A DNA stretch of 40,771 nucleotides from an uncultured Nitrososphaerales archaeon (GTDB lineage Archaea > Thermoproteota > Nitrososphaeria > Nitrososphaerales > Nitrososphaeraceae): NCBI GenBank assembly GCA_963709405.1, contig CAVPXM010000015.1, positions 1-40,771 on the forward strand. The letters are read 5' to 3'. Every line of letters starts with the position of its first letter. The first letter of the stretch is position 1. Both the position numbers and the translations under genes were made by a program. Of this stretch, positions 1 through 40,771 are shown piece after piece. The notes under the pieces are model-generated. The model was not told the DNA's origin. It saw only the letters and a program-made list of their open reading frames with translations, and searched no databases.

Positions 1-329
1 CTTGAACCTCTGGGGAGCTTACTCTAACAATAATTTCAAATAGTCCAGTATCAGTAATGTATTTTATATTGTTAGCATAACCTCAGATAAGAACTATAAC
101 TATCTACTAGAATAGTTTGCCTTATTCACCAGATTCGATGGAATTAAAGACGTTTTAAATAGGATTAATCCCGGATTTGATTTGAGCAATGTTGGTAAAT
201 GGCACTAAAAACTGGATCTCGGGCAATATTCTCCTAATATATAGCAAATCTCTGGCATTAGACTAGACGTAGAACTTAAATACATGGAATTTGTATATAA
301 TATTGAAAAGGTGTATTTTAAGAGCACAT

Positions 330-473
330 ATGTATGAAGTAACTTGTCTCCCTTGTGGGATACGAGAGCGGTTTTCCGAAGAAGACGAAGCAATCATGCA
401 TGCTTACAATCATGAGAGAGTATTAACACATAGTACCTCAAGTGGTTACTTTGTAAGCGTGGATGAAGTCTAG
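330..473 (+). CDS. Small C2H2-like zinc-binding protein (47 aa)
   Basis: MYEVTCLPCGIRERFSEEDEAIMHAYNH... has a CxxC-x14-HxxxH pattern; TATA-like TTGTATATAA at 291-300 lies about 30 nt before ATG 330. Confidence 0.55.
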   Translation: MYEVTCLPCGIRERFSEEDEAIMHAYNHERVLTHSTSSGYFVSVDEV

Positions 474-634
474 CAATTAGACCTCTTCGTCCTTTTTTTT
501 CTTTTTGTCTTGTTCCATTCTATAACGGTATTCTCTGCACGCTCCTGATACATTTCTTGATTTTCAATACGACAAAACTTGATATCTCCTCGAAGACAGA
601 AGTTAAATATATACTGGTAGTTTTATCTTAGGGC

Positions 635-1120
635 ATGTCATCTCAGAAGCACATAATAACTGTTAGACGAGCTATTGAGGCCTTTAACACGGGTGATACG
701 AGGGATGTTCAGGAGTTCATAAGTTCAGAATATATCAATAGAGAATCGCAACGTGCTAAAGATTCATACCGATCACAACTTAGGGGACCAGATGAATTCA
801 TAGATACAATCAAGAGTTTGCGCACCGCTTTTCCTGATCTTCATTATGAAGAACGTGAAATCATTTCCCAAGATAACAAAGTAGTATTCATTGCAAATGT
901 GACTGGTACTCATACCGGTAATTTTTTCTTTGTTCCTCCAACAGGGAATAAAATCTCTTACGAAGCTGTGCACATACATACAATGGACAGTGATGGAAAG
1001 ATAATAGAACACAAAGCGATTAGGGATGATCTCAAGTTTATGATGCAATTAGGATTGGTGAAAGCCGGATCTTTTGAGTACGAGAAATTTTTCAAGGCAT
1101 GGAAGGAGATTGAACAATGA
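635..1120 (+). CDS. SnoaL-like ester cyclase / NTF2-fold protein
   Basis: AFPDLHY, GTHTGNFFFVPPTGNKI and IIEH motifs typical of SnoaL-like polyketide cyclases; TATA-like TTAAATATA about 25 nt upstream. Confidence 0.85.
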   Translation: MSSQKHIITVRRAIEAFNTGDTRDVQEFISSEYINRESQRAKDSYRSQLRGPDEFIDTIKSLRTAFPDLHYEEREIISQDNKVVFIANVTGTHTGNFFFVPPTGNKISYEAVHIHTMDSDGKIIEHKAIRDDLKFMMQLGLVKAGSFEYEKFFKAWKEIEQ

Positions 1121-1266
1121 TCATTAATAAAAAATCAGAATTCATCTTTAGCGACGAATATTTCAATTAAATTTAGCCTCAATTCTCTAATTGTATAATA
1201 TCGTTATTGGTGGTAATTGTAGACAAGGTATTACTATTTATGAATCGAGTATTTTACTTAGTGCTT

Positions 1267-1626
1267 TTATTGGATGAATAGATCTTTATCGATCGAACAA
1301 TATTTCTCTTTTCTTAATTTGCTATAATACATCTCACTAGCAGTCAGAAAGCAAACTTTGACTTTATTATCTATCTTGTTGATCTCATCATAAAGTTCAA
1401 AGCCATCCATTTCTGGCATCTTAATATCCAGGATCAATAGATCATATAATCCGGCTTTATAGCTCTTTAATGCACATATAGAATCTTCGAATGGATCAAC
1501 TTGAAAACCATTTTCTTCTAAAACAATCTTTAGAACCGAGATAACATCGACTTCATCGTCTACTAACATAACTCTTTTTTTCCTGTCATTATTTTTGGTA
1601 ATAATAGGATCTTCTGCCATTGTCAT
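1267..1626 (-). CDS. Stand-alone response regulator receiver, C-terminally truncated
   Basis: VMLVDDE, LLILDIKMPEMDG (phospho-Asp) and CFLTAS are present; it stops at FIQ* before the conserved KP motif. Confidence 0.85.
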   Translation of the reverse strand: MTMAEDPIITKNNDRKKRVMLVDDEVDVISVLKIVLEENGFQVDPFEDSICALKSYKAGLYDLLILDIKMPEMDGFELYDEINKIDNKVKVCFLTASEMYYSKLRKEKYCSIDKDLFIQ

Positions 1627-1707
1627 TAATTCTCAACTATCCCAATTGCTCCGCCACCCTGTTGGTGCCGCTTTCCACTGCTAATCATGACATCATTTAT
1701 TATCATT

Positions 1708-3578
1708 TTAGTTACCTATGATTGGTAGAGAAAAGGAGAATGTAGCTCCTTTTTCCTGTAACAAATCATCAATACCATTAGTACCAATAGTATTGGCGTT
1801 ATTTTCAGCCCAAATCTTACCACCCTGTGCCTCAATAATTTTCTTGGAAATAAATAGTCCTAGCCCTATTCCTTGAAATGATTTTGCGGCAAACTTTTCA
1901 AATAATCTTGGCAAAATATCATGATTTATACCGTTGCCAGTGTCCCTGACACTGATTAGCGCGACACTTTGATTAGTGTTCATTGTATTAACTTTCTTTT
2001 GAATTCTCACACTCACTATTCCTCCTCTCTTACGTGTAAACTTAACAGCATTGTTTAACAAATTGGAAATAACTTGAGAGATCCTATCACGATCCGCTTC
2101 GACCAACAATGTATCCTCACAAGAATCGAATAATAATTTTATATTAATGTTGGTTTTTGAAATCAGATTTTTATAATGTTCCATGATATTGAATAATACT
2201 TCGCTAAGATCAAATCGTTCCATTTCAAGATCAAGTGAATTCCCTTCTATTTTTGCAACATCTATGATTTCTGATGAAAGCTGTTTCAATCTTTCTGTGT
2301 TTCTAGTAATCATATCTAAAGAATCATCTAACTCTTGTACTTTCATATTCCCCCTTCGAGAACGAATAATACCTACGGAGCTAATTATGGGTTGAATAGG
2401 CGTTCGCAACTCATGAGCGGCAGCACTTATGAATTCACTTTGCATTTTATCGCTGATTTTCAATTGTTCGTAAGCTAATTTAAGTTGCTTATTTGATTCC
2501 TTCAATTGCTGATACAATTCAGTTTGCTTCCAGAGGTTTTCAAATATGGAAAAATAGGATAACACAGTAGGCTTACTACTTGAATATGTTGCTAATCCTA
2601 CTGCTTCTATGAAATCTTGCCTTGAATCATCAGCTGATTCTATCACCAACGATTCCTTTCGGTCAACAACTAGTATAGTAACTGTTGTAACTGCGCTCCT
2701 CTCCGCCGCCGTTAGTTCCTCATCTTCATCAATTGTTTCCAAATCTATGTGTCGTGTGTCGAAGCTCTTTTTGTTCTTCAATTGTTGTCGGTTTGATTCT
2801 CTTCCATCATGATCTCTTTGCGCATTTCCCGATTCAATGGTTAGTAATTTTTTTTCGATAGCATCATTTGTCGGGGTGAGAATTCTAACATTTAGACAAT
2901 GATCTCGTTCTGCTGCTTGTTTTAATAACTCTATTATTCCTATACGTTCTTGACGATAAAAAGCATTGATTGTAGGTAGTACTAATAATAACTCCTGCTT
3001 TGCTAGTTTTATCATATTAATGAATAAGTGTTGCACTTCCTTTGGATCTTGAATAACCTCTGTCCTACCGAAATTAATCCCTTCTTCTATTTCTTTTATT
3101 CTTAGTTCGGCAGGGGGAAGATCTATTCCAAAATGAGTCAAAAACATATTGTTGCTGTTCCAGTACTTCCTTTACATTGCTATAGATTACCTGCTGCAAA
3201 AGCTTTGCTTCTTGCAATGTTGCAGAAGCGAGATATTCGCGTTCGCTAACTGCAAAATTGCCCTTAATCCCATCTAGATGACGAAGTTCTCCAATCTTCA
3301 TAACCTCTTTGCAATAAGAAAGATTATTTTTTGTAATAGTAGTAATATATACGTATTATTCTTCTCTTCTTAATACCTATTAGAGCATTTCTAAAGACAT
3401 CGATCCCCATCACAACGGATGGCCATGTAGAATCTGCGCAAATGTCCAGCTTTGTATCCACATCCATTAAAAATTTCAAAATTGCACTCGTTGTATTCTC
3501 AGGACCATACAATACTTGGGTACGCTCAGAATTCGCAGAATTCGCATTGGACGAGGGCAATGATGATGTTCCGGTCAC
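1708..3578 (-). CDS. Sensor histidine kinase (HisKA + HATPase_c) with Nitrososphaeraceae-type N-terminal region; two apparent frameshifts
   Basis: ORFs 3324-3578, 3074-3301 and 1708-3147 join into one protein with shifts near 3330 and at the G5 run near 3112. Motifs: H-box AAHELRTP, N-box NLLNNAVKF, DTGNGI, GIGLGLFISK. Confidence 0.85.
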
Positions 3579-3860
3579 TTAATTCAGGATATACTGTCCT
3601 TTTATATAAAATTACAATAAAATTATACTGTTGTTGTTTCTTGTTATATCCGGTATTGACTTTTAATCAGAATATGTGTCTGGTTTTTGTACAAAATCAA
3701 CGATACGAATACGTTTTAAGTTGATTTTTTGATAAGGATCATTTAATCGTCCAAGATATGCGAAAAAAGTTAGATAGAATGATTACATATTTATAGTGTT
3801 ATCTACATCCATGACCACAAACATTTGGATAAGCCAGGAGAGTAGATATGAAAAGTGCAT

Positions 3861-5111
3861 ATGGGGCCTAATAATAACCCACGAATAAAAGACAAAGGAT
3901 TCCTTGATGCATTGCTAAAATTTATAGGCTCAGTTGAATCCGAATTGGATATAGTTTTGCCTCATTCTTCATCACTACAATTTCTATCGCATTATAAAGT
4001 AGTTGACTATCTGATAACACAGAGACGTCGAAAAAATATCATCATAAGGTTGTTATGCACTCTTGATGATAATACTACCAACATAGTAAGAAAGATGGTT
4101 CCTTTTATCGGGTGTAAGTCTATAAAACCAACATCAACTAAAACATCAGATGTTTCACTGGTCTTCATAAGAGATAAGCAAGATATTTTTTCTATATCAA
4201 TCAGTATGCAGTATTTTGAGAAAATGAATAAAGGCAATATTGAAAATGGAAACAAAGATCATAATATTTTTTCTATTGACGATTGGGTGTATTCAAAAAG
4301 CACCTCTCTAGTCAAAAACGCTGTTTCTAGTTTCGAAGTCATATGGGAAGAAAAAGATAATTATGATAAGATTTCTAAAGAGAAAAAACACTCTGAGCTT
4401 CTGGTCGATTTGATTACACACGATATAGGAAATTATCATCAAATAGTACAAAGTAGTTTAGGACTTGTAATTTCTCTTCTTAATAAAAATAAGGCAAAAG
4501 TATCACCACAAGACAGCGAAAAAATTTCTTTTCTTCTTAATACTGCAAAAGTTTCACTTACTAGGAGTCAGTTATTTGTAGATAACATTCGTAAACTAGA
4601 GCGGCTATATAGACAAAAGGATTTAAAATTAGCATTAAGGAACATTCCAGATGCTGTTAACAATGCGTATTCTACGGTAGAACAGACTCTATATCATAAT
4701 AATCCTCACAGTAAAAAAATCTCGTTAAATATGGTGCATGATGGATATCCTTTGGGTATAAACATAATGGCTGAAGACTTGCTTGATGAAATTTTTATAA
4801 ACTTGTTTTCTAATACCATAAAATACACTGATTTAACTCAGGTAAAGATTGACGTGACTATAAAGGAATATTTTGTTGGTGAAACAAAGTATTGGATGAT
4901 AACTGTCTCGGATTATGGTAGAGGCATACCAGATTCAATTAAAAAAGAGTTGTTCGAACGTTTTTATTCTAAAGCAAAAGGTGGAGGATTAGGCCTATCT
5001 ATAGTAAGAGCATTAGTTGAAAGATACAATGGAAAAATTTGGGTTGGAGACAAAGTATACAAGGACCATACCAAGGGGACTTCATTTGGGATGATTTTTC
5101 CAGCAGCTTGA
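3861..5111 (+). CDS. Sensor histidine kinase, divergent from the first
   Basis: H-box LITHDIGNYHQ, N-box NLFSNTIKY, DYGRGI, LFERF, GGGLGLSIV; no obvious TM segment. Confidence 0.9.
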   Translation: MGPNNNPRIKDKGFLDALLKFIGSVESELDIVLPHSSSLQFLSHYKVVDYLITQRRRKNIIIRLLCTLDDNTTNIVRKMVPFIGCKSIKPTSTKTSDVSLVFIRDKQDIFSISISMQYFEKMNKGNIENGNKDHNIFSIDDWVYSKSTSLVKNAVSSFEVIWEEKDNYDKISKEKKHSELLVDLITHDIGNYHQIVQSSLGLVISLLNKNKAKVSPQDSEKISFLLNTAKVSLTRSQLFVDNIRKLERLYRQKDLKLALRNIPDAVNNAYSTVEQTLYHNNPHSKKISLNMVHDGYPLGINIMAEDLLDEIFINLFSNTIKYTDLTQVKIDVTIKEYFVGETKYWMITVSDYGRGIPDSIKKELFERFYSKAKGGGLGLSIVRALVERYNGKIWVGDKVYKDHTKGTSFGMIFPAA

Positions 5112-5166
5112 TAATAAACTCGCAGCTTGCAATAAAGTGGGTTTTCTCTACGGGAAAGTAATCATA

Positions 5167-5721
5167 TTATTGATGCCATTGGTCGTCCATCCAGACTGGA
5201 TGATGACGCTCCCGAAGTTGTCTTATTTGCTCCGATGTCATATTATCAATATCTATAGAATCGTATGCACATATACCGATAGCTGGAAAGTTAAATTTTT
5301 GTTCCAAACACGATTCATATTCGAGCAATTCTTTAGTAAACCCGTTCCTAAAAAATGATGCCATATCTCCAACCACTCGCAGGCCCCTTTTGCCTCTTTT
5401 ATGTGAGTTTTCTACTAAAGTAGCCCATAAGGCAATTGTTCGTTGAATATTTGGAATACCATCTGGGAAATACAATTCTTCAGTAGTTCTAATGATAATA
5501 TCGCCTTTGGATTCAAGTTCTGAGACATCAACTTTCCATTCATGATTCATCCTGGCCCGAATTTCATCTTTTGATAGGTCGGTAGTTGTGAGAACAATCA
5601 CCTCATTTCGTTGAAGACCCTCTTTTAAAAAGGCAAAAGCTTCATTAAATTTTTCTTCCTTAGTGGCGTAAACTGCAATTACATGATTTCCCACTTCGAG
5701 TGTTTCTAGCCTCTGTGCCAT
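5167..5721 (-). CDS. MEDS (DcmR-like sensory) domain protein
   Basis: H-x3-Y, FLKEGL, GLRVVGDM, LLEYE and ICAYD are the characteristic MEDS motifs. Confidence 0.85.
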   Translation of the reverse strand: MAQRLETLEVGNHVIAVYATKEEKFNEAFAFLKEGLQRNEVIVLTTTDLSKDEIRARMNHEWKVDVSELESKGDIIIRTTEELYFPDGIPNIQRTIALWATLVENSHKRGKRGLRVVGDMASFFRNGFTKELLEYESCLEQKFNFPAIGICAYDSIDIDNMTSEQIRQLRERHHPVWMDDQWHQ

Positions 5722-6008
5722 CTAACTACCTGACTAACTAAACGATGTCCTATGATATAACAATTGTCACACAATATTAATCCTGAAGATTTGGAGGCCT
5801 GTCAATATCCAAAGCATGCAATAAAGGATCTTAGTAAAATTGAAAGCATACTAAATTATGTTACTTCTCGAATGCATGTTAAATCCGACATGAAAGAATT
5901 TCTTATAAAAGTTTACCGAAATATTCTCAAAGATAGTAGTAGTAACACAAGGATCCGATGTTGTGACACTTTTATACGTCTTCATCAAATATCGTACCAA
6001 TTCTGGCC

Positions 6009-6224
6009 TTGAACGATACGATCCAACCCATAATGGAACTTCAAAAATTGCTTTCGGTGAATTGCAAAATAGAAAGTGTCTATCCTACGGTCCTTGTCTC
6101 TGATGCAGAAGTGAACATAGTAACTGTCACCGTTATTTGTCCACAGGGTACAACTCATACGATTAGGGCGTATAGAGAAGAGGCTAGTGCATTAAGAGAG
6201 TATGTAAGACTTTTGAAACAATAG
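6009..6224 (+). CDS. Small hypothetical protein
   Basis: Clean 71-aa ORF with beta-strand-like periodicity; the true start may be the ATG of MELQK. Confidence 0.55.
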   Translation: MNDTIQPIMELQKLLSVNCKIESVYPTVLVSDAEVNIVTVTVICPQGTTHTIRAYREEASALREYVRLLKQ

Positions 6225-6565
6225 GAGTGATTTGAAACTGCTTGCCACATTCGAGCTACCTAGCTAGATAACGCGAGACTATTTAGTTGATAATTCTATT
6301 TGTAATCGTGTTATCCTGTTTGTCCAAGTAATAATCTATTGTCATTACTTCGAATGATTGATGCCAAACTCGATCGGCTTACCGCCTTGTTAGAGAAGAA
6401 TTCTTAAACTCGATGCTACAATGATTAACCGAAGAGAAGATTATTTAGTGTGGGGCAATCTACCGTATCGCCAAGTGAGGAGTCAGCACGATTGTTAGAT
6501 ATCGAGAAGAAGGGAAACATTGTCAACAGTAAATCATACACACGGGTTAAAGTCTTTGATGACCT

Positions 6566-6703
6566 CTAATGCCAGAACTACAGAGACATTCAAAATGCAT
6601 CAAAAAGATCATCATGTAAAGTTGCTCCCTTGTCTAAAGCACCTTCTCTGTTCTCAACCGCTGTCCTTAACACAGTGATTAACTTGTGATGTCTAGGAGC
6701 GAC
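6566..6703 (-). pseudogene. C-terminal relic of terminase large subunit-like protein (copy 1)
   Basis: Reads KLITVLRTAVENREGALDKGATLHDDLFDAF*MSL*FWH* with two nonsense codons; clearly homologous to 9243-9434. HDD-x2-DA resembles the terminase RNase H nuclease tail; the family call is from recall. Confidence 0.55.
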
Positions 6704-6739
6704 GAAAAATTCTATAAACAGAGGTACAGCCATAAAAAT

Positions 6740-7850
6740 ATGGAGAATAATCCAAATTCGAGTCAGAACAATATCGATCAAAAGAAACTTCAGAATTTTA
6801 TGCAAGTTATGTTGTCCGATCTAGGTAGTGCATACAGTGCAGTTCTCGTATATATCGGCGATAAACTTGGATTATATAAAGCTATGAAAGACGCAGGAAG
6901 ATCAATTACCTCGCAGGAACTAGCCGATATGACTGGGACTTCAGAACGTAACGTAAGAGAATGGTTAGCTAATCAAGCAGCAGGTGGTTACGTTATGTAC
7001 AATGCTGAAACCCAAATGTATTGGTTACCTAAGGAAAATGCAATGGCTCTGGCAGATGAGGATAGCCGTATATTCAATAGGCGCATTTCAAGGAACGATG
7101 TCGTACTTTAAGGATGCTTCAAAGATTATGGAGGCATTTAGAACAGGCAGAGGTCTTTCATGGGGCGAACACGATCCTGATCTCTTTATAGGAACGGAAA
7201 GGTTTTTCAAACCAGGCTATAAGGCAAATCTAGTAAGCTCATGGATACCATCGCTTGATAACGGTATAATAGAAGAAAAACTAAAGAACGAAAAAACAGT
7301 CGTTGCAGATATAGGATGCGGACATGGTGTTTCAACCATTATCATGGCAAAGGCGTACCCTAAATCCAAATTCATTGGATTTGATAATCATCCTGCTTCC
7401 ATAGAAAGGGCAAGAGAGTTAGCAAAGGAGGAGGGTCTGAGTGGAGATCAAATCAGCTTTGAGATTTCCTCTGCCACTGATTATCCCCTCTATTCTAATG
7501 CTAATAAGCAGTATGACCTTATTGCATTTTTCGATTGTCTCCATGATTTGGGGGATCCTGTAGGTGCGGCTTCTCATGCACTGAAATCACTAACGCAAGA
7601 TGGAACAGTAATGTTCGTAGAACCATTCGCCAAAGATAGAGTCGAAGACAACTTCAATCCTTTGGGCAGGTTGTTCTATGCTGCTTCAGCAATGGCGTGT
7701 GTTCCTGGTTCAATGGCATGCAATGGCCCCGCTCTGGGAGCACAAGCAGGAGAAACAAAAATACGCGAAGTTGTCATGGCCGGAGGCTTTAAGCAATTTA
7801 GGCGTGCCACACAAACGCCATTCAATATAGTATACGAAGCAAGACCCTGA
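6740..7850 (+). CDS. Class I SAM-dependent methyltransferase with N-terminal wHTH (Rv2258c-like); one frameshift near 7070
   Basis: GDKLGLYKAM...ERNVREWL N-domain in frame 6686; VADIGCGHG, FDCLHDLGDP and ALGAQAGE in frame 6984. Confidence 0.88.
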
Positions 7851-8057
7851 GAAGATAATTTCACAGGAGAATTGTTCGTCCTGAATCACAAGTCTTTGTC
7901 ACTAAATGTTATTGCATAGAAAAGGATTCACCCCCTATCAAGATACAGGAATGACAAACATGTTTTGTTAACCAGGATACCATCTTGGGTAAAATATTAG
8001 CCATGTTAGATATCTATGAGTGGAACACTAGCGGATTGAAAGCATTATCCAGTCAGA

Positions 8058-8285
8058 ATGAGAGGTTTCTATTACGTAGGTCTACAGGATCCTTCTACCG
8101 TCACGCCTGAAGGTCCATATTCCTGTCATTATTGCAATGGTCGCATTACATCTTCAGACCCGTATGAACGACACGTCGTTAAAAGTCACAAAGGTTGGAC
8201 TGCATATCTTGGACCTTCGGATATAAAACAATATGAGAACTGCATGATAGCGACAACAGAAGTAAAAGCAAAGTTGCAGATATGA
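8058..8285 (+). pseudogene. C2H2 zinc-finger fragment, likely the tail of a larger element-borne protein
   Basis: CHYC-x12-HVVKSH followed by GWTAY..SDI; short ORF with no convincing N-terminal domain. Confidence 0.45.
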
Positions 8286-8338
8286 CAGGATTAACTTATC
8301 AGGCGATGGTTTGTTAGGAAATTAGGACAAGGATGTGA

Positions 8339-8875
8339 CTATATGACATCTTGATCGCTAACGGATACATTATCAGAAGAGTCCACGTATACTCCCCCTG
8401 GGGAGACAAACTGGCCATCACCCAAGCCGGTGGAACCCCAAGACGTAATAAATGTGCCGTTAGAGGTAAACTTCTGAACTGCTGTTTCAGGACTGCCACC
8501 ATCTGTAACATATATGTTGTCAGAAGAATCTGTGGCTACTCCAGTAGCACGCGCAAAATGCCCATCTCCAGAACCAACAGTCCCCCATGATGTGATGAAT
8601 GTGCCGTTAGGAGCAAACTTTTGTATCTGATTGGACACGCTTGTTGTGTCTGTGACATATACATTATCGTCGGAATCTATTGCTATATCAAGTGGCTGTT
8701 TGAACTTCCCAAAGCCTGTGCCTTCAGACCCCCATTTTGAGAGAAAAGAATATTGTTGTCCTTGGGCTGCCGCCGGCCTGAGCACAGGATGGGTTATTAT
8801 TGTGGCAGAAAGCATGAATGTTGTCAAAACCACAAGTAGCAGAAAGGTTTTGGTGCTCGGAAACACACCCATCAT
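8339..8875 (-). CDS. Secreted NHL-repeat (6-bladed beta-propeller) protein, truncated
   Basis: Hydrophobic signal peptide ending AAA/Q; repeated WGSxGxGxGxF..P.gIA.Ds.dnvYVtD units; breaks off in the third repeat. Confidence 0.8.
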   Translation of the reverse strand: MMGVFPSTKTFLLLVVLTTFMLSATIITHPVLRPAAAQGQQYSFLSKWGSEGTGFGKFKQPLDIAIDSDDNVYVTDTTSVSNQIQKFAPNGTFITSWGTVGSGDGHFARATGVATDSSDNIYVTDGGSPETAVQKFTSNGTFITSWGSTGLGDGQFVSPGGVYVDSSDNVSVSDQDVI

Positions 8876-9101
8876 GTTATGAATGTTTTATATAAATGAA
8901 TGATGCTCACCTAAACTAACGTTCTACAACAAAACGCTACGCAAACAATAGATCTCTTTTGCGACTTTCATTTTCTGAAAAAAAATAGTGAGGAAGTAAC
9001 TTTATTGTTCATTCGAAACCCTGTCAGCATGTAAGAAACATTGTTTCAGAACTATAGAAAAATGTTATATAAACAATGTCAGCGTAGTATATATTTTACC
9101 T

Positions 9102-9242
9102 ATGAGATGGATTTGCGTTCATTGTAACAGCATAATGGATTGGACAAACTATACAGAGTTCATAAGGCAAAGCGACAACGACAAGAACAGCAATCAGGAG
9201 GCGAAAGTAGAATACCACGCTTGGCGTCTGCTGGCCGACTAG
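9102..9242 (+). CDS. Small CxxC protein (46 aa), not in the ORF track
   Basis: MRWICVHCNSIMDWTNYTEFIRQSDNDKNSNQEAKVEYHAWRLLAD*; TTATATAAA at 9065-9073 is about 30 nt upstream; its stop abuts the convergent stop at 9243. Confidence 0.45.
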   Translation: MRWICVHCNSIMDWTNYTEFIRQSDNDKNSNQEAKVEYHAWRLLAD

Positions 9243-9434
9243 TTAATGCCAGAATTGCGAGGACATCCCAAAAGCATCAAATAAGTCGTCGTGTGAAATA
9301 GTTTCTTTGTCCAATACTCCTTCACCATTTTCTACTGCCGTTCTTAGCGCGGTGATTAGTTTGCCGTCCTTTGTCTCGTCAATGGCCACCATTCCATTCT
9401 TATACTCAAGGAGTTCCTTGCAATATGCCAACAT
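9243..9434 (-). pseudogene. C-terminal relic of terminase large subunit-like protein (copy 2)
   Basis: MLAYCKELLEYKNGMVAI...KLITALRTAVENGEGVLDKETISHDDLFDAFGMSSQFWH*; homologous to 6566-6703; no ATPase part upstream. Confidence 0.55.
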
Positions 9435-9591
9435 CTTCTTATTCCCCTTGCCATGTCATTATCAGTGGTTCGCCCTATCAGAGCGCTTTATCCTAACTCT
9501 GGATACTTCGAGTGCAGCTTGGTCAATGATTTCTTCTGCTTCAACAGGACCTTGATGCCATTCCCTACCCTATTCTGAGATTGAATCTGGT

Positions 9592-9680
9592 AACAGTAAA
9601 AACAGTTGAAATCATTTGAAATCATATGGAACAGTTGGAAACGGACAGGAAACATACTGTAACATTTGGAAACAGTAAGT
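9592..9680. repeat. Degenerate ~10-bp tandem array (consensus about AWCAKTTGRA, 8-9 units)
   Basis: AACAGTTGAA ATCATTTGAA ATCATATGGA ACAGTTGGAA ACGGACAGGA AACATACTGT AACATTTGGA AACAGTAAGT; it ends at a TATA-like TTTAAG about 30 nt before ATG 9715. Confidence 0.6.
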
Positions 9681-9714
9681 TTAAGGCTTTAGCGTCCACT
9701 TTATTTACTTATAG

Positions 9715-10659
9715 ATGCATGAATTAAACAGGCAGGAAAAAGAAGATTACGTCATAGACCTGTATGATAATCAGAAGAAGACATTTCGAGAAGTACAGAA
9801 AATAGTAAGGAAATCTCCTCGCGATATAAAGTTAATTCTAGACAAAGCAAACCCAACCTCTTCCAAATCTACTATTGTATCATCCCAATCCTCACAGGCC
9901 TATCGAATGTTTGAAGAAGGAAGTACTCCAATCCAAGTCGCTATTGCCCTAGACCTAAGGGAGAAAGAAGTAAGCGAGTTATACAGAGAATGGTGGAATC
10001 TTAATGGACTGTATCAACTAAATCAGGTCTATGAAGAATTAGCCAATGACATTTGGTCAATCGCTGAATTAAATAGGAGAAGGAAGGCAGAAGGTCTTAG
10101 TATACAACGGGTAAGCATAATTCTTAAGAGTATCACAACACTTGAACGTCAAACCATGGATATGGAATGTGAAAAGACTAGACTGGAAGTAAACAATAAG
10201 TATGCAGCAACAACTTTTCAACAGTTTACTGATTCCATACAAAGAAACCGTAAGACAATGCAAGAAAATGAATATATCATTAACAAGCAGAAAATGGAGA
10301 TTAATAGATTAAGTACAGAAAAGGCAAGACTGGAGACCACAGTGGCTGATACTTGGATGAAGGTTATTGAGCCTAAGGCTACTAATAATGCCATGACGCC
10401 TATGGCTACTCCTATTACTACTACTACTTCTATCACTACTGCTGCTACTACTACCATTACAAATCAGCCTGAACTTGAACCCGAACTTGAACCTGAATCC
10501 GAACCTGATATACCAATATCATATCCTTCTGCTATAGTAGTAGGAGAAATGGGAGAGAAGGAGGATAGTCATAATAGCAACGTAATTTTCGATACTCGAA
10601 ACTTGTCACAGTTGGTCAGTCTAGCTTACAAGGATGTTTTAAGATTAAGATTCAAGTGA
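9715..10659 (+). CDS. HTH plus coiled-coil hypothetical protein with Thr-rich and Pro/Glu-rich linker
   Basis: N-terminal HTH-like TFREVQKIVRKSPRDI; second HTH-like AYRMFEEGSTPIQVAIALDL; heptad-rich middle; TTT and EPELEPE low-complexity tract. Confidence 0.7.
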   Translation: MHELNRQEKEDYVIDLYDNQKKTFREVQKIVRKSPRDIKLILDKANPTSSKSTIVSSQSSQAYRMFEEGSTPIQVAIALDLREKEVSELYREWWNLNGLYQLNQVYEELANDIWSIAELNRRRKAEGLSIQRVSIILKSITTLERQTMDMECEKTRLEVNNKYAATTFQQFTDSIQRNRKTMQENEYIINKQKMEINRLSTEKARLETTVADTWMKVIEPKATNNAMTPMATPITTTTSITTAATTTITNQPELEPELEPESEPDIPISYPSAIVVGEMGEKEDSHNSNVIFDTRNLSQLVSLAYKDVLRLRFK

Positions 10660-10868
10660 ATCCTGACTCTGACTCTGAACCTGACTTCGACTGAAGACGC
10701 TGCTGAACGGCTGAACCTAAAGAAAGATTTCCAGTCAGTCGGACCTTCTTTTCATTGCCTTCCTTCTTCGTCAAAGAATATTGGTGCATGACACTTCCAA
10801 CGCTCAGGCATATGCCTTAGTCTCCTTTCCTGGTGAAATGTATGCCAAAATAACAAAAAAAGGGAGTG

Positions 10869-11018
10869 ATGATAGTACTCCCGACGGAAGCAGAAACATA
10901 CCCCTCAGGCTTGACCCATTCGATTCAGGCCCAGGGAAACATGACAGGTGGATCTGCCCCCAGTTTCCCTCCCCACAGTGGAGACGACTGGAAATATTTT
11001 GACCGATCAATGCAGTAA
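10869..11018 (+). pseudogene. Fragment of an archaeal-type secreted protein ending at the island's left edge
   Basis: MIVLPTEAETYPSGLTHSIQAQGNMTGGSAPSFPPHSGDDWKYFDRSMQ*; AQGNMTGG resembles N-glycosylation-rich linkers of Nitrososphaeraceae secreted proteins (recall). Confidence 0.3.
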
Positions 11019-11027
11019 CGCGTACCG

Positions 11028-11196
11028 TTGTTGATCCACAACCATCCCGGAGGCGACCCGACCCCGTCACGCGTCGACATCCAGATGACGCAGGAGATCG
11101 TCGAGGTGGCAAAGCCGCTTGGCATAGCTGTTGGACGACCACAACATCGTCGGCAAGGCCGGGCACGTGAGCCTCAAAGGGCTGAAGTTGATCTGA
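11028..11196 (+). pseudogene. radC: RadC/JAB-domain 3' fragment
   Basis: [34 protein letters not shown]-(+1)[20 protein letters not shown], matching the HNHPSGDPTPS..D and DH motifs; no start codon. Confidence 0.85.
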
Positions 11197-11207
11197 CCTG
11201 AGCATTT

Positions 11208-11870
11208 TCAACTCGAGGGCAAGTGGTCCATCGCAGTCTTCTGAACCGTCGCCACGACCAGCACGTGAGAGAAAACGCACCAGTGGAGCGCGAGCGTGCG
11301 TCCGGCTCTGGTCGTCGCGAGCCGGCCGGCAAGGTCGACCTTGATGTCGTGAAAATCCAGAAACTCATGATTGAGCGGATAGGCCGCCTTGTAGACCGCC
11401 TCCTTAATGGCGAAGAGAAGCTTTGCCCCCAACGGGTTGTCAGCAATCGCACGCCGCTCCCGCGGTGTGACGGTCAGCTCGAGCATGTCCGGGGGCAACG
11501 GCGCGGCAGGTTCGATATCGATGCCGACCGCATCCAGGTCACGCCGCAGCCCGACAGCGGCGACAGCAATTCGATCATCGTGGGCCATCGAGCCTACGAC
11601 TCCGGCGGGCCAGATCGGGGCTCCAGATGTGCTCCTGAGGATCGGAAGGCCGGCAAAGCCCATCGAGTTCATCAGCTCGCGCGCCACACGCCGTGCGGCG
11701 CCGCTGGCGCGGCGCCTCTCGATCGCAGGGAAGGATAACGACGTCATCTCCTCGTAGAGCAGCGCGAGCTCATCGCCTTGCGAGATCACACGATGGCCGA
11801 TCAGCAGACCAGGCACGACGAGGGCGTCGATTGCGCGCTGAAGCGAGGGATCGACCGTACCGTCGGACAT
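11208..11870 (-). CDS. 4'-phosphopantetheinyl transferase (EntD/Sfp-like)
   Basis: GAPIWPAGVVGSMAH, VGIDIE and LFAIKEAVYKA motifs; ATG overlaps the GNAT stop (TAATG). Confidence 0.92.
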   Translation of the reverse strand: MSDGTVDPSLQRAIDALVVPGLLIGHRVISQGDELALLYEEMTSLSFPAIERRRASGAARRVARELMNSMGFAGLPILRSTSGAPIWPAGVVGSMAHDDRIAVAAVGLRRDLDAVGIDIEPAAPLPPDMLELTVTPRERRAIADNPLGAKLLFAIKEAVYKAAYPLNHEFLDFHDIKVDLAGRLATTRAGRTLALHWCVFSHVLVVATVQKTAMDHLPSS

Positions 11871-12317
11871 TACAGTTTCAGAACCGCGATCACTTCGCCA
11901 TCGCGGTCCCCCCCCACCTCCACGAAGCCGAAGCTGGCGTAGAACGGCTTCGCAACCGGATTTTCCGGCATGTAGCGGATCGATATCCTGTCCACCCAGG
12001 GATTTCTCGGATTTCCTCTAGAGCCTTGCTTAGCGCTGCGCGACCATAGCCTTTGCCTTGGTGCTTCCGATCGATCATGAAGCGATAGATCGAGGCTTCC
12101 TGCGCCTTGCCCTTCGTTTTCTGCACGTCGTACATCAGTAAGCCGACGACGCACTTCCCGGCATAGACGCCGCGCGCGCGTGGGAATCGAACTGCGCCTC
12201 GGCGATCGAATAGAGGTTGCTCGCCACCAGGTCTTCCTGGCCGGCACCGAACTCAAGCTCGACCACCGCTTCCCAATTGTTGCCGGTCACCTTCTTGAGC
12301 TTGACCTTGTCGCTCAT
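11870..12317 (-). CDS. GNAT N-acetyltransferase (spermine/spermidine acetyltransferase, BltD-like); two frameshifts
   Basis: Rebuilt from three frames: MSDKVKLKKVTGNNWEAVVEL..VASNLYSIAEAQF / IYRFMIDRKHQGKGYGRAAL / YMPENPVAKPFYASFGF; QGKGYG acetyl-CoA motif. Confidence 0.85.
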
Positions 12318-15300
12318 TGCGCTGCAATATACTCCTCGCCGCGCAAATCGACTCGGTCGCGGCTTGCAGGACGAACTCGTTTCGGACGGTGGCGTCTGCG
12401 GCGTCCTGGACGCAAACCTCAGCCCGAGCCACGTGGCGGCGCGCCAGCTTGGCCGGATTTCCGCACCACCCCGTATGAGAGTCCAGGATCTCGCCTTTCA
12501 TCAGGAAGGAATTGGCGTCGAGCACGACGTCGTCTCCGGTGCGGACGCCGTAGTGAACTAAGGCCCCCGGGCCGACCGAGCATCTGTTGCCGAGCCGGAT
12601 GTAGTCGGACTTGAACACGCCTTCCTCGAGCGAGTGTGCCTGCAACACACAGCCCTCGTTCAGATTGGCGTAGTCACCGACCTCGGTCAGTGAGCGTTCC
12701 GGGATGCCCATGCTGCAGTCGAACAGCTTGGCACCGACCTTCATGCCCATGGCGCGAAGCAGCATGCCGCGAAACGGGGTGCCGGCGAATACGGTCAAGA
12801 TCGGGAAAGCCGATAGCTTCCAGTACCTTTCGTGCAACCAGAAATACGGATCGTAGATCGAGGCGAGCTGCGGCTTGAGTCGCTTGAAGCCCAGGATCGC
12901 GCGCTCGAGCACGATGAAGAAGGCCATGTTGGCGGCGGTGACCGCCACGCTGGCTGCGAAGAACGCGAAGATGCCGAAACGATCGTAGCTTGCGAATGCG
13001 GCTTGGAAGAGCACTAGCGCGGCAAACACCATAATCCAGTGGCTGGCGAGGAAGATCAAGGCCGAGACGAAATTGTACGCGTTCTTCCGGCGCAGCCGGG
13101 CGAGACGCGTCTGCTCGTCGAACGACGCGTTCATGTCGCGATCGCGGTTGACCATGCGCGGAATTTCGAAGGCCGGCGAGCCGAGCAGCCCGACGTTCTC
13201 GCGCACCGGGCCGTCGATCGGGACCATGGTCATGGAGCCGAACAGAACGTTGGTTCCTGTGCGACCATTCGGCGGGTAGGAGATGGCGTTGCCCAGAAAG
13301 TTGTTGTCGCCGATCTTCGACTCGTCAAGCCGGAACGACGTCGCCGACATCTGCATGTTGATCATCGACAGCCCGTCCGAAACCATCGTGCCGCTGCCGA
13401 TATTGCAGAGAAACGGATTGTCGTGAGCAAGGTCGGAGCCCATGTTCGAGCCGGTCTGATAGACCGTGTTCAGGTTCCAGCCGACGTAGCGCATGTACGT
13501 CGTGATGGCTGACGAGTCGCCGAACAGCGATAAGAAGAAGTCCGAGTTGCTGACGCCCCGGATGATGCTCTGCAGCAGGTAGTGGAAGCCGAAATTCGTG
13601 TAGGTCACGCCGGGCCGCAGCGCCATCATGCAGAGACGCGGGATGACATACACGGCCGCCAGCCCGAGGCCGAGCGCGCCGAAGAACAACGCCGCCGAAA
13701 GGGCGAGCAGCAAGGGATCCGACATGGAGGAGATCCCTGGGCAATACAGAGAGGTTAGAGGAGACGGGCAATACAGATCCCAGACGTAGTAGAGGAGGAT
13801 CATCACCGCAGGCACGGCGATCAGGAGCAGTGTCGCGAGGATGAGCGACACATAGATGACGCCTCGGAGCGCAGCACCGTTCTTGCCCTCGATCGGGCAA
13901 TAGTCAGAGGACGTCTCGACCGCCGGCGAGCCATGGTAGTGCTTGCCATCCGGCACACGCTGGCCGCTCTGAAGCGACGAGGCATGACCGAGCTGCGTGT
14001 TGTCGCCCATCGCAGTGTCGATGTCGAGCACGCTCCCTTCGCCGACGAACGCGTTGCTGCCGATCGCCACCGGGCCGATATGGATGAAGTTCGACTGCGC
14101 GCGATAGCCGAGCAGGCTCGTGTTCTTGCGGACGATGGTGTTGTCACCGATCGTCACAAGGTCGGTACAGACCGGCGCGAACTGGCACCTCAGGATCACG
14201 TTGCGGCCGATCCTGGCGCCCATCAGACGCAGATAGGCGTTGTAGAGCGGTGTGCCGATGAAGGCAGCCGCAGGCGATGTGCGCATCAGGGTCTTGACGG
14301 CCCAGAAGCGGAAATATGCAAAGCTCCAGATCGGAATCGATTGCGCCTTGAAGCGGCCGATCAGCAGCCATTTCGCAGCGACGGGAACCACGGTCAGCGC
14401 AACAAACATTCCTGCGCCGAAGGCGACGCTGCGCGCGTAGAGCTCCACCATGCTGTCGGAGGCGGTCGTCCATTGAATGCCGGCTATGAAGATCCAGAGA
14501 CCGAACAGCAGATAGGCCGCGAAGAACCCAATCTGCAGGGCGCCGCACGTGACATACGAAAGGTTCGACGGAACGTGGAAGGGTTCCGGCTTCGTTGCGA
14601 CAGATCCGTCGGTCGACGAATCGAGATGATGCGCGAGCCTGGCGATCGTCGGATACATGTAGATATCGCGCATCGACACGTTCGACATGCCCGGATTTCT
14701 GCGGATCGCCGCACAGACGCGCGCCATCAACAGCGAGTTGGCACCGAGATCATCGAAGAAGTGGTGCTCGGTCGAGATATGCTCGGCACGAAGGACCTCG
14801 GCGAGCGCGGCATGCAGCATGCGCTCGCGGTCGGTTTTCGGCGGGACATACCCTTGCGCGGCGGAAAAACGCTGCAACTGCGGCTTCGGCAGCCTCTTGT
14901 AGTCGGCCTTGTTGCTCAGCGTCATCGGTATGGCGTCGACCTGCTCGAGGAAGGCCGGCACCATGTAGACGGGAAGCTTGCTGCGCAGCGCCTGCGAGAT
15001 CTCGCTATGCGGCAGCTCGACACCCTGCTTGAGAGCGTAATAGGCGACGATTTCGACGACGCCCTCCTCGGGCTCGAATGTCGTCACGGCGGCCTGCGCG
15101 ACCTGCGGTAGGTCGAGCAGCACCGCTTCGATTTCGTTGAGCTCGATGCGATAGCCGCGGATCTTGACCTGCGTGTCGATCCGGCCGCGGTAGTCGATCT
15201 CGCCGTTCTCGTCGATCCGACCAAGATCGCCGGTGCGATAGATTCGGCCGGAGGGATTGTTCTCGATATGCAGGAAATCGCGAATGAACTTCTTCATCGT

Positions 15301-16535
15301 CAGGTCATCGCGATTCATGTAACCGAGCGCCAGTCCGACGCCCGCGATACCGATCTCGCCGAGCTCGCCGGTCGGAACGGTCTTGTCCTCGTGAGGATCG
15401 AGGATGACGATCGAATAGGTCGGGAGCGGTACGCCGATCGTGACCGGCTTGTCCGGCCGCAGCTCGGTCATTGTCGCCGTGACGGTCGCCTCGGTGGGGC
15501 CGTAAGTGTTGAGAATGCGGCGGCCGGGGCGATACCATCGGGCCACGAGATTTTGCGGGCAAGCCTCGCCGCCGACCAGCAGGATCCGCAGGTCCGGCAC
15601 GTCCTGCTCGATGGTGGCGAGCAGCGTCGGACAACAAGCCATCACGGTCACACGGCGTTCGCGCAGAAAGTCGCCGAGCTCGTCGCCCATCAGGGTCGTG
15701 CCGGCCGGGCCCGGCACGAGCGTCGCGCCGGCCATCAGCGGCACCCAGATCTCCTCGACGGAGAAATCGAACGCGATCGTCATGCCCTGATAGACGCGAT
15801 CGCCGGGCGCATAGCCATAAAGCTCGGCGGCGACGCGCACGAAATTGCAAATGCTTGCGTGTCCGATACCGACGCCCTTCGGATTACCGGTGGTGCCCGA
15901 TGTGTAGATGATGTAGCAGAGCGGCTCGATCGGCGGCGCAACGCCGGTCAACGGATCGGCCGCCTGTGCATCGATCGCCGGCCTCTCCGAATCAAGAAAT
16001 ATCTTGTCGACCTGGAGGCCGGAGAGGCGCTTCGCGAAACTCGACATTGACACGATGACGGAAACGTCGGCGTCCCCGAGGATGAAGCGGACGCGTTCAA
16101 TCGGAAAGGCGGCGTCGAGCGGCACATAGGCCGCATTGACTTTCATCACCGCAAGCATCGCCACGTATGTTTCTGGCGATCTGTCGAACATCATTGCGAC
16201 GCGGTCGCCGGACTTGATTCCGCGTGCGAGCAGATGACGCGCGAGCTGATTGGCACGGCGGTTGAGATCGCGATAGCTCAGAACGATGCCGCTTCCGATG
16301 ACGGCATCATTCGTCGCGAAGCGGATGCAGGCTTCCTCGAGAAGATGATTGAGCCGCTCGCCAGGAGCCCAGCAGACTGCATTGCTCGCATGCTCTCGCG
16401 TACGACACTCTGAGGGCGGCCGAGGCGGCTGACCCCGTTCAGATCAGGCTGCCGTTGTGCGAGCGGGCGCAACTCGACGACCGACTCTCCTCCGACGTGG
16501 TCGGCATTCGATCGGCGTGGAACAGATCTCGGCAT
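12314..16535 (-). CDS. Pls/PosA-family single-module NRPS-like poly(amino acid) synthetase (A-T plus three membrane/hexapeptide repeat units)
   Basis: A-domain cores LSYRDLN, YIIYTSGTTGNPKGV, AFDFS, NTYGPTE, YRTGDL, QVKIRGYRIEL; T domain FFDDLGANSL; three LRxMGxxIG-type repeats with TM helices. The frame extends upstream of 16194 to about 16440; probable start 16535 (one shift); probable true end EEYIAAQ* at 12314 (one shift). Confidence 0.9.
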
Positions 16536-16543
16536 GGCATGAT

Positions 16544-16550
16544 CCCCTCT
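16544..16550 (-). promoter_or_regulatory. Shine-Dalgarno sequence of the synthetase
   Basis: AGAGGGG on the minus strand, 8 nt before ATG 16535. Confidence 0.6.
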
Positions 16551-16771
16551 GGTATACTTATATCCCTTCCTTAACTTACATTAGTTGAGATTCCAAAACT
16601 TTACTGGCAAAATCATAAAAGACCTTGCATTTTTGTTCTGTGCAATAACCGAGTTGCCAGACACCATGGTTAGTCATTTCCATGGAAAGCAAGTGCGTCG
16701 TGGCGTGGTGGTTCCTATTCATTCATCTATTAGAAGATTCTAAATTATTTAAATAGACTGATAGATCTTTC

Positions 16772-16849
16772 GAAAGAATATACGTGTAATAGATTTGGAA
16801 AGAATATACGTGTAATAGATTTAGAAGGAATATACGTATAATAGATTTG
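16772..16849. repeat. 3 x 26-bp tandem direct repeat
   Basis: GAAAGAATATACGTGTAATAGATTTG / GAAAGAATATACGTGTAATAGATTTA / GAAGGAATATACGTATAATAGATTTG, with no spacers. Confidence 0.95.
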
Positions 16850-17974
16850 AGTATTATGTTATTCATAATAATATCGTTGAATTTTTAAGACGCTATGCTG
16901 ATTTTGCATCATCATTAAAACAAGCTAGGTTTCGACAAAATTGTAAATTCAATATCATGATTATTTCTTCAACCCAACATGCAATTTGGATGGACTTAAC
17001 TCTAGTCGATCGGATTAGTGAAATTTAGTTGTCCATTGCACCTAATTTATTGCCGGAAGCTGTGATATGTTAACTCTAAGGGAATGCCATAACTGAAGTC
17101 TATTCTCAGTGCGCGTGCAGCGATATAAAGATGTCATCTTAAAAATATGTTGGTAATTAATGTATTCTTATTCTCGTGCTTTATAACATGGTAACGAATC
17201 AAAACGATTTCCAGGATTTTGTTGAGAATCCGTGTATGTATTTACTTATTATTTATGTATCTATCTATCAGTATATCTGAAAGAGGATTCAAAATCTTCA
17301 GGCAAGAAAAAGTAATAGGAAAATGAAAGTATTTATTAAAGTGCAAAAGAGATAGACTCTGGCATTTAGGTCACAACATTTGGTTGTGGATTGCGATCAA
17401 ACCCAGCGAGAGAGAACTGTTAAAATGGATATATCTTTAAAAGAATTCTTGTTGCATATCGTTTAGTCTTATCTTAATCAGAACTTATGAAAAATATTCT
17501 GTATTTTCAGATGATCTTTAATTCCAATATGCTCATAAGTCTTAATCCTAGACATCATTTTCTTCATCCCCATTATAAAAAAAGTGTGATCGAGATAGGG
17601 AAATATGTAGTACGTCAAGGACTGAACGGCAGTTTTTATTAACTGCTTTCCACTTAAAAAAGTAAGCCATTTCACAGTGAAACCTAGATGAATCACTTTA
17701 TCAATTATTACAAATACGAGGGTAATGTGTGCAGTCATCAGGATCAGTCGCTCAGACAAAAAGTTTATGAAGTAGTGCTAAAATCGAACATATCGCATAT
17801 AGAATAACGATACCAACTTTCAGCATAGGAAGCTATATTTATTTGGAACAAAGTGTAGTTCAGAGGATCACCTCTAATTCGATAATTTCGTTTTGAATAA
17901 GATATTGTATTTATCATGGAAATTAGAAAGTTGATTGAAAGCACATCGTATAACTTCACTTTTTCATATCATAG

Positions 17975-18033
17975 TCACATACTTATCAGCCTTCTTCGCA
18001 GAAGACTCTTGAATCTGGATCCGGATACAGAAA
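17975..18033 (-). repeat. Diverged duplicate of the nucleoside hydrolase 3' end
   Basis: 18002-18033 matches 18111-18142 at 29/32 nt; it encodes SGSRFKSLLRRRLISM* versus SESRFKSLLVNRLRSR*, with the stop at the same codon position (offset 109 bp). Confidence 0.8.
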
Positions 18034-18083
18034 TCGAAGGTTAATACAAAGTATAATATGACTTTGATACTATATGAATAAAT

Positions 18084-19091
18084 TCACCTGCTTCTTAATC
18101 TGTTTACCAAAAGACTCTTGAATCTGGATTCGGACACAAAAACTGCCACTAGAACATGTCCAGAAATAGTGTCTTCATTAAAAATGCACTGTCCACGAGC
18201 ACTTCCTTCCAAAGTTATAACATCTACCATTCCTTTAGTAAACCTAAAAAGTGATGGCTTTTCGAGCATAAATACAGCAAGAACATCGTGTAAGTGTACA
18301 GCGGTATTTTGTTCAAGCTTGTAATTCAGTAATGACACGAGGAAATTTGACGCTTCTAGGCGAGATTTATTAGGACAACTATCACTACAAATACTATTGA
18401 CTAAATCCTTGCTTATCGAACATTCGCAACTTAGACCGACATCGAGTCCAACTATTCTTATCATTGGATGCATCTTTGTACTTAATACTATCCTAGCTGC
18501 ATCTGGGTCACAATAAAAATTAAATTCTGTAGATCCTGTTACGTTTCCAAATGTATTTCTATTATTTGAGCCAAATGAACCCCCCATTATAGAAATCTCT
18601 TTAATCCTACTTTGAATAGCTTGCCTTTTCATTACCATTGTTGCTATGTTCGTGAGAGGACCAGTAGCTATGATTGAAACATTTTCTTCTGGGTATCTTC
18701 GTAAAATGAATTCAACAAAATCTGAAAAGGAATGTGTTCCCTTAAGTTCATCGGGCGTAGTTCTAACCCATAGATCATTCATCCTTTTAATGTCTATATG
18801 GAGGTTACCTAATCCGCGTTTTCCATGGCTTACATCTCTTCTTCTCTTGACATTAGAAGAGAGAAAGCGATTCTTCAAGGACCTGTCTGCACCTTGGAAC
18901 ACAGGAATATCCAGTCTATCTTCGATTTCAAGTACCTTCAAGACATTCAGTGCGCCTATACTAGGCTTCACATTGCCGTTTACCGTGCTAATCCCAACAA
19001 CACTGATATTTCTTGATCTTAAAGCCACTAAAATGGCAACGATGTCATCTATACCAGAATCTACGTCCAAAATGACTTTACTCTTTGCCAA
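18084..19091 (-). CDS. Inosine-uridine preferring nucleoside hydrolase family
   Basis: DVDSGIDD, VNGN, ATGPLTN, MGG, EFNFYCDPDAA and HD motifs. Confidence 0.92.
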   Translation of the reverse strand: MAKSKVILDVDSGIDDIVAILVALRSRNISVVGISTVNGNVKPSIGALNVLKVLEIEDRLDIPVFQGADRSLKNRFLSSNVKRRRDVSHGKRGLGNLHIDIKRMNDLWVRTTPDELKGTHSFSDFVEFILRRYPEENVSIIATGPLTNIATMVMKRQAIQSRIKEISIMGGSFGSNNRNTFGNVTGSTEFNFYCDPDAARIVLSTKMHPMIRIVGLDVGLSCECSISKDLVNSICSDSCPNKSRLEASNFLVSLLNYKLEQNTAVHLHDVLAVFMLEKPSLFRFTKGMVDVITLEGSARGQCIFNEDTISGHVLVAVFVSESRFKSLLVNRLRSR

Positions 19092-20074
19092 TCCTTAATT
19101 CTTAAGACAGTGTAACAGCATAATATCTTTCGTATCAATCTATAATAAATATTTCAAGAAAATAATTGTGATAATATTGTAGACACGTGAAAAGTAATTG
19201 TGAAGAATGCAGGATACTTCTTTTGTTTTAGTTTATTCATGAAATTCGATACTCAATTCACCAGTTAGTCAAATTATTCTTGAAGTCTATTTTTGTTCAT
19301 TGAATCGAGTCTATAGGTGAGTAAAGTTTTTTCGACAAACCAGTCGATGGTTTTTGATTAGATCAATATAAATGCGGCCAGTTGGTATCTTAATCGTCAG
19401 TTGCGATTAAATTCATCGCTTATGAATATGTAACCCTCTTTCTTTACAACATCATATATTCTGTCAAATCTATCTATATATTTGCGGGTTCATCGATTCT
19501 ATGTTGCTTCTCTATTATCTCCCAAACAGAAGATCACTTTAACATTGTTTCATCAAGCAGAGATGATCTAGCTATTCCATTGACACGAAGCATGGCATTA
19601 AGATGACGTGACGAAACTGTCGTATGCTATCCAATACACAAAGCATTTCCGCCTCTATATTAATCTCCAAAATGACTAATGAGAAAAATCTCTAGGTGGC
19701 CCTTTAAATCGATAATTGATTCATAGACAACAAACTAGCACGAAAGTCCATTAATGAAAATTAAAAACTGATGCGATAAAACGTGATGGAGCCGGTCTCA
19801 GGAAAATACCTTTTAAAATATTTAGCTTATTGTGATTACGCCATAAAATCTGTAACTGAATGAAATGGTCAGAATTTTTTATTTTTTGATTAAAGGATAA
19901 GAACTGCATTGGTAGAAGGCGGCAAGTTTTGGTTGAAAATTTAATTCGGCATCGGACGATAGGCTCCAAATAGTCCTCACCAAGGATGAGTTACTAGTAT
20001 GAAAAATAGTGTTGATGTATATTGATTAGCCTGTGTTGAAGGAAAATATAGTCGATATTCTACCGTCATGATTA

Positions 20075-20158
20075 TTATCTATCACTATTGCTTCTACGTT
20101 CGTGTGATGCTCCTCTGCCTGTTAATGTGCCAGTATAATCACCACAGACTTCATTCAC
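20075..20158 (-). pseudogene. Possible C-terminal relic of a conserved hypothetical protein
   Basis: VNEVCGDYTGTLTGRGASHERRSNSDR*; recalled as the tail of the family seen truncated at 37492-37686. Confidence 0.3.
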
Positions 20159-20214
20159 AAAGTCAAAGTCATTTAATCTTTTGACCATATCGCATGTTAA
20201 TCTCATATTAGGTT

Positions 20215-20808
20215 ATGCAGCAGGCAGGACTTGAGGAATTGGCTAACATTATGAAGATGTCAAGGATGGGTGTTCATAAGCATCTTGCTCTTTTACAAAA
20301 GAGAGGTCTGGTAGAAGGTATAGAAACTAGGGAACGTGTTGGCAGGCCAAGAATGATATACCGGCTAACAAGCCAAAGCAAAACTGTTTTTCCAAAATCA
20401 TATAGCGCAATCGCAACGTATGCTCTAGATTTTATTGAAAAAAATATGGGTAGAGAGGCTGTTGAAAAGGTTCTGCGCGAACGTCAGGGGGAACTTTTTG
20501 ACCTATACTATAAGCGTCTTAAGGATTTGGATTTTGATAAACGAGTCAAGGAACTAGCTCGAATTAGAGATGAGGAAGGATATATGGCTGAATCAAAAAA
20601 GGATTCGAGGAGCAGTGGAAAATATGTCCTTTTAGAATACAACTGTCCAATTATACATATAGCTGAAAAGCATTGGGAAGCATGTTCTACTGAATCTGAA
20701 TTATTTGAAAAACTTCTTGGAGCTAATATAGAAACAACACATAGAGCTGCTAAAGGAGACTTAATTTGTAAGTTTCTAATTAAAGAAAGGAAAGAAGGTT
20801 ATTTATAA
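20215..20808 (+). CDS. wHTH transcriptional regulator, SufR/COG2345-like, probably 5'-truncated
   Basis: HTH ELANIMKMSRMGVHKHL, VGRPRMIYRLT, and C-terminal YNCP...C...C Cys pattern; an in-frame TAG lies just upstream of the ATG. Confidence 0.8.
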   Translation: MQQAGLEELANIMKMSRMGVHKHLALLQKRGLVEGIETRERVGRPRMIYRLTSQSKTVFPKSYSAIATYALDFIEKNMGREAVEKVLRERQGELFDLYYKRLKDLDFDKRVKELARIRDEEGYMAESKKDSRSSGKYVLLEYNCPIIHIAEKHWEACSTESELFEKLLGANIETTHRAAKGDLICKFLIKERKEGYL

Positions 20809-21271
20809 TAAGAAAAAAGTAAAACTAAAATATATTGTTGATCTTCAGAGTTGTTTTGACTAGCAGTTACAAATGGTTCAAATCCAAAAGATAGTAGTGA
20901 AATATTTCTCAAAATACCTAAAACGCAGAAATCTGACTGGAGATATTGTGCAGAAAAAGGCATATAGATAAGTAAACTGTATTATAAAGCTCAACCAATT
21001 TCAGCATTTGTTTGATCGCTGGCGGTGTCTAGCCATAGTCAAGGCATATCTGTTACAACAGATATGACCTTGTCCTATACTTGGCTGGGTTGAAGCAGTG
21101 ACCTTTATTATCAATTCGAATAATGTTAATTACGGATTGATGAGATCAAATGAGTAGATCAATTACTCGGCTCATACATTCGTAAACGCGTTGATTATCC
21201 ATTTTAGCTTACTGTCTGCTTAAATATTTTGTATTTTATATACAATACTAATTTGAATAGAATCGTAAGAA

Positions 21272-21469
21272 ATGTTTCAAGATGAGAAGATTGATGGCCA
21301 CATTATTAGTAATGATATAGCGGCAGTGGTAGGAATCGTCAATTTTGATGTAGGTCAAGCTCAACAATCCACTCAGAACGAAGTCCAAATGTGCGATCCT
21401 AATAATCCAAAACTCAACTTCGTTAATTCAACTGAATCAGAGATACGCGGTATTGATTTGATTATGTAG
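21272..21469 (+). pseudogene. Degraded small secreted-type hypothetical protein
   Basis: Short ORF with AQQS..MCDPNNPKLNFVNSTES; a signal-like part appears disrupted. Confidence 0.3.
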
Positions 21470-21670
21470 AGGACACGGAGCAATGGACAACACGCATTGG
21501 ACCAGTACAGCCGTATGTTTTAGCAGATCTTTTTGGCGGCTTGAGACTCATTCTGATCATTTACATGAGGTACCGCAATCCCTCATATCCTTCCCATAAG
21601 TAGTAATAGAATTCTGAATACAAATGCGACTTCATATTCTAGCAACAAATGAAGAGGAAGAGGAAGAGAG

Positions 21671-21763
21671 ATGCTTTTCTCCTTCCTCAAGAGAATGTTA
21701 CTTCGAAGTGTTGCTTCTGGCGTTGTGAGTCATGCTCGTTGTCCTGTAACGGTAGTAAAATAA
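21671..21763 (+). pseudogene. Universal stress protein (UspA family) C-terminal fragment
   Basis: FLKRMLLRSVASGVVSHARCPVTVVK* matches the USP tail LLGSVa..Vv.hA.CPV.VVk, with G->R in GS. Confidence 0.8.
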
Positions 21764-21875
21764 TAGTTCTGATAATCAGGTTAGATCATAAAATTGTTCA
21801 ACTCTAATATGCTTAATTTCATTTCTTACCGTTGGGAGGATTTGGATCATTTGGACAATGAAGATTTATCTATCG

Positions 21876-22403
21876 CTAAACATGCCATTCTAATTCATGT
21901 TCTTTTCTTTCTTTAACGTCATCAAAATCTAGGTTACAATAATGGCATCTTAGACATGTTATTATGCTAAGAGGATAGTCTATGTTTCTTTGGATGCTCT
22001 TAGCTTCTTCCAATTCCTCTTCAACCATTCTTCTTGAAGATGATGGATAAACAGTATGATGTGTTATTGGTATATTTTTCTCCAAATATTCTTCTTGCGG
22101 CTGGTACTGTAATGCTTCTTTGTACCGTTCAATTAAATGTCTTAGAGTGTAGTTCCAACCTTGCTTAAAATCTCCAAGATGATAAGATTCTGCCACAACA
22201 TGGGTATACCTTGTATTGGGATCTGTTTTTGCAAGGAATAATAATTCTTCTGGCCTAATGACATCTGCAGCATCAGATATAGGTAAACAAAGAGCAAATT
22301 CTGTTTCATATACGTTAGACCAAAGCTGTATTTTTTGCTTTTGTACTTCTTCTTCCTTATTGTCATTAACTTGGAAGCCAAATGATTTTCTGTCTGTTAT
22401 CAT
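21876..22403 (-). CDS. Hypothetical protein with C-terminal C2H2 zinc finger
   Basis: 175-aa ORF ending CHYCNLDFDDVKERKEHELEWHV. Confidence 0.7.
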   Translation of the reverse strand: MITDRKSFGFQVNDNKEEEVQKQKIQLWSNVYETEFALCLPISDAADVIRPEELLFLAKTDPNTRYTHVVAESYHLGDFKQGWNYTLRHLIERYKEALQYQPQEEYLEKNIPITHHTVYPSSSRRMVEEELEEAKSIQRNIDYPLSIITCLRCHYCNLDFDDVKERKEHELEWHV

Positions 22404-22709
22404 TGTTATTATTATTCATTTATCCCTTGAAAATATCAATGAGCGTCGGTACAGATGAAACTGCAATTATACCTGCTGCAACGATTATGAATTTTGAGTT
22501 ATTATTCATCTATCAGTATGGGCGTCCTACCTTAATAACCTAGTGTTTAATTTGTTTATTCAATACCCATCTACCTGACTATTTCATTTGTTATCGTTAT
22601 GCTCCGGCCAGCGTTATCATTAGCAACGGAGTGTTATGCTATGAAACTTCTATATCATCTTGGGCAGATGGGTAAGGTCAAAAAGATGGACCAGAAATAA
22701 TATGAATTA

Positions 22710-22881
22710 TTATTGGTTCTTTGTAGCAGCCTGAATTCTCTGCGTTAGTTGATACATATTATCATGACATTGACATTCGCAAATTCTTGTTATTTTTTGA
22801 ACCATGAATAGTTTCTAATACATTGCCTTCACATAGGCCATATTCATTTTGCATACACTTTTCCGATTTATATCCCACCAA
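22710..22881 (-). CDS. Small Cys-rich CxCxCH protein, one frameshift in an A-run
   Basis: VGYKSEKCMQNEYGLCEGNVLETIHGSK-(shift near 22795)-ITRICECQCHDNMYQLTQRIQAATKNQ*; TATA-like TATATA about 25 nt upstream. Confidence 0.55.
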
Positions 22882-23075
22882 TTAGGCTTCTTATGTCTAT
22901 AATCTATATATGTGCATGTCGAAAACGTTTAGTGAAAGTATTGATAAATGATTTATTATTGGTTATTCCGATAGTGTTCTTCGGTCCTATATTTGTCCCT
23001 TTCTTCTATTTCACGTAAGCTATATCTCGTTTCCAAGGGTTTTGAGATAGGACTCCAACTGCACTTGAATGATAT

Positions 23076-23960
23076 TCAGAAAATTCGCAGGATTTCAGTG
23101 TTAGCAAATATGTCTGGAGGAAGATCTCCTTCAAAATAGTCCGAAATATTCGAAAGCAGTGATAATATCTGGTTGGTAACTCCGTAGGCTAATCCCATTG
23201 GGGCTACGCCATACAACGGACCTTTAGTTAGTTCGTATAGGTTTGGTGGCATGCCTTCCTTGTCAACTGTAGTCATTGTTGCAATAACCTGTTGGGCCAT
23301 ACCTATTACCTCTCTACTGCTAGGATCTAGAATAGGCGAACCGCTAGAACCCCCCACAGCAACGATATCCGTTTGAATTCCCCATGGTTTGGGACTATCA
23401 TCGTGGGGCATTAGTCCGGCAATGCGCCCCGATTGAATAATGGGACTCAAACGAATTCCCTCTCCGTCTCCATTTTTATACAGAATCAACGATAATCTTC
23501 CACTCGGATATCCACAAATTACGATCTCATCGTAAAGTTCCAATTGGCAAGGTTCCTTGATAGTTAAGAAATTATCCGAAGGACGATCCAGTTTTCCTAC
23601 TCCGATATCTAGATCAATTGACCCTGTAAATCCAGCAACTTCTTTGACAGGAGGAAGTCTGATCGATTCATTTATGCGATAAGTATTAAGATCTAACTGA
23701 TCACCTTTTGTGGTAATATTGAATGCCGAATACATTCCTTCGAGACCGTTATTCTTTTCCTTATATAAGGTGTTATAATTTAGACATTGACTAAAAACGT
23801 GTGCCGAACTGACAAAATACTCACCACCTATGAAAAAACCCGTCCCAAAACTACTTATGACATCGTTTGTATCCTTGTTAGAGAGACCTATTGCAACTGT
23901 AGCAGATTTGACTCCTTTCAACTTATCAGCTTCGATCATCATTAGCATATTGCTATACAA
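23076..23960 (-). CDS. Trypsin-like (S1) serine protease
   Basis: FGTGFF, SSAHV (His), DLDIGV (Asp), GYP, GGSSGSP (Ser). Confidence 0.88.
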   Translation of the reverse strand: MYSNMLMMIEADKLKGVKSATVAIGLSNKDTNDVISSFGTGFFIGGEYFVSSAHVFSQCLNYNTLYKEKNNGLEGMYSAFNITTKGDQLDLNTYRINESIRLPPVKEVAGFTGSIDLDIGVGKLDRPSDNFLTIKEPCQLELYDEIVICGYPSGRLSLILYKNGDGEGIRLSPIIQSGRIAGLMPHDDSPKPWGIQTDIVAVGGSSGSPILDPSSREVIGMAQQVIATMTTVDKEGMPPNLYELTKGPLYGVAPMGLAYGVTNQILSLLSNISDYFEGDLPPDIFANTEILRIF

Positions 23961-24519
23961 TTTAATAATCTTATGACATCAAATGAGATCCTATCTGATC
24001 TGGCATAATCAGCTGGCAGCACTGCGTTGGCCAATAGAAGAAGATCCATGGAAATATTTACGGTGATTGCCTTCGGTGAGTGGCTTCAAGAAAACCCAAT
24101 ATTCAACCACTAGCAATTCCTTAAAATTGAGATCGATGTTGTTATTCCAGGCTATCGGACCACATGGACATCATTATTTAAGCCAAAACCTAGTGATGTG
24201 GAATAGTCTCTTCCAATGTCCGTTTTTTGTGCCGGCTGGATGTCAGGTCAAAAATTAATCTTCATAACATTAAGCCATTGATTATTTCTCCCATTCCATT
24301 CCCGTCAGCTGCTGTTCAGGGTTAGATATTGATCTGTTCGTTAGATTTACAGGAGGCATTGACTAAGCTGGTAAAATTAGTCGAGAAAGATTGATTTAGT
24401 TGAGAGGGACATTGATTCGAGTTATTTGCAGCATACATGGATTGGACTTCCTCCTACCCAGTCGCGCGACGGCTCTTCAGAAAACCGCCGGCTATTCGAC
24501 ACTCGACATTTGCTTATTA

Positions 24520-24624
24520 TCATTCAATTTCTGAATGTTCTTCAGCAATATGCTTATCAAGTTCTTCTTTAGATTCGAATATTGTTTCACAATCCTTGCA
24601 TTCATGGGATTCCACTGATGACAT
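24520..24624 (-). CDS. Single C2H2 zinc-finger microprotein (34 aa), not in the ORF track
   Basis: MSSVESHECKDCETIFESKEELDKHIAEEHSEIE* fits C-x2-C-x3-F-x5-L-x2-H-x4-H; TAAATAA about 25 nt upstream. Confidence 0.75.
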   Translation of the reverse strand: MSSVESHECKDCETIFESKEELDKHIAEEHSEIE

Positions 24625-24792
24625 TCAGGTATCATCATACTTGGATGTTATTTAGGATTTTTAGTATGAAACTAACATCAAATTAGGAATATCTTGATCA
24701 CATTGATATCTATATAGATAACGTAGTTTCATAATTTCAATATAAAATATTTGGATAACGCAAATAAGATAAAACGACTCTCCAATTTACCT

Positions 24793-26356
24793 ATGAATAA
24801 ATTAATAACGTTAATCGTACCAATATTTGGGTTTTGGTTTCTTGTTTCAGGTATTATGTTTTTAACGATAAACACTGAAACTTCAGAAGTTCGGCCACAT
24901 CGATAGTGAAGACAAATACTCCCATCAAACATCTTGTGGTTATATTCCAAGAAAATGTATCTTTTGATCATTATTTTGCCACGTATCCTAATGCTACAAA
25001 TCCTTCAGGAGAACCAAAGTTTTCATCTAGTCCGGGTACACCATCTGTGAACGTGTTGTCCTCTAATCTTTTAGTAAATAACCCTAATGGCAATTATTCA
25101 GTGAATCCATTTCGATTCGATAGATCTCAAGCAATGACATGCGATATGGACCACGAATATCCAGCAGAACAACAAGCTTATCATGGTGGACTCGGATAAA
25201 TTTATAGAATTTGCAAGCTCAACTGATTCAGGCTGTACCGACGCAGCTCACAAAAGGCAGGTAATGGGATATTTAGATGGAAATACTGTCACGGCCTTGT
25301 GGAATTATGCCCAACATTTTGCAATGAGCGACAATTCTTTTGGTACCACGTTCGGTCCATCTACTCCTGGAGGATTAAACCTTGTTTCTGGTCAGACTCA
25401 TGGTGCAACTCCTGTCAACATCGCTGATAATGTAGCTAATGGGACGGTGATAGCCGATCCAGATCCTCGTTATGATGATCGTTTAAGCGGCACTGAAAAT
25501 AGCTATGACTGGAAGAAATATCGGTGTTGTTCTCGACTCAAAAAATATAACTTGGGGATGGTTTCAAGGAGGATTTAAACCAACTAGCAAGACTATTGAT
25601 GGCAGAGCGGTATGTGGTTCTGTACATAAGAACATAAATGGGACTGAAGAGAAAGATTATGTTTCACATCATGCACCTTTCATGTATTATAGCTTAACAT
25701 CTAATCCTCATCACTTGCCTCCTACTACAGTTGCGATGATTGGGAATACTGATCAAGCAAATCACCAGTATGATTTGAGTGATTTCTGGAACTCAGCTGA
25801 AAACGAATATTTACCTGAAGTAAGCTTCCTAAAAGCACCCAAGTATCAAAATGGACATGCAGGGTACTCTGACCCAATAGACGAAGAACATTTTCTTGTC
25901 TCAACAATCAATCGTATTGAACAGATTCCAGAATGGAATGATACAGCAATCATCATCTCATATGATGATTCTGACGGATGGTATGATCATGTAATGCCAC
26001 CCATAATTAGTCAATCTAACGATCCCAAATATGATAAACTTCTAGGATCTGACCTGTGTGGACATGTGTCTCCAGGGGTATATCAAGATCGATGTGGATA
26101 TGGTCCTCGCCTGCCGTTATTAGTAATCTCCACATATTCAAAGACAAACTTTGTAGATCATTCCATTACTGACCAGACATCTATCATACGCTTTATCGAA
26201 GATAACTGGGGATTAGGAAGACTAGGAAATCAATCGTTTGATGCAAAGGCTGGAAAAATAGATAATATGTTTGATTTCAGTAATGGCGCTCATCATGCAG
26301 GGAGATTGTCCCTGGATCCTGGCATGGGGACACAAAAGCCGATCGCAACTGGATGA
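24793..26356 (+). CDS. Secreted phosphoesterase / phospholipase C-acid phosphatase (AcpA/PlcH family); three frameshifts
   Basis: Signal peptide from ATG 24793; TPIKHLVVIFQENVSFDHYF, DMDH, MSDNSF, GPSTPG, GHAG, YDDSDGWYDH, YGPRLP. Shifts near 24890, 25190 and 25500. Confidence 0.88.
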
Positions 26357-26505
26357 CATAAGCGACCTACCTTTCTACCCATGTTTTATTCTATTCAGCA
26401 AGGTTGGAAGGCCAGATTTAGTGTACTGAAATTTTTTGATTAGTTGTTTCTATATACGTACAACTACGATTATTAGTAATTGGTCCGTTATAATATATCT
26501 GAGAC

Positions 26506-26982
26506 TTGGCAAGTACAGATCTACCTATAGAGTCGTTGGACGCGATAAACGTATTGATTGAAATTCCTAAAGATAGTGTTATCAAATATGAAATGGATAC
26601 TGAAACTGGAGTAATTGTTGTAGATAGAGTACTAACAGTGAAGATGAACTATCCAAGTAATTATGGATATATTCTCGATACTAGAGAACAAGATGGTGAT
26701 CGTATGGATGCATTTGTGCTAGGCGACTACCCATTAATCCCAACATCAATTATAAAGTCACGTCCGGTGGGAGTAGTACTAACTCAAGATCAGGATGGTA
26801 TCGATTCAAAAATTATTGCAGTGCCTGCGACAAGTGTGGATCCTAGTTTCTCAAATATAGATGATATAGATGATATCCCAAACTATATGCTTAGTAAACT
26901 TCAACATTTCATCGAACACCACAAGGTTTTCTTTCCGATTGCTCTTTCTTATAATGGCAAGTCCAACAATAGCCGCATCTGA
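26506..26982 (+). CDS. ppa: Family I inorganic pyrophosphatase with replaced C-terminus
   Basis: IEIP, KYE, DRVL, YPSNYG, DGDRMD, DSKII; homology ends after FIEHHK (about 26925). Confidence 0.85.
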   Translation: MASTDLPIESLDAINVLIEIPKDSVIKYEMDTETGVIVVDRVLTVKMNYPSNYGYILDTREQDGDRMDAFVLGDYPLIPTSIIKSRPVGVVLTQDQDGIDSKIIAVPATSVDPSFSNIDDIDDIPNYMLSKLQHFIEHHKVFFPIALSYNGKSNNSRI

Positions 26983-27082
26983 TGCAAGCAAATTGGGTTC
27001 TACATTTACAGTGTTCACATTCTGTATACGTAAACGTCAAGGTACTCCGTAGATATTCATGCGCATATTTATTGACCCTCAT
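26909..27082 (-). CDS. Small Cys-rich zinc-binding protein (57 aa), not in the ORF track
   Basis: ...TYTECEHCKCRTQFACIRCGYCWTCHYKKEQSERK...; CxxC followed by CxxCxxCxxCH; start uncertain. Confidence 0.65.
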   Translation of the reverse strand: MRVNKYAHEYLRSTLTFTYTECEHCKCRTQFACIRCGYCWTCHYKKEQSERKPCGVR

Positions 27083-27443
27083 GTAAATTGTTTTATATCA
27101 TAATACCCAAAAGTAAGAAAAAAACCTGTTCGCCATGAACTAAAGTTACTTTATGATCTCAATATAGTATACTAGATCTACATGATATATATAAAAAATT
27201 AAGAATCGTTCCTCATAATTTGTGAAATAGATTCAAGTACCTCTGAAATGAAATTAACACCCAAAAATGGGAAAAATGTGATCAAGAAAGTCATTTTTAT
27301 GTTCTTCGTTCCTCTGCCTGTGACAATATGTGTATCTCTGATATCCCTAATACATATCTTCAATAAGCACCTCTGCTGAGTCGAAGTCAATATACAGTAT
27401 ATAATAAGTAAGTGAGAAAGTATTATCAATATTAAGAGCTAAG

Positions 27444-28454
27444 ATGGTAATATTGGCAAGGAATGTAGAAAAAATTGAATCAAAGGGCATCAAAAATACA
27501 AATCGCAAGTTGGTAGGCGAACGACATCGTAACGATAATAGTATCAATAATGATATTACAGACATCGCGGCAGTCGATGGTAAGACAACAATTAGGCTTA
27601 CGACTGCTTTTAGGAATAACAAATCAAAACTAAGAAATAATAATCCAATCCTTATTGCTGGATTTCCAGGCCCTGGCTTCGTAGGATCAATAGCCACAAG
27701 CTATATTATTGACAAACTAAATATGCAACAAATAGCGTGTGTGGAGTCACAATTCATTTCACCTGGTGTGATCTATGTTGGCGGAAGATTGAGGCACCCA
27801 TTCCGTCTGTATGCTAATGTTCACCACAATGTTTGCGTACTAGTCTGTGAAGCACCTATACTTATACACGGCATTTATTCACTATTGGATACCGTTATTA
27901 GATGGTCTATAAGCAATAATGTCAAGGAGGTGTTAGCCTCTGGGACAAACGCCTCGAAGGTATTCCTGTTCAAGGTTTACCAAATTCCGATAGGGAACCA
28001 ATCATTTTATCTGGTAATGAAGAAGATGAAAATATGATTGATGCAAGTGTTATTGATAATAGTAGCGGTGATATTAATAGTAACAAGATTCAATTCCAAG
28101 AGCAACAAATAGAAGCAGGTAATAGGATTACCCCAGCTGCTAAAACCGATGAACATACTGCATTCATTGGAGGAATCTCAGGTGGTTTGTTATCGTCTTG
28201 TCTATCAAATGGAATCCGGTGTACGGCAGTACTTATTCCCGCCCCTAGTGGAATTCCTGATCCAGAAGGAGTCAGCAATTATGATTGAGACAATTAGTAA
28301 AATTACTGACAATGAAGCTTTGAAGATAGACGTAAAGAAGCTTAGAGATGAAGGGGCTTCCTTGAAGCTACGTATGCAAGAGATCATTAGGTCAGTACAA
28401 GATCAGCAACAGCAAGTCAACCAGGGACAACAACAAAAATCGATTTACGGATGA
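27444..28454 (+). CDS. PAC2 family (proteasome assembly chaperone, PbaA/B-like); frameshifted
   Basis: LIAGFPGPGFVGSIA, HPFRLY, FIGGISGGLL, PDPE and the C-terminal IYG, spread over ORFs 27444, 28034 and 28149. Confidence 0.82.
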
Positions 28455-29446
28455 TGGATATCGATCAGTTTGATCCGGCGTGAGAAATATAATCTAAATA
28501 CATTTTGTTGACTATGCTGATCCCATAGATTGTAAAATATAAAAACTTTCATTTACACCTGATCCACACGGTCATCATTCGGTTTCAATCATTGATTACT
28601 TGAAAATGTGGTAAAGATATAGTATACTGTTCAGGCCTAGTATCCCAGCTTGTTTGGTAATGCGATGTAATCAACACAGTATGATCAATATCTTCAGATC
28701 TTGAATTATGAATACCAACAGAAGAATTGTAGTAGTCATTAACATTGCCATAAACTTAATACAGACCCAGAAATGAAATGAGAATCACTCCAAGCTGTTC
28801 AGTTCTTTTGAAAAGTAGAAAATAAAAGATAATTAATTGAAATGTATCAGGAAAGTGCTATTATCAAGACAAATATACCACTAATATCATTTAGTAAACC
28901 TGTGCCCAAGCAAAAGAGCGAACAACAGTACTACGGATAGTGATGAGATATCATTTCTTGATTGTTCAGAGCACAATTGCGTCTGCTATATAGATATCGT
29001 ACACTCTACAAAAGTCATATCTGAAGTTAATACAAGTGATAAGATTGCACAATATTATTTTATATTTCTTGACTCAATATCAAATTATAGTTCACATGAT
29101 TGCGGGAAAAATAATCCATATCGGCGATGGTATGGTGTGCTACTCCCCAGAAACGTCTAACCATGATAAGAAATCTGCATTTAGAAATGTTATTAATTGT
29201 GAGATAGCCATGATGGCAGCATTCGATTTATCAACATTGGAAGGTATGAAATGGAACTCCCAGATGTTAGCTATAGAATTAGTGCAGATTACGGAATATT
29301 CCGCATCGTAAAATCACTAACGTCAGAGTTATGATTTATTTTGCCGAACCATCCATTTTCAGCACGAATAGAGATTCTGGCTGAAGGTAAAGAATCAAAG
29401 GAGTTAGCCGACTAATTAATTGATTTGGGATCTAGCCCCCACAGAT

Positions 29447-29938
29447 TTAATCTCTGATTGTAACTTTTGTCATCTTTGCTTCTTCCGGATCAACAGGTGC
29501 ATCAGCAGAATCAGTGCTTATTCCCTCTATTTTATCAACGATCTCCAGACCAGAGGTCACTCTTCCAAATACAGTATATTGGCCATCTAGAAAACTTGAG
29601 TCTTTTAAAACTATAAAGAACTGAGAGCCGGCACTATTTGGATCCTGTGACCTTGCCATTGATAATGCCCCACGAGAATGTTTGTTTTTATTAAATTCTG
29701 CTTTTATATTCCAACCTGGGCCACCAGTGCCCCATGTATTTCTACTAGCTAGGTTTCTTGTATTGGGATCTCCTCCCTGTATTACAAATTTAGGAACTAT
29801 TCTATGGAATATCAAACCATCGTAAAATCCTTTTCTTGCCAACTCCATAAAATTTTCAACAGATTTTGGCGCATGCTCAGGATAAAATTCTAACTGTATA
29901 TCGCCAAATTTTGTAGTTATCACCCCAGTACTTGTCAT
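29447..29938 (-). CDS. Cyclophilin-type peptidyl-prolyl cis-trans isomerase
   Basis: FHRIVPKFVIQGGDP, LSMAR, SAGSQFFI, LDGQYTVFG. Confidence 0.95.
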   Translation of the reverse strand: MTSTGVITTKFGDIQLEFYPEHAPKSVENFMELARKGFYDGLIFHRIVPKFVIQGGDPNTRNLASRNTWGTGGPGWNIKAEFNKNKHSRGALSMARSQDPNSAGSQFFIVLKDSSFLDGQYTVFGRVTSGLEIVDKIEGISTDSADAPVDPEEAKMTKVTIRD

Positions 29939-30302
29939 TACGACTTCATCTTTCAGATGACTATATTAAGTAATCATTATGTGAAACGAGACCGGCCACA
30001 TATTTTAACATTCGTCACTATATTTGAACGGACAAGTCATCCATGTATCGCTATATTAAAGTAAATTAAGAGAAAGATCACACGATCAGATTCAAATTAT
30101 GGAATCATGTAATGATCAGTCTTATTCTGATATGGAGAATCAGCATATATCTAATTAATGCAATTTTTCATCATTGAAATATTGCAAGTTATTACCAATT
30201 TTGGTTATCTGATTATACCGATGAAGTGCAAAGTTGTAACCGATGTAATTGAAATCAACCTCCAAACTTTACACCCCAATATTTCGTGATTGCTTAGAAC
30301 TA

Positions 30303-31118
30303 TCACCATAACACCGTGCCTCCGTCTATTACAATAGTATTACCTGTAGCAAAGGAAAAATTATCACTTGCAATACATGCGGCAACCTTGCCAACTTCCT
30401 CCGGTCTACCCCATCTTTTCATTGAAGGTTCTTCAGCAGCTTTATTTCTGTCTGCTTCAGTCAATGAATTATATGTTGCTAGTGTTGCTATATTGCCAAG
30501 CGCCATGGTATAAGCTCGAATGTTTTTACCACCGTACTCCATGGCAATACATTTTGTCAATGCTATGTTTGCTGCTTTTGCTATAGTATATGGGGCTCCT
30601 CGAGTATATCCGGTGATCGCAGGAGTTGAAGAAATATTTATTATTACTCCGCCTTTACTCTGCTCGTTTGCTATTTTTTTGAGCATAGAAGAAATGACCG
30701 CCCTAGATAAGCGTACCGAACCCTCAAGGTCAGCTGCTAGGATCGCGTGTAGCTCTTCATCCGTAACCTCATGGAATTGTTTGTACCAAATATTGCTATC
30801 AAAATGGTAGCCGGCATTATTTACTAAAATATCAATTCTTTCATGTACTGATAATATTTCGTGCATGAACTTTCTAACGCTCGAATCATTCGTCACATCA
30901 ATTTCGGTAGCATATACTTTACCCTTGATTTGCTCTGCTGCTTTTATGGCTTGATCCTTATTCCTCGAACAAACAATGGTAGTAGCGTCGTTATTTTCTG
31001 CAAATTCTTTTGCTATTGAAAATCCTATTCCTCTAGTTGATCCTGTCACCACTGCAATCTTATCTTTTAGCAATAATGATCGTATATTTTGATCGTCTCT
31101 TTCTACTTTTTTGCTCAT
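30303..31118 (-). CDS. Short-chain dehydrogenase/reductase
   Basis: TGSTRGIG, NNAG, YTIAK. Confidence 0.92.
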   Translation of the reverse strand: MSKKVERDDQNIRSLLLKDKIAVVTGSTRGIGFSIAKEFAENNDATTIVCSRNKDQAIKAAEQIKGKVYATEIDVTNDSSVRKFMHEILSVHERIDILVNNAGYHFDSNIWYKQFHEVTDEELHAILAADLEGSVRLSRAVISSMLKKIANEQSKGGVIINISSTPAITGYTRGAPYTIAKAANIALTKCIAMEYGGKNIRAYTMALGNIATLATYNSLTEADRNKAAEEPSMKRWGRPEEVGKVAACIASDNFSFATGNTIVIDGGTVLW

Positions 31119-31334
31119 AGTTTATTGATAGATCGTGTATTGATATAAGCAGTCAACATCTCGTTTAATAGGGGAATCACAATACGTGTTCTTAGTTATC
31201 TTCAAAGTTCCAGTTTAGGGTTAGGATCTCATTATTTTATATGCAACAAATTGTCCGATCGCAAGGAGATAATAAATATAGTTGCAAATATACGCAAATT
31301 AAACTGATTTAATCAGGACAGTAGTGTAATATCA

Positions 31335-32066
<732 letters not shown>

Positions 32067-32596
32067 ATGATTGGAGTATCTTAAAGGATGTCCCTTCATA
32101 TATAATCTGGTATAGTATGACAATCTATCTGGGTTTATTCAGATAATCATGGAATTGAATATTCAATAATATCTGGACATGATAATCCAATCCATCAGAA
32201 TATCTACTGAGATCAATATTTTGTAGCATAAAAATACTTAATCAGCTACTATTCCAGCGTTCTAGCCAGAATGTGATCAGATCGGGTAGCTTGTTACACA
32301 ATTCTGGAGTACATAGAGAATCAGTAGTGGGAACAGATACCGTGCTATATCATAGTGGTAACAAATTATGTGAATCGGTGACAATTAAACAAGATCATAT
32401 AATCAAGCGGTAGCTTTAACGTAAATCAAACATCAGTTGTGGTATATACTCATCGAAAAGTAAAGACTATGGCAAGAGTGCTTTAAAAACGACGTAATGG
32501 CGACATTTAGATATGAATGCTTGGCGAACCTAGAAAACGATATCATAATTGCATGTTAGGTTGCTTGGATGATCAAACAATAAAAGAATGAGATGG

Positions 32597-32845
32597 CTAA
32601 TGAATTATCCTTTTGCCTTCAATCACTATCATAGTCTGTGTAGACTTTACTTTCGTAATCCTTCTAATATTCCTGATTATATTTTCAAGTCTATACTGAG
32701 AATCGTCTGTTACTCTCACAATAATGTCGTAGGAGCAACCGTATATCCCACAAACTTCTTCCACACCGCGTATTGTCCTTATTTCGTCTATGACAGCCAA
32801 TTCGCATCCTAATTCGCAACTTATTAAAACATATGAAGTTGACAT
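32597..32845 (-). CDS. Lrp/AsnC ligand-binding domain protein (no HTH)
   Basis: YVLISCELG, V.EV..IYG.YDIIVRV, IRRITKVKSTQTMIV. Confidence 0.85.
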   Translation of the reverse strand: MSTSYVLISCELGCELAVIDEIRTIRGVEEVCGIYGCSYDIIVRVTDDSQYRLENIIRNIRRITKVKSTQTMIVIEGKRIIH

Positions 32846-33092
32846 AAGATAGACTCATAATATAGTACAGGATATAATACATAGATGTTATGATTCCACA
32901 TTACGGCTATCACAGCCGATGTTATTCTCTTTAATAGTTATTTCTGTATATTCTCAATTTCCACATCGTATCTTATTCTATCTAATAATCTTTACCGCCT
33001 TGCGACAATCATTTATCCACACCTTGCAAATCTTTTTTATAGCTATCTAATTCCAACTATAATATTCGTGAAGATTCTTAGATAATCATTTA

Positions 33093-33984
33093 GAGCCTAT
33101 CCCAAAATTATCCTCCTGTAAATAAGAATACAACAACCCAAACATACTAACGCAAAATAGTTTTCTAATTTCTTTTCATATCTAACTAAAAGTTTTCTGA
33201 GCCTGTTGTGCCAGGAGTTAGTTCTTTCTACAACCCATCTTCTTCTTGTATTATGCTTACCGCTCTTTGTTATTGGTTGTTCGCCTCTATGTCGAATATT
33301 TGGTAAGTATCCTTTCTTGATAACTTCGTTTTCAATCTCCAGAAAGTCATATCCCTTATCAAGACAAAGGTTCTGGTTCTTTCTATAAATCTTAGAGGAT
33401 GGTCTTTTAACTACGATATTATCCAGTGTATTTATAGCAGCCTTCATATCATGTGTATTAGCTGCAGTTACAACAACAGATAATGGAATACCTTGTCCAT
33501 CAGTTAATACATGATGACGTTTTGTTCCTAACTTACCTCTGTCTGTGGGATTAGGTCCAGTCATTTCCCCCCTAAAGGTGCCTTTATACATACACTATCA
33601 AGAGATTGCCATCTCCATTGGATGCCTACTATACCATCATATACTTTTAGCAATCTAGTCCATAATCTTTGAAATACCTTAGATGTTGACCATTGTTGGA
33701 ATCGTCTATGGCAGGTAGATCCAGGGCCATACTCCTTTGGCAACATCTTCCATTGACATCCAGTTCTTAAGACAAATAGAATGCCATCCAGTACCTTCCT
33801 AAATGATATTGCTGGACGTCCTATGGTATTTGCTGGTTTTTCTGAGGGAAGTATCAATCTTATTTCATCCCATAACTTGTCAGGAATTCTTTTGACAGTT
33901 GGAAGATACCTGACCCTATTGTAAGTCACACTTATGAGAAAAACTCTCTCAAGCTATATGTCTATCTATTTTTGGGATGGGTTC
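33093..33984 (-). mobile_element. Complete IS5-family insertion sequence (892 bp)
   Basis: TIRs GAGCCTATCCCAAAATTA (33093-33110) and GAACCCATCCCAAAAATA (reverse complement of 33967-33984), 15/18 identical; TTA duplication at 33090-92 and 33985-87. Confidence 0.93.
33097..33929 (-). CDS. IS5-family DDE transposase in two ORFs, probable programmed -1 frameshift
   Basis: orfA LRTGCQWKMLP, STCHRRFQQW, SLDS; orfB KRH..TD..GIPL, DKGYD, RWVVERTNSW; overlap at GGGGGAAA near 33565. Confidence 0.9.
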
Positions 33985-34541
33985 TTAATCACATAATGTA
34001 GTACGGAACCGGTTTGGCGGGGATGGCTAACGTATAACTCTTTTCTTCGTAGTAGCACCTAACTCAGCCAATTCGAAATAAAGCATTCTATGAAATTCCC
34101 TTTAGAGATCCTTGTACAGCAGTTGTTTTCCAAAACATTTTCTAGTACTCTATCGATAGTATTCTGGTTGCAGGATAACGAACAATTTTAACAACGATTA
34201 TGTCCTTTGAATGGGTAACCTTATTTATCATATAGTAATATGAGAGCAGAATTATAAAAATATATCACGGATAAAAATTAACAGCACCATGGCGAGTATT
34301 GAATTGTTAATGGATGAATCAATGCGGTCGCGTTATCGTAGTCGAATGGTTTTACCACAAAAATAATATTCGTCAAGCGCTAAGTTACCTTTTGCTGATA
34401 TGAATTTTAATAATTAAGAATCGATATGATCACAAGTCTATTTTCCATCATCGTGGAACTTTTCCGGGAGCTAAAGCATAAAATAAGGAGAACAAAGATG
34501 CATTTAACAAAACTTAAACAGACAAGAAACGAGGCAAAAGA

Positions 34542-35063
34542 TCATTGTCTATTTTCCTTTTCCAAGTATTCACTATATCTTGGCGGCAGATAGGATATCT
34601 TTTCTGGTTTTATTTTTAAAATTATCCTTTTTACGTTAGGAGAGTGGGCAGGATATCTATCGGAATTAAGATACATTTTTGCTAACTTGTCAATATGTTC
34701 ATCAGCACCGTCCTTTGTTTGTTCAATAACTTTTCCTTTTATTGTAATCATACTGTATGGGTTATTCTGTGAGTCTACCATAGATATTGATACTCGAGGG
34801 TCTCTTGATGCATTCTTTTGTTTTAACCGCCCAACTGCTGTATTGATAAGTATGAGACCATTTTTCTCATCTAAGTCTATCCATGTTGGGGTGACTTGAG
34901 GAGAACCATCTTTATTAATGGTAGATACAAATGCAAAATTTCTATTTTTGAAGAATTTGAGTATTGGTTCGCTTAGTATATCACGGCTATTGATTCGACT
35001 CAAGGTTCTTATTTTATAATATATCGTATAAAAACCATATGTAATATGAAAATAACGTTCCAT
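34542..35063 (-). CDS. PPOX-class F420-dependent oxidoreductase
   Basis: FAFVSTINKDGSPQVTPTW, NTAVGRLK..N..RDPRVS, HIDKLAKMY; the real start is probably downstream of 35063. Confidence 0.88.
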   Translation of the reverse strand: MERYFHITYGFYTIYYKIRTLSRINSRDILSEPILKFFKNRNFAFVSTINKDGSPQVTPTWIDLDEKNGLILINTAVGRLKQKNASRDPRVSISMVDSQNNPYSMITIKGKVIEQTKDGADEHIDKLAKMYLNSDRYPAHSPNVKRIILKIKPEKISYLPPRYSEYLEKENRQ

Positions 35064-35929
35064 AGACTCGAGGCGAATGTGGACACTAAATCTCCTGACT
35101 ATGGTAGTCGTAAAATCTCAAGCCGATCATTCATTAAAAAGTCTGGCAATAGTAAAGACAATGAAATGAGACGTCAGCATTGCGCATATAGCTATGAATA
35201 AAATTCATTATAATGTTGTGAGATTTAGAGTGTCTATAGATGAAGCTGAGGTTTTGGCTGGACTATTTAATCAGTTAATGCTAGGGATTATGTTATGCAT
35301 GATCCAGAAAAATTGACTGACAGGTACATAGCAGGCCGACCAGCTAGCAGAATATGTACAGGTTTATCTGCTTCTATGGACATTTGAAATATTTCTTTTA
35401 CATCATCAAGCCAGGATCATCGTCAAAAGTTCTTCACTGAAAGATCTTCCTGCCGCAAGTTTTGTAAACATTTGTAAATGCTCATTTCATTAGCCCCGAA
35501 TAAATCCACTAGCAAAAGCAATTGCCATACATAGAGAATGGAAGTCCAAGGTTTGCAACCTGCCATCTGACACTGAAAAGCTGTTATTAATAGCTAATGT
35601 TGAATTACCTGAAGCTGCTTCTACCTAATGCAATTTTCTATCCATTTCCTGTTGCTTCAGTCTCTTTCGAAGTTGAGGAAAACCCCAACTAATAAAAAGG
35701 ATAAGGAAAGGTTAAGAAAGAAACAATCGGAACAGATCCAAAACGAACTATCCACTCCAAATCTCTTCTGAAGAAACCTCGTTCTCAGAATCTTGTACTC
35801 GCTATCATCCTCAATTAGCCTAAACTAGCAACTAGAAGTCTTAAATATCTTCACCTAAGAGACAGTGGCACTAGCTGATTGCCTTTGTCAAAACAAAATC
35901 TGACCTGGCAAATGATAACGGACTTTTTA

Positions 35930-36940
35930 TTAGATCTTGTTAATTACTTTAGAATCAAAAAGTTTCAAGGCTATCTTGTCGAGTCCCATAAAATGAAAGA
36001 TAAAGTGTCTTACTCCATAGCCTAGATATTCATTGATGCCTTTCAGGATCTTTTCAGGCGTTCCTATGGTAATACCTCCAACAAGATATTGAAGATATTG
36101 CTCTAGTGTTTTGTCTTTTCTTTTATATTGCATAAGGATTTGATTTACTTCCTCTTCTGATTCTCTGATTATGCATGGCAGCACAACAGAATAGTGAATC
36201 TCATTGTGGTCTTTTGTTCTTCTGTTTCCAAGGGAGTCACACAGTTCCATTAAAATAGAAATTTTCCTTTTCATCTCACTAGGTGCACCAAAGAAAAGGT
36301 TGTATCTGTCTGCATGCTTTGCCACTACCTTAAGCAAATATTTTTCACCCGATCCACCGACCATGATAACAGGACGAGGTTTTTGAATTGGCTTTGGATT
36401 ACATATTGCATCTCTTATTGTATAATACCTGCCTTCAAAAGAAGTGCATCTTCCTTTCCACATTTCTTTAATTATAGTTAGTGATTCATCTAATTGCTTA
36501 ATTCTGGTTATGTTTGATGGGAAATCATATCCATACGCTGTATACTCATGCTCGTACCAGCCTGCCCCTATTCCTAACTCTACTCTTCCATTGCTAATGA
36601 CATCTAAAGTAGAGATCATCTTTGCTAATAGCGCCGGGTTTCGATATGAATTACAGGCCACTATCTGTCCTATCTTTATTCTTGTTGTGGTTGCTGCTAC
36701 TGATGATAATAGGCTAAAACATTCGAAAATATTTTTATTTATATCAGCGCTATAAAAGGGGATAAAATGATCATATGCATAAATTGAACTAAATCCAAGA
36801 TTATCAGCCGTAACGGATATCGATTTTGAGAATTCATATTGCTTAACTGGATCATTTTCTTCCTCTAACGGTAAATCCCCACCTCTCCATCCTTGTGGAA
36901 TAGTCAGTCCAAATTGCAATTCCTTTTTTGTATTGTGCAT
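35930..36940 (-). CDS. LLM-class (probably F420-dependent) oxidoreductase
   Basis: YDHF, YRNPALLAK..STLDVISNGRVELGIGAGW, PKPIQKP, GGSGEK. Confidence 0.92.
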   Translation of the reverse strand: MHNTKKELQFGLTIPQGWRGGDLPLEEENDPVKQYEFSKSISVTADNLGFSSIYAYDHFIPFYSADINKNIFECFSLLSSVAATTTRIKIGQIVACNSYRNPALLAKMISTLDVISNGRVELGIGAGWYEHEYTAYGYDFPSNITRIKQLDESLTIIKEMWKGRCTSFEGRYYTIRDAICNPKPIQKPRPVIMVGGSGEKYLLKVVAKHADRYNLFFGAPSEMKRKISILMELCDSLGNRRTKDHNEIHYSVVLPCIIRESEEEVNQILMQYKRKDKTLEQYLQYLVGGITIGTPEKILKGINEYLGYGVRHFIFHFMGLDKIALKLFDSKVINKI

Positions 36941-37491
36941 TTGCCTATTTTTACATATTATTGACTACAGGTATTTATTATAAAGTAACGTTTTAATGAC
37001 AATTTTATTTTGTTTCACATGTTAGCTCAGAGTGAAAAGATTTAGTAACTAGGCAATACATCCATTCATACATCCATTCAACAGGTCTACATGAGATACG
37101 ATTATCAATGAAATCAATAAAGGGAAAAATAGCCTCAAATACGTTAGCTACAATAGAATATCATTTAGAATTTATCTAACGCTAGCATCAAACAGGATAC
37201 GGTTATTTATGATCTGTATACAAGATGGGAAGAGATCGTGTTCTTTGTAGTCGACAAAAATCAGTAACAATATCAAAGATAATATGGAAAGTAGATAAAC
37301 TACCGGAGGTTAAAAGAATAGCTACTCGGATCAATGTAAAGTAGAATATGAACTGGAACACAATAGAAAATGACAAATCCTTCTTTTGAATTAATGAAGA
37401 TGGCAAATTAATGGCAAAGAATGATTCTGATATAAATATACGGAATTACGATAAGGGAGATCATAATAAGGTTATTCAATTAGTAGTAGTT

Positions 37492-37686
37492 TCACCATTC
37501 CGAATCGGTACGTTTCTTGGTGAATACTTCAACCATGTAAAATGGTGGACGTTCGCTCTTCTCTAGTTCACGTACTAATATGTCATGAACGAGTGCAGGA
37601 TCTATTTCTGGAAGGTACATATGATATAGTGTCTCCAGTCCCTGGAAAACATTCCTTATTTCCTGTAGTTCTGTAGTCATCATCAC
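37492..37686 (-). pseudogene. Truncated conserved hypothetical protein
   Basis: GLETLYHMYLPEIDPALVHD..PFYMVEVFTK; recalled as the N-terminal half of a longer Nitrososphaeraceae protein. Confidence 0.5.
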
Positions 37687-39381
37687 TTATTATTATACAC
37701 CCTCTTTCCCATGATGATGACGTAGGCCAGTTTGATGTACCATCAAGACTGTTTTAACTTCCTTGAATATGCAAGGTCTTATTTTCTTGTCCTTTATTCT
37801 GCAGGTGGTAGAGTGTCACGCCAATTCGAGTGATATATAGGTAACAACAAATCCGATAACTACATACAGGAGGTTTTCAATCATCATTATTTATACAATA
37901 TCTAAATGCTGTTAATTAATCTGAGTAAAAACTATTTATGATTAATCGGAATAAGGTTTTGTATTATAAAGCAGTTAATTATTGGGCGTGTACTGGATTG
38001 CCAATTCTATAAATAAGACTTGTTTAATACATGATGACATTTTCTAACTGGCAAATATCAATACCTGTAACTGGGAGATCATGTAAATACTATAGCTGGA
38101 GATATCAGAACTGTTCTAAATTATTTCAGCAGTAAAAATTAGTCCCGTTCAAAATGTGTGGGAGAAAATATCGTAAAGCATAGTTCTTAGTCGGTAAACT
38201 CATCATAGTTACTCAGAATCTGCTTCTTTGGATCGATACATCGTTGAAAGTCTGTAATTGTATCTGAACCGGCACAACGGTCAAAGTGGGATTAAGAACA
38301 GAGATTAGGAAAGCCCACGGTAATAGGTGATAATCAAGTGACGTGAAGTGAACAAGCAAATGTGTTTGTAACGGCCTGAATTGAAGACATTAACTCGGGA
38401 AGATCTCGTTATTTAATTTGGGAAATGGATTATAACGAAAAAATGCGTTTTAAACTTAAGGATCGAATCCTAGAGGTTGAACTATCCTTACGAGTAAACA
38501 ATATTCCATTAATTGAACACACTGGGAATATAACAAGACCTCTCCCCTCACTCAGGCATTGCTTCTTTTTGCCATCGCTGAATTAATTTAACTCCATTTA
38601 TTGGAAAATCTCTCAATCTAGGCGTTTTATCCCAATTATTTTGATCCAAAATTCACCTCCTTATGATTTCAAGTACATAATCTTTAAAGCTTGTTAGAGT
38701 TCTGAGGTTTGCAGTCTGATCAACAAATTCTCGCGTTTCTCTTTGGAGTAAAACCATGGAAAGTAACTTACATAATACTCAAATAGTAAAGGGTAATGTG
38801 ATTCTCGAAGCTGAGCTTTGATTTAAAAAGTAACTTCGAATGACATGACAGGTCCCCTAGTATTCAAAAAAACATAATTGAAAAAAAGATATGGATACAA
38901 CGAGGGCCCTGAACTTAGATTAGATTATTTAACATAGGCATTGAAACTTGGGTTTAAGATTTTTTTCAATATATAAACTACACCGTCATAGCCTGTAATA
39001 CATCGTCATACGTTCTTAGACGATAATAGTTACTAATTACCAGTATGATGGTAACGCACGTTGAGTTAGAAGTGGAACAATCATATTAGTACCTGCGACT
39101 AAATGACATTAAAGATCATGATCCCAAATCGCACCGCTATATCTTCTTCAGGAATCATCTTTAGACTTGAAGAGCTAGAAGTGTGCGTTCTAGAATGCTT
39201 CTGATAATTGAGCCATATTGCTAGACAACAATTTCTCAAGCTCTAATCTGAGATTCGCTGATGTCTCACAAGTACAAATCTACACTTTTCTAAAGGATAA
39301 ATCTTGTTACACTGACACACAATGTATCGAAATATGGAGGTCAAGTGTAGCAATGTCTCAGAAGGCCAGCATTTTGCATTC

Positions 39382-40014
39382 CTATTTCTTGTCTTTTGGA
39401 TAAACAAATTTTTCTTTAGTTGACGAATTCTGGTCACTTGGTCCGTGATAGTCCTCCGGGTATGCCTCATTTATCAGTTGACTAACAGCTTCCCCTGTTG
39501 GCAATGGAGCATTTCTGTCAACTTCATATTTGAAAATTTCTGGATAATCTATATCCAATATGACATTTCTGCCGACTGCGATTATATGTGATTTAGGAAT
39601 ATCATATCTATAACCTCGATCTCCAAAGACAACTATCTTATCAGAAGTTTCTTTCATAATATATCCAACGTGATCTTCATTATTCGCTCGTACTCCCTTG
39701 TTAAACAGAGATTTCGGGTATTCTCTTTCATAAGTTCCAAGATCAATCCTCCCAGATGGTGAAGTCCATGGGTCTTCACGGCTAGATGGGAGTGGGTCTT
39801 CACGATTAACTTTGTACTTGTCTACAATATCCTTGAAACTAAGACCAATTAGAACGTTAGCACCAGTTTGCTGAATTTCAGAGATTGGTATATCATACCT
39901 TTCGTTCTTCCCTCCAAATACAATAATCTTATCAGGGGTCTCTCTTACAACATGTCCTATATCAGGTGAATCAAGAGCTTTTACCCCCTTGTTGAAGTAC
40001 TTCCCCGAAGTCAT
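39382..40014 (-). CDS. Hypothetical protein with two internal PRC-barrel-like repeats
   Basis: FNKGV....G....ET.DKI.VFG....RYDIP.S.I...G.NV......Y.V.R..PLP occurs twice. Confidence 0.8.
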   Translation of the reverse strand: MTSGKYFNKGVKALDSPDIGHVVRETPDKIIVFGGKNERYDIPISEIQQTGANVLIGLSFKDIVDKYKVNREDPLPSSREDPWTSPSGRIDLGTYEREYPKSLFNKGVRANNEDHVGYIMKETSDKIVVFGDRGYRYDIPKSHIIAVGRNVILDIDYPEIFKYEVDRNAPLPTGEAVSQLINEAYPEDYHGPSDQNSSTKEKFVYPKDKK

Positions 40015-40360
40015 CCTTTTTCATAAATATGATATCGAACCAATTATTTAATGATTTATTTATCTGGCTTTTTCAGTTTGAGGAATTGATTTTAGCATGA
40101 ATTTTAGTTTACTGACACTAATTAAAATCAACGTTTGCACGAAATGGCGAGCTCTGTATATTATTAATTCGTCTAAAACGTATAGATATTCATGTGTTAT
40201 AGATTTCGGTTAGATTTTATGCCGCTGTCGGCAAGATTACTCTCGACCTTGTAATTCCCATTATTTATTTATCGTTAATACCTGACTTAATCCCTTGGTT
40301 TAGTTCTAAACAAATCGATATATATGATATACTATATTATAAATGTGAAAAGGAGAGATA

Positions 40361-40700
40361 ATGAATAATACTCTTAAACCAATTATAAAAAGACAGTTAC
40401 TGTTTATTGGAGGAAGTTTAGCAGTTTGCTTTGTAGTCAGTTATGTTTTTGGTTATTTCGTAGGAATTATTTTAAATATGGTAATATTTGTAGGAATCTT
40501 GTTCTACATTAGAAAAAAACAGACTTAGTGCGTTAAAATCTTTGGGCTTTAGCAATGAGAAAGCAGGCGGAGAAGGTTTCAACTGGTTCAATACGGATCC
40601 AGTGAAAGTAAGGTATGTCTGCCTAGGCTGTGGAGCAGAAATTAGTGGTATTAGTAGTTGCAACAAATGTGGCTCGAAAATGAAAAGACCTATTTTTTAG
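40361..40700 (+). CDS. Two-TM membrane protein with C-terminal zinc ribbon; one frameshift near 40520
   Basis: MNNTLKPIIKRQLLFIGGSLAVCFVVSYVFGYFVGIILNMVIFVGILFYIRKK / ...YVCLGCGAEISGISSCNKCGSKMKRPIF*; AGGAG and TATA-like sequence upstream. Confidence 0.7.
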
Positions 40701-40771
40701 TGGAAGAACGCGCACCGAATTATTAAAGAGACAGTAATATTTAGCTACGCGTCCTAGAACCATATCTACCG

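Follow-up and report, generated by a model that had tools for sequence, protein, structure and literature searches.

A block of GC-rich DNA occupies positions 11019–16549 of the archaeal stretch analysed here (40,771 nucleotides from an uncultured Nitrososphaeraceae archaeon, hereafter the window). It is highly probable that this block is a real genomic island, that is, an operon of Hyphomicrobiales-like origin encoding a cationic homo-poly(amino acid) synthetase, which, together with its phosphopantetheinyl transferase (PPTase), an acetyltransferase of the GNAT type and a piece of radC, entered the Nitrososphaeraceae once and subsequently spread among genera. More tentatively, and with somewhat less than even confidence, this polycation-synthetase island could be passing from one genus of ammonia-oxidising soil archaea to another with no recognisable mobile element involved, its intact copies enabling the secretion of an antimicrobial or adhesive poly(diamino acid).

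The GC-rich block and its genes

Measured in 500-nt windows, GC lies between 0.60 and 0.65 over 11001–16500 and between 0.29 and 0.44 in the rest of the window (means of ~0.61 for the block and 0.35 for the flanks), and both edges are sharp to a single base (11018/11019 on the left, 16549/16550 on the right), in agreement with the sharply bounded block of about 5.5 kb recognised in the first-pass annotation. Its minus strand carries the genes of a Pls/PosA-family non-ribosomal peptide synthetase (NRPS), the GNAT protein and the PPTase, and its plus strand the radC remnant; the whole is colinear with archaeal loci at 80–88% DNA identity (L013, L021 and L022) and with bacterial loci at 74–80%. 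The features are as follows:

10927–11196, plus strand: radC remnant, corresponding to the 3′ part of a gene for JAB-domain RadC; it is interrupted by a stop codon and two or more frameshifts and spans the GC step at 11018
11019–16549, no strand: high-GC block (GC ~0.61) of alphaproteobacterial origin, delimited by composition profile and base-level edges
11208–11870, minus strand: Sfp/EntD-type 4′-phosphopantetheinyl transferase, intact, 220 aa (Pfam 4PPT_N 4.6e-17, ACPS 9.7e-14)
11870–12317, minus strand: GNAT acetyltransferase gene, split over three frames and a pseudogene in the window strain
12253–16535, minus strand: single-module NRPS of the Pls/PosA family, with an adenylation domain, a carrier domain and a membrane domain of six transmembrane helices and three hexapeptide-type segments
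16544–16549, minus strand: Shine-Dalgarno-like GAGGGG, 8 nt upstream of the ATG at 16535, with which the bacterial-derived sequence ends on the right
16550–16676, no strand: low-GC upstream segment common to close strains, a putative archaeal promoter, with a TATA-like string at 16551–16566
16676–16728, no strand: breakpoint separating the island and its left flank from a nucleoside-hydrolase locus, a putative join at which the continuations differ

The NRPS matches the model of the C-terminal “NRPS terminal domain”, TIGR02353, along its entire length (model positions 1–695 of 695) with 678.5 bits against a curated cut-off of 423.1, and TIGR01733 with 379 bits; its Pfam matches are limited to AMP-binding, AMP-binding_C, PP-binding and two hexapeptide families, and neither a condensation nor a thioesterase domain is among them. 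Six hydrophobic segments, called by hydropathy only (19-residue window, peaks of at least 1.6), form three pairs in the 1313-aa open reading frame (residues 548–573/585–612, 782–800/828–846 and 1045–1063/1078–1101) and separate three soluble segments of ~180 residues, the C-terminal domain comprising ~730 residues. Of the copies that span the respective site, 24 of 25 retain the carrier serine motif LGANS (L005 has LSANS) and 25 of 26 the adenylation-pocket motif FDFS(V/I)EE, with Asp in place of Glu in L022. The pocket of the window copy reads Asp, Phe and, three residues further on, Glu, the code being limited to positions 1–3, which were placed by the spacing of Asp217, Met218 and Glu221 in the available part of PMC10522769 and not by structural alignment; from motifs of this kind only we infer the product and the substrate. 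In-frame stops are absent from 26 of the 27 NRPS copies, the catalytic motifs are retained, and dN/dS among the archaeal copies is 0.12–0.39.

In the window the block is not intact, with frameshifts near 16393 (NRPS), 12172 and 11994 (GNAT) and 11132 (radC) that are absent from three other strains (X1, X6 and X7 for the NRPS and GNAT genes). A 2-nt GA insertion near 16393, ~48 codons after the ATG at 16535, breaks the NRPS frame; the longest open frame runs over 12253–16194, and a different frame encodes the initial ~100 residues of the adenylation domain. In a 27-sequence alignment this insertion is found in the window only, and the X1, X6 and X7 contigs are without the two bases; it could be a consensus error of the window's assembly, run X2, which shares the window's other indels, having no cover at the site. 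The GNAT gene aligns by tblastn to the intact bacterial GNAT of L023 in three pieces, each in a different frame, of which the middle one is matched by Pfam Acetyltransf_1; relative to the window, the X1, X6 and X7 contigs have four additional nucleotides at 12170/12173 and an additional C at 11994, and the X2 contig has the window state. Because of the NRPS frameshift, as assembled, and the two in the GNAT gene, the operon is probably inactive or decaying in the window strain.

The bacterial Shine-Dalgarno sequence and the stop/start overlaps described earlier were found again: apart from the GAGGGG box, the PPTase start overlaps the GNAT stop at base 11870, and an ATGA overlap lies at 12314–12317, although its frame is no longer the open one. 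The PPTase gene follows the NRPS gene in 10 archaeal genomes (63–91% amino-acid identity), and a PF01648 match is absent from all four closed genomes of Nitrososphaeraceae; the operon was rightly called self-contained, because its own PPTase comes along with it. The copy with a PPTase 94% identical in DNA to that of the window lies on a contig of G226, a MAG of 830 contigs with 6% contamination, and this contig could be misbinned.

As to the left edge, the truncated radC described earlier was found again, but the archaeal-looking ORF (10869–11018) is not a host gene cut by the insertion. Positions 11019–11135 match residues 158–192 of the 212 of RadC NF000642 (E 3e-10), and the 3′ fragment ends in SLKGLKLI and a stop at 11196; on the other hand, 10927–11087, on both sides of the GC step, is decayed radC, conserved as one segment in the independent locus L012 (84% identity), although there its orientation is opposite to that of the radC tail. 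This tail lies downstream of the PPTase gene in the window, L012, L003 and L004.

At the right edge, the switch to AT-rich DNA occurs at the same Shine-Dalgarno place in the archaeal loci L013, L021, L022, L024 and L015, so that six archaeal copies, the window included, end at this site, and in the bacterial locus L016 a GGAGGGG box stands just upstream of the NRPS ATG. AT-rich, TATA-like strings directly 5′ of the ATG are also found in L021, L022 and L024; they were rejected as firm promoter evidence, since AT-rich DNA yields such strings by chance. The absence of insertion marks noted at the outset was reproduced: none of the ORFs scanned contains an integrase or transposase domain, and the edges have no terminal inverted repeat, flanking direct repeat, tRNA or Rfam match. 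Since no integrase, tRNA or direct repeats were found, the island is not a classical integrative element, having neither integration machinery nor target-site marks, and its supposed position next to a decayed mobile element was not borne out, no mobile-element gene being found beside the block.

The island within the archaeal genome

The same block is found inside low-GC DNA in 10 archaeal-labelled contigs of other assemblies (among the 31 loci listed), which reach 613 kb and come from several assemblers. Short-read contigs from three of four runs, each belonging to another study, bridge the left GC step (X2 at 10617–11233, X6 at 10204–11801 and X7 at 10723–11600), which is also crossed by L012; the right step is bridged in one of the four runs (X6 contig 24, running to 16663) and by L024, which matches the window up to 16676. 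These junction checks used runs and assemblies of other studies and not the window's own sample, no run having more than 0.57 of the sampled words. Because both GC steps are bridged in independent assemblies, and the same block recurs in ten other archaeal contigs, the block is not an assembly chimera.

The first-pass annotation had considered a long-read chimera or misassembly, with a bacterial read or contig joined to archaeal sequence, at least as likely. Such an artefact would be in keeping with the 12 GC-rich stretches in this assembly (each 600 nt or longer, with GC of at least 0.57, 57,320 nt in total), with the position of several GC-rich stretches at contig ends (25 kb at the end of C55, for example), with the frameshifts in the block, and with the fact that the support comes from samples other than the source; however, contigs of three other studies would not cross the left step, nor one of them the right, if the joins were artificial, ten archaeal-labelled contigs would not carry an orthologous block, and the window copy would not group in the archaeal clade but among the bacteria, all of which leaves this explanation exceedingly improbable. 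Bacterial-derived DNA inside a Nitrososphaeraceae genome, as originally read, is supported, and for genome scanning there is a caution here, in that a GC block of a long-read MAG, sharply bounded and “unameliorated”, had the look of a chimera and proved real through other assemblies.

Just to the right of the real island, at 16676–16728, the contig of the window (C15) could itself have been misjoined, in which case the nucleoside-hydrolase locus would lie elsewhere in the cell's DNA and not beside the island. L024 and the X6 contig depart from the window at 16663–16676, each with its own continuation, and 16925–18500 is uncovered in all four runs (which in itself is not evidence of absence), 9000–11018 being covered in all of them. 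In three genomes of the same genus (G021, G024 and G025) synteny begins at 16728, so that of the two flanks compared with relatives the right one was recovered there, whereas the left one does not lie beside it or nearby, and none of the three provides an empty site. Nevertheless, three close strains with three continuations make natural rearrangement as likely as error, and no repeat of the stretch exists elsewhere in the assembly to mislead the assembler; a misjoin is, on the whole, rather unlikely.

A probable single entry and subsequent spread

In the rooted tree, whose outgroup is a single Streptomyces C-terminal domain on a long branch, the 11 archaeal copies form one clade (support 1.0), nested among alphaproteobacterial copies through nodes with support of 0.96–0.99; in the unrooted IQ-TREE analysis the split from the bacteria has a support of 100. 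The sister of the archaeal clade is a copy from a Hyphomicrobiales MAG, in accordance with the donor first suggested, followed by Pseudolabrys, Xanthobacteraceae and other alphaproteobacterial MAGs. The family is found above the cut-off in 10 of 238 Nitrososphaeraceae genomes, in four of 18 genera. The NRPS dS among archaeal copies (0.2–0.8) is far below the saturated values of core genes: between the window and copies in other genera it is 0.22–0.70, whereas aEF-2 has 0.87 even within the genus and, across genera, either 2.8 or more or no computable value, and rpoB is not computable in any of the 10 pairs; the contrast is drawn from two core genes and from the NG86 method, applied to genes of very different GC3. 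The single nested clade, the patchy distribution and the low dS relative to core genes fit one transfer from a bacterium to an archaeon followed by spread among archaeal genera. A very recent inter-domain transfer, as first proposed, does not agree with the closest copy in the bacterial genomes searched, which reaches 81% DNA identity (dS 0.59), nor with the stem of the archaeal clade (0.158 substitutions per site) and its presence in 10 of 238 genomes.

The operon would have been cut exactly at the bacterial ribosome-binding site on entering the family, and a piece of the neighbouring radC gene would have come along with the NRPS, GNAT and PPTase genes; it would then, once the genera of soil ammonia oxidisers had diverged, have reached four or more of them, and its GC would have decayed towards the host value in each lineage. 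GC3 is graded accordingly, from mostly 0.86–0.92 in bacteria (0.72 in L009), through 0.817 in the window, to 0.75 and down to 0.55 in the other archaeal copies; the window copy is the least ameliorated, with GC1 and GC2 as in bacteria, and the aEF-2 gene of its host has a GC3 of 0.319.

Behind the single archaeal clade there could also be several transfers, each from the same unsampled, closely related bacterial lineage and each into a different archaeal genus, that of the window being the most recent, without any spread from archaeon to archaeon. The nearly unameliorated window copy has the shortest root-to-tip distance (0.09 against 0.15–0.23), the length of the stem points to an unsampled donor lineage, related genes exist on large plasmids of Shinella, Aureimonas and Phyllobacterium (67–70% DNA identity), and the flanks differ between most archaeal loci, with shared synteny only in L001/L002/L014 and in L001/L012. 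Nonetheless, copies in different genera are cut at common points, since they start at the Shine-Dalgarno site on the 5′ side and have the radC tail behind the PPTase gene, and radC adjoins the operon in no sampled bacterial locus. In addition, the archaeal clade keeps its full support with the window copy in it, and as this copy is unameliorated, convergent AT-driven change cannot explain its grouping; repeated transfer is therefore unlikely. Histidine kinases near several loci were tried as evidence of a shared site and rejected, being 35–40% identical and probably paralogues.

Were the acquisition instead ancient, in the ancestor of the family, with vertical descent and many losses thereafter, gene-tree subclades would be expected to follow genera, and they do (L013/L021/L022 in g10, L003/L004 in g12 and L001/L002/L012/L014 in g1); a decayed remnant with stop codons in G044 would likewise be one of the losses. 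The dS between genera, however, contrasts with the values of aEF-2 and rpoB, most copies have kept a GC3 well in excess of that of the host, and the gene is confined to the ten genomes mentioned, with no carrier among the single-contig genomes of the family that are listed, which makes this history very improbable. A single entry with later spread thus remains the preferred reading.

Known synthetases and the possible role of the island

The comparisons with characterised enzymes draw on the available part of PMC10522769. As in the epsilon-poly-L-lysine synthetase Pls of Streptomyces albulus, there is one adenylation and one carrier domain, with no classical condensation or thioesterase domain, and a C-terminal domain of six transmembrane helices in three pairs with three soluble segments of ~180 residues; the Streptomyces locus L025, the only one among those listed, is ~41% identical over this domain. 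The delta-poly-L-ornithine synthetase PosA of Acinetobacter baumannii belongs likewise to the TIGR02353 family, and its Asp and Glu at positions 1 and 3 bind the two amines of the diamino acid. According to that source, these two positions are conserved in such synthetases and position 2 sets the substrate length, with Phe in the PDAP synthetase and Ala in lysine-activating enzymes; the Phe found here, in an archaeal host, differs from the Ala of lysine activators and from the Met of PosA, whose operon is a single gene, whereas here GNAT and PPTase genes follow. Uncharacterised homologues “from Archaea, Rhizobia, Methylobacterium” are also mentioned, the archaeal ones grouped with the Rhizobia-type and of unknown substrate, which matches the Hyphomicrobiales affinity of the window NRPS; the code printed for them, D L E D I G T V T/V/I K, places Leu at position 2, whereas all the copies here have Phe, and the part available names no archaea and treats neither GC islands nor transfer. 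A literature search returned no paper on an NRPS island in Nitrososphaeraceae, and PMC6627896, in the part available, has no bearing on it.

The nearest arrangement is that of the alphaproteobacterial operons L007, L008, L019 and L023 (Hyphomicrobiales, Pseudolabrys and Xanthobacteraceae MAGs), which have NRPS, GNAT and PPTase genes in the same order, colinear with 11258–16429 of the window at 74–75% DNA identity; unlike the window, they are found in high-GC bacterial chromosomes, with bacterial upstream regions and without an adjoining radC.

By analogy with the family, and where the genes are intact, the PPTase would arm the carrier domain of the NRPS, the adenylation domain would activate a diamino acid, its Asp-Phe-Glu pocket being the pattern reported for diaminopropionate-polymer synthetases, and the membrane-embedded C-terminal domain would join the monomers successively into a secreted polycation.

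Little secondary metabolism is generally credited to ammonia-oxidising archaea. With a conserved NRPS operon that is under purifying selection and brings its own PPTase, present in ~4% of Nitrososphaeraceae species, some of these archaea would possess a chemical weapon or a surface polymer, and their competition with soil fungi and nitrifying bacteria could be affected; a secreted poly(diamino acid), if such it is, would be the first non-ribosomal peptide product of the Nitrososphaeria. The locus also displays a bacterial operon adapting stepwise to an archaeal host, with an AT-rich archaeal upstream region fused at the bacterial ribosome-binding site, the N-terminus replaced in some copies, the GNAT gene lost and GC declining by degrees, and if this is correct, the GC3 series from 0.82 to the host level would be a natural time course of amelioration in archaea.

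Composition and gene content of the block

The window is the whole of one contig (C15) of an assembly of 4.83 Mb in 100 contigs with a GC content of about 0.36, and GC stands at 0.60-0.65 in every 500-nt window across 11001-16500, against 0.29-0.44 in the rest of the contig. Both edges are sharp, the left at 11018/11019 and the right at 16549/16550, the latter immediately upstream, on the minus strand, of a GAGGGG motif 8 nt before the NRPS ATG at 16535.

Genes of the block
12253-16194, minus strand, NRPS open frame of 1313 aa with adenylation and carrier domains (TIGR02353, 678.5 bits)
11870-12317, minus strand, GNAT gene downstream of the NRPS, read in three different frames
11208-11870, minus strand, intact PPTase of the Sfp/EntD type, downstream of NRPS and GNAT
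11019-11196, plus strand, 3′ end of radC, matching positions 158-192 of 212 of NF000642

TIGR02353 describes the terminal domain of Pls/PosA-family NRPSs (cut-off 423.1 bits), and hydropathy reveals six hydrophobic helices in three pairs, spaced by about 170-200 residues, an architecture that matches the helix pairs of epsilon-poly-lysine synthetase as given in the accessible text of PMC10522769. The block edges carry no flanking direct or inverted repeat, no tRNA and no Rfam match, and there is no integrase or transposase among the flanking ORFs scanned (histidine kinases, a MEDS protein, a split HTH-methyltransferase, an NHL-repeat protein, a nucleoside hydrolase and similar). The split ORF, in the low-GC flank at 6686-7850, has Rv2258c-like winged-HTH and SAM-methyltransferase domains in two overlapping frames and looks like a single gene split by a frameshift; its family is rich in paralogues within the genus.

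Independent assemblies and the right-hand junction

A scan for homologous loci, with one genome per species, returned 31, ten of them on contigs of archaeal-labelled MAGs (Nitrososphaeraceae, Nitrososphaera, Nitrosocosmicus, “Nitrosopumilales”, Thermoproteota). An eleventh, L015, bears an alphaproteobacterial label, yet its flank is low in GC: this contig of 4027 nt, named Alphaproteobacteria bacterium, has a flank of 30% GC and an NRPS in the archaeal clade, and probably belongs to an archaeon, having been placed in a bacterial bin. In the six loci labelled Nitrososphaeraceae or Nitrosocosmicus with two flanks, 4-5 kb at 49-58% GC lie within DNA at 27-42% GC; host DNA around L003 and L004 itself has 44-50%. 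The contigs of the homologous loci reach 613 kb, and their name styles point to several assemblers. Three loci are colinear with window 11213-16560 (L013, L022 and L021, at 88, 86 and 80% DNA identity); L024 matches 15347-16676 at 93.7%, thus crossing the right GC step, and L012 matches 10927-11087 at 84%, thus crossing the left one. In L012 (14513-14858), an independent MAG, the radC remnant has its two halves pointing towards one another, with the inversion breakpoint at about window 11080-11087, at a GTCGAC palindrome.

Part of the stretch is present in 22 of the 24 public runs listed, and 14 runs, from seven studies, contain half or more of the sampled words (maximum 0.57). Among contigs compared from four runs of four studies, the left step is bridged in three (X2, 10617-11233; X6, 10204-11801; X7, 10723-11600) and the right step by one X6 contig that extends to 16663. 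X2 has 99.5% identity to the window and indels in common with it, and since it may share a campaign with the source it was excluded from the independent evidence. The first-pass annotation had considered a chimera at least as likely as a transfer, a claim that is not borne out, as both GC steps are crossed in independent assemblies (L012, L024, X6, X7); as judged from these sequences, the block is genuine.

Further to the right, L024, the X6 contig and the window diverge from one another from about 16663-16676; 9000-11018 is covered by each of the four runs, but 16925-18500 by none. In three same-genus genomes, homologues of window 39382-40698 have the nucleoside hydrolase right beside them, together with a short repeat (16728-16795), and the left flank of the island is not near that hydrolase locus. 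To the right of the island, two archaeal loci have been misjoined or the site is naturally prone to rearrangement; no repeat of this stretch that would explain a misjoin occurs elsewhere in the assembly.

At 16768-16849, upstream of the nucleoside-hydrolase locus, a 26-nt unit resembling TTTCGAAAGAATATACGTGTAATAGA occurs three times in tandem, and may have a regulatory role; the segment 16728-16795, overlapping with the array, is 81-82% conserved in the same relative place in the three genomes of the genus. The hydrolase and the homologue of 39382-40062 are neighbors in those three genomes and lie about 20 kb apart in the window (19200-39380); protein identity is 53-65% for the hydrolases vs. 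89-90% for the neighbor gene, so that the hydrolases may be paralogues.

Transfer from bacteria and proposed spread among archaeal genera

The codons of the intact ORF of the bacterial locus L023 served as the frame onto which 27 copies were projected, and only one of these, L015, contains an in-frame stop. An unrooted IQ-TREE (LG+G4+F) separates all bacterial from all archaeal copies with support 100. In a FastTree with the Streptomyces locus L025 (C-terminal domain) as root (L024 being too short for inclusion and L028-L031 too distant for alignment), the 11 archaeal copies group in a single clade (support 1.0, stem 0.158) nested within alphaproteobacterial copies (node support 0.96-0.99), its sister being L016, from a Hyphomicrobiales MAG. 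The Hyphomicrobiales-like origin proposed at first reading is supported by this nesting. The idea of a one-off and very recent transfer did not hold, because the closest copy among the bacterial genomes searched, L016, is only 81% identical in DNA to the window NRPS (dS 0.59), which falls inside the archaeal clade; its identity to L024 is 96.5% (dS 0.067).

Of the 11 bacterial copies measured, 10 have a GC3 of 0.86-0.92 (L009, 0.72); the value is 0.817 in the window and lies between 0.75 and 0.55 for the remaining archaeal copies, a range widened by two further copies (L040, GC 0.58-0.65; the intact L037, GC 0.41-0.51). The window copy is barely ameliorated and nevertheless sits within the archaeal clade, which excludes convergent AT-driven amino-acid change as the cause of its placement. 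Given a dN/dS of 0.12-0.39 among archaeal copies, vs. 0.08-0.23 among bacterial ones, and the conservation of the adenylation core motifs A4 and A5, the catalytic lysine of that domain and the carrier serine, the NRPS has evolved under purifying selection in archaea.

TIGR02353 scores above cut-off in 10 of 238 Nitrososphaeraceae genomes, the source assembly included, and in four of 18 genera (3/7 in the window's own genus, 4/34 in g10, 2/72 in g12 and 1/14 in g18); G100 has a fragment in addition, and G044 a remnant interrupted by stop codons; none of the single-contig genomes of the family that were listed carries it. Nine of the 238 are unpublished, all of them non-carriers (G130, G216, G131, G234, G162, G089, G161, G088, G091). 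The window copy is the least ameliorated member of a Pls/PosA island family found in a minority of soil Nitrososphaeraceae. Our literature search found no description of these islands beyond a passing mention of archaeal homologues in the accessible text of PMC10522769, which places them in “a few” archaea, some grouping with Rhizobia and Methylobacterium, with substrate unknown.

Between the source genome and three other genera, dS of aEF-2 is at least 2.8 or not computable (0.87 within the genus), and that of rpoB is not computable in any of 10 pairs (DNA identity 70-82%); NRPS dS is 0.22-0.70 between the window and copies in those genera, with within-genus values of 0.31-0.47. In genus g18, L040 has a PPTase with 94% DNA identity to that of the window, but in a MAG of 830 contigs with 6% contamination. 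Copies of different genera have cut points in common. The switch from bacterial to AT-rich DNA lies at the Shine-Dalgarno site in six copies, and in four others AT-rich DNA that provides a new start takes the place of the first ~45 codons. Downstream of the PPTase, the radC tail is present in the window, L012, L003 and L004, and radC was not found beside the operon in any sampled bacterial locus. We infer a single transfer from a bacterium to an archaeon and then spread among archaeal genera after these had diverged; the main rival is that of several transfers, all from one unsampled donor lineage.

Predicted product and state of the genes

According to the accessible text of PMC10522769, Pls/PosA-family enzymes make isopeptide-linked cationic homopolymers, with code positions 1 (Asp) and 3 (Glu) conserved and substrate length set by position 2 (Ala for Lys, Met for Orn, and Phe in the diaminopropionate-polymer synthetase). 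The pocket motif FDFS(V/I)EE, that is, Asp, Phe, Glu, occurs in 25 of 26 copies, which makes a short diamino acid the best guess for the substrate, with function inferred from the family; that text prints Leu at position 2 for its archaeal/Rhizobia group, whereas the copies here have Phe. The operon was initially described as self-contained, and in agreement with this it brings its own PPTase, PF01648 having no match in four of four closed genomes of the family; the island enzyme would thus be needed, and a PPTase lies 3′ of the NRPS in 10 archaeal genomes. The source assembly also has an AcpS-like ORF of 120 aa and low GC (0.37; C47:1329-1688). The GNAT is whole in L013 only and partial or a remnant in the other archaeal copies, and so seems dispensable in archaea.

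In the window, the first ~48 NRPS codons, from the ATG at 16535, are out of frame with the remainder through a 2-nt GA insertion found in this copy alone among the 27 aligned. Contigs of runs X1, X6 and X7 lack the two bases at 16393, have 4 nt more at 12170/12173 and an additional C at 11994 in the GNAT, and are one base shorter at 11132 in radC, and hence the frames of these strains are open there. At the GNAT and radC sites X2 agrees with the window, an argument for real frameshifts there; its coverage excludes 16393. The NRPS frameshift could be a consensus error, since single-base indels are scattered through long-read MAG loci from one project, those of bacteria included (L026 has 27). 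If real, it would deprive the enzyme of the beginning of the adenylation domain, the first start codon downstream being the ATG at 16194. The window copy is probably decaying.

Eleven further stretches of the source assembly, of at least 600 nt and GC of at least 0.57, several at contig ends, may be acquired islands or misjoins; they include C55:1-5560, C22:341-4760, C63:1-1340, C63:81541-84500, C86:7941-10020 and C46:1-1000. The largest, 25 kb at the end of C55 (C55:430241-455640), has genes for a luciferase-like monooxygenase, a sulfatase, a solute-binding protein and, in two overlapping frames, GAF-domain proteins. On C80 (7079-10100), a low-GC gene for an AMP-binding enzyme, 25% identical to the NRPS adenylation domain, adjoins a further GC-rich stretch, which is about 1.5 kb long and reaches a GC of 0.62.
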